Source: Candidatus Campbellbacteria bacterium (GTDB taxonomy: Bacteria > Patescibacteriota > Minisyncoccia > Phycocordibacterales > GCA-2747955). From it: a stretch of DNA of 64,000 nt. Shown here in pieces: positions 1 to 64,000 of the stretch. Within the stretch, counting starts at the first letter, position 1. Each line of letters opens with the position of its first letter. Location: positions 5,983 to 69,982 of the forward strand of contig PDQZ01000008.1 of NCBI GenBank assembly GCA_002747955.1, in the 5' to 3' direction. A program made the translations under genes and the position numbers. The notes under the pieces were generated by a model, which searched no databases, was not told the origin of the DNA, and saw nothing but the letters and a program-made list of their open reading frames with translations.

Positions 1-1857
1 AATAACTGGGATTTTTACAAAAACTTTGATGGAGAACTTGTGTTTAAAAAAGATAAAATTAACACTCAAAGTTCTTTGTTTAAAAGTAATTTAGATATTT
101 CAATGTCTGATAAGAACAACTGGCTTGAAGTTGAAACAGAAATCTTTATTGGAAAAGAAAAATATAATATTGATTTTTTAGAAAAGTTTTTAGAAAGTAA
201 AGATGACTTTTTTTACAAAGAAAATGGAGAAAGGGTGGAAGTTAAAAATAAAGAAGAACTTCAAAAATTTATATATATTTTAAAAACTTTTAGAATTAAA
301 AATACAGGAAAAACTCAAATTTCAAAAAACAATGCTTTTGTGTTGAATGAATTTTTCAAACAAGATCAGACTTACAGTGTTTCAAAAAATAAAATTTTCA
401 AAAATTTTATAAATGATTTGAAAAATAAAAAGAATTTTGAAAATATTAAAATTGATAAAAGATACGAAGATATTTTAAGAGAATATCAAAAAAAGGGGGT
501 TGAGTGGATTTTGTTTTTAAAACACTATGGTTTTTCTGGAATTTTAGCAGATGATATGGGGCTTGGTAAAACTTTGCAAGTTTTGGCGGTTTTGGATATG
601 TATAAAGTAAAAAACAAACCTTCTTTGGTGGTTTGTCCAAAAACTTTAATTCAAAACTGGAAAGATGAAATCCAAAAATATGCTCCAAACTTAAAATATA
701 TAGATGTAACGGGTGACCAACAAGAAAGAAAAAAACAAATTAAAAGTTTAAAAAAATATGATGTGGTTTTAACTTCGTATTCACTTTTACAAAAAGATAT
801 TGAGCTTTATAATCAAGAAGATTTTGATTTTAATTATTTGATTTTAGATGAAGCACAGTATATTAAAAACTTTAGAACTAAAAATGCAAAAGTGGTTAAA
901 AATATTGATGCCGATTACAAGCTAGCGCTGTCAGGAACTCCTGTTGAAAATAATTTAACAGAACTTTGGTCTTTGTTTGATTTTTTAATGCCGGGGTTTT
1001 TAGGAAGTATAAAAGATTTTGAAAATGCTTTTGTAAATTCAAAAGAAAGTGAAAAGCTTAATTTTTTACGAAAGAAAATTTCACCTTTTATTTTAAGGCG
1101 AGAAAAAACACAGGTTTTGAAACAGTTGCCTTCAAAAACGGTTCAAAATATGTATGTTCAAAATACAGATGATCAAAATGTTTTGTATCAAGAGATTTTA
1201 AAGTCAACTAAAAAAGAGATTTTTGAAAAAATTAACAAGGATGGTTTTGGGAAATCGTATTTACATATTCTGTCGGCTTTAACAAAGTTAAGACAGGTTT
1301 GTAACCATCCAAATTTAGTTTTGAAAGAAAAAGATTTTAGAAAGTTTTCTTCTGCTAAACTTGATTTGTTTTTGAACTTAACTCAAGAGATTGTTTCTGA
1401 GAAAAGAAAGGTTTTGGTTTTTTCACAGTTCACATCAATGCTTGATATACTTTCTGAAAGTTTAGATCAGAAAAAAATTAAATATGAAGTTTTGACTGGA
1501 AAAACAAAAAACAGAAAAGAAGTAATTGAGAATTTTTCAAAAAGCAAAAATACAAATGTATTTTTAATTAGTTTGAAAGTGGGAGGTTTGGGGTTAAATT
1601 TAACCCAGGCTGATACGGTGATTATTTTTGATCCATGGTGGAATATTGCGGTTGAAAAGCAAGCTGAAGATCGAGTGTATAGAATAGGGCAGAAAAACAA
1701 AGTTAATGTTTATAAGCTGATTTCCAAAAATACAGTTGAAGAAAAGATTTTGAAATTGCAAAAGAAAAAATCTTTTTTGTTTGATTCGGTGATGAAAGAA
1801 AGTGGAGACTTTTCAAAGAAGTTAAATATTGATGATATTAAAGATATTTTTGAATAA
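1..1857 (+). CDS. SNF2/RapA-family DNA-dependent ATPase/helicase (5'-partial; frame is open to window start, listed GTG at 40 is probably internal)
   Basis: DEXH-type ATPase motifs LADDMGLGKT and LILDEAQYIKN, LSGTPVENN, C-terminal helicase motifs GGLGLNLTQADTVIIFDPWWNIAVEKQAEDRVYRIGQ. Confidence 0.8.
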   Translation, partial: NNWDFYKNFDGELVFKKDKINTQSSLFKSNLDISMSDKNNWLEVETEIFIGKEKYNIDFLEKFLESKDDFFYKENGERVEVKNKEELQKFIYILKTFRIKNTGKTQISKNNAFVLNEFFKQDQTYSVSKNKIFKNFINDLKNKKNFENIKIDKRYEDILREYQKKGVEWILFLKHYGFSGILADDMGLGKTLQVLAVLDMYKVKNKPSLVVCPKTLIQNWKDEIQKYAPNLKYIDVTGDQQERKKQIKSLKKYDVVLTSYSLLQKDIELYNQEDFDFNYLILDEAQYIKNFRTKNAKVVKNIDADYKLALSGTPVENNLTELWSLFDFLMPGFLGSIKDFENAFVNSKESEKLNFLRKKISPFILRREKTQVLKQLPSKTVQNMYVQNTDDQNVLYQEILKSTKKEIFEKINKDGFGKSYLHILSALTKLRQVCNHPNLVLKEKDFRKFSSAKLDLFLNLTQEIVSEKRKVLVFSQFTSMLDILSESLDQKKIKYEVLTGKTKNRKEVIENFSKSKNTNVFLISLKVGGLGLNLTQADTVIIFDPWWNIAVEKQAEDRVYRIGQKNKVNVYKLISKNTVEEKILKLQKKKSFLFDSVMKESGDFSKKLNIDDIKDIFE

Positions 1858-1862
1858 GGTTT

Positions 1863-1980
1863 TTGGAAAAATAAGATGAATAACGCGGAGACAAATAAAA
1901 AATACCCAAGGTGTATTATTACAGTGAGGGTATTTTTTATACGGTCGACAAAGTTAGTCGCTTATTTTTTAAGTTTTTTC
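1863..1980 (-). repeat. MITE-like intergenic repeat family A, copy A1
   Basis: terminal inverted repeats of AAAAACTTAAAAAAT type, central AT-stem hairpin; near-identical to copy at 40011-40132. Confidence 0.6.
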
Positions 1981-2088
1981 TTCTTTGCTTTTTCTTCAAG
2001 CATAGCCTTTTTAATAGCTAGTCTTTTAGCTGTCTTGTGATTTCTCACAGTTCTTTTTTTGTCTATTCCTGTTGCTCTTTTTGCCATA
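1969..2088 (-). CDS. small basic protein, 39 aa (MAKRATGIDKKRTVRNHKTAKRLAIKKAMLEEKAKKEKT), possible ribosomal or nucleic-acid-binding peptide
   Basis: manually translated ORF below the 60-aa track cutoff; TATAAT box about 13 nt upstream of ATG on minus strand; stop codon lies inside repeat A1. Confidence 0.3.
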
Positions 2089-2131
2089 ATGTCTTATATT
2101 ATAACATTAAAAAATAAAATTGGAAGTTTAA

Positions 2132-2172
2132 AAAAGTCCAAAATTCGCTTCGCAAATTTTGGACTTTTCTAA
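2132..2172. terminator. perfect 12-bp inverted repeat hairpin (AAGTCCAAAATT / AATTTTGGACTT) with T-run
   Basis: seen directly in sequence between small ORF and helicase gene. Confidence 0.4.
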
Positions 2173-2223
2173 AATAACAAATATTACCTTGAATTTTATA
2201 AATTTTATTTTTTCAAATATGAT

Positions 2224-2229
2224 ATAATG
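2224..2229 (+). promoter_or_regulatory. TATAAT -10 box 5 nt upstream of ATG (leaderless-type promoter)
   Basis: gatataatgttttATG; no Shine-Dalgarno sequence. Confidence 0.4.
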
Positions 2230-2234
2230 TTTTT

Positions 2235-5200
2235 ATGAATAATAATTTAGAACAAAAGTTTAAAGAGGCTTTTGAAAGTTTAAATCAAAACCAAAAAAAG
2301 GCAGTGGAACAAACAGAAGGTCCAGTGGTGGTAAATGCAGGTCCAGGAACTGGAAAAACTCAAATTTTGGCATTAAGAATTGCAAATATTATCAAAAAAA
2401 ATACAGCTGAAACCGCATCTTCGATTTTGGCTTTGACTTTTACAAATTCAGGTGTTGTTTCGATGAGAAAAAGGTTGATTGAATTTTTAGGCACAAAACT
2501 TGCATATTCTGTAAATATTTTTACTTTTCACTCTTTTTGTGAAGAGCAAATTAAAAACTTTCCAGAATATTTTCCAAAATATCAAAACTCGACTGTTGTT
2601 GACAATATTTTACAATATCAAATTGTTGAAGATATTTTAAAACAAAAAGACTGGCAGTATTTTAAAACTTTTGGTTCTACAAAACACTATGTTGCAGATA
2701 TTGTTTTTGCTATTTCAAAAATCAAAAGCGAAGGTTTAAGCAAAGAAAAACTTTTAGAAAAAAACGAAAACTTCAAAAAACAAATCGAACTTGACGAAAA
2801 TTCTTATTATAAAAGAGATGGAAAGTACGGAAAAAAAGGGGATTTGAAAAAAGACATTTTGAAACCTTATGAAAAAAACTTAGAACTTGCAGAAATTTAC
2901 GAGCTTTACGAAAAAAGTCTTGAAGAAAAAAACTTATACGATTTTTCAGATATGATCTTGTCTGTTGTAAAAGAAGCTGAGAAAAAATCGGACTTTCTTT
3001 TTGATTTGCAAGAAAAGTTTTTATATATTTTAGTTGATGAACATCAAGATACAAACGAAGCTCAAAATAAAATTGTCGAACTCATCGCATCAGCCGAAGT
3101 TTTGGAAAACAAACCAAATGTTTTTACAGTAGGGGATCCGAAACAAGCCATTTATCGTTTCGCTGGTGCTTCAAAAGAGTCTTTTGAAAATTTTAAAAAT
3201 ATTTACACTGACGTTTTGGAAATTACTTTGGATAAAAACTACAGATCAAGTCAAAATATTTTAGACGCATCTTACAGTACAATTTCTGAAAACAAACTTA
3301 TTTCAAGTAACAAAGCTTTGGAAAACGAAAAATCAAAAATAAAAGTGAAAGAATTTTTGACATATCAAGGTGAACTTTATGCTTTAACTCAAAGTATTAA
3401 AAAACAAAAAGAAAGCGGAGTTGAGTATAAAGATATTGCGGTTTTTTACCGTGACAACAAGCATTTGAAAGAAATTAAAAACACTTTAAATAAAAACGAT
3501 ATTCCAGTTTCTGTTTTTTCAAAAGAAAATATTTTGGAAGATATTGGAATTTTGAAATTGTTTAAAATTTTAAAAGCAGTTGATAATTTTTACCAAAATA
3601 AATTTGTTTCAGAAGCCATGTTTGTTGATTTTTTGAATATAAATTATTTAGATATTTTAAAAATAAACAAAACAGTTACAAAAGGAAGAAACGACAAATC
3701 AATTTACTCTTTGATCACAGACCAAAAAAGACTTGAAAAGAAAAATCTGGAAAACCAACAAGAAGTTTTGGACTTTGGAAACTTTTTGAAAGAACAAAAA
3801 GAGTTTGAAAAAAATCATTCTTTTTTAGAGTTTTTTGAAAACTTTATTAAAAAATCTGGATTTTTAGAATATATTTTAAAGTCAGAAAACAGCGCAAACG
3901 ATTTGCAAAAGCTTGATAGGTTTTATAATTTGGTCAAAGATTTTTATGCCAATGACAAAAACTTAAACTTAGAAAAGTTTTTAGAAAAAATCGAAGTTTT
4001 AAAATATTATAATTTAAAAGTTGAGATTAAAGAAAACTCAACAACAGACGGTGTAAACTTGATGACAGCTCATGCTTCAAAGGGTCTTGAATTTGATTAT
4101 GTTTATATTACAAATTTTGCAAACAAAGTTTGGGGGAATAAAAAAAACCCAGGTAGAATAAAACTTCCTATCAAGATTGCAGAAGGGGATAATGACGATG
4201 AAAGAAGACTGTTTTTTGTGGCTCAAACTCGGGCTAAAAAAGGTCTTTGTATTTCGTATTCAATATATGACAACAAAGGAAAAGAAAGATTACCATCTTT
4301 GTTTTTGGAAAATCTGGAAGATGAGTTGATTGATTTTGAAAAAACACAAAATGATAAAAAAGAGCAGGTGCTTTCAAGCTTTGAACCGTTGAAGCAAAAT
4401 AAAAAATCTATTTTGGATAAAGATTTTATTCAAGAAGAATTTTTGGAAAGAAAACTTTCAGTTTCAGCTTTAAATAATTATTTTCAATCTCCTATTTTGT
4501 ATTTTTTTAGAAACTTGATTCGAATTCCTTCTGTTCAAAACAAAACTTTGATTTACGGAGATGTAATTCACAAAAGTTTGGAAACATTTTTTACTCAGTC
4601 AAAAGAAGAAGGGAAAATTTTGTCACAAAAAAAGCTTTTAGAAATTTTTGTTGATGTTTTGGAAAAGTCAGATATTGATTCAGTTGATTTTGAAGAAACT
4701 GAAAAAAGGGGAAAGGAATGTTTGAAAAATTATTACAATTTTTATAAAAATGATTTTAGTTTAGATATTGAAACGGAGAAATTTATCAACAAGGTGGTGT
4801 TCAATATTGACGATGAAAAACATTTGGAGTTGATTGGTTTTGTTGACAAAATTATTAAAAATTCTGATGGAAGTGTGACAGTTGTTGATTATAAAACCGG
4901 AAAACCTTGGAGTAAGAAGAAAAAAGAAGAAAAAGAAGATTTGAAAAGACAGTTAACTTTTTACAAACTTTTACTTGCAGAGTATGAGTTTGGAAAATAT
5001 AAGTTTAAGGAAGCTGTTTTGGACTTTGTTGAGCCAAACGACAACGGCGAGTTTGAAAGAATAGTTTTTAACACAGACGAGCTTGATGTTGAAGTCTTGA
5101 AAAATGAAATTAAAGAGTTTGCAGAAGATATTTTGTCAGGAGAATTTTTGCAAAAAGCACTTGTGCAAAACAAACTTTCAGACAGGCACAAAGAGTATGA

Positions 5201-5252
5201 AGAGTTTTTGGATACAATGGGATTTGAGTTTGGGCAGAAAGAGTTGTTTTAG
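2235..5252 (+). CDS. UvrD/PcrA/AddA-family SF1 helicase with C-terminal PD-(D/E)xK RecB/Cas4-like nuclease domain
   Basis: Walker A VVNAGPGTGKTQ, DEHQDTN box, FTVGDPKQAIYRFAGA, C-terminal VVDYKTGK and QLTFYKLL nuclease motifs; 1005 aa. Confidence 0.8.
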   Translation: MNNNLEQKFKEAFESLNQNQKKAVEQTEGPVVVNAGPGTGKTQILALRIANIIKKNTAETASSILALTFTNSGVVSMRKRLIEFLGTKLAYSVNIFTFHSFCEEQIKNFPEYFPKYQNSTVVDNILQYQIVEDILKQKDWQYFKTFGSTKHYVADIVFAISKIKSEGLSKEKLLEKNENFKKQIELDENSYYKRDGKYGKKGDLKKDILKPYEKNLELAEIYELYEKSLEEKNLYDFSDMILSVVKEAEKKSDFLFDLQEKFLYILVDEHQDTNEAQNKIVELIASAEVLENKPNVFTVGDPKQAIYRFAGASKESFENFKNIYTDVLEITLDKNYRSSQNILDASYSTISENKLISSNKALENEKSKIKVKEFLTYQGELYALTQSIKKQKESGVEYKDIAVFYRDNKHLKEIKNTLNKNDIPVSVFSKENILEDIGILKLFKILKAVDNFYQNKFVSEAMFVDFLNINYLDILKINKTVTKGRNDKSIYSLITDQKRLEKKNLENQQEVLDFGNFLKEQKEFEKNHSFLEFFENFIKKSGFLEYILKSENSANDLQKLDRFYNLVKDFYANDKNLNLEKFLEKIEVLKYYNLKVEIKENSTTDGVNLMTAHASKGLEFDYVYITNFANKVWGNKKNPGRIKLPIKIAEGDNDDERRLFFVAQTRAKKGLCISYSIYDNKGKERLPSLFLENLEDELIDFEKTQNDKKEQVLSSFEPLKQNKKSILDKDFIQEEFLERKLSVSALNNYFQSPILYFFRNLIRIPSVQNKTLIYGDVIHKSLETFFTQSKEEGKILSQKKLLEIFVDVLEKSDIDSVDFEETEKRGKECLKNYYNFYKNDFSLDIETEKFINKVVFNIDDEKHLELIGFVDKIIKNSDGSVTVVDYKTGKPWSKKKKEEKEDLKRQLTFYKLLLAEYEFGKYKFKEAVLDFVEPNDNGEFERIVFNTDELDVEVLKNEIKEFAEDILSGEFLQKALVQNKLSDRHKEYEEFLDTMGFEFGQKELF

Positions 5253-5291
5253 AAAAATCCAGCGCCGACGAAGTCGGCGCTGGTTTTTGCT

Positions 5292-6185
5292 TTACTTAAT
5301 TCTATACTTTCCCAAATATTCCTTGACCACATTTTGAATTTCCAGAGTCGATAAAACAATATTTAATTTTGTAATATCAAAACCAGATTCTTTTTGCAAT
5401 TCGGACTTTTCTTTTGGTTCTTTTAACAAATCCAAAATTATTTTTTCATCTTCTGAAAAATTTTCAAAATCAATCTTTAATTGCTCAACTTTTTCATTGT
5501 CGACTTTTTCTCCCAAAAGTTCTAAAATATCGTTACCACAAAAAACAGGGTTTGCACCTTGTTTCAAAAGCTTGTTTGAACCTTTTGAGTATTCAGAAAA
5601 AATGGAGTTTGGAATTGCGCCTAAGTTTTTGTTGTAATCCAAAGCAAGTCGGGCTGTAATCATTGTGCCAGATTTTTCACCGGCTTCCACTACCAAAACT
5701 GCATCAGATAGTGCTGTCATAATTCTGTTTCTTTTGGGAAAAGTCCAGTTTGTGGCTTTAAAATTGTCTTCAAATTCTGAAATCAAAGAACCGCCACTTT
5801 CTAAAATTTCTCTTGCTAGTTTTAAATTTGTTTTGGGGTATAAAACTTCTTCTGAAAGTCCACTTCCTGGAACAGCAATAGTTTTTAGACCGTATTTTAA
5901 AGCAAGTTTGTGAGCGTGCGCATCAATGCCCAAAGCAAGTCCTGAAATAATTACAATTTTTTTGTTGTGTGAAATTTCAGAAATAATTTTTTCTAAAGCA
6001 TCTTTGGCATAAGCGGAGCAGGCGCGTGATCCAACCACAGTTAAAAATTTGTATTTATTTTTTTCAAAAATTGGTCCTTTTACGAAAAGTTCTTTTGGAA
6101 AATCAGGAATATGGTTCAGTTTATATAAAAAAGAATTTTTAAAATCATCTTTTAAAATTTTTTGACTTTCAGGGAAGTTAAACAT
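5292..6185 (-). CDS. dprA: DNA processing protein DprA/Smf
   Basis: Rossmann-like SMF core VVGSRACSAYAKDALEKII...ISGLALGIDAHAHKLAL...GTMITARLALDYNKNLGAIP. Confidence 0.85.
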   Translation of the reverse strand: MFNFPESQKILKDDFKNSFLYKLNHIPDFPKELFVKGPIFEKNKYKFLTVVGSRACSAYAKDALEKIISEISHNKKIVIISGLALGIDAHAHKLALKYGLKTIAVPGSGLSEEVLYPKTNLKLAREILESGGSLISEFEDNFKATNWTFPKRNRIMTALSDAVLVVEAGEKSGTMITARLALDYNKNLGAIPNSIFSEYSKGSNKLLKQGANPVFCGNDILELLGEKVDNEKVEQLKIDFENFSEDEKIILDLLKEPKEKSELQKESGFDITKLNIVLSTLEIQNVVKEYLGKYRIK

Positions 6186-6271
6186 AATTTAATAATATAT
6201 TTTTTTCAAAGAATTTGCAAATATTCGTGAGGCAAGGCCTCACGGAAGACCTCACGGAAATTGGAAGCGGG

Positions 6272-6313
6272 CCCGAAAATTTGGGTGCGTGGTTGTGCTG
6301 CCAAATTTTCGGG
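6272..6313. repeat. hairpin family C copy (stem CCCGAAAATTTGG, loop containing GTGGTTGTG = reverse of CACAACCAC)
   Basis: perfect 13-bp stem, conserved loop motif shared with 5 other hairpins; lies in leuS -35 region. Confidence 0.5.
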
Positions 6314-6337
6314 TTTTTTTAGAAAATATGATAAAAT

Positions 6338-9205
6338 ATGTCTATGACAAATAATTACAATCATAAAGAAACTGAAGATAAAATCAAAAAAAATTGGCAA
6401 GAAAATCAAGTTTCTCAAAAACTAAAAGAAAAGAACAAAAATGGAGAAAAATTTTATCTTTTAGATATGTTTACATACCCTTCGGCAACAGGTGTTCACA
6501 TGGGTCACGCTTTTGTTGGGTCTGTAACAGATGCACTTTACAGATATAAATCAATGAGAGGGTTTAATACTCTGCACCCTGGTGGGTTTGATTCTTTCGG
6601 TTTGCCTGCTGAAAACTTTGCTGTTCAAACAGGTATTCACCCTAAAACTTCGACTGAAGAAATAATGGAAAATTTTAAAAAGCAGTTTTCAAATGTTGGG
6701 ATTGATTATGAATTTCACGATGGTGTTATAACTTCAAGTCCAGAATATTACAGATGGACCCAATATCTTTTTGGAAAGTTTTTTGAAAACGGACTTGTTT
6801 ATAAAAAAAATACAAAAGCAAACTGGTGTGATTCTTGTAAAACAGTTATTGCAAACGAGCAAGTAGAAGGTGGAGTGTGTGAAAGATGTAAAACACAAAT
6901 TGTTCAAAAAGATATTCCATCTTGGATGTTTAAAATTACAGATTTTGCAGATGAGCTTATAAACGATTTAGACAAAGTTGACTGGCCAGAATCAACAAAG
7001 AAAAATCAAATAAACTGGATTGGAAAATCCGAAGGAGCAGAAATTGATTTTGATGTAGTTGAAAGTGAATATGTAGACATAAACAGAGACGGGGGAAAAG
7101 ACACATACCAGAACGGTGTTGAGGAAATTGAAAGACACAATGTGGTTGTAATTATTGAACACCCAGAAAAAGAAGAATTTTTATGTGTTAAATGGAAAAA
7201 AGTTGACTGGCAGGGATTTGTTACAGGTGGAATTGAAAACGGTGAAAGTGTGAAAGAAACTGCTTTAAAAGAAGTTGTTGAAGAAACAGGTTATCAAAAT
7301 CCAGAAATTGTAAAAGTTTATAACCAGTCTTCACACGGAAAGTTTTATCATGTTGGAAAAAAGGTAAATCGGTTTGCGCATTATAGAGTTGTGCATGTGA
7401 AACTTAAAGACTTAGAGCAAAAGGAAAGATCTCAAGAAGAGCAAGATATTGCAGATATTTTTTGGGTTCCAAAAAATGAGGTAAATGATTTTCTAAAAAG
7501 GGAAGATATGAAATATCCGTGGAGAGTGGTAAATGGGGAAAATGATTTTGGTCAAAAACTAAAAGTTTTTACAACAAGAGCCGATACCATTTTTGGTGCA
7601 ACTTATATGGTTGTGGCTCCTGAGCACAAACCTGTAAAAGAATTTTTAGAAAACGGAAAAATTCGAAATAAAAATGAGGTTCAAGATTATGTCAAAGAAA
7701 CAGAAAAAAAATCAGAACTTCAAAGACTTGAAGCTAAAGAAAAAACAGGGGTAAAACTTGAAGGTATTGAAGCTATAAACCCTGCAACAAAAAAACAAAT
7801 TCCAATTTTTATTTCAGACTATGTTTTGTCATCTTATGGAACAGGAGCAATTATGGCTGTGCCTGCACACGACGAACGAGATAACGAGTTTGCTCAAAAG
7901 TTTGGACTTGAAATTAAAGAAGTTGTAACTTCTGAAAACAAAAAAGAAGATAAAGTTTTCACAGACAAAGGAGTTTTGGTAAATTCAGAACGGTTTGATG
8001 GAAAAACTTCAGATGAAGCTATAGATGAAATTGTTCAATTTGTTGGTGGAAAAAAAGTTTCAAATTATAGATTGAGAGATTGGTCTATTTCTCGACAGAG
8101 ATATTGGGGTTGTCCAATTCCGATTGTTTATGACAAAAACGGTCAGGCAAAATTTGTGGGTGAAGAAAATTTGCCATGGACTCTTCCTGAAGATGTAGAT
8201 TTTGTTCCAGACGGAACAGCACCACTTGCAAAATCAAAAGAATTGAAAGAACGAACCCAAAAACTTTTTGGAGATGGTTTTACACCAGAAGTTGATACAA
8301 TGGATACTTTTGTTGATTCGTCTTGGTATTTCTTGCGATATCCTGATTCTGAAAATCAAGATGAATTTTGTTCAAAAGAAATATTGGAAAAGTTTTTGCC
8401 AGTTGATTTGTATATTGGGGGAGCAGAACACACTTACATGCACTTGCTTTACGCTCGATTCTTCACAAAAGCAATGAAAAAACTTGGACTTTTGAATTTT
8501 GATGAACCGTTTTTAAAACTTCGTCATCAGGGAATGGTTTGCGACGAACATGGAAAGAAAATGTCAAAATCAAAAGGAAATGTAGTAAATCCAGATGATG
8601 CAGTTGAAAGGTTTGGAGCAGATGCTACAAGAACTTATTTGTTGTTTTCATCACCGCTACAAGATGATGTGATCTGGAATGAAGATGGAGTGGTGGGAGC
8701 ATATAGATTTTTGGAAAAAGTTTTCAGACAGAAAAATAAAGTTGTAGATGAAGAGGTTTTGGAGGTTAAAAAAGAGCTTGCCAAGACTGAAAAGAAATTC
8801 ACACAACATATAGAAGATTTGAAGTTTAACACCGCTATTTCATTTTTGATGACATTTATAAACTTTTTGGACAAGCAGGAAAAAATTAATAAAAATGATT
8901 TTGAAGATTTTCTAAAAATGCTTTCTATTTTTGCGCCTTTTGTTTCAGACCAGCTTGCAGAGAAAAACTTGATTTTGGAAAATTGGCCAAAGTTTGATTC
9001 TGAACTTGTAAAAGAAGACAGTATTACAGTTGTGGTTCAGATAAACGGTAAAAAAAGAGCAGAGCTTGAAGTTTCACCTGAAATAAATCAGGATGAAATT
9101 GAAAAACTTGTTTTGGAAAATCAAGATGTTTTAAAATGGACTGAAGGCAAAGAGATTAAAAAAATTATTTATGTTAAAGGAAAGTTAGTTTCGGTTGTGG
9201 TTTAG
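6338..9205 (+). CDS. leuS: leucyl-tRNA synthetase with an inserted Nudix-like domain
   Basis: HIGH motif (HMGHAF), KMSKS motif, zinc knuckle CDSC...CERC, editing-domain VFTTRADTIFGATY; about 160-aa insert (aa 245-405) carrying Nudix box GGIENGESVKETALKEVVEETGY. Confidence 0.95.
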   Translation: MSMTNNYNHKETEDKIKKNWQENQVSQKLKEKNKNGEKFYLLDMFTYPSATGVHMGHAFVGSVTDALYRYKSMRGFNTLHPGGFDSFGLPAENFAVQTGIHPKTSTEEIMENFKKQFSNVGIDYEFHDGVITSSPEYYRWTQYLFGKFFENGLVYKKNTKANWCDSCKTVIANEQVEGGVCERCKTQIVQKDIPSWMFKITDFADELINDLDKVDWPESTKKNQINWIGKSEGAEIDFDVVESEYVDINRDGGKDTYQNGVEEIERHNVVVIIEHPEKEEFLCVKWKKVDWQGFVTGGIENGESVKETALKEVVEETGYQNPEIVKVYNQSSHGKFYHVGKKVNRFAHYRVVHVKLKDLEQKERSQEEQDIADIFWVPKNEVNDFLKREDMKYPWRVVNGENDFGQKLKVFTTRADTIFGATYMVVAPEHKPVKEFLENGKIRNKNEVQDYVKETEKKSELQRLEAKEKTGVKLEGIEAINPATKKQIPIFISDYVLSSYGTGAIMAVPAHDERDNEFAQKFGLEIKEVVTSENKKEDKVFTDKGVLVNSERFDGKTSDEAIDEIVQFVGGKKVSNYRLRDWSISRQRYWGCPIPIVYDKNGQAKFVGEENLPWTLPEDVDFVPDGTAPLAKSKELKERTQKLFGDGFTPEVDTMDTFVDSSWYFLRYPDSENQDEFCSKEILEKFLPVDLYIGGAEHTYMHLLYARFFTKAMKKLGLLNFDEPFLKLRHQGMVCDEHGKKMSKSKGNVVNPDDAVERFGADATRTYLLFSSPLQDDVIWNEDGVVGAYRFLEKVFRQKNKVVDEEVLEVKKELAKTEKKFTQHIEDLKFNTAISFLMTFINFLDKQEKINKNDFEDFLKMLSIFAPFVSDQLAEKNLILENWPKFDSELVKEDSITVVVQINGKKRAELEVSPEINQDEIEKLVLENQDVLKWTEGKEIKKIIYVKGKLVSVVV

Positions 9206-9220
9206 AAACAAGAAAAAAAG

Positions 9221-9268
9221 AAAATCAGCGGAGCTGATTTTCTTTTTTCTTTTTTCTTTTTTTTGGGG
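9221..9268 (+). terminator. rho-independent terminator after leuS
   Basis: hairpin AAAATCAGC GGA GCTGATTTT followed by long T-run. Confidence 0.55.
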
Positions 9269-9273
9269 GTTTG

Positions 9274-9308
9274 AATTTTGCCCGCAGCCGAAGGCTGCGG
9301 GCAAAATT
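9274..9308. repeat. GC hairpin GCCCGCAGCC-GAAG-GGCTGCGGGC (twin of 19940-19980 in opposite loop orientation)
   Basis: identical 10-bp GC stem recurs at 19946-19968 with loop TTCG. Confidence 0.5.
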
Positions 9309-9349
9309 TCAAGTATTTATTTATTTTTATTTTTTGTTAAAATATATGT

Positions 9350-9697
9350 ATGAAAAAATATTACTTAATTTTAATTTCTTTTTTGCTGCCGTACCTTGTT
9401 TATGCACAAGGGGGTGGTGTTGGGATCAAATCACCCTTTACACAAGAAGTTGGTAGCCTGGTTGATTTATTAAAAATAATTATAAAAGGAGTGACTTATG
9501 TTTCAATTCCAATTTTGGTTTTGGCATTTATCTATTCAGGTTTCATGTTTATTAAAGCCCAGGGGGATACAAATGAATTGGGTCGAGCAAAAAAGATTTT
9601 AATTACAACTGTTGTGGCGGCAATGTTAATTTTAGGATCAAATGTAATTCTAACTATGATTTCAGATACAGCTGATGCAATTTTGACAACTTCTTAA
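9350..9697 (+). CDS. small secreted two-TM protein, TrbC/VirB2-pilin-like fold
   Basis: signal peptide MKKYYLILISFLLPYLVYA then two hydrophobic helices; homologous to C-terminus of 47269-48426 product (shared YSGF/YTGF-x-FI-A-G-AKK pattern). Confidence 0.55.
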   Translation: MKKYYLILISFLLPYLVYAQGGGVGIKSPFTQEVGSLVDLLKIIIKGVTYVSIPILVLAFIYSGFMFIKAQGDTNELGRAKKILITTVVAAMLILGSNVILTMISDTADAILTTS

Positions 9698-9716
9698 TTT
9701 TTAAATAACACAAAGT

Positions 9717-10421
9717 ATGAATAATAATAATTTTTCAATCAAAACACAAGACTTCGAAGGACCTTTCGATATTTTGTTGGACTTGATTTTAAAGAAAAAA
9801 CTTTCTGTAAACGATCTTTCTTTGGCTCAAATTACAGATGAGTATATTTTGTATGTGAAAAACAATGAGTTTGTCCTAAAGGACGCAGCTTCGTTTGTTT
9901 TGGTTGCGTCAACTTTAATGTTTTTAAAGTCAAAATCACTTTTGCCACATTTAGTTTTTGAAAGTGAAGAAAAAGAAAATGTAGATGAGCTTAAAAAAAG
10001 ACTTTTATTTTTATCAGAAATCAAAAAAGTTTCAGAAAAAATCAAAAGTAAATTTCAAAAAAATATTTTGTACAAAAGGAAATTTAAAAGAAAAGTTGAA
10101 ATTTCTTTCAGGCCAGATGACAATATTACTTTAAAAAACATGTTGCTTTCTTTGGATAACTTGGTTGCAAATTCTCCTTTGAAAACAGAAATTCCAAAGG
10201 TGGAAGTTCAAAAAGTAAAGTCCTTAAAAGAAGTAATGAACGAAGTTCAAGAAAGAATCAATAGATTTTTAAAAATCAACTTCAAAGAAATAGTTCAGGG
10301 CGGAAATAAAAAAGAAGTCTCAGTTTCATTTTTAGCAATTTTAGAGCTTTTTAGAAATGGGGAAGTAAATCTTTTTCAGAATGAGGCATTTGGCAACATC
10401 GAGATTGAAAAAACAAAATAA
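9717..10421 (+). CDS. scpA: segregation and condensation protein A
   Basis: N-terminal FEGPFDILLDLILKKKLSVNDLSLAQITDEY typical of ScpA kleisin. Confidence 0.8.
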   Translation: MNNNNFSIKTQDFEGPFDILLDLILKKKLSVNDLSLAQITDEYILYVKNNEFVLKDAASFVLVASTLMFLKSKSLLPHLVFESEEKENVDELKKRLLFLSEIKKVSEKIKSKFQKNILYKRKFKRKVEISFRPDDNITLKNMLLSLDNLVANSPLKTEIPKVEVQKVKSLKEVMNEVQERINRFLKINFKEIVQGGNKKEVSVSFLAILELFRNGEVNLFQNEAFGNIEIEKTK

Positions 10422-10545
10422 AAATTTGAAAAATTGGCGGATTGCTTCGTTGTCTTCATAAAAAAAATTTCTCAACGTAATAAAACATACGTATCCAATT
10501 TTTTTACTCGACGCCTCGCACTCCACTTAATTTATTAAGTTTTTA
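10420..10545 (+). repeat. MITE-like repeat family A, copy A2 (left flank of SPFH cassette)
   Basis: reverse complement recurs at 12336-12452 nearly base for base. Confidence 0.7.
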
Positions 10546-10579
10546 CTACAAAAGTTTTATGAGAAAATAATTTTTAAAA

Positions 10580-10622
10580 ACCCCGATTTTGACAAACACA
10601 ACCACACAATTAAAATCGGGTT
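10580..10622. repeat. hairpin family C copy (stem CCCGATTTT, loop GACAAACACAACCACACAATT)
   Basis: conserved ACAACCAC loop motif. Confidence 0.5.
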
Positions 10623-10775
10623 TTTTAAAAATTTAAGCACTTGACAAATATTACATTTACATTAAAATAGTGAATGGAGAAATTTTTTGTATACAAAAAA
10701 TTGCTGGAAAGCTTCGCTTTCCAGCAAAGTATATTAAAAGATTTCATTTTTTAGTTCTTTATTAGGAGAATTTAA

Positions 10776-11699
10776 ATGAGAAGTTTAAAAAATTTTTTAA
10801 CTTTATCTTTTTTGGCGGTCACCGCTTTTGGTTTAACCGGATGTGGAAAGGTGGTCGAAATACCACCAGCTCATGTTGGTAAATTATCAACACCAAACGG
10901 ATTACAAGAGGGAGTTATTCCTCCTAGTAAAATTAGGTTGAGTAATCTTTGCATAACTTGCGACAGCATTATTTTAGCTGAAGCATCCGACTATCCTATT
11001 TCCGATAGTTTAAAAATATATATGCCAAAAGATGAACTAAACCTAGATGTCGATGTAAGGGGAACCGTTACAATTTCAGCAGAAAAAAGTAACATTGACC
11101 AGGTTTTTGATCGCGTTACAGCTCAGCCAACTCAATCAGAAAGAGTAAATATAATACCGCTTTCTAGTGTGTATAAAATTTACGCAGAGCCTGTAATTAG
11201 AGAAGTTGTTCGCTCTTCTTTGACCAGGTATACAATTTCCCAGGTTATGGGGGATCGTGCTAAGGTTTCTGATGAGTTGATGAAAGAAATCAGAAGAAAA
11301 CTTTCATCAACACCCATAACTGTGAAACAGCTGGGGCTTGCTGATGTGCAACCACCCGAGGTCATTATTAAAGCCCGTGAGGCTGCCAAAGAGCGTGAAA
11401 TTGCAATTCAAAGAGCTGAAGCCGATAAGCAGGTTAAATTGAAGGAAGCTGAAGCTGCACTTGAAGTTGCTAAAAAGCAGCAGCAAGTGGACTTGAAAGA
11501 AGCCGAAACACAAGTTCTTGTCAATAAGAAGTTGGCGGAAGGCGTGAATCAAGCTTTTGTAACTCAGCGCTGGTTAAAAGTAATGGATCAGATGTCTCAA
11601 AATACAGAGGGTAAGGTGATCATTTTACCTTTTGAGGCCATCAAGAATCCAGCAATTTTAACTGGTGTTTCCAACAAGGCTTTGAAGGGGGTAAAATAA
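10776..11699 (+). CDS. SPFH/band-7 (stomatin/HflC-like) lipoprotein
   Basis: lipobox LTGCG after signal peptide; SPFH core and alanine/glutamate-rich coiled-coil AEADKQVKLKEAEAALEVAKKQQQ; AGGAG Shine-Dalgarno 8 nt upstream (rare in this window); GC-richer than surroundings. Confidence 0.7.
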   Translation: MRSLKNFLTLSFLAVTAFGLTGCGKVVEIPPAHVGKLSTPNGLQEGVIPPSKIRLSNLCITCDSIILAEASDYPISDSLKIYMPKDELNLDVDVRGTVTISAEKSNIDQVFDRVTAQPTQSERVNIIPLSSVYKIYAEPVIREVVRSSLTRYTISQVMGDRAKVSDELMKEIRRKLSSTPITVKQLGLADVQPPEVIIKAREAAKEREIAIQRAEADKQVKLKEAEAALEVAKKQQQVDLKEAETQVLVNKKLAEGVNQAFVTQRWLKVMDQMSQNTEGKVIILPFEAIKNPAILTGVSNKALKGVK

Positions 11700-12110
11700 A
11701 TGGATAATGTGTTAGCGCTGGGGGCGTTGTTTAATCTGTTTTTGTTTTTAATTTTTTTGATTATTGTGGCTTACGCAGTTTACATTTTTAAAAAAGTTAA
11801 AATTGCTACAGAAAACAATTATGACTTAGCTTCTGCTTTTTATAAACAAAAAGTACATATTGTAGTTTTTATTATTTTGACAGCAAGCTTTGTGTCTTAC
11901 CTTTCCATTCAAACAGCTTTTCGTCCTAAAAATTCAATTTCTCAAACCAATGCTGTTTTACAGCAGAAGTTGAAGAGAATTGATAATTCTACTGTTGGAG
12001 AATTAAAACCAGCAGAGGGAGACAAGAGGGACAAACAGAATAAAGGGTATTCCCAAAGAAACACTCAAGAAAATAAAGAGGCCATAGAGGCTTTTAAAAA
12101 CCTTGAGTAA
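11700..12110 (+). CDS. small membrane protein co-transcribed with SPFH gene (possible NfeD-like partner)
   Basis: two TM helices; start overlaps SPFH stop; GGGGG 8 nt upstream. Confidence 0.45.
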   Translation: MDNVLALGALFNLFLFLIFLIIVAYAVYIFKKVKIATENNYDLASAFYKQKVHIVVFIILTASFVSYLSIQTAFRPKNSISQTNAVLQQKLKRIDNSTVGELKPAEGDKRDKQNKGYSQRNTQENKEAIEAFKNLE

Positions 12111-12129
12111 ACAACTTTTTCATTTGTCC

Positions 12130-12204
12130 AGCCCTTCTGTCAGGAGGGGCTGTTTTTTAATGTAGAAACAAAACGCAATTTTGACGAAGTCAAAATTGCG
12201 TTTT
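12130..12204 (+). terminator. two stacked terminator hairpins (CAGCCC...GGGCTG+T-run; AAACGCAATTTTGAC-GAAG-GTCAAAATTGCGTTT)
   Basis: seen in sequence. Confidence 0.5.
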
Positions 12205-12226
12205 GCTAAAAATATTTTTCACAAAC

Positions 12227-12452
12227 AAAACTTTAAAAATGAGATACCTAACGCGGAAGCAAGCAAAAAACCCCGAGCCTTATTTGATATAAGATGAGGG
12301 GATTTTGTAACAAACAGGTTTTAATTGTATTTAGTAAAATTTTAAAAATTGGATGAAGCGCGAGGCGTCGAGTAAAAAAATTTGGATACGTATGTTTTAT
12401 TACGTTGAGAAATTTTTTTATGAAGACAACGAAGCGATTCGCCATTTTTAAA
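12227..12452 (-). repeat. MITE-like repeat family A, copies A3a (half) + A3b (inverted partner of A2)
   Basis: 12336-12452 is reverse complement of 10420-10545. Confidence 0.7.
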
Positions 12453-12458
12453 TTTTTA

Positions 12459-13502
12459 CTAGTTGTCAATCCAGTATTGAGGCTTCTCCGGACACCCACT
12501 CTCTCCATCAGACAAATCTTTTTCACACCAATTGTAAATTTTATCATTTAAGTAAACCACAACAGTATCTACTGTTTTGAACTGCAAAGCTGCTTTATCA
12601 ATTTGTGCCCTTATTTCAGGTAAAGCACAGTGGTCTGGTCCATTCATATTTCCTGTTAAATAAACTCTTGCTGTCCTGTCTTTAACCGTTACAGTTTTAT
12701 ATTTTAAATCCTCATATCCTTTTAGTGTATTCCTATGGTCTTTTTCTAAATCAGTTTCAGAAAGTTCAAAAAGTTTTTTATAAGTAGCATCTAAAACACC
12801 TTTAGTTTTTGGAACTTTATAAGGAGCGAATTTTACTCCTACCCCACAACCAATTTTCCCTTTTCCATAAATTAAAGGAACATTGACAGTTGTATGGCTA
12901 AAGTCTTCATCTGTTGTACCATCTAGACATTTTGGTTTAGCGTATTCTTTACAAGCCTTCATGGTACAAGTAACCATTTCATTTTCTTGAACCATACAGC
13001 TGTTGCATCCATCAAAAAATGACTTACATTCTTTCGGAAGCATGTCTTTCCAGCTGTTTTGGTCATAAACTTGCTTTTCTTGTGCATCTTCTTCTTTATT
13101 TTCATTTCCACTTTCTTCATCTCTTTCTCCCTCCGTTACTTCTGTATTTGTTTCATCGTTCTGGCTAACTTCATTTCCACCTTCTTCATTTCCATTTTCT
13201 TTTTTATTTCCGCCTTCATCAGAAACATTTTCTTTTTCAATTTTTAAACACTCTTTTGTCACTTCGTCCCATCTATAATTTTCAAATTCACCACAAGCCC
13301 TTCTGTTTTCCTCCTCAAGCTCTTCTTGGTACTGTGTAACATCCTCTTCTGATATATCCTCTTGGTTTATGTTTTCAATATTTTCTTGTTTGTTTGTATT
13401 TCCAAAATTAAATCCAAAAACATTTGCAATGTCTTTAAAATAAAATCCTAAAACCCCAACAAAAATCAAGAAAAGAACTAAAATTATTATTTTACCTTTC
13501 AT
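12459..13502 (-). CDS. secreted/membrane-anchored protein with acidic low-complexity linker and C-terminal GerMN-like domain
   Basis: N-terminal TM, E/N/G-rich region, C-terminal pattern VYLTGNMNGPDHCALPEIRAQIDKAALQFKTVDTVVVYLND. Confidence 0.4.
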   Translation of the reverse strand: MKGKIIILVLFLIFVGVLGFYFKDIANVFGFNFGNTNKQENIENINQEDISEEDVTQYQEELEEENRRACGEFENYRWDEVTKECLKIEKENVSDEGGNKKENGNEEGGNEVSQNDETNTEVTEGERDEESGNENKEEDAQEKQVYDQNSWKDMLPKECKSFFDGCNSCMVQENEMVTCTMKACKEYAKPKCLDGTTDEDFSHTTVNVPLIYGKGKIGCGVGVKFAPYKVPKTKGVLDATYKKLFELSETDLEKDHRNTLKGYEDLKYKTVTVKDRTARVYLTGNMNGPDHCALPEIRAQIDKAALQFKTVDTVVVYLNDKIYNWCEKDLSDGESGCPEKPQYWIDN

Positions 13503-13596
13503 ATTTTTATTTTATATTGTTAATATATTTATTATACATAAAATAAAAAAATTTAAAAGCCTTAAATTTACTAATAGTTTATTTTTGAAAAAAGCC

Positions 13597-13651
13597 CATT
13601 TTCGCTCTTTTAAAATTAAAGTTGAGCGAAAATGGGCTTTTTTCAAAAATT
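13597..13651. repeat. long hairpin AAAAAAGCCCATTTTCGCTC...GAGCGAAAATGGGCTTTTTT (partner of 16805-16862)
   Basis: 20-bp stem; same stem with flipped loop at 16805-16862. Confidence 0.6.
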
Positions 13652-13654
13652 TGC

Positions 13655-13660
13655 TATAAT
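13655..13660 (+). promoter_or_regulatory. TATAAT -10 box 6 nt upstream of eno ATG
   Basis: ttgctataattattacATG. Confidence 0.4.
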
Positions 13661-13666
13661 TATTAC

Positions 13667-14959
13667 ATGTTTAAATTATTCAAAAAAAATACAAATAAAA
13701 TTAAAACTTTAAAAGGTTATCAAATCTTAGACTCTCGTGGAAATCCCACAATCGAAGTCGAACTTGTTTTAGAAAACAGAATTAAAGTTTGGTCCTCTGT
13801 TCCGTCAGGAGCTTCAACTGGAAAATATGAAGCAGTGGAGCTAAGAGATCAAGACTCAAAAGACTTTGGAGGTAAAGGTGTTACTCAAGCTATCAAAAAT
13901 ATTGAACAAAAAATTTTCCCAGCCATCAAAGATATAAACATCACAAACCAAAAACAAATCGACATTGCAATGCTAAAACTTGATGGCACAAAAAACAAAT
14001 CAAGCCTAGGAGCAAATGCAATTTTAGCTGTTTCAGAAGCCGTGTGTAGAGCAGGAGCTATTGTTTCAAAAAAGCCACTTTACAAATACATCGCTGAAAT
14101 TTCAGAAAACAAAAATTCTTTATTTTGCCCAAGACCATTTTTCAATATTGTAAACGGGGGAGTGCATGCAGGTTCACAAATCGCTACACAAGAGTTTATG
14201 GTTTCTCCAGCTTTTGAAACTTTTGAAGAAAACTACAAAGCAGCAGCTGAAATCTACCAAGTTTTAAAAAAGATTTTAAAAGAAAAGTTTGGACAAAACT
14301 CAGAACTTTTGGGAGATGAAGGAGGTTTTGCTCCGGTTGATTTTAAAAACGAAAAAGAAGTTTTAGAAACCATAAAAGAGGCTGTAAAAAAAGCAGGTTA
14401 CGAAGGAAAAACAGACTTTGCTTTAGACGTGGCTGCATCTGAATTTTACCAAAACTTAAAATACAATTTAGGTTTTAAAAAACCAAAAGATGAAATCAAA
14501 ACTTCAGAAGAAATGATAACTTTTTATAAAAAACTCAAACAAGATTTTCCAAACTTAATTTCAATCGAAGACCCGTTTGATCAAACTGATTTTTTAGCTT
14601 TTGCAAAACTTAAAAGAGAGTTTCAAAATCAAGTTCAAATCGTTGCAGACGATTTAACAGTTACAAACACAACTCGGATTCAAAAAGCCATTGACCACAA
14701 ATCAGCAAATGCACTGCTTTTGAAAGTAAATCAAATCGGAACAATCACAGAATCAATTGAAGCTTTCAAACTTGCAAAACAGAACGAGTGGAAGGTGATG
14801 GTTTCTCACAGATCTGGTGAAACAACAGACGACTTTATCGCAGATTTTGCAGTGGGAGTGGGGGCAGACCAGATTAAATCAGGTGCAACAGCAAGAGGAG
14901 AAAGGGTTGTAAAATACAACCGACTTTTATATATAGAAAAAGCCATAAAAATATCATAA
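13667..14959 (+). CDS. eno: enolase (phosphopyruvate hydratase)
   Basis: GYQILDSRGNPTIEVEL, SHRSGETTDDFIADFAVG; listed TTG start at 13622 lies inside hairpin, ATG at 13667 preferred. Confidence 0.95.
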   Translation: MFKLFKKNTNKIKTLKGYQILDSRGNPTIEVELVLENRIKVWSSVPSGASTGKYEAVELRDQDSKDFGGKGVTQAIKNIEQKIFPAIKDINITNQKQIDIAMLKLDGTKNKSSLGANAILAVSEAVCRAGAIVSKKPLYKYIAEISENKNSLFCPRPFFNIVNGGVHAGSQIATQEFMVSPAFETFEENYKAAAEIYQVLKKILKEKFGQNSELLGDEGGFAPVDFKNEKEVLETIKEAVKKAGYEGKTDFALDVAASEFYQNLKYNLGFKKPKDEIKTSEEMITFYKKLKQDFPNLISIEDPFDQTDFLAFAKLKREFQNQVQIVADDLTVTNTTRIQKAIDHKSANALLLKVNQIGTITESIEAFKLAKQNEWKVMVSHRSGETTDDFIADFAVGVGADQIKSGATARGERVVKYNRLLYIEKAIKIS

Positions 14960-15041
14960 ACTTTGTTTACCAACCTAAACAATATTTATTTTTGTTTTCA
15001 AAGCTAAATTATGATATTATTATACTAATATTATAATAATT

Positions 15042-16781
15042 ATGGATACACAAAATATTCGAGATTACATTTTAGAAATGGATCTTTTAACAAAAGAAGA
15101 AGAAGAGAAAATAGAAGAGTTTATGTTTCAAAATGACAAAAACTTTTTAGATTCAATGTTCGAGCTTGATATTTTAGACAATCAAACTTTAAACAAAATC
15201 ACCGCTTCAATTTTAGGTACAAAATTTGTAAACCTAAAAGAAAAAATAATCGACTTTGAAACTTATTCGAAAATACCATTGCCAATTTCAGAAGAACACA
15301 ATTTAATTTGTTTTGAACAGAACGACAATTTTTTAAAAGTGGCTTTCAGTGATATTCTAAACATTCAAGTTTTAGAAGAAGTTTTTGCTCAAAATCAAAA
15401 AGTGGAGTTTTTCTATGCAGACAAAAATGAAATTTTAGAAAAAATCGCTCAATACAAAAAACTAATTGAGGAAAATGTTATTTTAAAAAATCAAAAATCT
15501 GTTTCTAAAATTTTAAAACTTGACGAGTTTGGTTTTAAAAATCAAAAAGATGTTCCACAAGAATACATCAACGACATTGTTTCAGACTTGAACACAGAAA
15601 AATTTGTCCAAGGACTTTTAGAACACGCCGTTTCTCAAAAAGCTGACTTTGTTTTCTTAACTCCATCTGACCAAGATATTTTAGTTTCTTTCAGAATTTT
15701 TGACCGATCTTATCAGATTATGCAAATTGATTTAAAAACTCTGTTTTCAATCGTTTCAAAACTTAAAGTTTTCTGTGATATAAATATTTTTGAAAAATCA
15801 CTCATTAAAGAGGGAAGCTTCAAAGCTGAAATTTTAGGCAAAGTTTACACGGTTTTTTTAACAATCGTTCATACAGATTTTGGAGAAGCAGTTACTTTAG
15901 AAATCACTCAAGACAAAAACTTTAAAGCAAATATTTTTGACTTAAGTTTAAAACAAAGACATTTGTTCTTATCTGCTTTGAAAAAAGATGCTGGTTTTTT
16001 CACTATTTTTGGAGAAGATGAATTTGCTAAAAAAGAAACTCTGTATTCATTTTTAGAAACCGATATTAAAAAAAACAAAGAAGTTTATTCTTTTGAAGTT
16101 AACCCGTCTTTAAATCTTTCTTATGTCAAACAAATTTCAGTGAACGAAAATGAAAATCTACTTCCTGTTTTTGAAAGCATTTTAAAAACAGAACCTGAAA
16201 CACTGGCTGTTGAAGATGTTAGAAAAACTTCTTTCCCAGCTTTGTTTAACTATACAAACTTTTCAAAAAAAGTTATTTTATCTTCAAATAAAAAAATCGA
16301 AAATTTTGTTCAAAACTTTCTAGATTTTGACTTTAACAAAGGGCAAGTGGTTAAAAACTTATCTATTTGTTTAAATCACACTGAATTTGGTTTGCTTCAA
16401 GATCAAAATACTAAAAAATATGTTTTGAAAAAAGATGATATTAAACTTATAAAATCATTTTTTACAAACGATCAATTGCAAGAACTTTTTGTTCAAAACG
16501 GTTTTTACAAAAAAAGAGTCTTTAGTTTAGAAAAAATTGACTTTTATACTAAAAAAACAAACAAAAAAGAAAAAAGTGTTTACAAAAAAGTTCAAGTTAC
16601 TAAAGGAATTTTTAATTTAGGTTTATTTTTAGAAAAATGTTTTTTGAACAAATATGATAAACTAAAAATTAAAAATGAAATCAAAAAGGAGGTTAAAAAA
16701 TCTGTTTTAGAAAACGCTTTGATTTTATCTGCTAAAAAAGTTGTCGATATAAAAGATGTTTTAAAATATTTGAAAAAGTAG
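15042..16781 (+). CDS. protein with GspE/PilB N-terminal (MshEN-like) domain, no ATPase domain
   Basis: N-terminal 140 aa resemble T2SS-E N-domain; no Walker motifs in remaining 440 aa. Confidence 0.3.
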   Translation: MDTQNIRDYILEMDLLTKEEEEKIEEFMFQNDKNFLDSMFELDILDNQTLNKITASILGTKFVNLKEKIIDFETYSKIPLPISEEHNLICFEQNDNFLKVAFSDILNIQVLEEVFAQNQKVEFFYADKNEILEKIAQYKKLIEENVILKNQKSVSKILKLDEFGFKNQKDVPQEYINDIVSDLNTEKFVQGLLEHAVSQKADFVFLTPSDQDILVSFRIFDRSYQIMQIDLKTLFSIVSKLKVFCDINIFEKSLIKEGSFKAEILGKVYTVFLTIVHTDFGEAVTLEITQDKNFKANIFDLSLKQRHLFLSALKKDAGFFTIFGEDEFAKKETLYSFLETDIKKNKEVYSFEVNPSLNLSYVKQISVNENENLLPVFESILKTEPETLAVEDVRKTSFPALFNYTNFSKKVILSSNKKIENFVQNFLDFDFNKGQVVKNLSICLNHTEFGLLQDQNTKKYVLKKDDIKLIKSFFTNDQLQELFVQNGFYKKRVFSLEKIDFYTKKTNKKEKSVYKKVQVTKGIFNLGLFLEKCFLNKYDKLKIKNEIKKEVKKSVLENALILSAKKVVDIKDVLKYLKK

Positions 16782-16804
16782 TTTAAAATTTTATAAAACT
16801 TAAA

Positions 16805-16862
16805 TAAAAAAGCCCATTTTCGCTCAACTTTAATTTAAAAAAGTGCGAAAATGGGCTTTTTT
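16805..16862. repeat. long hairpin, flipped-loop partner of 13597-13651
   Basis: AAAAAAGCCCATTTTCGC...GCGAAAATGGGCTTTTTT. Confidence 0.6.
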
Positions 16863-16941
16863 ATTTCCCACACTGTGATAAAATTAAAACAATAAAATGT
16901 CAAATATTGACAGAAATAATAATTAAATATATAATAATTTT

Positions 16942-18444
16942 ATGAATGAAGGATTTAAAAAATATGTTCAAAAAGAAAAAGAGGTTTTAAAGGAGGTTCA
17001 AAGCAAACAAGAAAATGCAACTTCTGATGAAACATCAAAAGAGACACAAAAACAAATTTCTGAAGATTTATCTCAACAAGAAAAAGATACTCAAAGCCTT
17101 GAAGAATTTTTAGAAAAAGATTTAGAAGAAAATGACAACAGAGTTACTCCTGAAAGATTTGCTGAAATAAGTTTTGAAGAACAAACAAAAAAAAGTTTAG
17201 ATATATTTGAAAATCAAATTGAAGAAAATGATAATTTGATAAATTCCGAAATAAACTTGAAAATTCAAGACCTAGAAAACGAACTTCAAAGTTTACCAGA
17301 TGACCAAAAACAGGAACACATTGAAAGTTTAAAGCAAGAAATTTCAGAAATGTTTGATCAAAAAATTAATCTGTACAGTCGAAAATCAAACGAAGCTTTA
17401 GACTTGATTGCTCAAAACTACGAACCAACAAATGAAGACGCTTTAGAAGATCAAAATTTTTACCAAAACTCTTTTGAAGCAAAAAAACAAGCATATATTG
17501 AATCCCAAACAAAACAACAAGAAACAATTATTCAAAATCTTGATAGTTTACTTATTCCAGACAAAAAAGATCAAGCAGACTCACTTGGTGAAGGAGTTTT
17601 AGACGCAAAAGATTTTCCGCCCACTCCAAAACCAATTGACCTAAATTATGTTTCACAGAAAGCTTTAGAAAAATTTCAAAACGAAATGGATGTTTATTTA
17701 AAAGCTGATATTTCAAAAATAGGAGAAGACGGAAAAAAAGAAATTTCAAAGATTTATCAAAAACTTAAAAATGGAACTTTTGAAGACAAAAAGCAAGAAC
17801 AAGACGCGCAAAATCTTATTCAAGAAATAGAAAAAAATTTTGATTTTGCTAAAAAAAGTCAAGATATTCCAGAAAATTGTAAATCTTTAAATTTAAAAAA
17901 CAACATAGAAAATCAAGAAGATAACACAGACAGCACAAACAACCAAAATCAACCTTTTCCAGAAGAAGGTTTTAAAAAATCTTTCAAAAACACTTTTTCA
18001 GGAATGGCTAAAAGTGCAGAAAAAGATCTAGAAGTTTTCAAGGAGGTTTTTGATACCCATGACAAAATTTTGCAAGAAACTGTTCAAAAAATTGAAGGTT
18101 TTGTAAACGATGAAAACGGTACAATTTTAGATAAAATGAAAAGAATGCCACAAAAGAGCCTTTATCTTGCAGGGGCAGCGTCTGGGGGTATGGCAGGTTT
18201 TGGTTTAAAAAGTTTAACTACTTTAGGAAAAACAGTAACATTGCCTTTAAAACACCCATTGAAAACAGCGGGTATTGGTGCAGCGGGGTATTTTGGTTTT
18301 AAAGCTTTAAAATTCATCTTTATAAAATCAATGCCTTATTATCTATTCTGGAAATTTGTTGTAAAACCAGAATTGAAAGAAAATGGAGCTTGGGAAACAT
18401 TTAAAAAATTCGGTAGAGTTAAAAAAGAACATTGGTGGTTATAG
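16942..18444 (+). CDS. acidic coiled-coil protein with Gly-rich hydrophobic C-terminus (hypothetical)
   Basis: E/Q/K-rich, C-terminal GAASGGMAGFGLK... Confidence 0.4.
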   Translation: MNEGFKKYVQKEKEVLKEVQSKQENATSDETSKETQKQISEDLSQQEKDTQSLEEFLEKDLEENDNRVTPERFAEISFEEQTKKSLDIFENQIEENDNLINSEINLKIQDLENELQSLPDDQKQEHIESLKQEISEMFDQKINLYSRKSNEALDLIAQNYEPTNEDALEDQNFYQNSFEAKKQAYIESQTKQQETIIQNLDSLLIPDKKDQADSLGEGVLDAKDFPPTPKPIDLNYVSQKALEKFQNEMDVYLKADISKIGEDGKKEISKIYQKLKNGTFEDKKQEQDAQNLIQEIEKNFDFAKKSQDIPENCKSLNLKNNIENQEDNTDSTNNQNQPFPEEGFKKSFKNTFSGMAKSAEKDLEVFKEVFDTHDKILQETVQKIEGFVNDENGTILDKMKRMPQKSLYLAGAASGGMAGFGLKSLTTLGKTVTLPLKHPLKTAGIGAAGYFGFKALKFIFIKSMPYYLFWKFVVKPELKENGAWETFKKFGRVKKEHWWL

Positions 18445-18516
18445 AAAAAATGAAATTTTATAATAAAAAACAGAAACTGTGTTTCTGTTTTTTATTATAA
18501 AATTTCATTTTTATCT

Positions 18517-19428
18517 TTACCATTTACTCCACTTTGAAATTAAAAGCATTAAAATAACCATTATTAAGGAAATAACAATAATCATTGTAAAATCATGTGG
18601 ATGACCTAAAAACAAATGTTTTTGCTTTGTTGGAATTGTAATGATTGTAATAAACAAAGTTGCTGGTAAAATTGAAAAAGTTGTGATTGTGAAAATCCTT
18701 GAAAGTCTGTGCATTTTAACGTTTAACAACGAATTGTTTGTGTCTCGGAGTTCGCGAAGTTGATCTTTGATATTTTCAAGCTGATCGATTGTTTTTTGAT
18801 ATGAAAGGTTTATGATTTCAATCCTTTTAATTTCTTTTTGGTCAAAGAAATCCTCAGCTGTTGAAAAGAAGCTTTCCCAAAAATCGTCGTGACTTCTGAT
18901 ATGTTTTTTAAAATCAATTAATTTTCTGTTTATGTGAGAAATTTCATAAACCATTTTTCTTTCATTTCCGTCAAAAACTTTTTTTTCAATTTCTTCAATT
19001 TTAACTTCGATTTTTTTCAATTCAGCAATTAAGTTTTCATATATTTTTTCAAAAAAGTAAATGAAGGTATTTGAAATTTTACTATTTTGAGTTTGCCCTC
19101 TATAAAAGTCAGAACCGTTGTCAAAATTTGCTTTGAATTTTTCAAGTCCCTTGTCTTTTTTGCAAACAAGCGAAATTAAATAATCTTTCCCTAAAATCAA
19201 TTTAATTTTATTTTTAATAAATTCATCTTTTTCCAAAAAAGGAACATCAACTGAAACAAAAAGATTACTGTAAGATGAAATAACTTTGTTTCGGTTACTG
19301 TCTTCTATAAACTTATTGGCAACATAAGGACTAATTTGGTATTTGTCGACCACCTCTTCTAGTTTATCTTTATCCAAAGTTGAAAATTCATACCAAGCTA
19401 TATTTCTATGAAAGTGTATTTTTAACAT
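18517..19428 (-). CDS. CorA-like fold protein (cytoplasmic coiled-coil domain plus two C-terminal TM helices; no GMN motif)
   Basis: architecture only; 303 aa. Confidence 0.3.
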   Translation of the reverse strand: MLKIHFHRNIAWYEFSTLDKDKLEEVVDKYQISPYVANKFIEDSNRNKVISSYSNLFVSVDVPFLEKDEFIKNKIKLILGKDYLISLVCKKDKGLEKFKANFDNGSDFYRGQTQNSKISNTFIYFFEKIYENLIAELKKIEVKIEEIEKKVFDGNERKMVYEISHINRKLIDFKKHIRSHDDFWESFFSTAEDFFDQKEIKRIEIINLSYQKTIDQLENIKDQLRELRDTNNSLLNVKMHRLSRIFTITTFSILPATLFITIITIPTKQKHLFLGHPHDFTMIIVISLIMVILMLLISKWSKW

Positions 19429-19604
19429 ATTATATTATTATGTATATAATTATATATTTAAAATTTAAAAAACACAAATTTTGATTTATCCTTTTTAGCT
19501 ATTGCATTATTCAATTTATTTATATATAATAAATACATCAAGCCTTAATAGAACTTGATTTTATTGAGTATTGATAATTTTTTAAAAATTTAAAAATAAA
19601 AATT

Positions 19605-19877
19605 ATGAATAAAGGACAATTAGTAGAATTTATCGCTGATAAAGTTGGATCAACAAAAGCAGATGCAGAAAGAATGCTTGAAGCATTCATGGAAGCAGTT
19701 ACAGAAACACTTAAAAAAGAAGATTCGGTAGCATTAACAGGTTTTGGAGCATTCTCTATTTCACATAGAAAAGCAAGAACTGCAAGAAACCCAAAAACAG
19801 GAGCAGAAGTAAAAGTTCCAGCAACAAAAGCACCTAAATTCAAAGCAGGTAAAAAACTAAAAGAGGCTGTTAAATAA
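19605..19877 (+). CDS. hup: DNA-binding protein HU
   Basis: MNKGQLVEFIADK...GFGAFSISHRKARTARNPKTGAEVKVPA. Confidence 0.9.
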   Translation: MNKGQLVEFIADKVGSTKADAERMLEAFMEAVTETLKKEDSVALTGFGAFSISHRKARTARNPKTGAEVKVPATKAPKFKAGKKLKEAVK

Positions 19878-19892
19878 TTAGTTTTAACTTAA

Positions 19893-19980
19893 AAAACCAA
19901 AATTTCGTGAAAGCGTTATTTTGGTTTTTTAAATATTTTGTTAAAAATGCCCGCAGCCTTCGGCTGCGGGCATTTTTTTC
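19893..19980 (+). terminator. tandem terminator hairpins after hup (AACCAAAAT...ATTTTGGTT; GCCCGCAGCC-TTCG-GGCTGCGGGC + T-run)
   Basis: seen in sequence. Confidence 0.55.
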
Positions 19981-20001
19981 TTTTTATGATAAAATATATT
20001 T

Positions 20002-21417
20002 ATGAAAATTTATAACACTTTAACCAAAACCAAACAAGAGTTTGAGCCAGTTGAAAAAAACAAAGTTTTGTTTTACCAGTGTGGTCCAACTGTTTACTGG
20101 AACCAGCACATTGGAAACTTGCGTTCAGTTGTTTTGGCTGACTTTATAAACAGAACTTTTAAGTATTTAGGATACGAAGTTTTGTTTGCACGAAATTACA
20201 CAGATGTGGGACACCTAAGTGGGGACAATGAAGGTAATGCCGATACGGGTGAAGACAGAATGGAAAAAGCTTCAAAAAGAGAAAACTTGAATCCAGAAGA
20301 AATTGCTCAAAAATATATCCAAACTTACAACAAAGATGTAAGTTTATTAAACACAATAGAGCCAACTTTTAAACCAAAAGCAACAGAATACATAGAAGAA
20401 CAAAAAGAAATGATAAATATTTTGTTTCAAAAAGGTTTTGCTTATGTTACAAAACTTGGAATTTATTTTGATGTTTCAAAAGCCGAAAACTATCACAGAC
20501 TTTCTGGACAAAAAACAGATTTTAACATTTGCGGGGCAGGAGCCGGAGATGTCACAGATTCTGAAAAGAAAAACAAAGAAGATTTTGCTTTATGGTTTTT
20601 CAAAACAGGAGCGCACAAAAACGCTTTGCAAACTTGGCAGTTTAAAGAATTTAATAATTATTTTGAAAACGGGCAAGGCTTCCCAGGCTGGCATTTAGAG
20701 TGTTCTGCAATGGCTTGGAAACTTTTGGGAGATACTATTGATATTAAAATGGGAGGAATTGAACACATTCCAATTCACCATACAAATGAAATTGCACAAT
20801 CTGAAAATACAACTGGTAAAAATTATGCAAATTTTTATTTACACAACGAGCACCTTTTGGTTGACGGAAAGAAAATGTCAAAATCAGAAGGAACATCATA
20901 TTTGCTTTCAGATATTATTGACAAGGGTTATTCACCACTTGATTTAAGGTTTTTGTTTTTACAAGCGCATTACAGATCAAAACAAAACTTCACTTGGGAC
21001 TCACTTGAAGCTTCAAAAAAAGCATTTGATAAAATCAAAAACAAACTTGGACAAATTGAAAGTGTTGGAAAAATAAATTCTGAATTCCAGAAAAAGTTTT
21101 TAGAAAAAATCGAAGATGACTTTAACACACCCGAAGCACTTGCTGTTTTACACGAAGTTTTAAAATCAGATATTCCAGACCAAGACAAAAAAGCCACAAT
21201 TTTAGATTTTGATAAAATTTTTGGTTTAAAACTTTCAGAAGTCCAAAAAGAAAAAGAAGAAGAAATGCCTCAAGAAGTTGCTCAGATTTTAGAACAAAGA
21301 AAACAAGCCCGTGAAGAAAAAAACTGGCAAAAGTCAGATGAACTCAGAGACAAACTTGCAGAACTTGGATACATTGTTAAAGACGGTCCTGACGGACAAA
21401 CAGTGACTAAAAAATAA
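20002..21417 (+). CDS. cysS: cysteinyl-tRNA synthetase
   Basis: YQCGPTVYWNQHIGN, GWHLECSAM, KMSKSEG. Confidence 0.9.
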   Translation: MKIYNTLTKTKQEFEPVEKNKVLFYQCGPTVYWNQHIGNLRSVVLADFINRTFKYLGYEVLFARNYTDVGHLSGDNEGNADTGEDRMEKASKRENLNPEEIAQKYIQTYNKDVSLLNTIEPTFKPKATEYIEEQKEMINILFQKGFAYVTKLGIYFDVSKAENYHRLSGQKTDFNICGAGAGDVTDSEKKNKEDFALWFFKTGAHKNALQTWQFKEFNNYFENGQGFPGWHLECSAMAWKLLGDTIDIKMGGIEHIPIHHTNEIAQSENTTGKNYANFYLHNEHLLVDGKKMSKSEGTSYLLSDIIDKGYSPLDLRFLFLQAHYRSKQNFTWDSLEASKKAFDKIKNKLGQIESVGKINSEFQKKFLEKIEDDFNTPEALAVLHEVLKSDIPDQDKKATILDFDKIFGLKLSEVQKEKEEEMPQEVAQILEQRKQAREEKNWQKSDELRDKLAELGYIVKDGPDGQTVTKK

Positions 21418-21458
21418 AAGTTGCAAAAACAAAATACAAAACACAAAACACAAATTTA

Positions 21459-21506
21459 AAACACGATTTTGGCCCACACAACCACCCACGCCAAAATCGT
21501 GTTTTT
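21459..21506. repeat. hairpin family C copy (stem ACACGATTTTGG, loop CCCACACAACCACCCACG)
   Basis: 12-bp stem + conserved loop; T-run follows. Confidence 0.55.
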
Positions 21507-21570
21507 CATTTTTCCACATCTTTAAAATAACAAGTTTGCTTTTTTTTTTCAATAATATATATCACTTTAT

Positions 21571-21684
21571 AGGGGACCAGACACAGTCTCAACCAAACAA
21601 CGACGCAAAGTGCAGAACCTTACCGCAAAACGAGACTGTGTCTAACCCCTCCCCAAACGCCCCTACTTATGTGAGGGTTTTTTA
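21571..21684 (+). ncRNA. candidate small structured RNA (GC-rich, own promoter-like AT box, own terminator), identity unknown
   Basis: AGACACAGTCTC pairs GAGACTGTGTCT across about 45 nt; ends in CCCCTAC...GAGGG + T-run; GC far above local background. Confidence 0.3.
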
Positions 21685-21798
21685 ATATTATTTTCTATTT
21701 GTATTTTTTCAAAAAAGGTATATAATATATATATTAGAAATTCTGAAAAGAATTTTTGCGAAAGCAAAAATTCTTTTTCTTTAAAAATAAAAAATACA

Positions 21799-23106
21799 AT
21801 GTTTGATTTAAAAGTTATAAACTCAGTTCTAGAAGAACTGCAAGAAACAAAAAATATTTCAAAAGATGAAGTAATTGACGCTATTGAGGAAACGCTAGCA
21901 GCCGCATACAAAAAACAATACGGAGAAAGAGGGCAGGTTGTAAAAGCAAAACTAAACATGGATACAGGAAATGTTGATTTTTTCAGAATCAAAGAAGTAG
22001 TTTCAGACAACGAAGTTATTCCAGAAGATGAGCTTGAAAAAATGGACAAAGAACAATATTTAGCAGAAAAAGAAAAAGGAAGAACAAAGTTCATTGACCA
22101 AAAACACATTATGCTTGATTCTGCAAAAATGATCAAAGCCGATGCCAAAGTTGGAGATGAAATCGTTTTTGATTTGGAAAACAAAACAGATTTTGGACGT
22201 GTAGCAGCAATGGCTGCAAAACAAACAATCCGACAAAAAATCAGACAAGCTGAAATGGGACATATTCAAGAAGAATTTGGAGATAAAGAATTTGAAATTG
22301 TTCAAGGAGAAGTTTTGAAACAAGAAGGAGGTTTTGTTTATGTTGATTTAGGAAAAGCCGAAGCTGTAATGCCAGCCTCAGAGCAGTTACCAAAAGAAAA
22401 ATACAAAACAGGAGACAAAATCAAAGCTCTGCTTTTGAAACAAAAAAACAGAGATGAAGGAAAACTAAGTTTAATGGTTTCAAGAACTCACCCTGAATTT
22501 TTAAGAAAACTTTTTGAAATCGAAATTCCAGAATTAAAAGAAGGAATTGTTGAAATCAAAAAAATCGTTCGTGATCCAGGATTTAGAGCAAAAGTTGCAG
22601 TTGTCTCACACGACGAAGATCTTGATGCAGTTGGAACTTTTATCGGACAAGGTGGTTCAAGAGTTATGGCAGTTTCAAACGAGCTTTCAGGAGAAAGAAT
22701 TGACCTTGTTGAATATTCAGAAGACGAAGTTGAGTACGCTAAAAACGCAATGATGCCAGCTGAAATTGAAAGCGTGGAACTTGAAGGTGACGACAAAGTG
22801 ATTGTAAATGTTTTATCTGAAAACTTCACAAGCACAATTGGACGAAATGGACAAAATGTAAAGCTTGCTTCAAGGCTTTTATCAAAAAGAATTGATGTTC
22901 TAAAAATCGATCAAGATCAAGAAAGCCAAGACAAAGAAGAAGAGCCAAAAAAAGAACTTGAAAATGAAGTTGAAGAAACAAAAACAGAAGATGAGGTAAA
23001 AGAAGAAAAAGAAGTTGTTGAAACAACAGAAGAAAAGAAAGATAAAGAAGAACCAAAAGAAAATCAAGAACAAGACAAAGAGGAGAAAACAAAAACAGAA
23101 GAATAA
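21799..23106 (+). CDS. nusA: transcription termination/antitermination factor NusA with acidic C-terminal tail
   Basis: NusA N-domain, S1 and KH regions (GRNGQNVKLASRLL). Confidence 0.9.
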   Translation: MFDLKVINSVLEELQETKNISKDEVIDAIEETLAAAYKKQYGERGQVVKAKLNMDTGNVDFFRIKEVVSDNEVIPEDELEKMDKEQYLAEKEKGRTKFIDQKHIMLDSAKMIKADAKVGDEIVFDLENKTDFGRVAAMAAKQTIRQKIRQAEMGHIQEEFGDKEFEIVQGEVLKQEGGFVYVDLGKAEAVMPASEQLPKEKYKTGDKIKALLLKQKNRDEGKLSLMVSRTHPEFLRKLFEIEIPELKEGIVEIKKIVRDPGFRAKVAVVSHDEDLDAVGTFIGQGGSRVMAVSNELSGERIDLVEYSEDEVEYAKNAMMPAEIESVELEGDDKVIVNVLSENFTSTIGRNGQNVKLASRLLSKRIDVLKIDQDQESQDKEEEPKKELENEVEETKTEDEVKEEKEVVETTEEKKDKEEPKENQEQDKEEKTKTEE

Positions 23107-23115
23107 AAAACAAAA

Positions 23116-23150
23116 ACACGATTTTGACTTCGTCAAAATCGTGTTTTTAA
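23116..23150 (+). terminator. terminator hairpin ACACGATTTTGAC-TTCG-GTCAAAATCGTGT + T-run
   Basis: seen in sequence. Confidence 0.6.
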
Positions 23151-23179
23151 TTTTCAAAAATAAAGTGTATAATATTTAT

Positions 23180-23713
23180 ATGAGAAATAATTCAAACATT
23201 TTCGTATCAGAGACAAAAAACCTTTTTGAAAAAATTTTTGGGAAAGATTTTGACTTTCAAAATTTGTTAAAAAGTGCACTTTTTGTTATTTTAATTTTAG
23301 GTTTTTTGGTATACTATCTTTTTGATATTAAAATTAATTTTCACCTTTTTGGATTAAAAAGTTTATTTTTTGGTTTTTTTATTTTAACTTTTTTTGTTTC
23401 CTTTTTGGTCCCATTATTTTTTATTCAAAAAATAAAAACCAAAGTTATTTTTGAAAAAGATTTTGTTGTATTAAAAAGTTTTTATAATCAAAAAAATATT
23501 TCTGAAAAGAAAATATATTATTCTAAATTAGAAAAAATTATTTTAAAAAGAAATAAAAACTTTTTTGGATTTCAAGGTGTTATCTTGGTCCAACCAAGCA
23601 AACAAAGAAGCCAGAAAAATTATATATATTTTTATTTAGACACAAACGAAATGACAAATTTTCAATATTTTATTGAAAAAAATAGTGATTTGAAAAGAAA
23701 AATAGAAGCATAA
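23180..23713 (+). CDS. small polytopic membrane protein (hypothetical); start moved to ATG after TATAAT at 23169
   Basis: listed ORF start 23015 overlaps nusA and encodes K-rich junk; TATAAT then ATG at 23180. Confidence 0.45.
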   Translation: MRNNSNIFVSETKNLFEKIFGKDFDFQNLLKSALFVILILGFLVYYLFDIKINFHLFGLKSLFFGFFILTFFVSFLVPLFFIQKIKTKVIFEKDFVVLKSFYNQKNISEKKIYYSKLEKIILKRNKNFFGFQGVILVQPSKQRSQKNYIYFYLDTNEMTNFQYFIEKNSDLKRKIEA

Positions 23714-23750
23714 AAAAGCCCGAAATTCTGCCAAAATTTCGGGCTTTTTT
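23712..23750. repeat. short member of palindrome family B (AAAAGCCCGAAATT...AAATTTCGGGCTTTT)
   Basis: shares GCCCGAAATTT arms with long palindromes. Confidence 0.5.
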
Positions 23751-23767
23751 CCAATCCCCACCATTTT

Positions 23768-23890
23768 AAAAACTTGAAAAATTGGATAAAGCGCGCAGAG
23801 ACAAACAAAAAAACCTCCAGAGGTATTTAATATACGGTGAGAAGTTTTTTTGTGCAGTCGACAAAGTTAGGCACTCATTTTTCAAGTTTT
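23768..23890 (-). repeat. MITE-like repeat family A, copy A4; terminal repeat overlaps murA stop codon
   Basis: AAAAACTTGAAAAATTGG ... CATTTTTCAAGTTTT. Confidence 0.6.
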
Positions 23891-25202
23891 AAATTTCTTC
23901 AATTTTTGCTCCGACACTATTTAATCTTTCCACAATATCCGCATACCCCCTTTTAATATTATAAATATCATTCAACCTTGACTCTCCGTTAATTCCCAAA
24001 AGAGTAATCAAAATCGCAGCAGAAGGCCTTAAAGCAGGTGGGCAGTTTATGGTTGCAGGTTTCAGACTCTTGTTTCCTTCAATTTCAATTCTATGTTTAT
24101 CGAGAAGCTTAATTTTAGCCCCCGTTTTTTTCAACAAAGTAAAATACTCAATTCTTTTTTCCCACATCCAGTCATGAATTAAACTTTTTCCCTCAGCTTG
24201 TAAACAAATTGGTACAAAAAATGGTAAGTTATCAATATTGATCCCAGGGTAGGGTAAAGCATGAATTTTATCAGGAAGTGCTTTAAGTTTTTTAAATTTA
24301 GAAATTGAAATATCAGCCAAAACAGTTTTTTTGTTATAAGACAAATACGTTTTTGAAATTTTAAATTCAATCCCCATACTTTCCATTTTCAAAATTTCAA
24401 GTCTTAAAAAGTTAATAGGACATCTTCTAATCACAAAATCTTTTGACTTTGTAGAAACAGCAGCCGAGATAAAAAACATTGACTCAACAGGGTCTTCGCT
24501 GTTGTAGACTTTAATATTTTTATTTATATTTTTCTTTCCATGAACGACAATTTTATCAGACAAAAATTCAATTTTAATACCCAAAGATTTCAAAAAGTAA
24601 ATTACATCCATAACCATATAATTTTGCTGTCCAAAGTGAATTGTAGTTTTTCCAGCAATTCCAGCAGCACAAATTAAAATATTTTCAGTAGCAGTATCAG
24701 ACGCCTCATACATTACAATTTCAGCAGGCTTTAATTTGTCTTTTGAAATATAATATCCGTCATCTTTAACTTTAATTTTCACTCCCAATTTCTCAAGCCC
24801 CGACTTATGAGCTGAAATTGTCCTTTCTCCCATTTTACAACCTCCCGCCTGAGGGATCTTAAAATTGTCCAAGTGATGAACCAAAGGTCCAATGGCCATT
24901 AAAAAAGAACGAATTTTTACAGCAGACTCTGCATATATATTTTTAAAGTTATATTTTTTAGGTGGAGTAAGTTCTAAAACATCATTTTCTTCTCCAATCC
25001 ATTTACACAAAACCCCAATAGATTCAAAAATTTCCAAAACTCGAAAAACTTCTTCGGTTTTAGGAATTTTGTGTAAAGTCGTTTTTCCTTTATTTAAAAG
25101 TGCTGCGTGTAAAAGCCCCATTGCTCCATTTTTGGAAGTGTTGGTGTTAATTTTTCCTTTAAGTTTTCTGCCACCTTCAATTTTTATATTTATTTTTTTC
25201 AT
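23889..25202 (-). CDS. murA: UDP-N-acetylglucosamine 1-carboxyvinyltransferase
   Basis: EPT-family; active-site region QAGGCKMGERTIS; ATG at 25202 preferred over GTG at 25220. Confidence 0.9.
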   Translation of the reverse strand: MKKINIKIEGGRKLKGKINTNTSKNGAMGLLHAALLNKGKTTLHKIPKTEEVFRVLEIFESIGVLCKWIGEENDVLELTPPKKYNFKNIYAESAVKIRSFLMAIGPLVHHLDNFKIPQAGGCKMGERTISAHKSGLEKLGVKIKVKDDGYYISKDKLKPAEIVMYEASDTATENILICAAGIAGKTTIHFGQQNYMVMDVIYFLKSLGIKIEFLSDKIVVHGKKNINKNIKVYNSEDPVESMFFISAAVSTKSKDFVIRRCPINFLRLEILKMESMGIEFKISKTYLSYNKKTVLADISISKFKKLKALPDKIHALPYPGINIDNLPFFVPICLQAEGKSLIHDWMWEKRIEYFTLLKKTGAKIKLLDKHRIEIEGNKSLKPATINCPPALRPSAAILITLLGINGESRLNDIYNIKRGYADIVERLNSVGAKIEEI

Positions 25203-25259
25203 ATACTTAAATTCTAGCACAATTACTTAATATTCAAAAACAAAACAAAAAATGTTATA

Positions 25260-25661
25260 ATGAAAAACATGAATACACAAAAATACGCAAAAGTTTTATT
25301 CGATGCTTTTGAGACAAAAGATAAAAAAGAATTTGAAGTTTTTTTTCAAAATTTTATGGATCTAATAAAATTTCAAAAAAAACAATCTTTTCTACCACAA
25401 ATTTACAAAGAAGTTCAAAAACACCTTGAACTTAAAAAAGCAGACATGAAAACAGTTTTAACTTTAAAAGATAAAAGTGATTTTGAAAAATATCAGGACA
25501 GGCTTGAAAAACTAAAAGACTATTTTAACTTAGACGATTTAAAAATAGAAGAAAACAAAAACATTGTGGGTGGGTTTATTTTACAAAACAAAAAACACAC
25601 AGTTGACCACAGTTTCAGAACAAAACTTCTTAAAATGTATAACAACTTAATTAAAAAATAA
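25260..25661 (+). CDS. atpH: short F-ATPase delta (OSCP)-like subunit
   Basis: N-terminal YAKVLFDAF and C-terminal NIVGGFILQNKKHTVDHSFRTKL resemble delta ends; only 133 aa. Confidence 0.45.
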   Translation: MKNMNTQKYAKVLFDAFETKDKKEFEVFFQNFMDLIKFQKKQSFLPQIYKEVQKHLELKKADMKTVLTLKDKSDFEKYQDRLEKLKDYFNLDDLKIEENKNIVGGFILQNKKHTVDHSFRTKLLKMYNNLIKK

Positions 25662-25686
25662 AAAACACCAATTTGGTGTTTTTTAT
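25660..25686. terminator. bidirectional terminator AAAAACACC-AATTT-GGTGTTTTTT between convergent atpH and rpmA
   Basis: seen in sequence. Confidence 0.55.
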
Positions 25687-25959
25687 TTAAACAATACTTA
25701 CTAATTTTCTTTTAACTATTTTTCCATTAAAAGATTTTTTTCTTTTTTCTTTAAATTGTACTTTTCCTTCTTTTGTTGCAAACAAAGTGTGGTCTTTTCC
25801 TGTATCAACTCCAACTCCCGCCATAAATTTTGTTCCTCTTTGTCTTACAATAACGCAACCTGGTGTTGCTTTTTGTCCGTCAGCTAGTTTTACACCTAAA
25901 TATTTTGGATTTGAATCTCTTAGGTTTTTTGCTGATCCTCCTGCTTTACGATGTGCCAT
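25687..25959 (-). CDS. rpmA: 50S ribosomal protein L27
   Basis: [24 protein letters not shown]...VRQRGTKF. Confidence 0.9.
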
Positions 25960-26006
25960 ATTTTTATGTTATAATGTTAAATATAAACTGTATTATAAAA
26001 CATAAT

Positions 26007-26333
26007 ATGAAAAAAATCAAGTCCATTTTTAAAGATGATTTTATCTTTTTTGTTTTGTTATTTTTAATCTCATCAACCCTTTCTTTTTATTTAGGCAGAC
26101 TTTCGGTTGAGTATAAACAAAACAAAGAGAGTCAAAACATCACTTTTTTAGAAAAAAAAGAAAAATACCAGCAAGAAACTTACGTTGTAGCATCTAAAAA
26201 AGGAAAAACTTACTCTTTTCCTTGGTGTTCTGGAGCCAAAAGAATTTCTCAGAAAAATAAAATTATTTTTAAATCAAAAAAGGAGGCGGAGGAAAAAGGT
26301 TACAGAGAAGCCAAAAATTGTGCTGGATTTTAA
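26007..26333 (+). CDS. membrane-anchored small protein with C-terminal Cys-containing Ada/sunset-like domain
   Basis: TM then YVVASKKGKTYSFPWCSGAKRISQKNKIIFKSKKEAEEKGYREAKNC. Confidence 0.35.
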   Translation: MKKIKSIFKDDFIFFVLLFLISSTLSFYLGRLSVEYKQNKESQNITFLEKKEKYQQETYVVASKKGKTYSFPWCSGAKRISQKNKIIFKSKKEAEEKGYREAKNCAGF

Positions 26334-26409
26334 ACTCAAACAAAACCAAATACATTTAAATTTTTAATCTGTTTTTTTATTTCTTAAAAATTTATGTTAA
26401 AATATTTCT

Positions 26410-27354
26410 ATGAATAGTATAACAAAAAAAGCCATAAAATGGATTTTAGCTTTCTTTGCCTTCGCACTTTTTGTAATCATTGTGGTTTATTTATTCACAA
26501 AATACGTGCCAAGAGAGAATCAGTTTAATGTAGATTTGTTAATGCAAGACAAAGAGATTGAAGAAATTTATAAAAAAAAGCAAAAAGAAAGAGAGGAATA
26601 TGAAAGACAGTGGGAAAATAGAGAAAAAGAGGTTATTGAAAATTTAGACTGTATTAAAAATGGTAAAAAATACAAACACGGAGATTGGGGATTCTTCTAT
26701 TCAAAAAGATTTGTGAGCTTGCAAGATGATTGTGGTAACTACCAATCAAAAAAAAGATGCGACAACGGTCAATGGCTGGGTGATAGTTTTTACAATGAAC
26801 CATTATGTGAGCAATCTGTTGATTGTATGTTAGAAAATGGGGAAATTCTAAAAAATGGAGAGTCAAGAGATTTTTACTTTTTTGAAACAGTTCAGTATGG
26901 AGAAAAATGTGAAGATTACATGATTAAAAGAACCTGTAACAACACTCACTTAAAAGGCGACTCCAGATATAAATTTACAGAGTGTAAAGTTACAGAAGAA
27001 GGTATTTGTAAATTTGGAGAAAATATAATTCCAAATAAAAAAACGCACTTATTTTACAGTGTCCAGGAAGTTGAGTATACAGATAAATGTCAAAATTATT
27101 CACAATTAAGACTTTGTTCTGATGGAAAACTTTTTGGTGATGAAAAATACAAATACTGGGATTGTAGAGTTAAAATTCCTAAAAAATGTAAAACAGAAGA
27201 TGGTAAAGAGGTTGAACATAACCAAATTATAAAAATGTATTCAAGCCCGTACGGGGGAGAAAAAGGTTGTGCTTACTTTATGAAACAAGCTCAATGTATT
27301 AACGGAAAGTTTAATCAAGGTCCTGAATACAAATATGCAAAGTGTGTTGAATAA
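26410..27354 (+). CDS. membrane-anchored cysteine-rich tandem-repeat protein (about 5 repeats of roughly 55 aa)
   Basis: recurring C..NG...GD..Y...C spacing; N-terminal TM. Confidence 0.5.
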   Translation: MNSITKKAIKWILAFFAFALFVIIVVYLFTKYVPRENQFNVDLLMQDKEIEEIYKKKQKEREEYERQWENREKEVIENLDCIKNGKKYKHGDWGFFYSKRFVSLQDDCGNYQSKKRCDNGQWLGDSFYNEPLCEQSVDCMLENGEILKNGESRDFYFFETVQYGEKCEDYMIKRTCNNTHLKGDSRYKFTECKVTEEGICKFGENIIPNKKTHLFYSVQEVEYTDKCQNYSQLRLCSDGKLFGDEKYKYWDCRVKIPKKCKTEDGKEVEHNQIIKMYSSPYGGEKGCAYFMKQAQCINGKFNQGPEYKYAKCVE

Positions 27355-27406
27355 TAATTTTTTATCTGGTAAGATGAATATATACCAATAAGGTATAAAC
27401 AAAATT

Positions 27407-27724
27407 ATGGAAAAATACTTAGAAATGGTCAAAGAATATGATTCAAACCCTGACGTTGAATTAGTTGAGGTTTTGTCACACAAATTAGCTTCTACACTTG
27501 CTGATTCTGATGCATCAAGCGTTGCTTGTTCTGACGACTCAGAACTACAAACTGTTAAAACAAATTTATTGAAAAATAAATTAGATGTTGAAGGACAAGA
27601 AGCCGATGATGCAATCTCTTATGTTTGTGAAGAAATGAAAGATCAAAACAGAAAAAACAGATTAGTATTTTATTATCTTTTAATTCAAAAACTTGGACTA
27701 AAAGACAAATATGTAAATAGCTAA
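27407..27724 (+). CDS. small acidic protein (hypothetical)
   Basis: ORF with ATG and A-rich upstream; no recognisable family. Confidence 0.35.
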   Translation: MEKYLEMVKEYDSNPDVELVEVLSHKLASTLADSDASSVACSDDSELQTVKTNLLKNKLDVEGQEADDAISYVCEEMKDQNRKNRLVFYYLLIQKLGLKDKYVNS

Positions 27725-27770
27725 TAAAAGAAACTAAAAACAAAAACCAAATGGTTTTTGTTTTTTATTT

Positions 27771-27860
27771 TGAAAGCCCGAAATTTAAGAAGGTTTTTTG
27801 GAAAAAGGTAGAAGCGAAGCTTCTACCTTTTTCCAAAAAACCTTCTTAAATTTCGGGTTT
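27771..27860. repeat. long perfect palindrome, family B (copy B3), abutting tRNA-Arg 3' end
   Basis: GAAAGCCCGAAATTTAAGAAGGTTTTTTGGAAAAAGGTAGAAGC-GAAGC-mirror. Confidence 0.65.
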
Positions 27861-27865
27861 TCTTG

Positions 27866-27937
27866 TCCTCCAACCAGGAATCGAACCTGAATCTAGCCCT
27901 TAGGAGGGGCTTGTTCTATCCATTGAACTATTAGAGG
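27866..27937 (-). tRNA. tRNA-Arg (anticodon CCT)
   Basis: manual fold: 7-bp acceptor, D-stem GTTC/GAAC, anticodon stem AGCCC/GGGCT loop CTCCTAA, T-arm CAGGTTCGATTCCTG; CCA not encoded. Confidence 0.8.
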
Positions 27938-28006
27938 TTTTTTGTATTATATCACAAAAAAAATTAATAAAAAAAACTTAAACTTTGTCTAAATTTCAAA
28001 TTATTT

Positions 28007-28687
28007 TTAGACTTCACACTTAGTATCAAAAATTTCAAAAATGGCTAAAAAGAAGATTGTGAAAACCCAAGATGAAACAAAAGCAATTTCTTGAAAAATA
28101 ACATTTTCATTCATCACCAAAACATTAAATCCGTAGTGAATAAAAGTTGCCAAAACAATTCCCAAAACAGCAAACAAGAGTCTTACTAAAAGTTTTTTGT
28201 GATACATAAATGTAATCAAAAATCCAACAGTGGCAGATGAAACCACATGAAGTAAAGTAGCCCCAATAAATCTATAACTTCCATCAAGTAAAGTTTGAAT
28301 ATATTGGTTGTTTGAAATATAGTCAATAATATAATACATATTTTCAACAGCAGCAAATCCAAGTGCTGCTGTAATCATATACAAAATCGGATCACTTTTT
28401 TCGTTATCCCATTTCGAACCAAACACAGCAAAAAAGAATGCCATAAACTTCACAATCTCTTCTGTAAGGGCAAATAGAAATACTTTATGGTTTTGAACAA
28501 TTTGAGCCTGTGAGATTAAAAGTTCTATAAAAACAGCAAAAAAAGCAGAAAAAGCCCCAAAAAGAAAAGTTTTTAAAATCATTCTTTTTGGTTCTGGTTC
28601 ACATTTATCTTCATTTATCCAAAAAATCAACCAAACTATCGCTGGCGTGAAACCACCAATTGCTGCATATAACCATACTTTTTCCAT
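28007..28687 (-). CDS. PrsW-family intramembrane protease-like protein
   Basis: EEIVK, FAAVEN and HVVSSA motifs in polytopic membrane protein. Confidence 0.5.
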   Translation of the reverse strand: MEKVWLYAAIGGFTPAIVWLIFWINEDKCEPEPKRMILKTFLFGAFSAFFAVFIELLISQAQIVQNHKVFLFALTEEIVKFMAFFFAVFGSKWDNEKSDPILYMITAALGFAAVENMYYIIDYISNNQYIQTLLDGSYRFIGATLLHVVSSATVGFLITFMYHKKLLVRLLFAVLGIVLATFIHYGFNVLVMNENVIFQEIAFVSSWVFTIFFLAIFEIFDTKCEV

Positions 28688-28759
28688 ATTTATATTTTAC
28701 CATTTTTTTAGAAATAATAAATATTATATTTTATCATTTTTTATGGTAAAATATATAGT

Positions 28760-31033
28760 ATGAATAATGAAAATAATAATTTAACTCAAAATAATTCTTC
28801 TGAGCAGACTGTAACAAACTACAAAGATCAAAGAATTATCCAAATTCCTCTATCTATTATCAAACCAAATCCTTATCAACCAAGACTTGCTTTTTCTGAT
28901 GACAAGCTTTCAACTCTTGCTTCTTCAATTTCTCAATACGGAGTTTTGCAACCTATTGTTGTTTCAAGAAAACAAAACCAAGATGGTTCTGAGTTTTTTG
29001 AAATCATCGCAGGGGAAAGAAGGTATAGAGCAGCGAAAATAGCAGGGCTTCAAACTATTCCAGCTGTTTTAGCTGATGAAAAAATTCAAAATGTAGATAA
29101 ATTTGAACTTGCTATTATTGAAAATATTCAAAGAGAAGACTTAAATCCCGTTGACAAAGCCAAGGCTTTTAAAAAACTTCACGAGGAGTTTGGTTTAACT
29201 CACAGTCAAATTGCAGAAAAAATGGGTAAATCAAGAGAGTATATTTCAAACTCAATCAGACTTTTGGATCTACCTGATAAAATTTTAGAAGGAATTGTTA
29301 AAGAAGAAATTACAGAAGGTCACTCAAAACCCCTTTTGATTTTAAAAGAAAGACCTTTCGAACAAAATATTTTATTTCAAAAAATCAAAGATAAAAAATT
29401 AACTGTTCGTGCAGCCAACAATCTTGCCAAAAAACTTCTATCAGGTGAAAAAGAAATTGTTGAAACTGGAAACAGCAACAATCAGTATAAAATTATTGAA
29501 AAAAAACTTTCAGAAAAACTTGGAACGAAAGTTTCAATTGCTCAAAAAGATCAAGGAGAAGGTGGAAAATTAACCATTGAGTTTTTCTCACAAGAAGATT
29601 TAAACAAAATTGTTTCTTTGGTTCGTGGAAAGGGACTTGTTGGAGTAGATGAAGCTTTAGGCGGTGATATAGAAAAAGAAAATCAAGAATTAAAAAATGA
29701 TTTTTCTGAAAATTTAAAAACAGCAGAAACTAAAAATCCAGCTTTCTTTGGTGATGAAATTGAAAAATTAGATAGTCAAGAAAAAGGGCAAGAAAAAGAA
29801 CAAGAAGTTCAAGGTCAAAAGATTGAAGTTGAAGTTGAAAATAAAGTAGAGCAAGAGCAGATTTTGGCTTCGCCAAAATCTGCCCAAAAAGAAGTTGAAG
29901 AAAGTCAAAAAAAAGAAACAGAAGAAAACTTAAATGATTTAGATGGTTTTAATATTTCATCTTTTTTACACAAAAACGAAGCTACAAAAGTTCAAGTTCA
30001 AGGTTCAGATGAAGATTTTAAAAAAGATTTAGAAGAATTTAAGAGTATTGAACTTGAACAGAATCAAGAAGAACAAAATGAAGTTCAAAGTCAAATTCAA
30101 ACTCCAGCGTTTGAAGGAGTAGACAACTTTGGAGATTTAAAAACAGAAACAACCACACCAACAAAACCAGAAAAGGTAGATTTTACCAAATCAAAACAAG
30201 AAATTACAAGTTTTGGACCAAAACCAAAAATAGAAGTTAAAGAAGAACAAAATGTTAACCAAGAAACTAAAGACGATCAAAACATCGATGACATTTTTTC
30301 TTATTCAAAACCAGAACCTGCTTCTGTTTCAAAAACTCCAGAAACAAAAGTAAACGAGTTTGCAAAAGGTGACTTTATGTTAAATAAAGAAAAACTTGAT
30401 GATTTAGAATACGAAAAAAATAATCAAACTGTTTTTGGAAGTCAAAACCAAGAAAAAGTAAATCAAATTTTGACTCAAAAATTTGAAGAAAATCAAAAAG
30501 CCAAAGAAAAAACCTTTGAAAACCAGAATTTAAATCAAAATGTTTCAGAAATGCCAAAAGCAAATGAGACAAAAAACGAAATGAAACCAAGTCAAAATAT
30601 TGAAAACAGTTCAATTTATCAAGAATTTTTAAAATCAAAAGAAAAAATAGCAGAGCAACAAAAAAGAGTTTTCAGTGGTAAAAAACCAGCTTTTTCTGGT
30701 GAAACAGCAGGATTTATGTCTTCACAAGGTGTCATAAACAATGAAAATCAAACAGAATTAAAACCCGAAGATTACAAAGATCCAGTTGAGGAAACTATCG
30801 AACAAATGAAACATGTCGTAGAAGAAATCGATAATTCAGACGAGGCAATTCTTGTAAACAGTGGTAGTGATTTTATCCCCAAAGAAGCTCTAGAAAAAAA
30901 ACAAAATCAAGAAAATCAAGAAATTCAAAAACCAAAAAATCTAACTGAAATAACTCCAAAAAACCAGAAAAACTTGGAGCAAAAAAACGAAGACAAAAAT
31001 CTTCAAAAAGGTTTCGGTAATTTTACTTTATAA
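28760..31033 (+). CDS. parB: ParB/Spo0J-like protein with about 480-aa low-complexity E/Q/K-rich C-terminal extension; no parA adjacent
   Basis: ParB box GERRYRAAK, HTH region LTHSQIAEKMGKSREYISNSIRLL. Confidence 0.8.
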   Translation: MNNENNNLTQNNSSEQTVTNYKDQRIIQIPLSIIKPNPYQPRLAFSDDKLSTLASSISQYGVLQPIVVSRKQNQDGSEFFEIIAGERRYRAAKIAGLQTIPAVLADEKIQNVDKFELAIIENIQREDLNPVDKAKAFKKLHEEFGLTHSQIAEKMGKSREYISNSIRLLDLPDKILEGIVKEEITEGHSKPLLILKERPFEQNILFQKIKDKKLTVRAANNLAKKLLSGEKEIVETGNSNNQYKIIEKKLSEKLGTKVSIAQKDQGEGGKLTIEFFSQEDLNKIVSLVRGKGLVGVDEALGGDIEKENQELKNDFSENLKTAETKNPAFFGDEIEKLDSQEKGQEKEQEVQGQKIEVEVENKVEQEQILASPKSAQKEVEESQKKETEENLNDLDGFNISSFLHKNEATKVQVQGSDEDFKKDLEEFKSIELEQNQEEQNEVQSQIQTPAFEGVDNFGDLKTETTTPTKPEKVDFTKSKQEITSFGPKPKIEVKEEQNVNQETKDDQNIDDIFSYSKPEPASVSKTPETKVNEFAKGDFMLNKEKLDDLEYEKNNQTVFGSQNQEKVNQILTQKFEENQKAKEKTFENQNLNQNVSEMPKANETKNEMKPSQNIENSSIYQEFLKSKEKIAEQQKRVFSGKKPAFSGETAGFMSSQGVINNENQTELKPEDYKDPVEETIEQMKHVVEEIDNSDEAILVNSGSDFIPKEALEKKQNQENQEIQKPKNLTEITPKNQKNLEQKNEDKNLQKGFGNFTL

Positions 31034-31036
31034 AAC

Positions 31037-32008
31037 ATGGATAAAAATCAAAAACAAAAAAGCCTAATTGGAAAAAGAATTGAAAAAAAAGACAAAAAAA
31101 AGGTTTTTGTCATTTTAGACACAACCGATCATTCTTTAAATTATGCCAAAAAAATTATTTCACTACTTTTTCCAATAGAAGTTGTTTTAGTTTTTTATAT
31201 AAAAGACAGTTTTAGTATTGAAGGAAAAATTTATAAAAACATTAACTTAATTTTTGGTCCAAATGATTCTTGTATAAATTTACTTCCTTATGACAAAGAA
31301 ATTTCAAAAAAAGTTGAAAAACAAATAAACTTATTGGGTAAAAACACTTTTTTTGAAAGCACAGATAAAAAAATATTATTTTCATCTAAAAACAATATTA
31401 AAAATATTTTAAAAAACAGAAAAGTTCAAACTCCAATTTTTCAACTTTTAGGAAACAGAGAAGCAGATGAAACTTACTTATCTTTCACTCAACCATCAAG
31501 AATATTTTCAAAAAAGAATGATTTTTATTCGGGAAAAATAAACAGCATCAAGCAAATGAACAAGGTTTTCAAAAAAATAAACCACCAAAAAAGAAGTAAC
31601 TATTTAATAGAAGAGTATATAGAGGGCCAAGATATTTACGCTTTTGTTTTTAAATACAACGATAAAATAATAGTATATTCTGTTGTGGAGCAAGAAGAAC
31701 AATCAAAAAAATATCTAGAAAAAATAAAAGACAACGATGTTGAGTTTGCAACAGGAAAAAGGTACACAAAACTTGAAGGAGATTTAGTAAAAGAAGTAAA
31801 GGAAAAATCAAAAGATTTTTTTGAAATATTTAAATTTGAAAAATTTGCTCTGTTGCATTTTAAAAATCACCAAAAAAGAGGTTTGTATTTTTTAAATGCA
31901 GTCATTGACCACACAATTTTAGATGACAGTAGAAAAAATATTGTAAAAAATATTTTCAAAAAAGAAGGTTTAAGCTTTGATAATTTCGCCAAACGAATTA
32001 TTTTTTAA
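31037..32008 (+). CDS. hypothetical protein, possible ATP-grasp-like C-terminal half
   Basis: LIEEYIEGQDIYAFVF resembles ATP-grasp EEFI-G-E motif; weak. Confidence 0.25.
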   Translation: MDKNQKQKSLIGKRIEKKDKKKVFVILDTTDHSLNYAKKIISLLFPIEVVLVFYIKDSFSIEGKIYKNINLIFGPNDSCINLLPYDKEISKKVEKQINLLGKNTFFESTDKKILFSSKNNIKNILKNRKVQTPIFQLLGNREADETYLSFTQPSRIFSKKNDFYSGKINSIKQMNKVFKKINHQKRSNYLIEEYIEGQDIYAFVFKYNDKIIVYSVVEQEEQSKKYLEKIKDNDVEFATGKRYTKLEGDLVKEVKEKSKDFFEIFKFEKFALLHFKNHQKRGLYFLNAVIDHTILDDSRKNIVKNIFKKEGLSFDNFAKRIIF

Positions 32009-32059
32009 AAAATAAATATAATCTATTTATTTTTTATTTTTTTCTGTTAAAATAGATAC

Positions 32060-32608
32060 ATGAATAAAAAGTGTATATACAAAAATATAATTTTAATAGC
32101 TTCGGTTTTTTTACTTTTCGCACTCGGTGTTGTTTTTTGCAAATTATTAGAAAATAAAAGAACTTTAAACTTGAACATAAATAAAAATTTTTTTAATCAA
32201 AAAATGTTTGATATAAATATTAAAAGCGGTGATCTGATCAAAAACAATTTTAAAGTATTAGGAACCGACTTGAATCAACAGGCTTTTCCCTTAGAAAATG
32301 GAAAAATAGCACAAGTGGTTTTGTGGGATATGAATAACAAAATTTTAGGTAAGGCAGATTTAAGATTTGAAAAAAAAGACGAACAAAACAGAAACTGTTT
32401 TGAGGCAAGACTTTCTTATAATCAAACAAAAGAAAAAGAAGGAATTGTTGAAATAAAAAGTATTTCAAAAGATAATCAAAGAGAATTTAGTTATAAAATA
32501 AAAGTAAAACTAGACAACAAACCTTTGAACTTAAATCAAGGTTTTATACCAAAAGACGGAACTCCTTTTGTAGCAGGCCCATCATTTGATCCACCTGCAA
32601 AAAAATAA
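32060..32608 (+). CDS. membrane-anchored hypothetical protein
   Basis: N-terminal TM; no family recognised. Confidence 0.4.
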   Translation: MNKKCIYKNIILIASVFLLFALGVVFCKLLENKRTLNLNINKNFFNQKMFDINIKSGDLIKNNFKVLGTDLNQQAFPLENGKIAQVVLWDMNNKILGKADLRFEKKDEQNRNCFEARLSYNQTKEKEGIVEIKSISKDNQREFSYKIKVKLDNKPLNLNQGFIPKDGTPFVAGPSFDPPAKK

Positions 32609-32628
32609 AACAACCTTTCTGGTTGTTT

Positions 32629-33120
32629 TTATTTATCTAATAAAGAGTAAAGAATGATCCCTGTGGTTACAGAAACATTTAAAGAGTTTTTAAAACCTTT
32701 CATGGGAAGTTCTAAAATCTGGTCTGCATTTTCCAAAACTTTTTTGCCCACTCCAAAATTTTCATTTCCCATTATAATGACATTTTTGTTTGAAAGTTTT
32801 GCTTTTTTGTAATCCACAGAGTTTTTGTCCTGTTCCACAGCCAAAATATTAAATCCTTCTTTTTTTAATTCCAAAACAAGTTCCAAAATATCTTTTCTAT
32901 ATTCCCAAGGTGTTTTTGCTCCCAAGGATGTTTTTTGAAAATCTTTTCTGATTCTTCCAAATCGATCTTCTGGAGTGGGGCAGTATCCACACAAAAAGAT
33001 TTTATTAACTCCAATAGCGTCTGCTGTTCTGAAAATTGCTCCGACATTTAAAACAGATCGAACAGAGTCTAAAACCAAATAGTTTGTTTCGTTTTTTTCT
33101 TTTTTCTCCTTTTTTATCAT
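32629..33120 (-). CDS. SpoU/TrmH-family RNA 2'-O-methyltransferase (TrmL-like, 163 aa)
   Basis: SPOUT motifs VGAIFRTADAIG, IMGNENFG, LNVSVTTGIILY. Confidence 0.8.
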   Translation of the reverse strand: MIKKEKKEKNETNYLVLDSVRSVLNVGAIFRTADAIGVNKIFLCGYCPTPEDRFGRIRKDFQKTSLGAKTPWEYRKDILELVLELKKEGFNILAVEQDKNSVDYKKAKLSNKNVIIMGNENFGVGKKVLENADQILELPMKGFKNSLNVSVTTGIILYSLLDK

Positions 33121-33163
33121 TTATATATTTTACTATAAAATTAAAAAAAGTTATAATTAAAAT

Positions 33164-34033
33164 ATGAATAATGAAGAAAAAGTAAAACTTCAAAAAGAAA
33201 TTGAAAAACTAGAACAGTTAACTTATAGCCTCAATTTTTGGAAAGACCCTCAAAAAGCTCAAGAGATTTTAGAAGAAATCAAAAAGCTAAATATTTTAAA
33301 AGAAGGTGGGGAAGAAAATGACTTAAAATCTTGTGTTATAAGTATTTTTGCTGGAACCGGTGGAGATGATGCAGAAGATTTTGTAAGAATTTTGTTTCAG
33401 ATGTATTTTAAATTTTGTGAAAAAAACAATTTTGAAATTCAGATTTTATCTCAAAGCCCAAATGAACAAAAAGGTTATAAAAATATTTCTTTTGAAATTT
33501 TAAATAAAGGAAGTTACGGTCTTTTTAAAAATGAAAACGGTGTTCACAGGCTTGTGAGAAAGTCGCCTTTTAACGCAAAGTCAAAAAGGCAAACTTCATT
33601 TGCTAAAGTTGAGGTTTTGCCAAATATTGAACAAAAAGATTTTCAGATCAACGAAAGTGATTTTGAAATTTCATTTGCTAAATCACAAGGTTCGGGTGGG
33701 CAAAACGTAAACAAAAGAGAAACGGCAGTTCGGATTGTTGACAAAAAAAGTGGAATTTCAGTTTTTGTTTCAGAAGGTAGAACTCAAGAGTATAACAAAA
33801 AAAGAGCTTTTGATTTGATTCGTGCTAAACTTTATTTAAAACACAAAGAAGACCAAGAAAAAATCAAACAAGGTTTAAAGGTCAATGACAAAGTTGAAAT
33901 TTCGTGGGGAAGTCAAATGAGAAATTATATTTTTGATCCATATAAAATGATCAAGGACACAAAGCAAAATATTGAAATTACAAATATTCAAAAAGTTTTA
34001 AATGGAGATTTGTCTGATTTTATTAAGTTGTAA
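33164..34033 (+). CDS. prfB: peptide chain release factor 2 (short N-terminus, no programmed frameshift site)
   Basis: SPF tripeptide (RKSPFNAKS) and GGQ motif (GSGGQNVNK). Confidence 0.85.
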   Translation: MNNEEKVKLQKEIEKLEQLTYSLNFWKDPQKAQEILEEIKKLNILKEGGEENDLKSCVISIFAGTGGDDAEDFVRILFQMYFKFCEKNNFEIQILSQSPNEQKGYKNISFEILNKGSYGLFKNENGVHRLVRKSPFNAKSKRQTSFAKVEVLPNIEQKDFQINESDFEISFAKSQGSGGQNVNKRETAVRIVDKKSGISVFVSEGRTQEYNKKRAFDLIRAKLYLKHKEDQEKIKQGLKVNDKVEISWGSQMRNYIFDPYKMIKDTKQNIEITNIQKVLNGDLSDFIKL

Positions 34034-34034
34034 A

Positions 34035-34121
34035 AAAAGCACGAATTTTTGGAAATTTCGGTTGCAAAAAGCATCAACTTAATTGATGCTTTTTGCAACC
34101 GAAATTTCCAAAAATTCGTGC
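34035..34121. repeat. long perfect palindrome (about 85 nt), B-like architecture (copy B7)
   Basis: AAAGCACGAATTTTTGGAAATTTCGGTTGCAAAAAGCATCAA-CTTA-mirror. Confidence 0.6.
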
Positions 34122-34164
34122 CTGTATTTATTTAAATAAATATTTTTTATGTTATAATTACTCC

Positions 34165-34401
34165 ATGAAGCTTATAATCGCGAAAATTGACGAAACGATT
34201 TTTGAAGGAGAGTTTGAATATTTATCTGTTCCAACAAAACAAACAGGACATATCCAGATTCTTCCAAACCACGCGCCTTTAATTTCAGTTTTAAAAGAAG
34301 GTATTTTAAAATACAAGGCCAAAGGAGGCAAAGAAGAAAAACTTGAAATTAAAAAAGGTATTGTGGAAGTTTCAAAAAACGAAGTATTAGTAATTTTATA
34401 A
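34165..34401 (+). CDS. atpC: F-ATPase epsilon subunit, N-terminal beta-sandwich only
   Basis: IFEGEFEYLSVPTKQTGHIQILPNHAPLISVLKEGILKYK; TATAAT 6 nt upstream of ATG; lacks C-terminal helices. Confidence 0.6.
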   Translation: MKLIIAKIDETIFEGEFEYLSVPTKQTGHIQILPNHAPLISVLKEGILKYKAKGGKEEKLEIKKGIVEVSKNEVLVIL

Positions 34402-34420
34402 ATAATAATAAAAATAAATT

Positions 34421-34729
34421 ATGTTTGGACTAGGAGACAAAGTAAAAGGAATGAAGGACAAAGCTAAAGGAAAGGTAATGGAAAAAATGCTTGAAAAACA
34501 ATTAGCAAATGTCCCAGAAGATCAAAAGCAAGCAATCATGTCAATGATTGAAGAAAATCCAGATTTTTTCAAAGAACTTGGAGAAGAAATTCAACAAGAA
34601 ATGGCAAACGGAAAAAGTCAAATGGCAGCTTCAATGGCTGTAATGAGAAAACATCAAGCTAAAATGCAAGAGCTTATGATGAAAAACATGGGAGGCAACC
34701 CAAAAATGTCAAACAGAAACCTAAAATAA
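34421..34729 (+). CDS. Met/Lys-rich small protein (hypothetical)
   Basis: first gene of a tightly coupled three-gene unit. Confidence 0.4.
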   Translation: MFGLGDKVKGMKDKAKGKVMEKMLEKQLANVPEDQKQAIMSMIEENPDFFKELGEEIQQEMANGKSQMAASMAVMRKHQAKMQELMMKNMGGNPKMSNRNLK

Positions 34730-34730
34730 A

Positions 34731-35321
34731 ATGAGTAATTTAGCAAAAGATATTTTATCAAATATTGGAAATGAAAATTTAGATAAACTTTTTTCAAAAT
34801 ACAATATCCCATCTGATAAAAAAGAAAAAGTTTCTGAAAATCTAACATCACTTTTTTTAGGCGGAATGACAAAAAACGCCCAAAAAGGTGGAGCCGAAAA
34901 ATTGGTTAAAGTGTTAACCGAAGACCACAAAGAAACTTTAAACAAAGCAGGTGATATTTTAGACGGAAAATTCTCAGAAAATGGAGCCAAAATTTTAAAA
35001 CATGTTTTTGGAGACAAAGAAAACAAAGTTTTAAAAACCGTTTCAAAAGAGCTGTCAAAAGACAAATCAACAACACTTGAAATGTTAAAAGATTTTGGAC
35101 CAATGGTTTTGGGAGGGTTTTCAAAAACCACTCAGAAATCAAATGTTCAAGATTCAAATGTTTTAACAGACTTGTTAAAAATGGCAACTTCATCTGATTT
35201 GTCAAAAAACAAATCTTTATTTATGGGATTTTTAGATTTAGATGGTGACGGGCAGATTGTTGATGACATTCCAATTTTATGGAAAAAGTTACAAAAATTA
35301 TTAGCAATGTTTAAAAAATAA
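34731..35321 (+). CDS. Lys-rich hypothetical protein
   Basis: start 2 nt after previous stop. Confidence 0.4.
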   Translation: MSNLAKDILSNIGNENLDKLFSKYNIPSDKKEKVSENLTSLFLGGMTKNAQKGGAEKLVKVLTEDHKETLNKAGDILDGKFSENGAKILKHVFGDKENKVLKTVSKELSKDKSTTLEMLKDFGPMVLGGFSKTTQKSNVQDSNVLTDLLKMATSSDLSKNKSLFMGFLDLDGDGQIVDDIPILWKKLQKLLAMFKK

Positions 35322-35323
35322 AT

Positions 35324-35752
35324 ATGAGTTTTAAATCAAAATTACAAAAAGCAAGAAGAAATTCAAAATACAGAATTAGTTTAATTATCATTTTAATTAT
35401 TTTGGCAGGTATTTTGTTTTACTTTGTTAAAAACGGAACAATGAAAATTGTTTTAGGAGCTATTATGGCACTTTTGGCAACAGCACTTGGAATGGAGGCA
35501 ACAGGAAACGATTACGATGTTCAAAAATTGATTGAAACAAAATCATTCAAAGAATCAAAAGTTGAAAAGAAAAACGGATACTGGAAAATTGGAGATGATT
35601 GTAATGTAGACAATTTAAACTGTTCAGATTTCCAATATCAAGAAGACGCACAAGACTTTTATGAATCTTGTGGAGGGGCAAATGCAAACAGACTTGATGG
35701 AAATGATCAAGACGGAAAAGCTTGTGAATCACTTCCAAAAAGACCTGCTTAA
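35324..35752 (+). CDS. membrane-anchored protein with Excalibur-type calcium-binding domain
   Basis: DGNDQDGKACE motif near C-terminus. Confidence 0.5.
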   Translation: MSFKSKLQKARRNSKYRISLIIILIILAGILFYFVKNGTMKIVLGAIMALLATALGMEATGNDYDVQKLIETKSFKESKVEKKNGYWKIGDDCNVDNLNCSDFQYQEDAQDFYESCGGANANRLDGNDQDGKACESLPKRPA

Positions 35753-35816
35753 TATTTGAAATCAAAAACAACCGCAAGGTTGTTTTTTCATTTCAAAAAG
35801 GTATAATTTACTTACT

Positions 35817-36593
35817 ATGAAAAATATAAAAGAATGTTTGGAGCCTAGATACCAAAGTACAATTAAATTTGTAATTATTATTATTTTGGCGTTAGTTTTA
35901 ATTGGTGTTTTAGCAAAAGACAAAAGTTATAACATCAACTTGTCTGAATTAAAAGACAACACTATCAGAATAAAAGGGGAAGCTGAAAAAATTGTTGCTC
36001 CCGATGTTGCTTCTGTTTCTTTTGAAATTACAAGAAAATCAAAATCAACAAAAGACGCCACAGAATATGTAAACAAAAGAATTAAACAATTAACAGACAT
36101 GCTTTCTTATGAAGGTATAAATCAAAAAGATTTTAAAACAGCATCATACAATGTTCATCCTGAGTATAATTATACAAAAGGCAAAAGAACTTTTTCAGGT
36201 TACAGAGTAAGTCAAAGAATTGATGTAAAAATCAGAGACCTTGATAATGTCTCAACAATTTTAACAAAAATAAATCAAGTTGGAGTTGATAATGTTTCAA
36301 GATTAAAGTTTTTCATTGACGACGACAAAGAGATCAAAGAAGAGTTAAGAAAAAAAGCAATCGAAAACTCAAAGCAAAAAGCTGAAAAAATCGCAAAAGA
36401 TTTAGGTGTAAAACTTGATGAAATTGTTGGATTTTCAGAAGAAGCAAACAGAGATTACGAACCAAGATATCTATCAAATATGAAATTGGCTGGTGCGAAA
36501 GAAGATGCAGTGGAGCTTAATCAAGCTGTAATTCCGGTTGGGTCAAATAAGATTACTTCAACGATTTACATTACATACAAAATCTCCAACTAG
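35817..36593 (+). CDS. SIMPL/DUF541-family periplasmic protein
   Basis: IRIKGEAEKIVAPDVASVSFEI...GYRVSQRIDVKIRDLDNV. Confidence 0.65.
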   Translation: MKNIKECLEPRYQSTIKFVIIIILALVLIGVLAKDKSYNINLSELKDNTIRIKGEAEKIVAPDVASVSFEITRKSKSTKDATEYVNKRIKQLTDMLSYEGINQKDFKTASYNVHPEYNYTKGKRTFSGYRVSQRIDVKIRDLDNVSTILTKINQVGVDNVSRLKFFIDDDKEIKEELRKKAIENSKQKAEKIAKDLGVKLDEIVGFSEEANRDYEPRYLSNMKLAGAKEDAVELNQAVIPVGSNKITSTIYITYKISN

Positions 36594-36596
36594 ACA

Positions 36597-36918
36597 AAAG
36601 CCATAAATTAGTCCACAACTTCGTTGACTTCATGTAAAAATATTTTCAACATACTACCAAGTATGTCTCAAATATTTTTCATTCGTCGCCTCGTTGTGAA
36701 TCTAATTTATGACTTTTTTAAAAATTGAAAAATTAGTGCTCAACTTCGCCGACTGCACATAAAAATTCCCTCACCGTATGTCAAATACGGCTCGGGGATT
36801 TTTTGTTTGCTTCCGCGTTATCCATCTTGTTTTTCAAGTTTTTCCGAAGCAGAAAGTCTGGTTTAGTCTCAATAGAAGCATCTAATTTCTGATGTTTTTA
36901 AAAAACTTGAAAATTATA
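36597..36918 (+). repeat. tandem array of about 2.5 family-A MITE-like units
   Basis: units 36601-36720, 36716-36848, partial 36849-36915; not CRISPR (units over 110 bp, no spacers). Confidence 0.6.
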
Positions 36919-36956
36919 AAAAATCAAATAACGCACAGCGTTATTTGATTTTCATT

Positions 36957-37577
36957 TTAAATGTCTCGAATATCTATCGGTTTTAATTGTTTTGGTTTTG
37001 TTTCAGAATCCATTTCATAAATAGTTTGTCTTTTCTTTCCATTGTTAAGTTTATGTGTGTGCACAAATTTTCTATCGACAATTTTAAATTCATCTTCTCC
37101 ATCATACTTTGCATCAGCATCAACAGCGTAAGGGTCTGTCTCCAAAACTTCTACATCACCCATTGACCATTTTTTATTTGAAGAATAAATAAGTGGGTAT
37201 CCATAATTTTTAGCATTTCCTTTTGCGTAAACATAAATAAACAATTCAGGGAAAGAGTCGTTATCCAAATCAGAAATCTCAACTTTTCTAATCTCTCCAC
37301 CTTTTATATTCACTGTTTGCGGATTACTGTTTTTAGTATATCCTTCTGGTTTAATTTTTATTACATCAGGTTTACCTTCAAGAGTTTCTGTTGTAACTAA
37401 AAATTTAACCCCATTCATTTCTTTGGTTGTTAAACTATAAGTAACATCTGCCTTTCTTTCAGGATTGTTTTTTTCCAAAATCGGAAGTTTTCCATTTTTA
37501 ATTTTAAAAATAACCAAAGCCACAACAAGAAGAACTAAAAGAGCTATTAAAGTATAAATAATTATTTTCTTTTTCAT
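36957..37577 (-). CDS. secreted/membrane-anchored hypothetical protein
   Basis: N-terminal TM/signal; terminator hairpin 36921-36955 downstream. Confidence 0.45.
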   Translation of the reverse strand: MKKKIIIYTLIALLVLLVVALVIFKIKNGKLPILEKNNPERKADVTYSLTTKEMNGVKFLVTTETLEGKPDVIKIKPEGYTKNSNPQTVNIKGGEIRKVEISDLDNDSFPELFIYVYAKGNAKNYGYPLIYSSNKKWSMGDVEVLETDPYAVDADAKYDGEDEFKIVDRKFVHTHKLNNGKKRQTIYEMDSETKPKQLKPIDIRDI

Positions 37578-37695
37578 ATTGTTATATTATTTCCGCTTTT
37601 ACGGTAATTTCATTATAGCATTAAAATTTTATAAAATCTAGATTTTAAACAACCAAAAAACAAAATCAGGCGAAGCCTGATTTTGCTTTCAATAT

Positions 37696-38430
37696 TTATT
37701 TTTTCCTAATCAAAATAATCGGTGTTTTCTCATTTCCTTGGCCCATTGGATTATCAAGCAAAGTTTTTCTTGCAACTTCTTCTGAAACTGGCAAGTTTTT
37801 ACTTTTTCCTAAAATCTCAACGTTGATATTATTCGCGTCAGCAATACAAGCAGGTACTCCAAATTCATCTTCAATTTTCTGACATGATAAATCAGGATTA
37901 TCAGGATAAATTTTCGCAAACTCATCAAAAGGTGGCATTGCTCCATAATACGGCCCATCAATTTGTTCAATATTATTTCCCGCGATTTTATAAAAATACC
38001 CCTTTTTAATTCCAAAAATTTTCAAAATCGCTGTTAGGGGAAGTCCAATAATTGTTGCCAAAAACATTCTCCACCAACCTGTTACAAAAATAGCCGCCTG
38101 AATTTTTTCAGGAATGGCAAAAGCAGGATCATTTTTGTAGGCTTTTTCTCCCATATTAAAGCGAATAAGTCTGTAAATAATTTTAGCCAAAATACCAGGT
38201 TTTAAAAGAGACTTGTGCATCACTCGACCTTCTGAAATTGTTAAAAACTTTTCAGAAATGGCGATGAAATCTCCTTTTTGATATTCTTTTTTAATTTCTT
38301 CATAAATTGGCGTGATATCTTCTTTAATCGAAATCAAATGAGTTTTCACAGGATATCTCAAAAAAATATCTTTACCAACTTTTATTTCAAGTTCTTTTCC
38401 GCCGTTTGGTTGCTTTTTTACTTCTGTCAT
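37696..38430 (-). CDS. hypothetical protein, weak resemblance to CofE/F420-ligase-like fold
   Basis: GDFIAISEKFLTISEGRV pattern only. Confidence 0.2.
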   Translation of the reverse strand: MTEVKKQPNGGKELEIKVGKDIFLRYPVKTHLISIKEDITPIYEEIKKEYQKGDFIAISEKFLTISEGRVMHKSLLKPGILAKIIYRLIRFNMGEKAYKNDPAFAIPEKIQAAIFVTGWWRMFLATIIGLPLTAILKIFGIKKGYFYKIAGNNIEQIDGPYYGAMPPFDEFAKIYPDNPDLSCQKIEDEFGVPACIADANNINVEILGKSKNLPVSEEVARKTLLDNPMGQGNEKTPIILIRKK

Positions 38431-38503
38431 ATTTTTAATTTTAACATATTAAATTTTAATAAACAAAAAATAATTTTATTTTTTATGTTATAATATTTTC
38501 AAT

Positions 38504-40012
38504 ATGAATAATAAAGAACATTCAAGCAGACAAAAAGAAATCAGAAATCTAAGAATTCAAAAAATTAAGAATCTAGAAAGTTTGGGATTAAGCGCTTACT
38601 TAAATCCAAAAGACACAAAACCAACACACACTTTAAAAGAAGTAGTGGATAATTTTGCAAAATTCAAAAGGCAAAAGAAAGACAAGAAATACAAACTTGT
38701 AGGAAGAATCATGATCAAAAGGGGAGCAGGGAAAATTGCTTTTGTAAAGTTTTTTGATGGAACAGAATATTTTCAAGCAGTTCTACAAGCCGATGTTTTG
38801 GGTAAAAAGAAAATGAAAATTTTTGATAAAAATTTTGACATGGGAGATTTTGTCATTTTCCAAGGAACTTTATTTAAAACTAAAAAAGGTGAAAAATCTT
38901 TGAAAGTTACTTCATTTAAAATGGCTGGAAAATCTATTTTGCCACTTCCAGAAAAATGGCACGGTATCACAGACATTGAAGAAAAATACAGAAAAAGATA
39001 TCTAGACGTTCTGTCTGATCAAAATGCTTTTGATAAATTCAAAAAACGGTCAGAAGTAATTCGTGAAATAAGAAATTTTATGGACAATGAAGGTTTTTTA
39101 GAAATTGAAACTCCTATTTTGCAAAACCAAGCTTCAGGAGCAATGGCTGAAACTTTCAACACTCACCACAACGATTACAACCTAGACATGGTTTTAAGAA
39201 TTTCACTTGAAGCTGAACACAAAATAGTTATGGCGGGAGGTTATCCAGCAGTTTACGAGATTGGAAAAAACTTCAGAAACGAAGGATCAGATTCAACACA
39301 TATTCAAGAGTTTACGATGATCGAATGGTATAAAGCTTACAGGGGCCTTGATTACAATATTAAACTTACAGAAAAACTTTTAAAACACTTGGCTAAAAAA
39401 GTTATCAAAAAAACTGTTTTTGAAATTAAAGACGAAAACGACAAAAAAGTAAAAGTGGACTTTTCAAAAGAATGGAAAAAAGTAAAGTTCAACGATTTGA
39501 TTAAAAAATATGCCAAAATAGATGTTCAAAAAGCAACCAGAAAAGAACTTGAAAAAAAAGCAATGGAACTTGGTGGAGTTAAAAAAGAAATTTTAAAAAT
39601 GTCTCACGGAAATTTACTTGATTTTATTTACAAAAAATCAGCTCGAAAAAAATTGATCAACCCAACTTTTGTTTTAAATTATCCAGGAAGTTTAAAACCT
39701 CTTGCAATTCAAAACGAAGATGGAACATCAGAAGTAGCGCAACTTGTAATCGGTGGAGCAGAAGTGACAAACCAATATGCCGAACTTGTAAACCCACTTG
39801 TTCAAAGAAAACTTTTAGAAGATCAGCTAAAAGCTAAAAAGTCAGGGGATAAAGAAGCCATGGATTTCAACTCAGATTTTTTAGAAGCAATGGAATATGG
39901 AATGCCTCCAATGACAGGATTTGGAATGGGAATAGATAGATTGATGGCGATTTTTACGGAGCAGGATAACTTACGAGATACGATATTGTTTCCCATCATC
40001 AAACCTAAATAA
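38504..40012 (+). CDS. lysS: lysyl-tRNA synthetase, class II
   Basis: OB anticodon-binding domain, FRNEGSDSTHIQEFTMIEWY, GGAEVTNQYAELVNP, GFGMGIDRLMAIFT. Confidence 0.9.
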   Translation: MNNKEHSSRQKEIRNLRIQKIKNLESLGLSAYLNPKDTKPTHTLKEVVDNFAKFKRQKKDKKYKLVGRIMIKRGAGKIAFVKFFDGTEYFQAVLQADVLGKKKMKIFDKNFDMGDFVIFQGTLFKTKKGEKSLKVTSFKMAGKSILPLPEKWHGITDIEEKYRKRYLDVLSDQNAFDKFKKRSEVIREIRNFMDNEGFLEIETPILQNQASGAMAETFNTHHNDYNLDMVLRISLEAEHKIVMAGGYPAVYEIGKNFRNEGSDSTHIQEFTMIEWYKAYRGLDYNIKLTEKLLKHLAKKVIKKTVFEIKDENDKKVKVDFSKEWKKVKFNDLIKKYAKIDVQKATRKELEKKAMELGGVKKEILKMSHGNLLDFIYKKSARKKLINPTFVLNYPGSLKPLAIQNEDGTSEVAQLVIGGAEVTNQYAELVNPLVQRKLLEDQLKAKKSGDKEAMDFNSDFLEAMEYGMPPMTGFGMGIDRLMAIFTEQDNLRDTILFPIIKPK

Positions 40013-40132
40013 AACTTAAAAAATTGGCGACTCACTTTGTCGACCGCATAAAAAATTCCTTCACCATATATTAAATATGGCTCAGGAATTTTTTATTTGT
40101 CTCCTCGTGATTCATCCAATTTTTTAAGTTTT
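40011..40132 (+). repeat. MITE-like repeat family A, copy A6; perfect 17-bp TIRs AAAACTTAAAAAATTGG/CCAATTTTTTAAGTTTT; starts on lysS stop codon
   Basis: seen in sequence. Confidence 0.7.
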
Positions 40133-40149
40133 ATGATATAAGGATTGAA

Positions 40150-40247
40150 AAAACAAGCCCGAAATTTTGAAGCAAATTTTTGGAAAAAAGAACAAGCAAC
40201 GCTTGTTCTTTTTTCCAAAAATTTGCTTCAAAATTTCGGGCTTGTTT
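40150..40247. repeat. long perfect palindrome family B (copy B4)
   Basis: near-identical to 53379-53473 with compensatory arm changes. Confidence 0.7.
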
Positions 40248-40257
40248 TCAACCAACC

Positions 40258-40719
40258 CTAAATTTCACCATCAATCTGCTCAATTCTTCTTTGATGTCTT
40301 TGTTTATTTGAAAAAGGTTCAGAAAGCCAAATTTTTAAAATTTTACCTAAATTTATACTTTTAACAAACCTTGCTCCGATTGATAAAACATTTGCGTTGT
40401 TATGTTCTTTTGAAAGTTTTAAAATTTTTGGATTTCCTCCGTAGTAAACTGTTGCTCTGACATTTTTAAATCTATTCGCAACCATAGCTTCTCCTTGCCC
40501 TGAACCACCAAAAATAATAGCCAAATTTTCAGGATTTTCAGAAATTTTTTCTCCGGCTTTTTTGATAAACAAAGGGTAGTCATCATCAGGATTGTAAGTT
40601 TCAGCCCCTAAATCTTTCACATTGTACTCTGGATATTTTTTCTTTAAAATTTTTTTTGTTTTTTCTTTTAATTTAAACCCAGCGTGATCTGTAGCCAAAT
40701 ATATTGTTTTATTTTCCAT
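40258..40719 (-). CDS. rpiB: ribose-5-phosphate isomerase B
   Basis: IYLATDHAGFKLKEK...IIFGGSGQGEAMVANR. Confidence 0.85.
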   Translation of the reverse strand: MENKTIYLATDHAGFKLKEKTKKILKKKYPEYNVKDLGAETYNPDDDYPLFIKKAGEKISENPENLAIIFGGSGQGEAMVANRFKNVRATVYYGGNPKILKLSKEHNNANVLSIGARFVKSINLGKILKIWLSEPFSNKQRHQRRIEQIDGEI

Positions 40720-40767
40720 AGATGTATTATAGCAAAAAAATTAAAATATGTTAAAATACTTTTTAAC

Positions 40768-40856
40768 GGAGAAGTGGCTGAGTGGTCGAAAGCGCGTCCC
40801 TGCTAAGGACGTGTCCGGGTTAAACTGGACCGGAGGTTCGAATCCTCTCTTCTCCG
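40768..40856 (+). tRNA. tRNA-Ser (anticodon GCT), type II with long variable arm, discriminator G
   Basis: GGAGAAG acceptor, anticodon stem CGTCC/GGACG loop CTGCTAA, T-arm AGGTTCGAATCCT. Confidence 0.8.
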
Positions 40857-41125
40857 CCGAGCACAAAAACCCAAAGCGACAGCTTTGGGTTTTTCCGTGC
40901 TCCGGCCGGAGAAGAGAGGATTCGAAAAGAGCGCAGCCCTGTTTTTTCTCTGCGTGGCTGCGTCCGAGAAAAAACGGCAAGCGGCGGGCCCGCGAGTTCT
41001 TAACGAACGACGAACGCAGTGAGGAAGTAAAACCCAAAGCGACAGCTTTGGGTTTTTCCGTGCTCCGGCCGGAGAAGAGAGGATTCGAAAAAAGCGGACT
41101 TTTCAAAAGTCCGCTTTGGTTTTAA
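40857..41125. repeat. tRNA-Ser 3'-end-derived inverted and direct repeats (two about 75-bp copies) plus segment shared with 57960-58030
   Basis: GGAGAAGAGAGGATTCGAA (revcomp of tRNA T-arm/acceptor) at 40895 and 41059; AAAACCCAAAGCGACAGCTTTGGGTTTTT hairpin twice. Confidence 0.6.
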
Positions 41126-41128
41126 AAA

Positions 41129-41668
41129 TTATTCAGCAAGTTTCTCTCCCGCTTTCTGCAGAAGTTCACTTGCTTTTTTTAAACCCTTTTCACCAAGGTT
41201 TTTAGAAGCTTCAAGCCCCTTTTTTCCTAGGTCTTTTGCAACACCAACTCCTTTTGATGTTGCTTCTTTAGTTTTTTCAACTGCCTTTTTACTAGTTTCT
41301 TTTAGGTCGCACCAAGCAGGTGCGTTAAAAGTAACTTCATTTACTTTATCTTTAACAGTGATAAAGTAAATGATTTTTTTACTGAAACCGGCTTTCTTCC
41401 AGGTTCCAGAGAAGGCGTATTTTCCAGGTTCAATTTGTTCTTGAACTTGGAAAACATTCTCGTCTTTTCCCATCGTAAATTCGTATGGGAAATTGGGAAC
41501 ATTTTTTTTCAATTCCTTGAAATAAAATGAACCGTTTTCAAAACCCTCAATAACCATTTTACAGCCGTAAGGCTTGTAAAAGGTCACGATGGTTTTGTTG
41601 TCATCTTCAGCAAATAAAACATTGCTAAAGAAAACTAAAATTAAAAAAACAATTTTTTTCATTACCAA
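41129..41668 (-). CDS. secreted hypothetical protein with K/A/E-rich C-terminal tail
   Basis: signal peptide MVMKKIVFLILVFFSNVLFA. Confidence 0.45.
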   Translation of the reverse strand: MVMKKIVFLILVFFSNVLFAEDDNKTIVTFYKPYGCKMVIEGFENGSFYFKELKKNVPNFPYEFTMGKDENVFQVQEQIEPGKYAFSGTWKKAGFSKKIIYFITVKDKVNEVTFNAPAWCDLKETSKKAVEKTKEATSKGVGVAKDLGKKGLEASKNLGEKGLKKASELLQKAGEKLAE

Positions 41669-42342
41669 CCTCCTTTAGGTTGTGGTATTCTACGCCACTG
41701 GTTGTTGTTTTGGTCTTGAATAATCACACGGATATCTCCGTCATCTTTTCTCCAGCACTCCTGTCTTTGGTAATTGTTCAAGTTTATAACAATTCTACCC
41801 AAATGGGCATTGTTAATATCATAAACAAGTGTATCACCAGAACCAGGGTGTCCAACGTATTGAACATTCAACAATCTACCGTTTTTGTACCAGTAAACTC
41901 GGGTACGGTAGTGGTTGTTTGTGTTGAAACGATAAACAAGTGTTTTTTCTTCACCTTGTCTGTAAAGCACAAAGTCTTCTTTGACAGGGTTAAAGTTTTT
42001 TTTCTGACCAGGTAAATACTTTTCAAGGTCAGAGCTTATTTTTACCGAACAATAAGGTGCGTTTAATCTAAAAACCACCTCATTTGTTACAACTTCTCCT
42101 GTAACATCGCTTGTGTAAACCACTTGCCCAGAACTTTGTCCTGAACTGTAACTCCACCCCGAAGCAACTGTTGCGCAACCAGTTGTCGCGACAACAGAGC
42201 TCCAAACAATTATTTTCAAAATTAATTTTTTCATTTTTGCCTCCTTCGGCAGTTTATTAAAAGAATTCTTGTATATTGTACATTTAATAACATAACTTGT
42301 CAATGTTGTAAATGTAAATTTTATGTGATAAATTGAAAACAA
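41662..42342 (-). CDS. hypothetical lipoprotein
   Basis: lipobox VATTGCA after signal peptide. Confidence 0.45.
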   Translation of the reverse strand: MFSIYHIKFTFTTLTSYVIKCTIYKNSFNKLPKEAKMKKLILKIIVWSSVVATTGCATVASGWSYSSGQSSGQVVYTSDVTGEVVTNEVVFRLNAPYCSVKISSDLEKYLPGQKKNFNPVKEDFVLYRQGEEKTLVYRFNTNNHYRTRVYWYKNGRLLNVQYVGHPGSGDTLVYDINNAHLGRIVINLNNYQRQECWRKDDGDIRVIIQDQNNNQWRRIPQPKGGW

Positions 42343-42343
42343 T

Positions 42344-43564
42344 ATGGATAAAAAACAATTGGAAAAATGGCTTGAAGCGGGAGTTATTGATCAAAATCAA
42401 GCCGAAAAAATGTTGCAAGATTTGGAACAACAAAAAAAAGAAAAAAGCTCTTCAAGAGTAATTTGGGTTTTTTCAATAATTGGTTCGGTTTTGTTGGGTT
42501 TGGGAGTAATTTTATTTATGGCTTCAAACTGGAGCCGGATACCTGATTTTGGAAAAATCGGAATGTTGGTTCTTGGAACATTTGGAACGTTCTTTGTTGG
42601 TTATTATTTGAAAGAACAAAAAAAGAATTATCCAAAAGTTGGTTTCTCGCTGATTTTTTTGAGTGCTTTTTTGTTTGGGGCAACAATTTTTCTGATTGCT
42701 CAAATTTATCACACTCAAGCAGATGAGCACAGTTTAGTTTTGTTGTGGCTTCTTGGAGTTTTACCTTTAGTTTATGTTTTTGGTTCAAGGATTTTTGCTT
42801 TTTTAAGCTCCATGCTTTTTTACACTTGGATGATTTTGTTTTTTATTCAAAAAAGCTCTATGTTTAAAGGTGAGATTGTTTTTTATATAATTTTTACACT
42901 TTCAATTTTGCTTTTTGTTTTTGGAAATTTGCATTTTTTCAAAAAAAGTTTAGAAAAAGTAGGCTTGGTTTATAAAATTTTTGGTTTCTTTGTTACCTCT
43001 GCTTTTTTGTATCTTGTGACGTTCCCAGACTTAGCTTCAGAGTTTATCAGGATCGGTTATTTTACAAAGTCTTTGTATTTTCCGATAACTTTTATGTTTG
43101 TTTTGATTTTTTTAGCTTTGACTTTAAGTTCAGCTCTAAACCCTAACAGAAGTGAAAATAACAGATTTGAAAATATAAGTTTGCTTTTAGGAAGTGCTTT
43201 GGTTTTTGGATTTAGTCTTTTTGATCCTGAAGTTGTAAAAGAAAGTATTTTTAGTTTTAGTTATATTGTATTTTATAATATTGTATTTTTTGGAATGTCT
43301 ATTTTGCTTGTTTACAAGGGTTACAAAAAAGAAAAAATGGTTTATGTGAATTTTGGAATTTTTTACTTGTGCTTATTTTTGATTTCAAAATATTTTGATT
43401 TGTTTTATCAAATGCTCGACAGATCCGTTTTCTTTATTATTGGTGGTATTATTTTAATTGCAGGAGGTTTTTATGCTGAGAAAAAAAGAAGAAAAATGAA
43501 AGAAGATTTTCTGAAGAATAAAAAAGATGTTGTTAATAGTTTTAATTTAAATAAATATGAATAA
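42344..43564 (+). CDS. polytopic membrane protein, DUF2157-like
   Basis: many TM helices; commonly paired with GDYXXLXY protein. Confidence 0.45.
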   Translation: MDKKQLEKWLEAGVIDQNQAEKMLQDLEQQKKEKSSSRVIWVFSIIGSVLLGLGVILFMASNWSRIPDFGKIGMLVLGTFGTFFVGYYLKEQKKNYPKVGFSLIFLSAFLFGATIFLIAQIYHTQADEHSLVLLWLLGVLPLVYVFGSRIFAFLSSMLFYTWMILFFIQKSSMFKGEIVFYIIFTLSILLFVFGNLHFFKKSLEKVGLVYKIFGFFVTSAFLYLVTFPDLASEFIRIGYFTKSLYFPITFMFVLIFLALTLSSALNPNRSENNRFENISLLLGSALVFGFSLFDPEVVKESIFSFSYIVFYNIVFFGMSILLVYKGYKKEKMVYVNFGIFYLCLFLISKYFDLFYQMLDRSVFFIIGGIILIAGGFYAEKKRRKMKEDFLKNKKDVVNSFNLNKYE

Positions 43565-44147
43565 AAAGATTTTAATTGGAGTACTTTTATTTTGGTTTAG
43601 TGTTATTGGAGGTTTTGTTGGGTATAAAGAATATACAGTTCAAAGCGGAACTGAGGTTTTGTTAAAAACAAGGGGATATGATCCGCATGATATTTTTAGA
43701 GGAGAGTATGTTAGATTGAGGCATAACATAAATGAAGTTGGAATAAATTATGGTACAAGTAATTTTGAGAATTTAAATGAATTTGAAAAAAAAGTTAAAA
43801 AAGGGGATAGGGTTTTTGTTTCCTTAAAAGTTGATGAAAAAAACACAGCTTCAGTTGGTAAGATAAGTTTGGAAAAACCAAAAAGTGGAATTTTTATTAA
43901 AGGAAAAAGTTTGGGTTCTTATTATCCATATTTGAAAGTTGATTATGGGCTGGGTAGTTATTTTGTGGAAGAGGGGAAAGGGTATGAAATTGAAAAAAAG
44001 TTGAGGGACCATAAATATAGTGCTTTTACAAAAGTTTCGATAAATAGGTTTGGTGATGCGGTAATTTTGGATTTGTTTTTTGAAAAAAAGAGTAAGATGG
44101 ATTATCAGAATTGGAAAGATGAGGGATCTAACCCTTCTGATTTTTAG
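43557..44147 (+). CDS. GDYXXLXY-domain protein
   Basis: DPHDIFRGEYVRLRHNI matches GDYxxLxY signature; overlaps upstream gene by 8 nt. Confidence 0.5.
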   Translation: MNKKILIGVLLFWFSVIGGFVGYKEYTVQSGTEVLLKTRGYDPHDIFRGEYVRLRHNINEVGINYGTSNFENLNEFEKKVKKGDRVFVSLKVDEKNTASVGKISLEKPKSGIFIKGKSLGSYYPYLKVDYGLGSYFVEEGKGYEIEKKLRDHKYSAFTKVSINRFGDAVILDLFFEKKSKMDYQNWKDEGSNPSDF

Positions 44148-44221
44148 AAGGTTTGTTGTATTGGGGAAGCAAAAATTGCCGAAGGCAATTTTTGTTTTAT
44201 TTGAGATGTTTTGTTTTAGAA

Positions 44222-44272
44222 ATGTTGCCCGATTTTGATAAGCATAACCCCACAGTCAAAATCGGGCAACAT
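44222..44272. repeat. hairpin family C copy (17-bp stem ATGTTGCCCGATTTTGA, loop TAAGCATAACCCCACAG)
   Basis: seen in sequence. Confidence 0.5.
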
Positions 44273-44401
44273 TTATTTATCAACATTTCTCTTTCATTTT
44301 TTGAAAAAATTGGTATAATATAGGCACATTCTTTTAAAGGTTTTATTTTAAAAAATTTAAAAGGGTTATTTATAAATTAATAATTTTAATAAAAATATAA
44401 A

Positions 44402-44869
44402 ATGACAAAAACACAAAAAGGGTTCACATTGATTGAACTTCTAGTAGTAATCGCAATTATCGGTATTTTAGCAGGAATTCTATTCGTTGCTATTGACCCT
44501 AAAGCGCAAACAGATAAAGCAGACGATGCAGCTAATAAATCAGCAATCGCATCAATCAGAACACAAGCAGCTCTTGTATTTAGTTCAACAGGTAGCTACC
44601 TAACAGTATTTGAAGATGATACTTCTACTTCTACTTCTGCAGATGCAAATGTTGCAAAACTTTACAATTCTTTACCAGGAACAGACGGGACTGAAAAAAA
44701 ATCTTATTCAACAGCTAATGCATGGTTTGTTGCAGCAACAATGAACAACGATAAAGATAATGGAACTACAGGTTCAAAAATTTATTGTGCTGACTCAGAT
44801 GGATTTACAGGATATGTTCAAACTATGCCAGGAGATACTGATACTGCCTGTGGACCAGCAGCAACATAG
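44402..44869 (+). CDS. type IV pilin-like protein (prepilin N-terminal methylation motif)
   Basis: KGFTLIELLVVIAIIGILAG. Confidence 0.8.
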   Translation: MTKTQKGFTLIELLVVIAIIGILAGILFVAIDPKAQTDKADDAANKSAIASIRTQAALVFSSTGSYLTVFEDDTSTSTSADANVAKLYNSLPGTDGTEKKSYSTANAWFVAATMNNDKDNGTTGSKIYCADSDGFTGYVQTMPGDTDTACGPAAT

Positions 44870-44991
44870 TAAAAGCTTATTATAAAGAACTTCCAATTGG
44901 GAGTTTTTTATTTCTTGTAATAAAAGTATAGCCCGATTTTGCGCAGCAAAATCGGGTTTTATTTTTAAATTTTTAATGTATAATATAAAAT

Positions 44992-45390
44992 ATGAAAAAT
45001 AATAAAGGTTTTACATTAATAGAGCTTTTAGTTGTAATTGCTCTTATTGGTATTATAGCAGGATTACTTTTTGTTTATATCAACCCTCAAAAAAGAACAG
45101 ATGACGCGAACGACTCAAAAGTCAAATCAAATTTAGCAGGGGTTGTTTCTCAAGCATCAGTTTCTTTTTCAAATAACGGAAATGTTTATACAGAAGTTTG
45201 TAATGAAAACGAGGTTAGAAAACTTGCAGGTTTAGAAGCTGGAGAAAAATACCCAGGAGTATGTAACGCAGGTGAACACTTTTGGGTGGTTTCACGAAAA
45301 CTTCCAAGTGGAAAGTATTGGTGTGTTGACTGGAAGTCAAATAAAAAAGAACTGGACAGTCAAATTACAAGTACACAAACTGAGTGCTAG
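44992..45390 (+). CDS. type IV pilin-like protein
   Basis: KGFTLIELLVVIALIGIIAG. Confidence 0.8.
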   Translation: MKNNKGFTLIELLVVIALIGIIAGLLFVYINPQKRTDDANDSKVKSNLAGVVSQASVSFSNNGNVYTEVCNENEVRKLAGLEAGEKYPGVCNAGEHFWVVSRKLPSGKYWCVDWKSNKKELDSQITSTQTEC

Positions 45391-45398
45391 TTTTTAAA

Positions 45399-45437
45399 AA
45401 CACCCGAAAATGACGAAGTCATTTTCGGGTGTTTTTG
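45399..45437 (+). terminator. terminator ACACCCGAAAATGAC-GAAG-GTCATTTTCGGGTGT + T-run
   Basis: seen in sequence. Confidence 0.6.
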
Positions 45438-45481
45438 TTGAAAGGGTATTTACTTAATTTAAAAATATGTTAAAATATATA

Positions 45482-45585
45482 TGCTTGCAAGGCGATGACA
45501 TTCACCAGTTTCCACCCCATCTTCCGGTTTGGGGTTGGTGAAAAGAATCATTTTGGCCCAGACTTTAGTCTGGGTCCTTTTTTTA
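45482..45585 (+). ncRNA. candidate small RNA between promoter-like TAAAAT box and strong terminator
   Basis: about 100 nt, internal pairing CACCAGTTTCCACCCCA / TGGGGTTGGTG; GGCCCAGACTTTAGTCTGGGTCC + T7. Confidence 0.25.
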
Positions 45586-45629
45586 AATTTTGAATTTTTT
45601 AAAATTTTTGGTAAAATAAGTTCAATGCC

Positions 45630-45825
45630 AATGAAGCTTTAGCACAGTGGAGGTAAAAATTAAATATAGAAAGAAAGTGTTTGAAATTTTATATTTCAAA
45701 AAACAGGGTGGCACCGCGGTTTGGTTGCCCGAAATTTAGCAAAGCTTGATTTCGGGTCAAATAAAAAATCGTCCCTGTGAATTATTATAAACTTAATAAT
45801 TTACAGGAACGATTTTTTGTTTTCT
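45630..45825 (+). promoter_or_regulatory. T-box riboswitch leader of serS
   Basis: AACAGGGTGGCACCGCGG (45701-45718) matches T-box consensus AGGGUGGNACCGCG; CAGGG can pair CCCTG of downstream terminator hairpin (45765-45818); upstream TTGAAT-16-TAAAAT promoter at 45592-45625. Confidence 0.5.
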
Positions 45826-45852
45826 GTAAAGAAAAATAAAAGAAAAAATAAA

Positions 45853-47118
45853 ATGTTAGATATAAAATTTATAAGAGAAAATTTAGATGCTGTAAAAGCT
45901 GGTGCTAAAAAAAAGCATGTAGATATAAATTTGGACAAACTTGTAGAGCTTGATGATACAAGAAAAGATTTACAACAACAAATTGATACAAAAAAACAAC
46001 AACAAAATGAAAACTCATCAGATATTCCAAATTTAGAAGGAGACGAGAAGCAAGCAAAAATCCAAGAGCTTTCTGTTTTAAAAGCAGAAATTCAAGAATT
46101 GCAAGACAAATATAATCAAAATCAAAAAGAATGGAAAGCTTTAATGTTGCAAGTTCCGCAAATTCCAGCAGATGAAGTTCCAGAAGGAGATGATGATGCT
46201 GACAACAAAGAAATCAAAGTGTGGGGAGAAAAGCCACAATTTGATTTTGAACCAAAATCTCATATTGATCTTATGGAAGAGCTTGATATGGTAGATTTTA
46301 AAAGAGGATCAAAAATTCACGGTTTCAGAGGATACTATTTGAAAAATGATGGAGCGAAACTTTCTTGGGCTATTTGGAACTATGCAAACGAATTTTTTGG
46401 ACAAAAAGGTTTTGTACCAATGTTGCCACCTGCAATTGTGAAAGAAGAAAACTTGTATGGAACAGGGCACTTACCAAATGATGCCGAAGATGTTTATAAC
46501 ACTCAAGACAAAGACTACTTGATCGGGACAGCTGAAATCCCTGTAACAGGTTATCACTCAGGAGAAGTTTTACAAAACGGTGAACTTCCAAAAAAATACC
46601 TAGGATTTTCTCCTTGTTACAGAAGAGAAGCTGGGTCTTATGGAAAAGACACAAAAGGGCTAATTCGGGTACATGAGTTTTACAAAGTAGAACAAGTTAT
46701 TTTATGTCAGGCAAGTAAAGAAGAAACTCATAAGTTCCATGAATGGATAAACAGAAACACAGAAGAGTTTGTTGAAACTTTAGGTATTCCTTATCACACA
46801 GTTTTAAACTGTGGTGGAGATTTAGGGCAAGGACAAGTTAAAAAGTTTGATATTGAACTTTGGGTTCCAGGTGAAGAAACTTACAGAGAAATTTCATCAG
46901 CATCTTGTTTTTATGATTTTCAAGCAAGAAGATTTAATATAAGATATAAAGATCAAAATGGTGAGACAAAATTTGTTCATACATTAAACTCAACTGCTAT
47001 TCCAACTCCAAGAATTTTAGTTTCTTTGGTTGAAAACTTTCAAACAAAAGACGGGGAAATTATTATTCCAGAACCATTGAGAAAATATATGGACGGAAGA
47101 GAAAAAATTACAAAATAA
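45853..47118 (+). CDS. serS: seryl-tRNA synthetase
   Basis: MLDIKFIREN start, class II motifs FRREAGS, GGDLGQGQ; listed start 45817 lies in terminator T-run. Confidence 0.9.
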   Translation: MLDIKFIRENLDAVKAGAKKKHVDINLDKLVELDDTRKDLQQQIDTKKQQQNENSSDIPNLEGDEKQAKIQELSVLKAEIQELQDKYNQNQKEWKALMLQVPQIPADEVPEGDDDADNKEIKVWGEKPQFDFEPKSHIDLMEELDMVDFKRGSKIHGFRGYYLKNDGAKLSWAIWNYANEFFGQKGFVPMLPPAIVKEENLYGTGHLPNDAEDVYNTQDKDYLIGTAEIPVTGYHSGEVLQNGELPKKYLGFSPCYRREAGSYGKDTKGLIRVHEFYKVEQVILCQASKEETHKFHEWINRNTEEFVETLGIPYHTVLNCGGDLGQGQVKKFDIELWVPGEETYREISSASCFYDFQARRFNIRYKDQNGETKFVHTLNSTAIPTPRILVSLVENFQTKDGEIIIPEPLRKYMDGREKITK

Positions 47119-47140
47119 TTTAAAGTGGTTTTTGAGAAAT

Positions 47141-47233
47141 GAAAGCCCGAAATTTTGGCAGAATTTTTTGAAAAAGTTGAAAGGCTTTGCCTTTCAACTT
47201 TTTCAAAAAATTCTGCCAAAATTTCGGGCTTTC
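47141..47233. repeat. long perfect palindrome family B (copy B5)
   Basis: GAAAGCCCGAAATTTTGGCAGAATTTTTTGAAAAAGTTGAAAGG-CTTTG-mirror. Confidence 0.7.
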
Positions 47234-47268
47234 TATTTTTTAAACAAAATTATGTTATAATTTTAAGT

Positions 47269-48426
47269 ATGAAAAAACAAATAAAATTTATTTTAATTTT
47301 GATTACATTTTTGACATTTCCTTTATCTAGTTTTGCTTTTAACGCTGATAGTTTATTGGAAAAACTTTATGAAGATAATGGATTTAGTGCTCAAGACAGA
47401 GATAAAATAAAAAATCTAAATCAATATATAGCGATTGTGGGTGGTTATGAAAGTGGTGGTAAAAATATTAAAGTAAGGAATGGAGTTTCTTTAAACTCAA
47501 CTGCAGCAGGTTATTATCAAATGACAGAGACAACATTGTTTGGTTCAGGTGGCCTTTCTGGTGGTGTTGTTGGTTACATAAAACGCAAATTTGGAATTGA
47601 CATAACAGAAGGTAAAGAGCCTTATAAGCTTGGAGTTAGGGGTAGTGCAAATAGTAATAGACCAAATTATATACAAACCTTTTCAGAGAAAGAGCAGAGA
47701 GCAATAACGCTTGCTATGTGGAATTCAAAAGGAAGAATTTCATTAAAAAAGTTAACCGAACCAGGTGCTACCAAGGACAAATGGTTGATGTATGCTTATA
47801 ATCATCACGGAGTTAGGAGTAGTCATAGAAATCAAGATTTGAGAGCCACGAATGGTTTCAGGTCTTATATGGAAAAAAAATACGGACAAGTCATTGATGA
47901 TTCTTTTTTAACTGAAGGAGGGGGTTCTCCTGGTGGAGGGGATGATCCTGAATATACTTACTCACCAGAAGAGTTTGATGGGGTTTCTACCAGTGGTGAA
48001 CCGATTGACCCCATTTCTGTTTCTCAATTTGAAGCCGGTATTTCAGCCAGTATTGACTTAGACACAAAAGAACTTCTCGACCAAATCTGTGCAGCATCAA
48101 GAGAAACAGCAAATCAAGGTTTATTAAAATACGACGGAGTATGTGACCAAAAAAGTGGTATTCAAGGACTGTTCGACACAATCCAAGAAGTACTTTCATG
48201 GTTAATAAAAATAGCAATGGTAATTGCTGTGTTTGCACTATTTTACACAGGCTTTAAATTCATCGCAGCAAATGGAGAACCAGGTAAAATATCAGACGCA
48301 AAGAAAACATTAGTAAATGTAGTAATAGGATTATTCTTTATCCTTTCTGCATTCTTCATTGTTGACTTTGTATTTGACCTATTACTTATTGATCCTTCAT
48401 ATAAGTTTTTAAATAATGTTCAGTAA
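47269..48426 (+). CDS. secreted protein with C-terminal TrbC/VirB2-like two-TM domain (paralogous to 9350-9697 product)
   Basis: signal peptide; C-terminal IAMVIAVFALFYTGFKFIAANGEPG...AKKTLVNVVIGLFFILSAFFIV. Confidence 0.5.
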   Translation: MKKQIKFILILITFLTFPLSSFAFNADSLLEKLYEDNGFSAQDRDKIKNLNQYIAIVGGYESGGKNIKVRNGVSLNSTAAGYYQMTETTLFGSGGLSGGVVGYIKRKFGIDITEGKEPYKLGVRGSANSNRPNYIQTFSEKEQRAITLAMWNSKGRISLKKLTEPGATKDKWLMYAYNHHGVRSSHRNQDLRATNGFRSYMEKKYGQVIDDSFLTEGGGSPGGGDDPEYTYSPEEFDGVSTSGEPIDPISVSQFEAGISASIDLDTKELLDQICAASRETANQGLLKYDGVCDQKSGIQGLFDTIQEVLSWLIKIAMVIAVFALFYTGFKFIAANGEPGKISDAKKTLVNVVIGLFFILSAFFIVDFVFDLLLIDPSYKFLNNVQ

Positions 48427-48508
48427 AAATAAAAACCAAAATTTCGCGATGTGAAATTTTGGTTTTGTTTTGTACAATTAAAAGCTTTTTATGTTATAAT
48501 TTAAAATT

Positions 48509-49804
48509 ATGGAAGAAGTTTTAACTTTATTATCAAATCCTTCAAATCAAATATATCAAATATTTATTGCTTTATTTTTAGGTATATTTTTAGGATTAAG
48601 GAAAGAAATGTGGATTCAGAAAAACAAAACAGTGGCTGTTTTTGGTTTAAGAACAACTATTTTGATTGTAATGTTGGGAACAATATCAACTTTTTTTACA
48701 GATCTACCTTATTTACCAATTGTATTTTTTTTAGCAATTTTTACTTTCGTAGCTATTGCATATTTCAACGGAGTTTTTAAACTCAATCTGATTGGTTTAA
48801 CTTCAGAATTCCAAGCCCTTATTGCTTTTTGGATCGGAGTTTTGGTTGGCTACGAAAAAGTTTTCACAGCAATCATACTAACGGTTATTTTATCGATCCT
48901 GATGGCTTACAAAGAAAACTTTCACAATTTTGCTAAAAACTTTTCTTTAAAAGAGTATTCTGGTTCTTTAAAACTTTTAATTATTACAGCTGTTGTTTTA
49001 CCATTTTTACCAACCGAACCCATCGACCCTTGGGGAGTGTTTATTCCTTTCAATATTTGGTTAATTGTAATTTTCATCTCATCGATTGGTTTTATTGGTT
49101 ATTTTTTAAACAAATACTTTGGAAGTCGAAAATCAGTTATGTTAACTTCAGTTTTAGGATCTTTGGTTTCTTCAACTATTGTGACAACATCTTTAGCATC
49201 AAAATCTAAAACCTCAAATATTAAAATTTTGTCTATCGGAATTTTAATTTCAATTTTAGTTATGCAGATAAGAATTTTGATTGAAATTTTAACTTTACTT
49301 GGAGGATATTCAGAATTTAATTATATTTTTATTATTCCATCTATTTTTATGATTTTATCTTCTGTTATTCTGGTTTTCATTTATCGTAAAAAGTATTGTC
49401 GCGCCGAAAATATAAAAGATTTTAAACACAAGTTAGAGGTTAAATCACCTTTTGAAATACTTCCTGCTTTAAAATTCGGTTTTCTATTTTCAGCTATTTT
49501 GTTTGCAATTTACTTTGGAAACAAATATTTTGGACAAATTGGTGGTTATTTTGTAGTCTTTTTGTCTTCTTTTACAGATGCAGATGCAGTAGTTTTATCA
49601 ACCGCTGAATCTTTTAAAACAGGGGGGGCAACAGGAACTTTTTTAGCTTATACAATTTTAATAGCGACTGTTTTAAATACTTTGGTTAAATCTTTATACA
49701 TTTATTTAATTGGTGGAAAGGAAATTTTTAAATTAACACTTTTACCAATTGTCTTAATTTCACTTTCAGGTATTTTATCGTTTTTTATATTTATCAGTAT
49801 CTAA
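48509..49804 (+). CDS. polytopic integral membrane protein (possibly MgtC/DUF4010-like)
   Basis: 10 or more TM helices; TATAAT before ATG. Confidence 0.35.
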   Translation: MEEVLTLLSNPSNQIYQIFIALFLGIFLGLRKEMWIQKNKTVAVFGLRTTILIVMLGTISTFFTDLPYLPIVFFLAIFTFVAIAYFNGVFKLNLIGLTSEFQALIAFWIGVLVGYEKVFTAIILTVILSILMAYKENFHNFAKNFSLKEYSGSLKLLIITAVVLPFLPTEPIDPWGVFIPFNIWLIVIFISSIGFIGYFLNKYFGSRKSVMLTSVLGSLVSSTIVTTSLASKSKTSNIKILSIGILISILVMQIRILIEILTLLGGYSEFNYIFIIPSIFMILSSVILVFIYRKKYCRAENIKDFKHKLEVKSPFEILPALKFGFLFSAILFAIYFGNKYFGQIGGYFVVFLSSFTDADAVVLSTAESFKTGGATGTFLAYTILIATVLNTLVKSLYIYLIGGKEIFKLTLLPIVLISLSGILSFFIFISI

Positions 49805-49857
49805 ATGTTAAAAAATTAAAACTTCCACACTTATTTTTTATATGTTAAAATATTTAC

Positions 49858-50376
49858 ATGACAAAAAAAGAAATAAAATCAAAATTTGAAGGAAAAAAAG
49901 CAAAAGCTTTTTGTTTAAAAAATCAAAACGAAGAAAAAATTTGTTTAAAAGATTTCCAAAAAGGTGGAGAATTTGGAGGTAAAGAAGGAAAAAAAGTTTT
50001 ACTTTACTTTTACCCAAAAGACTTAACTTCAGGGTGCACAATCGAATCAGTTTCATTTACCAAAATGAAAAAGAATTTCCAAAATCAAAACACAGTTATT
50101 TTAGGAATTTCAAAAGACTCTATTGAACTTCACAAAAAATTTATTAAAAAAGAAAAACTTAAAAATGACCTTCTTTCAGACGAAGAACACAAAGTTTTAG
50201 AAAAATACGGTGTTTGGCAAGAAAAATCAATGTTCGGAAAAAAGTATATGGGAGTATCAAGAGAATCATTTTTGATTGATGAAAACGGAAAAGTTTTAAA
50301 ACATTTCCAAACAGTAAAACCAAAAACTCACGCACAAGAAGTTCTAGATTTTTTAAAAGCTTTAAAAAAGAAATAA
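49858..50376 (+). CDS. bcp: peroxiredoxin Bcp/PrxQ-type thiol peroxidase
   Basis: LLYFYPKDLTSGCTIE. Confidence 0.8.
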   Translation: MTKKEIKSKFEGKKAKAFCLKNQNEEKICLKDFQKGGEFGGKEGKKVLLYFYPKDLTSGCTIESVSFTKMKKNFQNQNTVILGISKDSIELHKKFIKKEKLKNDLLSDEEHKVLEKYGVWQEKSMFGKKYMGVSRESFLIDENGKVLKHFQTVKPKTHAQEVLDFLKALKKK

Positions 50377-50467
50377 CAAAATAAAAACCCAAAATTTTCA
50401 ACTTAATTTTGGGTTTTTTCTCCCCGTAAGTCCTTGCCAAAAGTTTGTTTTTGGTGTATAATATTTT

Positions 50468-51847
50468 TTGATGAAAAGAGAAAAGTTATTAAGAAAAGAT
50501 GGAAAAGTTTTTGTTGTAAAAAAAAGAAGAAATCTTTTTTCTTTTTTGTTTTCTTTTATAAAAGATTATTTACACTTTTGTTTAAGCATTTTTTTGTTTG
50601 TGCCTAAAAAAGTTTCTGCGTTTTTTAAAAATTTTTTGAAAAGTTTCGGACAAAAAAGAGCTTTGAAAAAAGAATTTAAAAAAGAACTTGATTTAGAAAA
50701 AGAAAAACTAAAACAAAAAGAAAAAGAAAAGGAAGAAGTTTTAAGACAAATTCAAATTCAAAAAGAAGAACTTGATTTTGAAAAACAAAGAAGGGAACTT
50801 TTGAAACAAAAAGAGATTTTAGAAAAAGAGCTTGAAGAAAAAAGAAGAAAAAAAGAAGCTGAAATTCAAGAAGAAAAGGCTAGGCTTGAAAGTTTAAAAA
50901 AAGAAAAGCTAGAGTTGAAAGAAAAAGAAGAAAAGGAAGAAGAAGAAAGGTATTTAAAAAAAGAGCAAAATGACTTTCAAGATGAAGTTTTAACCCAAAA
51001 CTCAGTGAGTATTAAAAAAGAAAACTTTATTTTAAGATTTTTTAAAACTATTTTTAGATATATAAATGAATATTTCTTGTTTATTTATCGGGTTTTTAGA
51101 TTTATTTTAATTTTACCAATTTTGATTATTCGTTTTATCAAAAAATATTTAAGAAAGTTTAAAAACTTTTTTTTAGGTATATTTTCAAAAATAGGAAAAT
51201 CATTTTCAAATCAAAAAACAAAACTTTCAAACAAGGTTCAAGGCGGGTTTGAAAATTTAAAAGATAAATTTAAAAAAGAACAGGTTGAAGAAACTCAAGT
51301 TGAAGTTTTAGAAGAAAAAACACAAAGACAAGGTTTTGAAGAGCTTGAAGAAAAAGCAGAAGAAATTGAGGTTAAAAATTTTAGTCAAAACTCTAACCAA
51401 AAATTTAGTCAAAATTTTAGTCAAAATCCGGAAGCTAAAATTCAAAATTCAGATGTGAAAATTTCAGAAGGTGCTTTAAGTTTAAATTTGAAAAATAAAT
51501 TTGATTTTTCAAATTCAAAAATTTTAAATAAAATTTCAAATATTGATATTAAAAATCAAACAGTTAAAAAAACTTTAGATGTTGGTTTTGACGTAACTAA
51601 AAAAGCTTTGAAAAAAGACAATTTTGAAATCTTTACAGAAAAAAGCGATGACTACAGAGTTGACTTTGCCATTATCGGTGGAATATCACTTTTTGTTTTA
51701 TACGTTTTACCACTTTTTGATTTTCTAAAACCGTATATGCTGGAAATTTACTTTTTGTTGTGTTTATTTATTTTGCTTTATTGTTTACATTATTTTATAA
51801 TAGTATTTAATGACACAAAAGAAGTTCAAAAAGATAGTTCAAAATAG
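50468..51847 (+). CDS. KE-rich coiled-coil membrane protein (hypothetical)
   Basis: long KEKEKEE repeats, C-terminal TM helices. Confidence 0.4.
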   Translation: MMKREKLLRKDGKVFVVKKRRNLFSFLFSFIKDYLHFCLSIFLFVPKKVSAFFKNFLKSFGQKRALKKEFKKELDLEKEKLKQKEKEKEEVLRQIQIQKEELDFEKQRRELLKQKEILEKELEEKRRKKEAEIQEEKARLESLKKEKLELKEKEEKEEEERYLKKEQNDFQDEVLTQNSVSIKKENFILRFFKTIFRYINEYFLFIYRVFRFILILPILIIRFIKKYLRKFKNFFLGIFSKIGKSFSNQKTKLSNKVQGGFENLKDKFKKEQVEETQVEVLEEKTQRQGFEELEEKAEEIEVKNFSQNSNQKFSQNFSQNPEAKIQNSDVKISEGALSLNLKNKFDFSNSKILNKISNIDIKNQTVKKTLDVGFDVTKKALKKDNFEIFTEKSDDYRVDFAIIGGISLFVLYVLPLFDFLKPYMLEIYFLLCLFILLYCLHYFIIVFNDTKEVQKDSSK

Positions 51848-53366
51848 AATAAAGACAATCCAAAAACCAGAAAATAGAACACTTAAAAACATTTTATTTG
51901 TTGTTTTTTTGGTTTTCTTTTTTTTGGCAGCTTTTGTCTATTTTAAAAACTCGGGTTTACAAAAACAAATCGTTTTAAGTGCTGAAGAAAATCAAGTGCT
52001 ATTTGACATTTTTGAAGATGCACGAAACAAAAATTCAAAAAAAAATATTGAAATTTTTGTTAAAAATTTTTTGAAGTTAAAAGAAGAAAAATGTTTGAAA
52101 ATTGAAATTCAAAAAGATGTTTTTTGTGATTTGAAAAACGAAAGTGCTAAAGAGTGTTTGTTGAAAACCGAGATTTTGAATTTTAACCCAACTTGTGTTT
52201 TGTATAAATCGTTTCATTTAAAAAAACCTCAAAATATTAAAGCTATTTACTATTCAGCATACGCAGCAGCCAGTGCTAAAAAAATTGACTATTTAATTGA
52301 ACTTGCTGAAAAGTCAGACATCAACGCAGTTGTGATTGATATTAAAGAAGCCGATGGGGGACTTTCTGTTAAAATTCCAACAGACGGTTTTGAAATTAAA
52401 CCTAAAATTTTAAATATTATTAAAAATCCAAAAGCCTTAATTGAGAAGTTACATCAAAAAGGTATTTATGTTATTGCAAGGGTTGTGGTTTTTAAAGATA
52501 AAAATCTTGTAAGACAGTATCCTGAATTTGCTGTTAAAAGATCTGATCAAAAAACAATCTGGAAAGACCACAGACATAAAACTTGGCTTGATGCTAATAA
52601 TCCGAAAGTTTGGGATTATATCGCTGAGATTTCAAAACAGGTTTACCTTTTGGGATTTGATGAGGTTAACTTGGACTATGTGCGTTTTCCGTCTGATGGT
52701 CCGATGAGAGATATTTATTATCCTTATTCAAATTCTGAAATTGTAAAATCACCAAGATGGGGAAGGGCCAAAGTGATGGACGATTTTTATTTTTATTATA
52801 CCCAAAAATTAAGAAAGACATTTCCTGAAATTCAGCTTTCAGCAGATGTTTTTGGACAGGTTGCTTTAAACTGGGACGATGTTTCAATTGGACAAATTTT
52901 AGAGTCAGCAGTGCTTTATTTTGATGGGATTTATCCAATGGCATATCCTTCTCATTACTCTTGGAGATTTTTACCTCAGTACACAGATGGTCCAGACAAT
53001 CATCCGTATGAAGTGATTGAAAAAACGATTAAAGCTTCTGATAAAAAAATTGAAGATTTAAATCAGAAAATTGCTTGGTCAATTGAAAATAAAAAACCGT
53101 TAACTATAAGGCCAGGTGTGGTTTCAAAAATCAAACCTGAAGATTTGAAAATTATTCAAAAAAATAAAGTTAAGTTTTGGTTGCAAGCATTTTATTGTTC
53201 TTGGTGTCGAAATTCAAAACCGTATGGATTAACTGAGATTTTGTTACAGAAGAAAGCTTTGGAAGACAGCGGGCATCATAACTGGCTTTTCTGGAATGCT
53301 TCATCTAGGTATAAAGAAAGTCATTTTGTTACACAAGAAAATGAGTGGGAAAGCATGGAAGGTTAG
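51810..53366 (+). CDS. membrane-anchored putative glycoside-hydrolase-like TIM-barrel protein (GHL10/YngK-like)
   Basis: N-terminal TM; conserved-looking core AVVIDIKEADGG...ARVVVFKD...LGFDEVNLDYVRFP. Confidence 0.35.
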   Translation: MTQKKFKKIVQNRIKTIQKPENRTLKNILFVVFLVFFFLAAFVYFKNSGLQKQIVLSAEENQVLFDIFEDARNKNSKKNIEIFVKNFLKLKEEKCLKIEIQKDVFCDLKNESAKECLLKTEILNFNPTCVLYKSFHLKKPQNIKAIYYSAYAAASAKKIDYLIELAEKSDINAVVIDIKEADGGLSVKIPTDGFEIKPKILNIIKNPKALIEKLHQKGIYVIARVVVFKDKNLVRQYPEFAVKRSDQKTIWKDHRHKTWLDANNPKVWDYIAEISKQVYLLGFDEVNLDYVRFPSDGPMRDIYYPYSNSEIVKSPRWGRAKVMDDFYFYYTQKLRKTFPEIQLSADVFGQVALNWDDVSIGQILESAVLYFDGIYPMAYPSHYSWRFLPQYTDGPDNHPYEVIEKTIKASDKKIEDLNQKIAWSIENKKPLTIRPGVVSKIKPEDLKIIQKNKVKFWLQAFYCSWCRNSKPYGLTEILLQKKALEDSGHHNWLFWNASSRYKESHFVTQENEWESMEG

Positions 53367-53378
53367 TGGTTGGTGAAA

Positions 53379-53473
53379 ACAAAGCCCGAAATTTTGGAGT
53401 AAATTTTTAGAAAAAAGAACAAGCGACGCTTGTTCTTTTTTCTAAAAATTTACTCCAAAATTTCGGGCTTTGT
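53379..53473. repeat. long perfect palindrome family B (copy B6)
   Basis: near-identical to B4 with paired compensatory substitutions. Confidence 0.7.
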
Positions 53474-53527
53474 TTCTGTCTATTTTCACCACTCATTTTG
53501 CCACCAAAAGTATTCCACAACTTATCA

Positions 53528-53556
53528 AGTGCGCCCAAAGGGTGCACTTGACTTTT
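53528..53556 (+). promoter_or_regulatory. consensus sigma-70-type rRNA promoter TTGACT-17-TATAAT
   Basis: exact hexamers with 17-bp spacer about 125 nt upstream of 16S 5' end. Confidence 0.6.
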
Positions 53557-53679
53557 TTTGGAAAATAAAATATAATACTTGGCACTGTTTTACACTTTAA
53601 ATGTAAACAGAAAGTTCGTTGAAAATAAAATATTGTAAGGTTATAGCAAAAGAAATTTTTCTTTTGCTCCGTCTAATTT

Positions 53680-55170
53680 AATTATAAGAGTTTGATCCTA
53701 GCTCAGGATGAATGCTGGCTGTGTGGATAAGGCATGCAAGTCGAATGCATTTAGTTGCATGGCGGACGAGGTAGTAACACGTAGGACTACGTACCCCAAA
53801 GTCAGGGATAACCCATCGAAAGGTGGGATAATACTTGATATCTCTTCGGAGGAAAGATTTATCGCTTTGGGAACGGCCTGCGGAGTATCAGCTAGTTGGT
53901 AAGGTAATGGCTTACCAAGGCTACGACGCTTAGGGGAGGTGAGAGCCTGACCCCCACCGATGGGACTGAGACACGGCCCATACTCCTACGGGAGGCCGCA
54001 GTCGAGAATCTTCCACAATGGACGAAAGTCTGATGGAGCGACACAGCGTGATGGATGAAGTTCATAAGAATGTAAACATCTTTTATATGTGAAAAAGTTT
54101 ATTGATATTAACATATGAATAAGGGGTTGCTAACTACGTGCCAGCAGCAGCGGTAATACGTAGGCCCCGAGCATTATCCGGAATCATTGGGCGTAAAGGG
54201 TCCGTAGGCGGTTTAATTAGTCTTTCGTTAAAGCACCAGGCTCAACCTGGGACAGGCGAAGGAAACGGTTAAACTAGAATCAAAAAGAGGTGTGTGGAAC
54301 TCATAGTGTAGGGGTGAAATCCGTTGATATTATGGGGAACACCAAAAGCGAAGGCAACACACTGGTTTTGTATTGACGCTGAGGGACGAAACCCTGGGTA
54401 GCGAATGGGATTAGATACCCCAGTAGTCCAGGGCCTAAACGATGCATACTAGCTTTTTAAATTTCAATCATTTAAGAGGCGAAGCTAACGCGTTAAGTAT
54501 GCCGCCTGGGGAGTACGGTCGCAAGGCTAAAACTCAAAGGAATAGACGGGGACTCGCACAAGTAGTGGATCATGTGGCTTAATTCGTAGGTACACGAAGA
54601 ACCTTACCCAGATTAGATATTATATTCATGCTACACATTGGAGACAAATAGTAGATATTGTGGTATAACAGGTGTTGCATGGCCGTCGTCAGTTCGTGGC
54701 TTGAGCTGTTCCTTTAAGTAGGGAAACGAACGCAACCCTCATCGTTTGTTATAAGTGTCAAACGAGACTGCCTCGCCTTAAGTTTTTAAATAAAATTTTG
54801 AAGATTTAAGGCGGGGAGGAAGGTGGGGATGACGCCAGGTCAGCATGACCCTTGATGTCTGGGGCTGCACACGTGATACAATGGGCAGGACAACAAGACG
54901 CAATACGGCAACGTGGAGCAAATCTTTCAAACCTGTCCTAAGTTCGGATCGGGGGCTGAAACTCGACCCCGTGAAGTTGGAATTACTAGTAATCGCAGGT
55001 CAGCTATACTGCGGTGAATATGTTCTCGAGTCTTGTACTCACCGCCCGTCAAGTCAAGGGAGTTGGGAGTACCCAAAGTTCGTGTTTATCACGACCTAAG
55101 GTAAGCTCAGTAACAGGGACTAAGTCGTAACAAGGCACGGCTAGCGGAAGCTGGTCGTGGATTATTTCAA
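53680..55170 (+). rRNA. rrs: 16S ribosomal RNA, complete, not followed by tRNA or 23S within 500 nt
   Basis: AGAGTTTGATCCTAGCTCAG 5' end; GTGCCAGCAGCAGCGGTAATAC; GGATTAGATACCC; ...AAGTCGTAACAAGG...GGATTATTTC 3' end lacking CCTCC. Confidence 0.95.
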
Positions 55171-55344
55171 AGAAGATGGTCATAAATGACTTTATTGGTT
55201 GAAACAATTCTATAATTGTTAGACTTTCATCTGGAGTCTTTAAATCAGATGCGCTTATAGTAAGATATGCGACACTTCTAATTAGTCGGGGCACAAGAAA
55301 GATTTTTTTCTATAACCAATCACTAAATTACAATATTTTATTTC

Positions 55345-55480
55345 AAAAAACTGCAGAAATTGGCGAAAATCTTTGTCAATTTTATAAAAAAAAACTCTCA
55401 CCGTATATTTAATACGGCTCGAGATTTTTTTTATTCATTTCCTCGATTCTCATCCAATTTCTGCTGTTTTTTAACTTTTT
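55345..55480 (+). repeat. MITE-like repeat family A, copy A7 (TIRs AAAACTGCAGAAATTGG / CCAATTTCTGCTGTTTT with compensatory change)
   Basis: seen in sequence. Confidence 0.6.
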
Positions 55481-55667
55481 AAAAAACACCAAAAGGTGTT
55501 TTTTTGTATTAAATTTAATAATTATTAAGGCAAGACCTGTTAACTGATTTTCGGGTATAGTACAAACCAAAAAAAGCTTAAAAAATAAAGCAAAGAAGCA
55601 AAAATATTAGCTTGTTTTATCAACCTCTTTACTGTATAATGTATCTATTATAAACAATAATAAATAT

Positions 55668-56417
55668 ATGAATAAAATAAGTATAAAAAATATTTTCAAA
55701 AAATCTTGGGAAGATTTTAAAAAGAATTGGGTTGCTATTTTAGCAGCTTGTCTTACAATTATTATAATTTCTGGAGTAGGAAATTATTTTGCTGGTGGAA
55801 TGATTGACATGAATATGGCTGAGCTAGGAACAGTAGAAAGTCTTAAAGCCTTTGGTGCAAAAGAATTTGTAATTGCTTTAGTTTTTGCTTTAGTGCTTGT
55901 CTTTTTAGAAATCACATTTTTAAGATCTTGGCTAAAAATTGCAGATGGTAAAAAAACAAGTTTCACAGATTTCTTTACAAACATTGATGGAGCAGGAAAC
56001 TACTTTAAATTTATCGGAACAGCAATTTTAGTTGGGGTTTTAGTTGCAGTGCCTACATATTTACTAGGACTTTTGGTATTTAAGGTTATTGACCCTCAAA
56101 CATCTGTGATGGGGGTGGGAGTAGGAGGCATGATAGTTTCACTGATTTCATTTGTAATTTCATTCTTCTTTATGTTTGCTGTGATTTTCTCAGCAGAAAA
56201 CAGATACCATTTTTTAACTGCGATTAAAAAATCATTTGGAATTATAAGTAAAAATTTTGGATCAGTAATTGCATTACTTTTTGCAATGATGGGATTAAAC
56301 TTATTAGGAATGATTCCTTTGGGACTTGGTTTGATCATTACAGTTCCAGTATCAGTTTTGATGAGTGCACACTTTTATAGACTTGCAGATCAAGAAATGA
56401 AAGCTGTTGAGGAATAA
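55668..56417 (+). CDS. polytopic membrane protein (hypothetical)
   Basis: multiple TM helices; terminator AAAAAACACCGAAAGGTGTTTTTT follows. Confidence 0.45.
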   Translation: MNKISIKNIFKKSWEDFKKNWVAILAACLTIIIISGVGNYFAGGMIDMNMAELGTVESLKAFGAKEFVIALVFALVLVFLEITFLRSWLKIADGKKTSFTDFFTNIDGAGNYFKFIGTAILVGVLVAVPTYLLGLLVFKVIDPQTSVMGVGVGGMIVSLISFVISFFFMFAVIFSAENRYHFLTAIKKSFGIISKNFGSVIALLFAMMGLNLLGMIPLGLGLIITVPVSVLMSAHFYRLADQEMKAVEE

Positions 56418-56454
56418 AAAGATAAAAAACACCGAAAGGTGTTTTTTATTAAAA

Positions 56455-57025
56455 GTGAAAAACCACCAGCTTTAGCTGGTGTGTGCGTTTAAAAACGTAG
56501 TTAGTATAATTTCCGCAAGGAAAGTGTTTTAACAATTAATATAATCTAAAATGAATCAAAGACTATATCACTTAAATCATAGCACATGGATTTGTGATTA
56601 CCACATTGTTTGGTGTCCAAAATACAGAGGAAATGTGTTGGAAGACAAGTATATTAAAAATCAATTAAAAACAATGTTTAAAAATATTGTAAAGTGGAAA
56701 GGTTTAATTATTCACGCTTGGCACATTGGTGATAATCATATACATTTATACATATCAATCCCGCCAAAATATTCAACTGCATACACAATACAAATTTTGA
56801 AAGGAAAAACTTCAGCATGGATAAAAAAGAAAACAAAAAAATTTCCAAGGGGAACTTTATGGCAAAGAGGATATTTTGTATCAACAATTGGTTTAAACAA
56901 ACACCAAATTAAAAACTACATTAACGATCAATCTCACCACCAAATAGAACTGACTCAGAAAAAGTTATTCTAGCCCACAACGTGGGCAAGATAAAAGCGA
57001 CCAGCGTTTAGCTGGTCGTTTTTAC
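56455..57025 (+). mobile_element. IS200-type insertion sequence (tnpA only) with subterminal hairpins
   Basis: left hairpin CACCAGCTTTAGCTGGTG (56457-56480), right hairpin GACCAGCGTTTAGCTGGTC (57000-57021) flanking tnpA. Confidence 0.7.
56551..56973 (+). CDS. tnpA: IS200/IS605-family Y1 (HUH) transposase TnpA
   Basis: HUH motif HIGDNHIHLYISIPPKYS and catalytic Tyr region LWQRGYFVSTIG; 140 aa. Confidence 0.85.
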   Translation: MNQRLYHLNHSTWICDYHIVWCPKYRGNVLEDKYIKNQLKTMFKNIVKWKGLIIHAWHIGDNHIHLYISIPPKYSTAYTIQILKGKTSAWIKKKTKKFPRGTLWQRGYFVSTIGLNKHQIKNYINDQSHHQIELTQKKLF

Positions 57026-57067
57026 TTTTTTAAATGCCAAAAGATTTTTTTATGTTAAAATATATTT

Positions 57068-57790
57068 ATGAAAAAAGAAATAATAAAAAAAGATATAACA
57101 TTTAAAATGAAAGATAAAGGTGAGATTTATGCTGATTTTTATTCTTCAAAAAGTAAAAAATGTATTGTTATAATACACGGACTTTTTGGAAATTCATCTG
57201 AACACCAGTTTTATAATTCAGCAAGGTTTTTTGCCAAAAAAGGTTACGATGTTTACGCTTTAAACATGTATACAATGGGAAAAAGGCAGATTGATAAAAA
57301 TAGTATAACTCAACAAGTAAAAGATTTAGAGGAAATTTATGAAAAAGTAAAAAGAAAATATCAGAAAATATTTTTAATAGGTCATTCAATCGGTGGACCA
57401 ATTATCTATTTATCAAAAGTGGCCCAACAAGAAAACAAAGTTCAAGCTTGTGCTTTGTGGGAACCAACCATAAATCCAGTTGGAGTTGAAAAAGATTTTA
57501 AGTTTAAAAAAGGAATAAACGCTTACTATACTTTTGGTTTTTTAGTTTCTAAAAAAATGGTTTCTGATTTGAAAAAATTAACTTCAGAAAAGATTTCAAA
57601 AATCAAAAAACCTTTTTTGTTGGTTTTAAATACAAAAGGCGGGCTTTATAAAAATTGGAAAAAAGCTTATGAGTTTATTAGAACTGATTATGAAACTTTG
57701 TATTTAAAAAACTCAGGACATAATTTTTCTAAAAATAATCAAGATCAGATTTTGTATAAAGAGACTTTGAAATATTTTAATAAATTTTAA
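57068..57790 (+). CDS. alpha/beta-hydrolase fold protein
   Basis: nucleophile elbow GHSIGG, HGLFGN oxyanion region. Confidence 0.6.
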   Translation: MKKEIIKKDITFKMKDKGEIYADFYSSKSKKCIVIIHGLFGNSSEHQFYNSARFFAKKGYDVYALNMYTMGKRQIDKNSITQQVKDLEEIYEKVKRKYQKIFLIGHSIGGPIIYLSKVAQQENKVQACALWEPTINPVGVEKDFKFKKGINAYYTFGFLVSKKMVSDLKKLTSEKISKIKKPFLLVLNTKGGLYKNWKKAYEFIRTDYETLYLKNSGHNFSKNNQDQILYKETLKYFNKF

Positions 57791-57794
57791 GTTT

Positions 57795-58045
57795 TTGTAA
57801 TGGGTCTTGTTTTGAAAGAGGGCTCGGCACCAGTTCTAAACTCAGACTTCGCATTCGCTCGTCTTCGTTAAGAACTCGTTGCCTCGATTTAAAGCATTTC
57901 CGAGCACTTTTTGTGGTTGTGTTTTAAAAGTGCTTGGTCGAGCCTGGAAAGAAAGAGGGCTCGGCACCAGTTCTAAGCTCACTTCCTCACTGCGTTCGTC
58001 GTTTGCTAAGAACTCGTCGCCTCGTTTTTTCGAGCCCTCTTTTTT
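57795..58045. repeat. two direct repeats resembling tRNA-Leu 3' end (AAAGAGGGCTCGGCACCAGTTCTAA...) plus segment shared with 40985-41030
   Basis: 57829-57880 vs 57955-58020; GAGGGCTCG matches tRNA-Leu T-arm region. Confidence 0.55.
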
Positions 58046-58180
58046 GTAAAAAATAATACAAAATAATTCCTGCGCACTGCTCGGAATGTATTTTGTTTAT
58101 TTTTACACAAAAAACACCTGAACTTGATTGTACTGTTACAAAACAAAAACTTAACTTCGGTTAAAAAGTTAAGTTGCTTG

Positions 58181-58262
58181 TACCCGAAAGAGGGCTCGAA
58201 CCTCCATGGATTGCTCCACTGGTTCCTAAGACCAGCGCGTCTACCAATTCCGCCATTCGGGC
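58181..58262 (-). tRNA. tRNA-Leu (anticodon TAG), type II
   Basis: acceptor GCCCGAA/TTCGGGT, D-loop AATTGGTAGA, anticodon stem CTGGT/ACCAG loop CTTAGGA, long variable arm, T-arm GAGGTTCGAGCCCTC. Confidence 0.8.
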
Positions 58263-58337
58263 AGGTTCTAGTATTTTAACAGATTTATGTATTTTTTCAA
58301 GTTTATGATATAATTATTTTCATATAATTATAACAAT

Positions 58338-59279
58338 ATGGCATCGTTAAAAACATTGAAAGGAAAAATGGCTGGGATCAAAAAAACAGCCAAAGTAACA
58401 AAAGCAATGGAATCAATTTCTGCAATCAAAATGCGATCAGCACAAAAAAAAGCAATCGCATCAAGAGAATATTCTTTCCGAGTTTTTTCAATTGTAAAAA
58501 GAGTTTCAAAACTTTTTTTGCATGATAATGTAGATTTATTTTTCAAACAAAAATTAGACAACTTACACCCAACTGTAATTTTACTGATATCTCCTGACAA
58601 AGGTTTAACAGGGGGAATGAACAATTTTCTATTTAAAAAAGTAGACGAAGTTATCAAAGACCAAGAATTTACAAAAGAGAATTTATCTTTTGTTTGTGTA
58701 GGTAAAAAAGGTTACGAGTATGTTTCTAAAAAAGGTTTTGAAGTGATCAAATATTTTGATTTGATTGCCGAAAAATCAACAACAGAAGAAATCAAAGAAG
58801 TTTCAGAATACATGCAGTCTTTATATGCTGAAAACAAGTGTGCCCGAATAAAAGTAATTTATACAACTTTTATCAACACCTCTGAACAAACTCCAAAAGT
58901 AAGAAGAATTTTACCCATCAACTACAAAGATACAAAAAAGTTTATCAAAGAAATTTTACCAGACAAAGGAAAGTTTTCAGATATTGAACACAACATCGAT
59001 ATTGATCACTCAGATGTTGGATCATACTTGTTTGAACCGGACATTAAAGATGCGGTGAAAACTTTAACTGAGTATGTAATGCACATCGGAGTATACCACT
59101 CAATTTTAGAAGCTTTTGCTTCAGAACATTCAGCCAGAATGTTGGCAATGAAAAACTCAACAGATAAGGCCGATGAGCTTTCAGAAAATATCAGAAAGAA
59201 AGTAAACAAAGAAAGACAAGCTCAAATTACAAAAGAAATTTCAGAAATTGTTTCTGGAATTGAGTCAATGAAAAAATAA
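58338..59279 (+). CDS. atpG: F-ATPase gamma subunit
   Basis: MASLKTLKGKMAGIKKTAKVTKAMESISAIKMRSAQ N-terminus and helical C-terminus typical of gamma. Confidence 0.8.
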   Translation: MASLKTLKGKMAGIKKTAKVTKAMESISAIKMRSAQKKAIASREYSFRVFSIVKRVSKLFLHDNVDLFFKQKLDNLHPTVILLISPDKGLTGGMNNFLFKKVDEVIKDQEFTKENLSFVCVGKKGYEYVSKKGFEVIKYFDLIAEKSTTEEIKEVSEYMQSLYAENKCARIKVIYTTFINTSEQTPKVRRILPINYKDTKKFIKEILPDKGKFSDIEHNIDIDHSDVGSYLFEPDIKDAVKTLTEYVMHIGVYHSILEAFASEHSARMLAMKNSTDKADELSENIRKKVNKERQAQITKEISEIVSGIESMKK

Positions 59280-59337
59280 AACAAGCAGGAGGCTTGTTTT
59301 GTTTTTTTGGCTTTTATTTTTTTTGTTTTTTGCTTTG

Positions 59338-59367
59338 CCGCGCAGGTTTCGCCTGCGCGGATTTTTT
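59338..59367 (+). terminator. GC hairpin CCGCGCAGG-TTTCG-CCTGCGCGG + T-run
   Basis: seen in sequence. Confidence 0.55.
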
Positions 59368-59390
59368 ATTTTAATTTTAGGTTTGAGTTT

Positions 59391-59436
59391 GCACGATTTT
59401 GACTGTTTGGTGGTTGTGTTTGTCAAAATCGTGCTT
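59391..59436. repeat. hairpin family C copy with loop in reverse orientation (TGTTTGGTGGTTGTGTTTG)
   Basis: stem GCACGATTTTGAC/GTCAAAATCGTGC. Confidence 0.55.
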
Positions 59437-59560
59437 TTCTGATTTCTGAACAAAAATTTAGATATTTTTCCAAAATTTTTTAAAAAATCTTTTATGTGGA
59501 TATGTTGTCGACTATTGATGTGATTTTGTCTTTTTTTCCTTATTTTTCATAAAATTCATG

Positions 59561-59588
59561 TTGACTTTTTCTGTGAATTTGTTAAAAT
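59561..59588 (+). promoter_or_regulatory. promoter TTGACT-16-TAAAAT upstream of ribosomal protein cluster
   Basis: seen in sequence; second TATAAA 2 nt before rpsS ATG. Confidence 0.45.
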
Positions 59589-59608
59589 ATTCACACTTTT
59601 TATAAATT

Positions 59609-59935
59609 ATGACAAGATCAATTAAAAAAGGGCCATACGTGGACGAAAATTTAATGAAAAAAATAGCTGGAAAAAAACCAGAAGACACAGGTACAATTAA
59701 AACTTGGGCTCGTGCTTCTCAAATTCACCCAGACATGATTGGATTTACTTTTGGAGTACACAATGGTAGAAAACACATAGATGTTTTTGTAACAGAAGAA
59801 ATGGTAGGACACAGACTAGGAGAATTTGCAGCAACAAAAACTTTCCATAGACATGGAGGTAAAATGCAAAAAGAACTAGATCAAAAGAAAAGAGAAGCAG
59901 AAATCTCAGCAGCAAAAGCTGCAAAGGCTGCTTAA
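59609..59935 (+). CDS. rpsS: 30S ribosomal protein S19 (with A/K-rich C-terminal extension)
   Basis: [14 protein letters not shown]...[27 protein letters not shown]. Confidence 0.9.
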
Positions 59936-59953
59936 TAAATAAATATTATTATT

Positions 59954-60295
59954 ATGAAAGTTAAAGCAAGTATTAAAAATTTAAGATCTACACCAAGAAA
60001 AGCAAGATTGATTGCTGATTTTATTCGTGGTAAAGACTTAAAAATAGCAAAAGCAGAACTTAAATTTGTGAACAAAAAAGCAGCAGCTGACTTTTTAGAT
60101 TTATTAAAATCAGCAGAAAGCAACGCAAAAAACAATTTTGATTTAAAAGCAGATAACTTATTTGTTGAATCAATTTCAGTTGACGCAGGAGCTGCTTTAA
60201 AAAGACACAGAGCTGGTTCAAATGGTAGAGCTTTACCATTTAAAAGAAGATTATCAAATATAAATCTTGTTTTATCAGAAAAAGAAACTAAATAA
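59954..60295 (+). CDS. rplV: 50S ribosomal protein L22
   Basis: KASIKNLRSTPRKARLIADFIRGK. Confidence 0.9.
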   Translation: MKVKASIKNLRSTPRKARLIADFIRGKDLKIAKAELKFVNKKAAADFLDLLKSAESNAKNNFDLKADNLFVESISVDAGAALKRHRAGSNGRALPFKRRLSNINLVLSEKETK

Positions 60296-60308
60296 TCAAT
60301 TATAAATT

Positions 60309-60971
60309 ATGACACATATAGTACATCCGTATGCACACAGATTGGGAGGACTTAGAGATTGGAAATCTCAATGGACTTTCTCAAATAAAGAAGACTACAA
60401 AAGGTTTTTAAAAACTGACCAAATCGTTAGAGCTTTTTTAGAAAAAGAATTAGGAAATTCTTTTGTTTCTTCAATCCAATTCCAAAGACACTCAGACGAC
60501 AGATATGTTGTAAAAATTTACACATCAAGAGTTGGGATGATTGTTGGAAAAGATGGAAAAGGAGTTGAAAAACTTACACAAAAAGTTAAAAAACAACTAA
60601 AGAAAAACAATCTAGTTGTACCAACAAACTTAAAAATTGATTTAGAAGAAGTTTCTTCTCCTGATTCTGATGCTGGAATTGTTGCAGCAACAGTTAAAGA
60701 AGGTTTAGAAAGAAAAATGCCTTTCAGGAGAGTTCTAAAAACAGCGATTGAAAAATCAATGGCAGACAGAAACGTAAAAGGAATTAAAATTTCTGTTTCA
60801 GGAAGACTTGGGGGAGCAGATATGGCTAGAAAAGAATACCTTAAAAAAGGAAGAATTCCACTTTCAACATTCAGAGCAGATGTTGATTACAGAGAAGCAA
60901 GAGCAAATCTTCCATATGGTGTTATTGGTGTGAAAGTGTGGATTTACAGAGGTGAAATTTTTGATAAATAA
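60309..60971 (+). CDS. rpsC: 30S ribosomal protein S3
   Basis: KH domain GMIVGKDGKGVEKL; C-terminal GRLGGADMARKEYLKKGRIPLSTFRADVDY. Confidence 0.9.
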   Translation: MTHIVHPYAHRLGGLRDWKSQWTFSNKEDYKRFLKTDQIVRAFLEKELGNSFVSSIQFQRHSDDRYVVKIYTSRVGMIVGKDGKGVEKLTQKVKKQLKKNNLVVPTNLKIDLEEVSSPDSDAGIVAATVKEGLERKMPFRRVLKTAIEKSMADRNVKGIKISVSGRLGGADMARKEYLKKGRIPLSTFRADVDYREARANLPYGVIGVKVWIYRGEIFDK

Positions 60972-61010
60972 TTCAACTTTTGTTTAAAATTATAAATTAT
61001 AAAAAATATT

Positions 61011-61436
61011 ATGTTATTTCCAAATAAAGTAAAACATAGAAAATGGCAAACTGGTAGAAAAAACTCAGTTAAGCTTGCAGAAAAAGTAGCAACAAAAGGA
61101 ACAAAAGTTTCATTTGGAGATTTTGGTTTAAAAGCAATGTCTCAAGCAAGAGTTACTTCAAACCAAATCGAAGCAGCCAGAAAAGCAATTAAAAGACATG
61201 TAGGAAAACTTGGAACAGTTTACATCAGAGTTTTTCCAGACAGGCCTGTAACACAAAAAGCAGCAGAAGTTGGTATGGGTAAAGGTAAAGGTGATCCACA
61301 ACACTTTTGTGTGGAAGTTTTCACAGGAAGAGTTTTGTTTGAAGTTACAGGGGTGAAAGAAGAAGTAGCTCGTGAAGCTTTGAGAAAAGGTGGAACAAAA
61401 TTACCAGTTAAAACAAAAGTTATTGAAAGAAAATAA
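61011..61436 (+). CDS. rplP: 50S ribosomal protein L16
   Basis: MLFPNKVKHRKWQTGRK ... RMGKGKGDP-like GMGKGKGDPQHF. Confidence 0.9.
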   Translation: MLFPNKVKHRKWQTGRKNSVKLAEKVATKGTKVSFGDFGLKAMSQARVTSNQIEAARKAIKRHVGKLGTVYIRVFPDRPVTQKAAEVGMGKGKGDPQHFCVEVFTGRVLFEVTGVKEEVAREALRKGGTKLPVKTKVIERK

Positions 61437-61445
61437 TATTTTATT

Positions 61446-61622
61446 ATGAAAGATTTAATCAAAAAAAGTACAAAAGACTTAACAAAAGAGCTTAAAGCTT
61501 TAAAAGAAAAAAACAGAGAAATTTCTTTTTCAGCAGGAGGAGCTGTTTCAAAAGACTCTTTTGAAAAAAGAAAAAACAGAAAACAAATTGCAAAAATTTT
61601 AACTGTGTTAAATAAAAAATAA
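61446..61622 (+). CDS. rpmC: 50S ribosomal protein L29 (58 aa, below ORF-track cutoff)
   Basis: manual translation [26 protein letters not shown]...; position between rplP and rpsQ. Confidence 0.75.
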
Positions 61623-61626
61623 AATT

Positions 61627-61866
61627 ATGACAACAGATAAAAATATTAAAACATTTACAGGAGTTGTTTCTTCAGACAAAATGAAAGATACTACTGTTGT
61701 GAATGTAGAATCTTACACAAAACACCCAAAATACGGAAAATTTGTTAAAAAAACAAAAAAATTCAAAGTTCACGATGCTGGAAACACAGCAAAAGTGGGT
61801 GACAAAGTAGAAATCACAGAGACAAAACCAATCTCTAAAACTAAAAGATTTATTTTAGTAAAATAA
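61627..61866 (+). CDS. rpsQ: 30S ribosomal protein S17
   Basis: [41 protein letters not shown]. Confidence 0.9.
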
Positions 61867-61896
61867 TTTGGTTATTAAATTTATTAACAAAACAAT

Positions 61897-62268
61897 ATGA
61901 TACAACCACAAACAATAGTAAAAGTAACAGACAACTCAGGGGCTTTGCAAGCAAGAGTATTTAAAGTTTTAGGAGGTTCAAAAAAAAGATATGCAAGAAT
62001 TGGAGATATTGTTGTTGCTTCAGTGCAATCAGCACAACCAAGAAAAACTGTAAAGAAAAAAGATGTTGTTTACGGGGTTGTTGTAAGGCAAAAACAACCT
62101 TTCAGAAGAAAAGATGGTTCTTATATTTATTTTGATGAAAACTCAATCGTTTTGATCTCAAAAGAAAAAAAAGAACCTATCGCAGGTAGAATTTTCGGAC
62201 CAATTCCAAGAGAAGTTCAAGAACTTGGTTATCAAAAAATTGCTTCTTTAGCACCAGAAGTACTTTAA
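61897..62268 (+). CDS. rplN: 50S ribosomal protein L14
   Basis: MIQPQTIVKVTDNSGA... Confidence 0.9.
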   Translation: MIQPQTIVKVTDNSGALQARVFKVLGGSKKRYARIGDIVVASVQSAQPRKTVKKKDVVYGVVVRQKQPFRRKDGSYIYFDENSIVLISKEKKEPIAGRIFGPIPREVQELGYQKIASLAPEVL

Positions 62269-62312
62269 TTTATCTACTTAAAATTATTATTAAAAAACCT
62301 ATAAAAAATATT

Positions 62313-62621
62313 ATGAAGTTTAAAACAGGAGACAATGTAATTGTGATTGCCGGAAAAGACAAAGGCAAAGAATCTAAAATAGTAAAAATTTTCTCAAAAG
62401 AAAATAAGGTTGTTTTAGAAGGAGTGAATTTAAAAAAGAAACATATAAAAGCCTATGGACAACAAGAAGGTGGTATTTTAGAAATTCCATCTCCAATCGA
62501 TATTTCAAATATTGCTATTATTGATCCAAAAACTAAAAAAGCTTCAAGAGTAGGTTTTACATTTGACAAAAAAGGTAAAAAAATCAGAATTGCCAAAAAG
62601 TCAGGAAGTGAAATTAAATAA
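62313..62621 (+). CDS. rplX: 50S ribosomal protein L24
   Basis: KFKTGDNVIVIAGKDKGKESKIVKI (KOW motif). Confidence 0.85.
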   Translation: MKFKTGDNVIVIAGKDKGKESKIVKIFSKENKVVLEGVNLKKKHIKAYGQQEGGILEIPSPIDISNIAIIDPKTKKASRVGFTFDKKGKKIRIAKKSGSEIK

Positions 62622-62630
62622 TAAAATATT

Positions 62631-63185
62631 ATGAATAATCAAGGAGTAAAAGAAAAAATAAATACAGGATTTGAAATTTTGAAAGATAAAATTTCAATCA
62701 AAAACAAAATGCAAAGTCCAAAGTTGGAGAAAGTAACTATTTCTGTGGGGGTTGGAAAATTCAGAGATGACAAAAGAAAACTTGAGGTTGTACAAGACAG
62801 ACTTGAAAAAATCACAGGGCAAAAACCAGTTGTAGCTGCAGCTAAAAAATCAATCGCTACTTACAAAGTAAGAGAAGGTGATGTTTCAGGTTACAAAGTA
62901 ACTTTAAGAGGAGAACAAATGTATTCATTTGTTGACAAACTTATCAATATTTCTTTACCTAGAACAAAAGACTTTAGAGGAATTTCTAAAAAATCTGTTG
63001 ATCAAATGGGTAACTTAACAATTGGGGTTAAAGAACATATTGTTTTTGCTGAAACACCAGACGAAGAGATTAAAGATATTTTCGGACTATCTGTAACCTT
63101 AACTTCAACAGCAGAAAGCAAAGAAGATGCGATTACATTTTTTGAATACATTGGTATTCCTTTTAAAAAAGAAGAAACTAAATAA
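62631..63185 (+). CDS. rplE: 50S ribosomal protein L5
   Basis: KVTISVGVG...YKVTLRGEQMYSFVDKLINISLPRTKDFRG. Confidence 0.9.
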   Translation: MNNQGVKEKINTGFEILKDKISIKNKMQSPKLEKVTISVGVGKFRDDKRKLEVVQDRLEKITGQKPVVAAAKKSIATYKVREGDVSGYKVTLRGEQMYSFVDKLINISLPRTKDFRGISKKSVDQMGNLTIGVKEHIVFAETPDEEIKDIFGLSVTLTSTAESKEDAITFFEYIGIPFKKEETK

Positions 63186-63191
63186 AATATT

Positions 63192-63440
63192 ATGAAAAAA
63201 GATATACACCCAGAAAATAGAGAAATTGTTTTTGTTGATAAAGAAGCAAACTATGTTTTAAAAGCATTGTCTACTTTAAAAACAGAAGATACTTACGAAT
63301 TTGAAGGAAAAGAATATCCAGCAGTTTTTGTTGAAATTTCTTCAGCATCACACCCTTTCTATACAGGAAATACAAAAACTCTTGATACTGCAGGGAGAGT
63401 TGATAAGTTTAAGAAACGATTCGAAAAGGCAAAGAGCTAA
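63192..63440 (+). CDS. rpmE: 50S ribosomal protein L31 (non-zinc type) at the position normally held by S14
   Basis: [14 protein letters not shown]...[24 protein letters not shown]. Confidence 0.8.
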
Positions 63441-63563
63441 AAATTTGAAAAATGAGCAGTCAACTTCGTTAGAGGTACAAAAAATCCCCTCACCGTATAT
63501 CAAATACGACTCGGGGATTTTTGTTTGCTTCCTCGTTATCCATCTTGTTTTTCAAGTTTTTTT
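63438..63563 (+). repeat. MITE-like repeat family A, copy A8; begins on rpmE stop codon
   Basis: AAAAATTTGAAAAATGAG ... CATCTTGTTTTTCAAGTTTTT; central AAAAATCCCC...GGGGATTTTT hairpin. Confidence 0.65.
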
Positions 63564-63577
63564 GTGTTTGGGAATTG

Positions 63578-63623
63578 ACGTCGAGCACCATTGTTTTTTT
63601 AAAAAAAACAATGGTGCTCGACA
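63578..63623. repeat. perfect palindrome GTCGAGCACCATTGTTTTTTT/AAAAAAACAATGGTGCTCGAC
   Basis: seen in sequence. Confidence 0.5.
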
Positions 63624-63702
63624 TTAAATTTCTGCCGTTTTTTAAAAACTTGAAAAACACCAAAAAACAAAGGTGTTTTTCTTTTACTCTACAACACAAA
63701 AA

Positions 63703-63748
63703 GCAGAATTTTGGCAAACCACAACCACCCAGCCAAAATTCTGCTTTT
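63703..63748. repeat. hairpin family C copy (stem GCAGAATTTTGG, loop CAAACCACAACCACCCAG)
   Basis: seen in sequence; T-run follows. Confidence 0.55.
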
Positions 63749-63806
63749 TTATAAACCTATATTTTCATATTTTTAATTTTGCCCTAAAGGCCTTTTATAA
63801 GTTATT

Positions 63807-64000
63807 TTACTTAATACTTTTTTTAAGCTCGTCAATTTCTTTTTGAGATAAAACTTTGTACTCTCCAACTTTTAAATTTCCAAGTTTTATGTTCATAAAT
63901 CTCACTCTTTTTAAACCTAAAACTGTATATCCAAGTGCTGCACACATTCTACGAATTTGGTGTTTTTTTCCTTCAGTTAAAATCAAGGAAAAAGTTCGGG
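63807..64000 (-). CDS. RsuA/RluB-family pseudouridine synthase, C-terminal part (5' end beyond window)
   Basis: HQIRRMCAALGYTVLGLKRVRFMNIKLGNLKVGEYKVLSQKEIDELKK. Confidence 0.7.
   Translation of the reverse strand, partial: RTFSLILTEGKKHQIRRMCAALGYTVLGLKRVRFMNIKLGNLKVGEYKVLSQKEIDELKKSIK

What the first reader, a model, noticed from the sequence alone, without database searches (positions are those of the whole stretch)
40857..41125. Stack of tRNA-Ser 3'-end-derived inverted and direct repeats immediately downstream of tRNA-Ser
The segment GTGCTCCGGCCGGAGAAGAGAGGATTCGAA is the reverse complement of the tRNA T-arm and acceptor 3' half. It occurs twice (about 40889 and about 41053), each preceded by the hairpin AAAACCCAAAGCGACAGCTTTGGGTTTTT. 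The tRNA 3' half can therefore fold back on the downstream copy. Partial tRNA 3'-end duplications are the classic scars of tRNA-targeting integrases (att sites). Here they are inverted and duplicated, suggesting repeated integration and excision or a tRNA-derived hairpin element. The two overlapping ORFs listed across this region (40741-41106 minus, 40748-41125 plus) are artefacts of this GC-rich repeat.
Basis: seen in the sequence. Interest (0 to 1): 0.6.

Follow-up and report, generated by a model that had tools for sequence, protein, structure and literature searches.

The report
Broken tRNA-anchored hairpin repeat module
The inverted, duplicated copies of the tRNA-Ser 3' end are real, and they are a broken copy of an apparently undescribed family of small hairpin-armed modules that sit just behind tRNA genes in Parcubacteria, carry arms copied from the neighbouring tRNA, and are swapped like DNA cassettes between near-identical genomes.

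Summary
tRNA-Ser(GCT) is followed by a terminator hairpin and a 20/20 inverted copy of its own 3' end. Hairpin plus inverted copy recur 163 bp downstream (68 nt, 99%).

This is not an isolated scar. A 36-nt motif between the two copies recurs at 94% behind tRNA-Leu, 17 kb away, where it is flanked by inverted and direct copies of the tRNA-Leu 3' end.

In 86 non-redundant tRNA genes from related metagenomic loci plus the window, 23 have an inverted copy of their own 3' end within 250 nt downstream. None has one upstream. The layout is: tRNA, hairpin, inverted arm, structured core, direct arm.
- The arms track the adjacent tRNA (Ser-GCT, Ser-ACT, Leu, Ile, Arg).
- In the core alignment, 22 of 32 predicted pairs show compensatory changes.
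- No Rfam family, promoter or nearby integrase was found.

Near-identical Kaiserbacteria genomes carry different inserts between the tRNA and a distal direct repeat of its 3' end. One insert includes a beta-lactamase-family gene.

Best reading (about 0.4): a decayed copy of a cassette-like recombination module with a folded hairpin site, anchored at tRNA 3' ends.

Main rival (0.25): a trailer RNA that mimics the tRNA minihelix.

The parts
40768..40858 (+). tRNA-Ser(GCT). Its promoter has the extended -10 TGTTAAAAT at about 40750-40758.
   Evidence: ARAGORN; Rfam tRNA, 60.4 bits; sequence.
40837..40856 (+). Arm 'a': T-loop, T-stem 3' strand, acceptor 3' strand and discriminator of the tRNA (TTCGAATCCTCTCTTCTCCG). 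This is the template of the inverted copies.
40857..40864 (+). Trailer CCGAGCAC. It pairs with GTGCTC(C)GG on the far side of the hairpin. The same CGAGCAC trailer motif follows tRNA-Ser in L045 and flanks a hairpin in the window's Leu locus.
40865..40894 (.). Hairpin H: 13-bp stem, GACA loop, with an A-run on one side and a T-run on the other. It is the bidirectional intrinsic terminator of tRNA-Ser and the centre of the long palindrome.
40895..40926 (+). b' + a' copy 1. CCGTGCTCCGGC is the complement of the trailer. CGGAGAAGAGAGGATTCGAA is the 20/20 reverse complement of the tRNA 3' end and forms the 5' arm of the module.
40927..40992 (+). Module interior, 57-61% GC in a 30% GC genome. It contains the hairpin CCTGTTTTTTCTC...GAGAAAAAACGG and the palindrome GCGGGCCCGC. 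The GAAAAAACG segment aligns with the Leu module.
40993..41028 (+). Motif M (CGAGTTCTTAACGAACGACGAACGCAGTGAGGAAGT): the 5' strand and loop of the core hairpin. It is cut off here, so the 3' strand and the direct arm are missing.
   Evidence: 94% match to 58016-57981 (E = 2e-10). The loop motif ACGAACGNAGTGAG is also present in the L022 Ile module.
41029..41089 (+). Duplicate of H + b' + a' (copy 2). It is identical to 40866-40926.
   Evidence: The Logan contig starts at 41062.
41091..41117 (.). Hairpin T2 (AAAGCGGACTTTT-C-AAAAGTCCGCTTT): terminator of the convergent 179-aa gene at 41129-41668 (-).
58180..58262 (-). tRNA-Leu(TAG): the second tRNA in the window that carries modules of the same family.
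57951..58042 (-). Intact module Leu1. Its inverted arm AAAGAGGGCTCGAA lies at 58042-58029, the M hairpin covers 58016-57981, and the direct arm CGAGCCCTCTTTC lies at 57963-57951. Both arms match the tRNA-Leu 3' end.
   Evidence: RNA fold -38.1 kcal/mol, z = -3.75. The Logan contig L010 is identical.
57814..57950 (-). Module Leu2. Its parts are a degenerate inverted arm (57950-57938), the hairpin CCAAGCAC...GTGCTCGG (57937-57900), a diverged M hairpin, and the direct arm CGAGCCCTCTTTC (57826-57814).

Best explanation
**What it is**
The region is a decayed, partly duplicated copy of a family of small modules (about 0.1-0.2 kb, occasionally carrying a gene) anchored at the 3' end of tRNA genes in Parcubacteria, a lineage of the candidate phyla radiation.

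The intact layout is:
- the tRNA, whose 3' end is arm 'a';
- a trailer and a terminator-like hairpin;
- a', the reverse complement of a;
- a structured core;
- a second, direct copy of a;
- the original trailer and terminator.

**Proposed mechanism (inferred)**
- The unit between the two direct 'a' copies is a non-autonomous DNA cassette.
- It is inserted and exchanged by recombination at the tRNA 3' end, carried out by a recombinase encoded elsewhere.
- The inverted arm lets the element fold, probably as single-stranded DNA, into a hairpin whose stem mimics the duplex tRNA 3' end. This is how the folded attP(+) of the cholera phage CTXphi mimics dif, and how integron attC sites work.
- After insertion the tRNA stays intact and receives a new terminator.
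- The short-spacer palindrome a-H-a' is then kept perfect by intrastrand correction against the selected tRNA arm. The distal parts decay.

**This window**
In the tRNA-Ser locus the core is cut inside its hairpin loop and the direct arm is lost. The H + a' segment has been duplicated. The copy is therefore probably inert, apart from its terminator hairpins.

**Shown**
- Family membership.
- Arms that track the adjacent tRNA.
- A conserved core structure.
- Replacement and inversion at the DNA level, bounded by 'a' sites.
- Absence of a promoter and of an integrase in cis.

**Inferred**
- The recombination mechanism.
- The single-stranded folded intermediate.
- The trans-acting enzyme.
For: 1. 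**A family, not a one-off.** The 36-nt motif at 40993-41028 recurs at 94% behind tRNA-Leu. There it is flanked by a 14-nt inverted copy and two 13-nt direct copies of the tRNA-Leu 3' end.
2. **Polarity.** Of 86 non-redundant tRNA genes, 23 have an inverted copy of at least 10 nt of their own 3' end within 250 nt downstream. None of 80 has one upstream. About 0.3 would be expected by chance.
3. **Arms track the adjacent tRNA, cores are shared.** This holds for Ser-GCT, four different Ser-ACT sequences, Leu, Ile and Arg.
4. **Core distribution.** A covariance model of the core alone gave 28 hits in 283 kb searched on both strands. All are on the tRNA strand and downstream of a tRNA. There were none in the window, which carries a different core type.
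5. **Core structure.** 22 of 32 predicted pairs show compensatory changes, while the unpaired motifs TTCGAA, GTACTG, TGTAA and GAAAT are invariant.
6. **DNA-level turnover, L037 versus L052.** The flanks are 97-100% identical and the tRNA is identical. The segment between the tRNA end and the distal repeat AATCCTCTCTTCTCCGCA is 182 nt in L037 (hairpin, a', A3 core). In L052 it is 1360 nt (a PF00144 beta-lactamase-family gene, hairpin, a', A1 core).
7. **Inversion and shuffling.** In L016 versus L045 the tRNA plus module is inverted relative to flanks that are 92-96% identical. The L045 module carries Ser-ACT arms behind Ser-GCT. Its unit is 92% identical to one in the oppositely oriented Ser-ACT array of L052.
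8. **Signs of decay.** Tandem arrays and truncated or interrupted copies occur. An orthologous tRNA-Arg(CCT) carries a module in L022 but not in the window.
9. **No own promoter.** tRNA and protein genes here use TGTTAAAAT. The modules start 0-5 nt after a terminator hairpin.
10. **The inverted arm outlasts the distal arm.** It stays at 16-18 of 18 where the distal direct arm has decayed to 9 nt or less, in L020, L034, L035 and L036. This fits palindrome correction rather than selection on the module's own closing helix.
Against: - No recombinase has been identified, in cis or in trans.
- No empty site, circular junction or autonomous relative was seen.
- The window's tRNA-Ser copy has no direct repeat, so the att-like boundary is inferred from relatives only.
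- Rearrangements at repeated sequences (points 6 and 7) can also arise by ordinary homologous or illegitimate recombination.
- Invariant single-stranded motifs and compensatory changes are what a functional RNA would show. G-U pairs outnumber A-C 12 to 3 on the tRNA-sense strand.
- Nearly every tRNA examined in the two low-GC genomes carries a module (3 of 3 with enough flank in L022, 2 of 3 in the window). That could mean a housekeeping role.
- Only two gene-carrying units were seen, both in one lineage.
Confidence: 0.4

Rival explanations
1. The modules are trailer RNAs. Read-through from the tRNA promoter produces a structured RNA whose closing helix (a' paired with a) reproduces the acceptor plus T-stem 'minihelix' of the neighbouring tRNA. 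The tRNA-processing enzymes (RNase P, RNase Z, the CCA-adding enzyme, possibly the cognate synthetase) would then recognise and excise it, and the conserved core and loops would carry the function. The window's tRNA-Ser copy would be a pseudogene of such an RNA. Its inverted arm would refold and inactivate any read-through pre-tRNA.
For: - The modules are always on the tRNA strand and immediately downstream.
- 22 of 32 pairs show compensatory changes, with invariant unpaired motifs.
- G-U pairs outnumber A-C 12 to 3 on the sense strand, and the mean fold is 2 kcal/mol better on the sense strand.
- Each intact module ends like a tRNA gene: acceptor 3' strand, G, C(A/C)A, then its own terminator.
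- High GC in a 30% GC genome is typical of structured RNA.
- Modules are present at 3 of 3 tRNAs in L022 and 2 of 3 in the window.
- From my own knowledge: plant dicistronic tRNA-snoRNA genes and the E. coli 3'ETS-leuZ RNA show that trailer RNAs exist.
Against: - There is no promoter, and a good intrinsic terminator stands in front of the module.
- The consensus fold is as good on the antisense strand: -31.2 versus -29.6 kcal/mol.
- The module's own closing helix is decayed to 5-9 bp in several loci where the inverted arm still matches the tRNA perfectly.
- Different module subfamilies, copy numbers and even a protein gene occupy the same site in near-identical genomes.
- The L045 module has arms of a different tRNA.
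- Truncated and interrupted copies are common.
- No Rfam family matches.
Confidence: 0.25
2. This is the first reader's reading: the copies are scars (att sites) left by repeated integration and excision of conventional tRNA-targeting integrase elements such as prophages or genomic islands.
For: [quoted passage not shown] From my own knowledge (the Williams 2002 classification), that is the segment such integrases use.
- In relatives, direct repeats of it bound variable DNA.
- Two tandem direct copies follow tRNA-Leu.
Against: - In the tRNA-Ser locus the copies are inverted, and the window contains no direct copy of the 14-mer TCCTCTCTTCTCCG even allowing 2 mismatches.
- No integrase was found among the 20 scanned ORFs of the window. 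Reading the first residues of ORFs in about 18 related loci showed no obvious recombinase, but apart from two L052 ORFs and the precomputed Pfam labels for the genes around the L052 locus, those ORFs were not scanned against a domain library.
- The 'islands' are only 0.15-1.4 kb.
- A conserved structured core and an inverted arm are not explained.
- The sequences are absent from phage and viral collections.
Confidence: 0.1
3. There is no dedicated machinery. CPR terminators are long hairpins, and replication template-switching at them extends the palindrome into the tRNA, which creates a'. Slippage and unequal recombination then duplicate the segments. The shared 'core' is just a locally spreading repeat.
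For: - The inverted copy includes the genomic trailer rather than CCA. It was therefore copied from DNA and not from mature tRNA.
- The palindrome centre is the terminator loop.
- tRNA-Arg in the window has a 40-bp-arm palindrome with no tRNA-derived arm.
- The 68-nt duplicate is a simple direct duplication.
Against: - It does not explain why the inverted copy always ends at TTCGAA.
- It does not explain why it is always followed by a core with conserved structure and motifs across genera.
- It does not explain why the same core appears behind different tRNAs 17 kb apart, each with matching arms.
- It does not explain the distal direct arm.
Confidence: 0.13
4. It is an assembly artefact: a fold-back chimera at a palindromic k-mer.
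For: The source is a metagenome-assembled contig. The hairpin is a perfect palindrome that can reverse a de Bruijn path.
Against: - The arms differ by indels.
- The independent Logan contigs agree.
- The same design is seen in dozens of assemblies from other projects.
Confidence: 0.02

Closest known systems
Folded single-stranded attP(+) of the cholera phage CTXphi and other elements that exploit Xer recombinases (IMEX). Comparison from my own knowledge; see also PMC3442271, found.
   Same: - Two inverted copies of a target-like sequence, separated by about 90-130 nt, can fold into a hairpin that mimics the duplex chromosomal target.
- The integrated form reads: target copy, element, inverted copy, spacer, target copy.
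- No recombinase is encoded on the smallest elements.
   Different: - The target here is the 3' end of tRNA genes, not dif.
- Units are 0.15-1.4 kb with no phage genes.
- No Xer-type site or enzyme was shown.
- The single-stranded stage is purely inferred.
Integron attC sites and gene cassettes, including cassettes without an ORF. Comparison from my own knowledge; PMC4792948 appeared.
   Same: - The sites are structured imperfect palindromes whose fold is conserved through compensatory changes while the sequence varies.
- They form tandem arrays in one orientation next to a fixed anchor.
- Units occur with or without a gene.
- Different subfamilies of site sit in one array.
   Different: - No intI, attI or cassette promoter Pc was found.
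- By reading the module arms I saw no RYYYAAC/GTTRRRY core sites; no pattern search was run for them.
- The arms copy the neighbouring tRNA.
- The anchor is a tRNA gene.
att sites of tRNA-targeting tyrosine integrases, and cis-mobilisable elements (CIMEs) flanked by att sites.
   Same: - The position is the 3' end of a tRNA gene.
- The repeated segment runs from the T-loop to the discriminator.
- Direct repeats bound variable DNA in relatives.
- Accretion happens in tandem.
   Different: - There is an inverted arm and a conserved structured core.
- The units are far smaller.
- No integrase was found.
- The window's tRNA-Ser copy has only inverted copies.
REP, BIME and REPIN elements and other bacterial MITE-like palindromic repeats (PMC3733652 and PMC3184786 were listed).
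   Same: - They are short intergenic palindromic units in alternating orientation with characteristic linkers.
- They lie in terminator zones between convergent genes.
- Copies are homogeneous within a genome and families diverge between genomes.
   Different: - These modules are strictly tRNA-linked and co-oriented.
- Their arms are specific to each locus.
- There are only 2 loci in 64 kb, not a dispersed high-copy family.
- No RAYT association was found. The IS200-like gene in the window has unrelated ends.
tRNA minihelices, tRNA-like structures and tRNA-linked trailer RNAs (3'ETS-leuZ, plant tRNA-snoRNA dicistrons, permuted tmRNA).
   Same: - The closing helix equals the acceptor plus T-stem of a real tRNA.
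- The position is directly 3' of a tRNA.
- There is a weak sub-threshold hit to permuted tmRNA, caused by the order '3' half, hairpin, 5' strand'.
   Different: - The helix is a perfect reverse complement, not the tRNA's own 5' strands (AGAGG rather than GGAGG).
- It has no intact T-loop.
- It often extends into the trailer.
- No expression evidence exists.
- No Rfam membership.

Membership tests
Classical tRNA-integrase att scar (attL/attR) | A direct repeat of the tRNA 3' segment bounding foreign DNA. | tested here: not met
   At the tRNA-Ser locus both copies are inverted. The 64-kb window has no direct copy of TCCTCTCTTCTCCG with 2 or fewer mismatches. The feature is met only at tRNA-Leu (two 13-nt direct copies) and in relatives.
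Classical tRNA-integrase att scar (attL/attR) | A tyrosine or serine integrase gene next to the site or within the island. | tested here: not met
   Pfam scans of 20 window ORFs of the relevant sizes and positions, plus a re-scan of two of them at a laxer threshold, found no recombinase. The only mobile-element hit was an IS200-type Y1 transposase at 56551-56973. Not every ORF of the window was scanned. In the related loci only ORF starts were read, plus precomputed Pfam labels around the L052 locus.
Intrinsic (rho-independent) terminator | A G+C-rich stem-loop followed by a T-run directly after a gene. | tested here: met
   Hairpin 40865-40894 has a 13-bp stem followed by TTTTT and lies 8 nt after the tRNA. 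T2 at 41091-41117 follows the convergent gene. The simple scanner missed both because the stems begin with A-T runs.
Any Rfam RNA family | A score at or above the family gathering threshold. | tested here: not met
   Window at the gathering threshold: only the 16S rRNA and 3 tRNAs. Region 40600-41300 at E up to 10: only spurious hairpin (miRNA-type) and sub-threshold hits. Intact modules in 13 + 6 related loci: only tRNAs.
REP/BIME/REPIN | A high-copy dispersed palindromic unit with a conserved sequence across the genome, associated with a RAYT. | tested here: not met
   The hairpin and the arm motifs occur only at the tRNA-Ser locus, and motif M only at the two tRNA loci in 64 kb. The arms differ per locus. 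The ends of the Y1 transposase unit are unrelated. The rest of the genome was not available.
Integron attC / cassette array | R''/R' core sites (RYYYAAC...GTTRRRY), an adjacent intI and an attI. | not tested
   By reading the module arms (they end in ...TTCGAA and begin CGAA(T)...) I saw no RYYYAAC/GTTRRRY core sites, but no pattern search was run for them. No intI-like gene turned up among the window ORFs scanned. In the related loci only ORF starts were read. The resemblance is functional only: a structured palindromic site, arrays, and units without an ORF.
CTXphi-type folded attP / IMEX | Inverted target-like sites that fold into a recombinase substrate, plus a host Xer-type recombinase and a single-stranded stage. 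| tested here: inconclusive
   The inverted target-like arms and the predicted fold are present. The integrated layout matches. The enzyme and the single-stranded intermediate cannot be tested with these tools.
IS200/IS605 element or derived MITE (PATE) | Subterminal hairpins recognised by a Y1 TnpA, insertion 3' of a fixed tetra- or pentanucleotide, and no target duplication. | tested here: inconclusive
   The core is flanked on the left by TTCGAA and ends in CCGAA or CGAA(AT), which fits the rule. The units are nevertheless bounded by 13-18-nt direct repeats, and the window's IS200 has different hairpins.
TIGR (tandem interspaced guide RNA) arrays of CPR | 36-nt units or stem units with box C / box D motifs and two 8-12-nt spacers, next to a Tas (Nop-domain) gene. 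| not tested
   Compared by eye only with the description in PMC12045711. The modules are 90-190 nt, I saw no consistent RUGAUGA/CUGA pair (no pattern search was run), and no Nop-domain gene appeared among the neighbours scanned.

The most novel reading that the evidence does not exclude
Parcubacteria (and perhaps other CPR bacteria) use the 3' ends of their tRNA genes as docking sites for an integron-like cassette system. Small units, with or without a gene, each end in a hairpin-forming recombination site whose stem is a copy of the target tRNA's acceptor and T-stem. A trans-encoded recombinase inserts, stacks, swaps and inverts them, possibly acting on single-stranded DNA taken up by these naturally competent cells. 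The tRNA-Ser structure in this window would be a fossil of that system.
Probability: 0.2. Interest if true: 0.85.

Novelty: new variant of a known kind. Interest (0 to 1): 0.62.

Why it matters
CPR bacteria have tiny genomes, and little is known about their mobile DNA and small RNAs.

A module family that sits behind a large share of their tRNA genes, copies the tRNA's own 3' end into a hairpin, and differs between near-identical genomes must be one of two things. Either it is a new route of gene exchange and genome rearrangement, with tRNA genes as cassette docks and inversion breakpoints. Or it is a new class of tRNA-mimicking RNA. Either would be a concrete, testable addition to CPR biology.

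There are also practical consequences. These GC-rich palindromes generate spurious ORFs and break assemblies: the Logan contigs end in them. They should be masked or annotated in CPR genomes.

For this particular window the feature itself is a decayed copy of little functional consequence beyond transcription termination.

Tried and rejected
- **Exact 25-mer of the inverted arm (CCGGCCGGAGAAGAGAGGATTCGAA).** No hits in genome, metagenome or viral collections. The source strain is not in those collections.
- **20-mer of motif M in genome contigs.** Four hits, all in unrelated taxa (haloarchaeon, Poseidoniales, actinomycete, alphaproteobacterium). I treated them as chance.
- **Synteny route through LysRS.** The source is a Campbellbacteria contig and the nearest relative is 77% identical. 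The neighbourhood is not conserved, so this gave no orthologous spacer.
- **Exact-protein look-ups of RpiB and the 179-aa neighbour.** Neither is on record.
- **Phage database (blastn) and IMG/VR pattern scans with the module or core.** Nothing found.
- **Alignment of the low-GC module type (window plus L022).** Too many indels for a convincing consensus fold. Only the loop motif and the stems of the closest pair are shared.
- **Strand test for RNA versus DNA.** Inconclusive.
- **Link to the IS200 copy.** Rejected, because its hairpin ends are unrelated.
- **A distal direct copy at +4663 in L036.** It lies inside a coding region, so I treated it as chance.
- **Retroviral-type primer-binding site.** Rejected, because the complementarity runs into the genomic trailer instead of CCA.
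- **Decayed tRNA gene copy.** Rejected, because the 5' arm is the exact reverse complement of the 3' strand (AGAGG, not the tRNA's GGAGG) and no D or anticodon arm remains.
- **Hammerhead and other small ribozymes.** I compared CUG-stem-CGAAA by eye, from memory. The CUGAUGA box is absent and Rfam gave no hit.
- **TIGR-Tas arrays.** Set aside after reading the description in the paper.
- **Literature.** Eight searches found no description of such modules.
Full report
**1. The observation**

The window comes from a 30% GC genome. Its LysRS protein is 100% identical to one from a 152-kb contig of Candidatus Campbellbacteria.

tRNA-Ser(GCT) lies at 40768-40856/8 on the + strand. It is followed by these elements:
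- the trailer CCGAGCAC;
- a 13-bp-stem hairpin with a T-run (40865-40894);
- CCGTGCTCCGGC;
- CGGAGAAGAGAGGATTCGAA (40907-40926).

That last 20-mer is 20/20 complementary to the tRNA T-loop, T-stem 3' strand, acceptor 3' strand and discriminator.

Hairpin plus inverted copy recur at 41029-41096: 68 nt, 99% identical, E = 7.5e-32. Neither motif occurs in shuffled sequence. The stretch 40750-41100 is 51-61% GC. As single-stranded DNA, 40833-40930 folds into one long hairpin of -46 kcal/mol, z = -12.9. In a read-through RNA the same duplex replaces the tRNA acceptor and T arms.

The structure is not a fold-back artefact:
- The two arms differ by two 2-nt indels.
- An independent Logan assembly of the same run starts a contig exactly at the first 31-mer that distinguishes copy 2 from copy 1.
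- The Logan assembly reproduces the second locus described below base for base.

The two ORFs across the region have no Pfam hit and overlap a tRNA.

**2. A second locus changes the picture**

I read the flanks of the other two tRNAs. The 36 nt at 40993-41028 (motif M) recur at 94% at 58016-57981, downstream of tRNA-Leu(TAG) and in the same orientation relative to that tRNA. The similarity extends upstream through GAAAAAACG.

At the Leu locus, M is the 5' strand and loop of a hairpin (CGAGTTCTTAGC...GCTTAGAACTGG). That hairpin is enclosed by AAAGAGGGCTCGAA on one side and CGAGCCCTCTTTC on the other. These are an inverted and a direct copy of the tRNA-Leu 3' end. A second, more diverged unit follows.

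So the same core sits behind two different tRNAs, each time with arms that match that tRNA.

Measured against the Leu units, the tRNA-Ser copy is broken. M stops in its loop at 41028, and the 3' strand and the direct arm are missing. A duplicate of hairpin plus inverted arm stands in their place.

**3. Relatives**

Exact scans for the inverted arm and for M found nothing useful. Synteny around LysRS is not conserved.

A metagenome scan for the tRNA-Ser 3' 25-mer returned 44 loci. In about twenty of them the tRNA is followed by:
- a terminator-like hairpin, often extended by trailer complementarity;
- the reverse complement of the tRNA 3' end, always ending in TTCGAA;
- a structured core of 80-130 nt;
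- a direct copy of the T-stem 3' and acceptor 3' strands, plus a few trailer bases;
- a second terminator.

One to three such units occur in tandem.

Over all 86 non-redundant tRNA genes in these loci and the window, 23 have an inverted copy of at least 10 nt of their own 3' end within 250 nt downstream. None of 80 has one upstream. About 0.3 would be expected by chance.

The arms follow the adjacent tRNA:
- four different tRNA-Ser(ACT) sequences each have their own matching arms around cores nearly identical to those behind tRNA-Ser(GCT) in the same contig;
- in L022, a 25% GC contig whose tRNA-Ser differs from the window's at only a few positions, tRNA-Ile and tRNA-Arg carry modules with their own arms, and the Ile module has the same loop motif ACGAACGNAGTGAG as the window.

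One lineage is Candidatus Kaiserbacteria. Both it and the window's lineage belong to Parcubacteria.

**4. The core is structured and strictly tRNA-linked**

- Ten Kaiserbacteria-type modules align with 22 of 32 predicted pairs showing compensatory double changes. The unpaired motifs TTCGAA, GTACTG, the loop TGTAA and GAAAT are invariant.
- A covariance model of the core alone, without arms, found 28 hits in 283 kb searched on both strands. All are on the tRNA strand and downstream of a tRNA.
- No Rfam family matches the modules.
- Phage and viral collections have nothing similar.
- Eight literature searches found no description.
- TIGR arrays, the one CPR-specific tandem RNA system that surfaced, have a different unit design.

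**5. RNA gene or DNA element?**

For an RNA:
- the constant orientation;
- the compensatory changes;
- G-U pairs outnumbering A-C 12 to 3 on the sense strand;
- tRNA-like 3' ends, each with its own terminator.

Against an RNA:
- The consensus fold is equally good on the other strand.
- The modules start 0-5 nt after a good terminator and lack the TGTTAAAAT promoter used by the tRNA and protein genes here.
- In several loci the module's own closing helix has decayed to 5-9 bp while the inverted arm still matches the tRNA at 16-18 of 18.

The DNA-level evidence is more direct:
- **L037 versus L052.** The flanks are 97-100% identical and the tRNA is identical. Between the tRNA end and the distal repeat AATCCTCTCTTCTCCGCA, one has 182 nt (hairpin, inverted arm, one core type). 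The other has 1360 nt (a PF00144 beta-lactamase-family gene, another hairpin, inverted arm, another core type). That arrangement is stable across many samples of the species.
- **L016 versus L045.** The flanks are 92-96% identical, but the tRNA plus module is inverted relative to them. The module in L045 carries tRNA-Ser(ACT) arms. It is 92% identical to a unit in the oppositely oriented Ser(ACT) array of L052. This is what recombination between inverted arm sites would produce.
- **Decay and polymorphism.** Arrays contain truncated and interrupted units. An orthologous tRNA-Arg has a module in L022 but not in the window.
- **No integrase.** None was found among the window ORFs scanned. Reading ORF starts in the related loci showed no obvious one. 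The precomputed Pfam labels around the L052 locus list none.

**6. Interpretation**

I therefore rank first (about 0.4) a non-autonomous, cassette-like DNA module. It would be exchanged by recombination at the tRNA 3' end. Its inverted arm would let it fold into a hairpin that mimics the duplex target. The integrated layout (target copy, element, inverted copy, spacer, target copy) is that of CTXphi and its folded attP(+). The array behaviour resembles integron attC cassettes.

The short-spacer palindrome (tRNA arm, hairpin, inverted arm) would then be kept perfect by intrastrand correction against the selected tRNA. That explains why the inverted arm outlasts the distal one.

The enzyme, the single-stranded intermediate and any excision product are inferred, not shown.

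The rivals, in order:
- a tRNA-minihelix-mimicking trailer RNA (0.25);
- template-switch palindrome growth plus duplication with no dedicated machinery (0.13);
- an assembly artefact (0.02).

**7. Verdict on the finding**

The tRNA-Ser structure at 40857-41125 is real and non-random. It is best described as a truncated, partly duplicated member of a tRNA-anchored module family, not as a pair of att scars.

Locally it probably does nothing beyond terminating transcription from both sides. Its interest lies in the family it reveals.

That family is widespread in at least two Parcubacteria lineages. It is absent from Rfam and from the literature I could search. Depending on expression and read-level data that I could not obtain, it is either a new cassette or recombination system docked on tRNA genes, or a new class of tRNA-mimicking RNA.

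Noticed in passing
window 45620-45800: A T-box-like leader (AACAGGGTGGCACCGCGG and a downstream terminator or antiterminator) lies upstream of serS (45817-47118). Rfam did not call it at the gathering threshold.
   Followed up: no
window 45485-45575: A GC-rich segment of about 90 nt with hairpins and a T-run sits directly after a TGTTAAAAT promoter. It is a candidate small RNA with no Rfam hit.
   Followed up: no
window 21569-21683: A GC-rich long hairpin (GGGGACCAGACACAGTCTC...GAGACTGTGTCTAACCCC). Its A/G-rich loop, AACAACGACGCAAAGTGCAGAA, resembles the loop of motif M. It is not next to a tRNA and may be an orphan relative of the module core.
   Followed up: no
window 6209-6322: A GC-rich intergenic segment with repeated CCTCACGG units and a terminator-like hairpin.
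   Followed up: no
window about 27773-27860 (- strand, downstream of tRNA-Arg 27865-27937): A near-perfect palindrome with arms of about 40 bp follows tRNA-Arg(CCT), with no tRNA-derived arm. The orthologous tRNA-Arg in L022 (3925-3997) does carry a full module.
   Followed up: partly
window about 56455-57025: A compact IS200-type element: a Y1 transposase gene (56551-56973) between two hairpins (ACCAGCTTTAGCTGGT and ACCAGCGTTTAGCTGGT). It lies 0.8 kb from the tRNA-Leu modules but is unrelated to them in sequence.
   Followed up: yes
window 53680-55172: The 16S rRNA gene is followed by protein genes, with no 23S rRNA in the remaining 9 kb. The rRNA operon is therefore unlinked.
   Followed up: no
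window 40750, 45467, 57057, 58273-58300 and elsewhere: A recurrent extended -10 promoter, TGTTAAAAT, precedes tRNA and protein genes. It is a useful marker of real transcription starts in this genome.
   Followed up: partly
L015 5716-5803, L021 761-848, L035 3883-3970, L048 8771-8858, L052 8659-8746: Kaiserbacteria-like contigs carry a tRNA-Ser that ARAGORN reads with anticodon ACT, alongside tRNA-Ser(GCT). As far as I know, A34 in bacteria is otherwise confined to tRNA-Arg(ACG).
   Followed up: no
L024 module 2 (about 2342-2424, - strand) and L021 module 2 (537-700): Two independent insertions of about 72 nt sit exactly in the TGTAA loop of the module's last hairpin. They have similar ends (GCAA(A)GC...CAAG) and a duplicated (G)TA. 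On the bottom strand this reads as insertion after TTAC, the target logic of IS200/IS605.
   Followed up: partly
L016 versus L045; L052 7578-7674: The tRNA-Ser plus module segment is inverted relative to flanks that are 92-96% identical. The unit behind tRNA-Ser(GCT) in L045 is 92% identical to a unit in the Ser(ACT) array of L052. The modules therefore mark inversion breakpoints.
   Followed up: partly
L052 7716-8243 (- strand) and 11347-12369: An RNase_T-family gene and a beta-lactamase-family gene each sit inside a tRNA-linked module array, on the tRNA strand.
   Followed up: partly

Follow-up and report, generated by a model that had tools for sequence, protein, structure and literature searches.

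A probable T-box riboswitch with a minimal decoding module upstream of serS in a Candidatus Campbellbacteria genome, and similar leaders in other CPR bacteria

Introduction

Does the leader of serS, the seryl-tRNA synthetase gene of a Candidatus Campbellbacteria bacterium (Patescibacteria; candidate phyla radiation, CPR), sense the charging state of a tRNA and, if so, with which structural elements? The question is raised by a T-box 14-mer, AGGGUGGCACCGCG (= AGGGTGGCACCGCG), which lies upstream of serS at positions 45705–45718 of the 64-kb stretch of DNA that was analysed (hereafter the window; all positions without a locus name refer to it). Structural work on T-box riboswitches knows two modes of holding the tRNA: a long Stem I that docks on the tRNA elbow, and a short Stem I assisted by Stem II and a pseudoknot. 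In the analysis described here, in which the evidence for the serS T-box is entirely computational, the leader is very probably a transcription-attenuating T-box riboswitch with a minimal decoding module, coupling serS to the charging of tRNA-Ser(GCU).

Genomic context of the serS leader

The consensus T-box sequence AGGGUGGNACCGCG is matched exactly at 45705–45718, and this is the sole such site in the window. The 18-mer AACAGGGTGGCACCGCGG on which the original prediction was based is indeed a T-box sequence, but its true span is 45702–45719, one base off the position that had been given. Taken alone, the motif is only weakly significant, because GGTGGNACCRCG at one mismatch or fewer, which occurs once in the window, is expected 0.12 times on shuffling and finds at least one match in 11 of 100 shuffles. 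The extended pattern TGAA-N8-20-TGGAG-N30-60-GGGTGGNACCGCG, which joins the T-box to two K-turn strands at the observed spacing, matches the window once and none of 100 shuffles. The same organism has been assembled independently (L213, SRR6011893), with an identical 296-nt leader, and the leader is therefore not an assembly artefact. The features of the locus are as follows.

40768–40856, + strand: tRNA-Ser(GCU), the presumed ligand (anticodon GCU, discriminator G73)
45590–45617, + strand: sigma-70-like promoter, TTGAAT-16 nt-TAAAAT with an extended TG, from a consensus promoter scan
45627–45654, + strand: mini Stem I, the putative 28-nt decoding module, from sequence, RF00230 alignment and covariation
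45641–45643, + strand: predicted specifier AGC (Ser), with U45640 on its 5' side and the purine A45644 on its 3' side, complementary to the anticodon GCU
45655–45674, + strand: A/U-rich, single-stranded linker of 20 nt, in which no helix is predicted
45675–45702, + strand: Stem III module from folding, comprising AAGUG (RRRxG) at 45675–45679, a hairpin at 45680–45687/45693–45700 and AA at 45701–45702
45703–45778, + strand: predicted antiterminator, from the fold of 45697–45780 (-31.0 kcal/mol, z -4.0)
45727–45757, + strand: lineage-specific 31-nt hairpin in the A2 loop (-16.3 kcal/mol, z -4.8)
45759–45822, + strand: intrinsic terminator hairpin (-30.7 kcal/mol, z -10.9)
45853–47118, + strand: serS, seryl-tRNA synthetase of 421 aa, the presumed regulated gene, from Pfam and homologue starts

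The start of serS was placed at the ATG at 45853, as the homologues, which carry the Pfam domains Seryl_tRNA_N and tRNA-synt_2b, begin with MLDIKFIREN. The promoter lies directly 3' of the terminator of the preceding transcription unit (45555–45584), and we infer a transcription start near 45624, 3 nt 5' of Stem I, which would leave only about 50 nt between the start and the purine string of the discriminator domain. The gene for tRNA-Ser(GCU) ends in ...CUUCUCC-G, giving the discriminator G73, and is followed by CCG, so that CCA is not fully encoded. The variable base of the T-box bulge is C and is complementary to G73 of this tRNA, confirming the earlier proposal that the UGGC bulge is matched to the G discriminator of the tRNA-Ser in the window.

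Several other features of the window may be recorded here. Between a pilin-like ORF and the serS leader, a possible small RNA gene (45449–45584, + strand) consists of a promoter-like site (45449–45476), whose -10 context AAATATGTTAAAATA is identical to that of a site just upstream of tRNA-Ser (40743–40759), followed by a structured RNA of about 100 nt (-36 kcal/mol) and the intrinsic terminator at 45555–45584; compared with Rfam it gave nothing beyond a weak anti-hemB match, and no sequence similar to 45477–45584 was found in any fetched locus. Immediately upstream of the serS region, two adjacent ORFs (44402–44869 and 44992–45390, + strand) have type IV pilin-like N-termini (KGFTLIELLVVIAIIG), and a T2SSE-type ATPase gene lies at 15042–16781. 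The leucyl-tRNA synthetase ORF at 6338–9205 (+ strand, 955 aa) unusually has a NUDIX domain (Pfam E 2.5e-15, residues 268–388) fused into it ahead of the editing domain. A T-box is absent both from this gene and from the class IIb synthetase gene at 38504–40012.

An antiterminator in competition with a terminator

As predicted from sequence and folding, the discriminator domain of the leader is canonical in every defining detail. Stem III, a hairpin of 8 bp (-5.5 kcal/mol, z -2.4), is flanked by the 5'-RRRxG ... AA-3' purine string, the motif that defines the discriminator domain (PMC7583486). In the antiterminator, helix A1 pairs ACAGGG (45703–45708) with CCCUGU (45773–45778), the 7-nt bulge UGGCACC (45709–45715) is unpaired in the fold, and helix A2 pairs GCGGUUU (45716–45722) with AAAUCGU (45766–45772), its first pair being the wobble G45716·U45772; the A1 helix, the UGGNACC bulge, the A2 helix and the G·U first pair of a T-box antiterminator are thus all present. 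RF00230 pairs the T-box with a nearer UUGCCCG, although the distal UCGUCCCUGU is the better partner. The hairpin at 45727–45757 in the A2 loop is absent from the orthologous leader L083, and a smaller, 4-bp hairpin occupies the same site in L084.

The terminator hairpin is followed by a U-run at 45813–45818 and then by G and UUUU (U6-G-U4), and its 5' arm contains the 3' strands of both A1 and A2 (45766–45778). Terminator and antiterminator therefore share this strand and are mutually exclusive, which bears out the arrangement foreseen in the original prediction, in which the CAGGG next to the box pairs with CCCTG in the 5' arm of the terminator; the pair is ACAGGG–CCCUGU. For 45697–45825, the terminator state is calculated at -51.0 kcal/mol and the enforced antiterminator state at -39.3 kcal/mol, so that termination is the default, as in known T-boxes.

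This arrangement also bears on the possibility that the leader acts on translation, like the Actinobacterial ileS T-boxes, and would sequester the ribosome-binding site. A short Stem I that carries the specifier in its terminal loop or close by, as described below, is an Actinobacterial trait (PMC7583486; PMC11297988), but the competing hairpin here has U6-G-U4 behind it, stops 30 nt short of the ATG and contains no Shine-Dalgarno sequence, and the S-turn of Stem II and the IIA/B pseudoknot required by the Actinobacterial class are lacking. A translational mechanism is accordingly regarded as extremely unlikely, and a transcription-attenuating T-box is preferred.

A decoding module of 28 nucleotides

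The 5' part of the leader departs from the T-box norm. Mini Stem I has the sequence GCC-AAU-GA-A-GCU-[UUAGCAC]-AGU-G-GA-GGU, in which a C-stem pairs GCC (45627–45629) with GGU (45652–45654), a bulge AAU (45630–45632) is followed by the tandem G·A pairs G45633·A45651 and A45634·G45650, and the NC helix consists of A35·G49 (the third K-turn pair, A·G), G36–U48, C37–G47 and U38–A46. The arrangement GCC-AAU-GA...GA-GGU corresponds to the K-turn consensus, and we take it to be a standard K-turn; a GA motif at the base of Stem I is thus indicated by sequence and covariation only. In isolation, Stem I folds with -3.2 kcal/mol (z +0.8) in the nearest-neighbour model, which does not capture K-turns.

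Above three Watson–Crick or wobble pairs, the terminal loop comprises the 7 nt UUAGCAC (45639–45645). Of the seven triplets in UUUAGCACA, AGC alone fits serS, a trailing purine, the anticodon GCU and the combination of G73 with bulge C. The specifier codon, the purine behind it and the match between the bulge and the tRNA discriminator are therefore all found together, and the Ser codon which the original prediction expected in a specifier loop turns out to be AGC, in the loop of Stem I. The same prediction supposed that Stem I might be reduced; it is, but the extent of the reduction was underestimated, as both the distal platform and Stem II are missing. No Stem II, S-turn, IIA/B pseudoknot or F-box (CGUUA) was found in the linker at 45655–45674 by sequence, folding or RF00230 alignment. 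The distal Stem I platform that contacts the tRNA elbow (an AG bulge and a distal loop forming interdigitated T-loops) is likewise absent, because Stem I totals 28 nt and the promoter leaves no room upstream.

These losses explain the behaviour of the Rfam model. At the gathering score of RF00230 (93 bits) there is no match to the serS leader, and in E-value mode it scores 26.4 bits against this threshold (E 5.6e-4 in a 521-nt search), because nothing remains of Stem I but a K-turn, a helix of 3–4 bp and a 7-nt loop. In the alignment, the K-turn, Stem III and the T-box are retained, 9 nt stand in place of 80 Stem I positions and the Stem II blocks are deleted; related mini leaders score 32–52 bits on RF00230 or are undetected. 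The original prediction had named two absences that would speak against a T-box: that of an RF00230 match above threshold, which is what we find, and that of a plausible Stem I or specifier loop, which is not, since the mini Stem I with its specifier covaries and is confirmed by orthologous leaders.

An ordinary full-length T-box, whose long Stem I or Stem II was missed through great divergence or a position further upstream, would be suggested by the end-to-end alignment to RF00230 (model positions 1–219), albeit at a low score, and by the fact that the start site comes from a consensus promoter scan only. However, the terminator and promoter immediately upstream leave only 3 nt before Stem I, and the same holds elsewhere: -10 boxes lie 8–12 nt 5' of Stem I in six members of the class described below, including L083, L084, L087, L163 and L193, where they directly precede it. 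In L083 the upstream gene ends at 553, TATAAT lies at approximately 549–554 and Stem I starts at approximately 563. The end-to-end alignment itself is obtained only with the Stem I and Stem II deletions given above, and the A/U-rich linker forms no helix. We therefore consider a hidden full-length structure to be very unlikely and retain the minimal Stem I.

Orthologous leaders and helix covariation

The closest SerS matches, with 66–77% identity, belong to Campbellbacteria, Pacebacteria and Kaiserbacteria. Of the seven closer relatives examined, two (L083 and L084) have the leader and five do not: no leader precedes serS in P0003 (CorA-serS, with a gap of 24 nt), P0005, P0006, P0007 or P0009. 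Among 80 serS loci of GTDB Patescibacteria (55–68% identity), no TGGNACC was found within 450 nt upstream and our covariance model R1 found nothing.

The leader of L083 (SerS 77% identical) scores 48.9 bits on RF00230 (E 9.4e-10) and lacks the insertion in the antiterminator. Its Stem I, AUC-AGU-GA-A-ACU-[UUAGCAG]-AGU-G-GA-GAU, differs from that of the window by a change from C–G to U–A in the C-stem and from G–U to A–U in the NC stem, with the AGC loop conserved. In the same locus (L083, 710–995), the serS ATG follows the T-box terminator at a distance of about 270 nt; the stretch between them contains the direct repeat GGTCCGATTTGTGGG twice and may represent an insertion or a second regulatory element. 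The leader of L084 (SerS 74% identical), which precedes an mscS-serS operon, was found only with R1 (49.1 bits). Its Stem I, ACC-AAU-GA-A-GUAGG-[GUAGCGC]-CCUAC-G-GA-GGU, with a helix of 5 bp and a loop of 7 nt, has the size of an anticodon stem-loop in tRNA. The AGC specifier is conserved before serS in both loci.

Covariance model R1 was built from eight rows and comprises 15 reliably aligned pairs only, because the inner Stem I pairs and Stem III are placed wrongly in the MAFFT alignments A2 and A3. It was used to align 19 sequences (alignment A4), in which 94.7% of the cells form standard pairs, compared with 43–47% when the partners are slid; as A4 is fitted to our own model R1, these pairing counts are somewhat inflated, and the T-box core and the K-turn GA bases in A4 are fixed by the search pattern described below. 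Cells with changes on both sides number 42, against 13.1 ± 3.0 in shuffles, none of 500 of which reaches the observed value, and the covariation score is 0.512 versus 0.209. All four Watson–Crick types occur at C-stem pair 4–38 (CG 8, GC 7, UA 3, AU 1), and NC-stem pair 13–32 has CG 8, AU 4, GC 4 and UA 3.

These comparisons argue against the view that the leader is a decayed remnant which no longer senses tRNA and leaves serS under nothing more than a constitutive, leaky terminator. The loss of the leader from most related serS genes would be in keeping with decay, as would a decoding module without either of the known affinity boosters, the elbow platform and Stem II, and the 31-nt insertion in the antiterminator. 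Nevertheless, the specifier loop, K-turn core, purine string, G·U wobble and T-box bulge are all intact, and the elements are conserved in three serS lineages (74–77% protein identity) with compensatory changes in the helices. The minimal design moreover recurs with the correct codon before aspS, glyS and an asparaginase gene in distant CPR bacteria, which would not be expected of independent decay, and functional T-boxes can accommodate an insertion in helix A2, as stem Sa shows (PMC9177973). Decay is thus judged unlikely, and a leader that still senses tRNA remains the favoured interpretation.

Minimal leaders before other genes

A metagenome scan with the pattern TGAA-N8-20-TGGAG-N30-60-GGGTGGNACCGCG returned 119 stretches. 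The majority are glyQS-type leaders of the ordinary kind or matches that arise by chance in GC-rich coding DNA, and a subset carries the same mini Stem I; further members of the class were added through protein look-ups and model R1. Besides the serS leaders, the class contains the following members, given by loop codon and bulge base.

GAC, bulge C, before aspS: L168, L209, L212 and L138
GAC, bulge C, before an unassigned downstream ORF: L091, L099 and L186
GAC, bulge C, before an asparaginase gene (Pfam E 1.3e-52): L193
GAU, bulge C, before an unassigned ORF: L163
GGC, bulge A (UGGA), before glyS: L087, L183 and L188
GGC, bulge A, before unassigned ORFs: L192 and L198

In every case in which the downstream gene can be identified, the loop codon agrees with it. 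The codon is preceded by U in all 17 mini members and followed by A in 16 of them and by G in L084. Most members were retrieved by a pattern that fixes TGAA, TGGAG and the T-box; the Stem I elements of L209, L212, L084 and L193 are off-pattern (AAAGA, UAAGA and AACGA; CGGAG and CCGAG) and are therefore independent of its built-in bias. These off-pattern members keep the tandem GA·GA core, with variation in the K-turn bases on either side of it. In L193, Stem I (GC-UUUGACACA-GC) is nearly that of the window, with GAC replacing AGC. The AspRS of L168 is a nondiscriminating enzyme from Paceibacterota or Kaiserbacteria, and the GlyRS of L087 is from Shapirobacteria. As with serS, the leader is not universal: the aspS relatives L210 and L211 (79–81% identical) have none. 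Two candidates were set aside: for L151 a mini T-box was ruled out, the site being an ordinary glyQS-type T-box or a chance match, and L105 was left out of the class as it has an F-box-like CGCGUUAAG in addition to a short Stem I.

Some members differ in what they precede or in how they would act. The GAC (Asp) mini T-box of L193 (455–1330, - strand) is predicted to control the asparaginase gene which it precedes; together with a nondiscriminating AspRS, asparaginase would yield aspartate from asparagine when tRNA-Asp is uncharged. The GAC mini T-boxes of L099 (1107–1260) and L186 (47–145, - strand) are without a Stem III hairpin and without a U-run terminator; downstream of them GGUGCC(A) occurs twice, and its copies are complementary to one another as well as to the T-box bulge GGCACC, which points to an expression platform of another kind. 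The ORFs behind mini T-boxes with GAU or GGC in L163 (8901–9530), L192 (4973–5590) and L198 (8433–9470) do not encode synthetases; one of the encoded proteins has 163 aa and a sub-threshold HEPN (RiboL-PSP) match, and the other two have 168 aa (no Pfam match) and 297 aa. In L109 (1975–2100) and L197 (8925–9050, - strand), a short Stem I (loop CAAUAA or GAAUA) is accompanied by a UGGU bulge and by additional structure upstream; AUA, AAU and CAA all come into question as specifier, and the downstream ORFs are only short and odd.

Discussion

With the canonical transcriptional T-boxes (RF00230; for example Bacillus subtilis tyrS and Firmicutes serS), the serS leader shares the T-box 14-mer, the UGGN-ACC bulge, helices A1 and A2 with the G·U wobble, Stem III with RRRxG...AA, the competition between terminator and antiterminator, the basal K-turn of Stem I, a specifier with a purine on its 3' side and a bulge base N that matches the tRNA discriminator. 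Unlike them, its Stem I ends at the specifier, which has become a 7-nt terminal loop, and it has no AG bulge/distal-loop platform, no Stem II and no IIA/B pseudoknot.

Two known classes share part of this reduction. The glyQS-type glycine T-boxes likewise lack Stem II and the pseudoknot, have a flexible linker between Stem I and Stem III and are transcriptional, and the argument made for them from a strong, G/C-rich codon–anticodon duplex may apply in part to AGC, GAC and GGC. However, glyQS leaders keep a long Stem I with the elbow-docking platform and read Gly, whereas the serS leader has neither feature and reads Ser. The Actinobacterial ileS translational T-boxes (short or 'ultrashort' Stem I, class II in TBDB) have the same truncated, platform-less Stem I with a retained K-turn. 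In them, the S-turn of Stem II and the IIA/B pseudoknot compensate for the elbow contact, whereas the serS leader has neither, and a sequestrator of the ribosome-binding site stands where the serS leader has an intrinsic terminator with a U-run. The 45727–45757 hairpin in A2, with its smaller counterpart in L084, occupies a position analogous to that of stem Sa in the staphylococcal glyS T-boxes (PMC9177973), although sequence and host are unrelated. By homology of its predicted discriminator domain the serS leader is thus a T-box, and on the evidence of its sequence it falls outside both the Actinobacterial class II and the glyQS archetype.

Both tRNA binding by the leader and its regulatory outcome are what we infer from these features. 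The first 28 nt would fold as a K-turn, a short helix and the loop UU-AGC-AC, which would present AGC to the anticodon GCU; with a U on the 5' side of the codon and a purine on its 3' side, this loop would resemble an anticodon loop. A 20-nt unstructured linker would then lead to the canonical discriminator domain. With uncharged tRNA, the 3' GCCA would pair with UGGC and stabilize the antiterminator, and RNA polymerase would read into serS. With charged tRNA or with none, the terminator at 45759–45822, which is the more stable, would form and transcription would stop at the U-run.

The contact between the Stem I loop and the tRNA would probably be a loop–loop 'kissing' interaction. Two tRNAs whose anticodons are complementary form a complex that far exceeds a free trinucleotide duplex in stability, and the specifiers seen here (AGC, GAC, GAU and GGC) offer one to three G–C pairs each. 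Against sufficient affinity of the mini module stands the published view that a platform-less Stem I barely binds tRNA in the absence of Stem II (PMC7583486; PMC11297988).

A full-text search limited to non-subscription literature returned no paper linking T-boxes with CPR, Patescibacteria or Parcubacteria, and the structural variant appears to be undescribed, a statement of moderate, not high, certainty. The models behind TBDB are RF00230 and an Actinobacterial one (PMC7778990), and such leaders would therefore be missed. More generally, annotation by the RF00230 gathering score, in the manner of Rfam or TBDB, misses the mini class entirely.

As a tentative proposal, which we hold to be possible though somewhat short of probable, the CPR T-boxes may form an unrecognized third archetype, in which a K-turn is combined with a mimic of the anticodon stem-loop and the kissing contact together with pairing of the 3' NCCA would suffice. 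Such a module would have a helix of 3–6 bp and a loop of 6–9 nt reading Y-U-NNN-R, with no elbow platform and no Stem II in tRNA recognition.

Conclusions

In conclusion, the serS leader and its CPR relatives have neither of the two known modes of holding the tRNA, yet the codon tracks the gene and the helices covary. If these leaders work, minimal natural tRNA recognition and charge sensing would need a decoding hairpin of about 28 nt and a discriminator of about 100 nt, and such a minimal T-box would be of interest for riboswitch engineering and for ideas on T-box evolution. The third archetype, if true, would be the smallest natural tRNA-sensing riboswitch and could represent either an ancestral T-box relic or the extreme streamlining of genome reduction. 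For the organisms themselves, the leaders predict that CPR bacteria, whose genomes are reduced, regulate aminoacyl-tRNA synthetases in response to amino acids.

Follow-up and report, generated by a model that had tools for sequence, protein, structure and literature searches.

Why should the DNA behind a tRNA gene carry tandem repeats that resemble the 3' end of that same tRNA, and why should part of them recur beside a different tRNA gene? The question is raised by the tRNA-Leu locus of a Candidatus Campbellbacteria contig, of which we analysed a stretch of 64,000 nucleotides (hereafter, the window). A first-pass annotation had described two direct repeats of about 60 bp at this site (57829-57880 and 57955-58020) and read them either as decayed att-site arrays of a mobile element or as a tRNA-associated repeat family. 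Our analysis argues for the second of these readings: related modules are found at Ser, Leu, Lys and Asp tRNAs in five other assemblies, and the locus differs between relatives.

Two tRNA loci with a common module

The window has a GC content of 30%, and the module regions reach 48-53%. ARAGORN places three tRNA genes in it, for Arg(CCT), Ser(GCT) and Leu(TAG). The features of the Leu locus and its surroundings, together with the tRNA-Arg gene, are as follows.

27865-27937, minus strand: tRNA-Arg(CCT) gene (ARAGORN)
53680-55172: 16S rRNA gene (Rfam scan)
56551-56973: IS200-type Y1 transposase gene, TnpA (ORF domain scan)
57068-57790: alpha/beta hydrolase gene (ORF domain scan)
57814-57826, minus strand: second direct copy of tRNA-Leu nucleotides 56-68
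57827-57890, minus strand: insert of module M2, homologous to that of M1 (fold z = -2.5)
57900-57937: spacer hairpin between M1 and M2, CCGAGCAC...GTGCTTGG
57951-57963, minus strand: first direct copy of tRNA-Leu nucleotides 56-68, CGAGCCCTCTTTC, which pairs with the inverted copy and closes M1
57964-58028, minus strand: insert of module M1, which forms a long hairpin with arms at 58005-58020 and 57964-57978 and a loop of 26 nt rich in purines
58029-58051, minus strand: inverted copy of the tRNA-Leu 3' end (14 nt exact, 58029-58042; 23 nt 83% complementary to 58178-58200)
58040-58114: AT-rich imperfect hairpin between the terminator and the inverted copy (37-nt arms, 73% complementary)
58148-58175, minus strand: likely tRNA-Leu terminator, the hairpin AACTTAACTT/AAGTTAAGTT followed by a T-run
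58180-58262, minus strand: tRNA-Leu(TAG) gene (ARAGORN; Rfam, 53.9 bits), source of the copied T-loop-to-acceptor 3' strand
58300-58273: promoter-like site of tRNA-Leu, just upstream of the tRNA (promoter scan)

Upstream of the flagged region lie a membrane-protein ORF and, as previously noted, the IS200-type transposase and the alpha/beta hydrolase; the gene for the ATP synthase gamma subunit comes after tRNA-Leu. Public protein entries that match the window's ATP synthase gamma subunit and RpiB at 100% carry the name Candidatus Campbellbacteria bacterium. The transposase gene, 0.8 kb from the Leu array, is the sole transposase found among the 41 window ORFs scanned, and no gene separates the tRNA-derived repeats from one another. 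The Leu region is matched at 100% by a contig (L003) of the Logan assembly of run SRR6011893, a match in which the same reads may underlie both assemblies.

The two direct repeats exist, and prove to be longer than first described and shifted: they span 57814-57890 and 57951-58028, with 84% identity over 80 nt and 97% across the first 31 nt. Their likeness to the T-arm of tRNA-Leu, already pointed out in the first-pass annotation, is exact, as both open on the plus strand with GAAAGAGGGCTCG, which reverse-complements tRNA-Leu nucleotides 56-68, a stretch running from the end of the T-loop through the T-stem 3' strand into the first three acceptor bases. This 13-mer is present three times in direct orientation (57814-57826, 57951-57963 and, within the tRNA itself, 58186-58198) and once inverted, as a 14-mer, at 58029-58042. 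Two modules of ~75 nt each are arranged in tandem, each ending with the 13-nt copy of tRNA positions 56-68, with a period of 137 nt. Between M1 and M2 one stem pair changes from G-C to A-T on both sides and another from G.T to A-T, while the loop has diverged; in the inverted copy, the acceptor part has decayed (GGG to TTT).

The tRNA-Ser(GCT) locus is built along related lines.

40768-40858, plus strand: tRNA-Ser(GCT) gene (ARAGORN and Rfam), nucleotides 54-73 at 40837-40856
40859-40906, plus strand: terminator hairpin H1, GAGCAC-A5-CCCAAAGC GACA GCTTTGGG-T5-CC-GTGCTC
40907-40926, plus strand: perfect 20-nt inverted copy of tRNA-Ser nucleotides 54-73
40927-41028, plus strand: module X, ~100 nt (core 40931-41028, 100% identical in the related contig L007)
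41029-41089, plus strand: second copy of terminator hairpin and inverted copy, the latter at 41070-41089
41091-41117: palindromic terminator AAAGCGGACTTTT C AAAAGTCCGCTTT, common to the convergent gene at 41129-41668 (minus strand)

Positions 40837-40926, which include the tRNA-Ser 3' end, are predicted to fold as a single hairpin with 38 base pairs (-68.9 kcal/mol, z = -13.2). A 68-nt direct repeat (41029-41096 versus 40866-40933, 99% identity) gives the locus a tandem period of 163 nt. The module reported as common to the two loci is borne out, with narrower bounds at the Ser locus than the 40985-41030 given before: 57981-58016 on the minus strand matches 40993-41028 on the plus strand over 36 nt at 94% identity (blastn E = 3e-10), and the common pattern finds 0 matches in 100 shuffles of the window. 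When read in the sense of the tRNA, the segment points the same way at Leu and Ser; it lies within the M1 insert and makes up the last 36 nt of X, which ends inside what is the hairpin loop of M1. X alone has no unusual stability (z = +0.7). The stem motif CCGAGCAC of the Leu spacer hairpin is also found in the Ser terminator. Within the 64 kb window, blastn and pattern searches place modules at no site beyond these two tRNA loci.

Inverted copies of tRNA 3' ends were absent from the first description; one occupies 58029-58042 (extending to 58051) behind tRNA-Leu, and two lie behind tRNA-Ser, at 40907-40926 and 41070-41089.

Separate from the modules, the window also holds a REPIN-like palindrome family of ~100 bp, whose five copies in 64 kb indicate that this genome tolerates and produces long perfect palindromes.

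Units at other tRNA genes and in relatives

Apart from L007, which a metagenome scan returned, contigs from relatives were reached by way of their ATP synthase gamma subunit and RpiB homologues; the related sequence examined, window included, comes to ~330 kb. [quoted passage not shown]

L007 (PDWI01007170.1), tRNA-Ser(TGA): own terminator; inverted copy fitting its own acceptor stem (CGGAAGTGAGAGGATTCGAA); 98-nt core of X 100% identical to that of the window
L011, tRNA-Ser(GGA): two tandem units, period 177 nt; perfect palindrome with 41-bp arms
L017, tRNA-Lys: one unit
L017, tRNA-Asp: three units with three different inserts
L018 and L021, tRNA-Leu: one and two units, respectively
L075, tRNA-Leu: tRNA 3' end and inverted copy around the terminator, without insert
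L010, L023 and L073, tRNA-Leu: undecorated
L078, orthologous tRNA-Ser(GCT): unit kept

The direct copies amount to 19 nt plus trailer at Lys and to 13 nt followed by decayed sequence at Leu, and are decayed to varying degrees at Asp. In two independent arrays (Leu of L018/L021, and X in the window) the terminal unit is truncated inside a hairpin loop. The units form tandem arrays, and these arrays expand, truncate and decay.

Two of the relatives bear directly on the history of X. In L007, a separate contig, X accompanies another tRNA-Ser gene, the flanking genes are unrelated to those of the window, and the L007 sequence examined yielded no gene common to the window genome; the identical X at Ser(TGA) is either a recent second copy or a transfer. 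L078 comes from a relative with 79% RpiB identity and carries an rpiB-tRNA-Ser(GCT) locus with the same promoter region, in which the tRNA-Ser shows a compensated change in the anticodon stem, the terminator stem is different yet paired, and the inverted copy is identical. Its X differs from that of the window by 9 changes in 57 nt, 7 of them C to T, and the helix GCGCAGCC/GGCTGCGT keeps its pairing between the two versions through G.U only on the tRNA-sense strand. As the orthologous locus retains the layout with a diverged X, X at Ser(GCT) was inherited rather than recently inserted, and the unit persists vertically. Scans with the module pattern returned, genome-wide, a sole match, a chance coding match in Colwellia, and, in metagenomes, five chance matches and one true match (L007).

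The arms of the units follow the local tRNA. Across seven units at four tRNA types, 94.3% of cells in the alignment of inverted copy and tRNA 3' end pair, with 14 of 20 pairs changed on both sides; none of 500 shuffles reached this level, and sliding the register lowers pairing to 36-61%. Where the real T-stem has a G.T pair, the inverted copy has an A opposite T65 (window) or T63 (L007), meaning that it is the complement of the 3' strand and not a copy of 5' strands. It ends at the complement of T54 in eight of nine units. The local tRNA 3' strand serves as template for the inverted copy, which is not imported from elsewhere. Since the inverted arms vary by locus and equal the local tRNA, and no short duplication flanks the modules, they do not have the make-up of MITEs. 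The window tRNA genes have no encoded CCA, and the direct copies stop at or before the discriminator.

Insert families recur at different tRNAs: an insert moves, or is copied, from one tRNA locus to another and gains arms fitting the new tRNA. X and M1 share 36 nt at 94%, the Ser insert of L011 and the Leu insert of L021 share 64 nt at 78%, and the Lys insert and Asp unit A of L017 share 63 nt at 79%; the motifs AGCGAAGTATGTTTT and CGAGCGGCG recur among the insert families. Insert orientation is constant across all units, and the modules are co-oriented with their tRNA. Minimum free energy folds of M1, L021, L011, Lys and Asp unit B all have the unit closed by the helix between inverted and direct tRNA copies (fold z = -4.4 for M1 and -5.1 for L021), and compensatory stem changes are seen between M1 and M2, between L011 and L021, and between Lys and Asp unit C. 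The promoter scan found no promoter-like site inside the modules.

Several other identities for the modules were considered and rejected. Plasmid, phage, vector or contaminant origin found no blastn match in plasmid or phage collections, and six scans of viral contigs gave nothing or chance matches within unrelated genes. Peptide coding is contradicted by a 1-nt indel between the M1 and M2 loops, no frame being kept, and a protein search with the X translation returned only itself. A tmRNA or tRNA-like insert would need a T-arm partner, which is lacking, and ARAGORN finds no tmRNA; nor is the insert a decayed inverted tRNA copy, the sequence after the inverted copy being unlike the complement of tRNA nucleotides 1-53. 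The end hairpins (LE/RE) of the neighbouring IS200 share no significant similarity with the modules, there is no similarity to the 16S gene, and the insert starts do not preserve the conserved junction base (G/TT) of integron attC sites. Rfam scans at both gathering and permissive thresholds, covering the window loci and five related ones, returned tRNAs and noise only.

Architecture, candidate mechanism and competing explanations

The closest likeness that we found is to the RtT repeats of enterobacteria. In E. coli K-12, 3 and a fraction units follow tyrV with a period of 178 nt, and each unit repeats 21 nt of the tRNA-Tyr 3' end directly and, ~80 nt before that when read with the tRNA, has the T-arm inverted over 22 nt (86%); the consensus structure of Rfam RtT (RF00391) is closed by the helix between the two. 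To our knowledge, RtT is found only behind tRNA-Tyr and in enterobacteria, and behind tyrT it has stood for decades as an isolated enterobacterial curiosity for which we know of no accepted origin or mechanism. Like RtT, the modules lie directly 3' of a tRNA gene and in its orientation, follow the cyclic order of direct copy, trailer, inverted copy, GC-rich insert and next direct copy with a tandem period that includes the tRNA copy, have each unit closed by the inverted/direct copy helix, and abound in GCGA(A/C/G)G motifs. They differ in that neither sequence comparison nor the covariance model detects any similarity: RF00391 gave no match at E up to 10 at either window locus, nor at E up to 0.5 in L007, L011, L017, L018 and L021, whereas the E. 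coli positive control scored 133-138 bits. In E. coli, moreover, the direct copy begins near nucleotide 58 and takes in the CCA, and the inverted one spans the whole T-arm at 86%; in the modules the inverted copy is an exact match to nucleotides 54-73, lies against a palindromic terminator and, together with the real tRNA end, gives a hairpin with 38 predicted base pairs, each arm measuring about 41-44 nt, and several tRNA species and several insert families are involved. With RF00391 silent on the modules, the link is one of architecture only: the modules are not members of the RtT family, and E. coli RtT is an architectural analogue or a very distant relative.

We hold, with moderate confidence, that the modules are RtT-like repeats of the tRNA trailer that are built and spread at the level of DNA. 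In the sense of the tRNA, a unit begins with the tRNA 3' end, from T-loop to discriminator, runs through trailer and terminator hairpin into the inverted Watson-Crick copy, which takes the tRNA nucleotides from 73 down to 54, continues with a GC-rich hairpin insert of 60-190 nt, and ends with a direct copy from about C56, often with trailer and terminator again. The inverted copy has two possible pairing partners: the real tRNA 3' end behind it, on the far side of the terminator, with which it forms a long near-perfect palindrome, and the downstream direct copy ahead of it, with which it forms the helix that closes the insert. Without encoding a recombinase themselves, such units may arise and spread as DNA through hairpin-promoted template switching or fold-back copying, and may also spread by homologous recombination via the arms derived from the tRNA. 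As a complete unit ends in the tRNA's own 3' end, trailer and terminator context, the units are probably transcribed from the tRNA promoter, as is E. coli rtT, assuming that the terminator is read through, and probably trimmed by the tRNA 3'-end machinery, if processing follows the same course.

Quasi-palindrome template switching is an established mutational mechanism in E. coli. It yields exact inverted copies beside a hairpin, and fits both the perfect palindromes of tRNA 3' end, terminator and inverted copy and the Watson-Crick correction of G.T positions; the events known to us, however, are single mutations of a few bases, and we know of no description of recurrent 20-nt extensions with a fixed end and a conserved insert. 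Fold-back copying alone does not explain why the inverted copy stops at T54, why insert orientation is constant or how the insert reaches new tRNA loci. The fixed T54 stop, the fixed insert orientation and the truncation within loops leave room for a site-specific enzyme acting in trans, and a recombinase encoded elsewhere in the genome is conceivable.

Could the units instead be selected genes for small RNAs of the RtT type? The helix between inverted and direct copies would then mimic the acceptor/T-stem minihelix, tRNA enzymes would release a stable RNA, and the variable purine-rich loops would have a cellular role, for instance in the response to starvation or in tRNA metabolism. GC richness against a genome of 30% GC, co-orientation with the tRNA throughout, the compensatory stem changes described above (M1/M2, L011/L021, Lys/Asp unit C), a GCGCAGCC/GGCTGCGT helix that stays paired on the tRNA-sense strand alone, and a module kept at an orthologous locus would all suit an RNA product. 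In E. coli, rtT RNA has been reported as a product released from the tyrT transcript, with a role in the processing of that transcript and a likely modulating effect on the stringent response, by a mode of action still unknown (bioRxiv 10.1101/2024.07.17.603846). Yet truncated and decayed copies are common, inserts vary within one array, some tRNA-Leu orthologues have no module, X is 16% diverged from a close relative (mostly C to T) and not especially stable, and the modules come after an apparently good terminator, so that we consider this explanation unlikely, if credible.

A broader proposal is that the modules and E. coli RtT form one unrecognised class of elements homing to tRNA genes, in which every insertion would copy both arms, the inverted and the direct, anew from the target tRNA's 3' strand, possibly via a nucleic-acid intermediate primed by a tRNA or a hairpin. 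We regard it as rather doubtful. If true, a small structured insert could hop between tRNA genes with neither a recombinase of its own nor a fixed target sequence.

The decayed att-site arrays of the first-pass annotation have become improbable. On that account an integrase would have inserted DNA repeatedly at the tRNA T-loop, duplicating the tRNA 3' end each time, and after deletion of most of the inserted DNA the modules would be the remnants next to the att sites. Partial direct duplications of tRNA 3' ends, in tandem at tRNA genes and with some relatives' sites empty (the orthologous tRNA-Leu genes of L010, L023 and L073), are indeed what att-site or CIME-type arrays look like: direct repeats in the Leu, Lys and Asp units start at one fixed place in the T-loop, C56, the duplicated part of the Met and Trp tRNAs of relatives begins at the anticodon loop (the other sublocation classically used by integrases), different inserts occupy the three Asp units, where the most distal copy is the most decayed, and a serine recombinase island adjoins the tRNA cluster in L073. 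Against this, no recombinase or integrase was detected among the 41 window ORFs scanned against Pfam, which include every ORF adjoining either locus (22 other ORFs of at least 90 aa lie outside the scan), and no integrase among the called genes of related unit-bearing loci; the modules carry no cargo, and their inserts are uniformly tiny (60-190 nt), belonging to conserved structured families. Every fresh unit has an inverted tRNA copy at a fixed position, which att duplication by an integrase does not make, the arms of one insert family change to suit each tRNA, the Ser module is inherited at its orthologous locus, and phage, plasmid and viral collections hold no match.

Hairpin transposons of the REPIN, PATE or MITE type, moved in trans by an IS200-family Y1 transposase and inserting beside the T-loop TTCGA in single-stranded DNA, are less probable again. 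The modules resemble REP/BIME/REPIN elements with their RAYTs, and IS200/IS605 palindromes, in being short non-coding intergenic hairpins in a genome that encodes a Y1 transposase (56551-56973); this genome multiplies long perfect palindromes (the ~100-bp family above), insert orientation is fixed, each unit has two hairpins at short distances from its ends, and the rightmost units are cut within a hairpin loop. The end hairpins of IS200, however, are unlike the modules, no copy in the window lies away from tRNA genes, IS200/IS605 insertion creates no inverted repeats derived from the target, and the arms copy the neighbouring tRNA instead of being carried by the element.

Least probable of all, and by some distance in our judgement a remote reading, is RNA-mediated homing, in which the inverted copy would serve as primer-binding site or guide to the tRNA 3' end or gene for a reverse transcriptase or RNA-guided enzyme encoded elsewhere: its perfect 20-nt complementarity to the tRNA 3' end, which reaches as far as the discriminator, the retargeting of one insert family to different tRNAs and an order of repeat, complementary site, body and repeat that may recall the retroviral R-PBS-body-R are offset by the absence of reverse transcriptase, TnpB, IscB, IS110 and Cas from the scanned window ORFs and the called genes of related loci, of a CCA complement before the inverted copy, and of any match to an Rfam guide-RNA family. 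Within that scan, the modules have neither the linked enzyme nor the known RNA family that marks TnpB omegaRNA, bridge RNA, retron or group II intron systems.

A tRNA-anchored repeat family

The modules are a tRNA-anchored repeat family whose layout is known in kind, if obscure, from RtT, and which differs from RtT in sequence and in its occurrence at several tRNAs. Perfect palindromes and partial tRNA copies break short-read assemblies, so that the contigs L002, L003, L012, L077 and L078 end at tRNA genes, and in metagenome-assembled genomes the modules are liable to be mistaken for att sites of islands or for pseudo-tRNAs. The RtT architecture is found independently in a distant, genome-reduced lineage, at several tRNA species and with arms that are always local. 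Its recurrence suggests that a general process acting at tRNA 3' ends gives rise to such units, and offers comparative material on that process.

tRNA duplications and gene content in the relatives

Besides the modules behind tRNA-Leu(TAG) and tRNA-Ser(GCT) in the window, duplications of tRNA gene segments were found at other tRNA genes in three loci of Campbellbacteria-like relatives (L017, L023 and L075), where they involve either the 5' side of the gene or its 3' portion:

L023 2090-2260, partial 5'-side duplication of tRNA-Gln with a small insert (40-nt repeat, including nucleotides 1-24)
L017 9110-9300, partial 5'-side duplication of tRNA-Asp (nucleotides 1-17 present twice, with an insert at the D-loop)
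L075 5914-6010, partial 5'-side duplication (12 nt) of tRNA-Leu with a small insert
L017 8720-8985, tandem units behind tRNA-Met that duplicate this tRNA from its anticodon loop through to its 3' end
L023 2290-2400, decayed copy of the 3' two-thirds of tRNA-Trp, behind tRNA-Trp

The tandem units behind tRNA-Met also include a copy of the anticodon loop in inverted orientation. In a further relative, a tRNA-His/Gln/Trp cluster is adjoined by a small group of genes, and L010 carries different genes at the matching position:

L073 1-2940, DNA methylase, a gene of unknown function and a gene for a serine recombinase with Resolvase and Recombinase domains

Numerous genes are split throughout L017 and L023 relative to L018, L019 and L010 (among them T2SSE, YceG, RelA/SpoT, Fapy glycosylase and DUF8128), indicating either pseudogenes or indel-rich assemblies.

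Palindromes and ribosomal genes of the window

The window also contains a family of near-perfect palindromes of ~100 bp, with arms of 44-56 nt and a complementarity of up to 100%:

27772-27862, palindrome copy
34032-34128, palindrome copy
40150-40248, palindrome copy
47130-47244, palindrome copy
53377-53475, palindrome copy

The outer arms are conserved (AAAGCCCGAAATTTTGG), and the terminator-like inner cores differ from copy to copy. All five copies are located at gene ends, one of them immediately 3' of tRNA-Arg, and the family looks REPIN-like.

The 3' end of the 16S rRNA (55140-55172) reads ...GGAAGCTGGTCGTGGATTATTTCAAAG, and the CCUCC anti-Shine-Dalgarno motif is absent from its expected place there; no 23S gene was found within 9 kb downstream of the 16S rRNA gene. 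At 58338-63440, a solitary atpG is immediately followed by rpsS-rplV-rpsC-rplP and further genes, the S10-to-L2 portion of the ribosomal operon being absent here.

The surroundings of tRNA-Leu(TAG)

A transposable element lies near this tRNA, with a hairpin on either side (CACCAGCTTTAGCTGGTG and CGACCAGCGTTTAGCTGGTCG):

56440-57010, IS200-type element whose sole gene encodes a Y1 transposase (56551-56973)

The loop (57979-58004) of M1, the first module behind the tRNA, includes GCAAACGACGAA, which equals the first bases of the tag reading frame in E. coli tmRNA; this match is probably due to chance, because no in-frame stop follows it.

The tRNA gene adjoining atpG is directed towards atpG in three relatives (L010, L023 and L018), but the window, L073 and L075 have it pointing away from atpG. 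A small segment carrying tRNA-Leu(TAG) alone appears either to be able to invert or to have been inserted anew.
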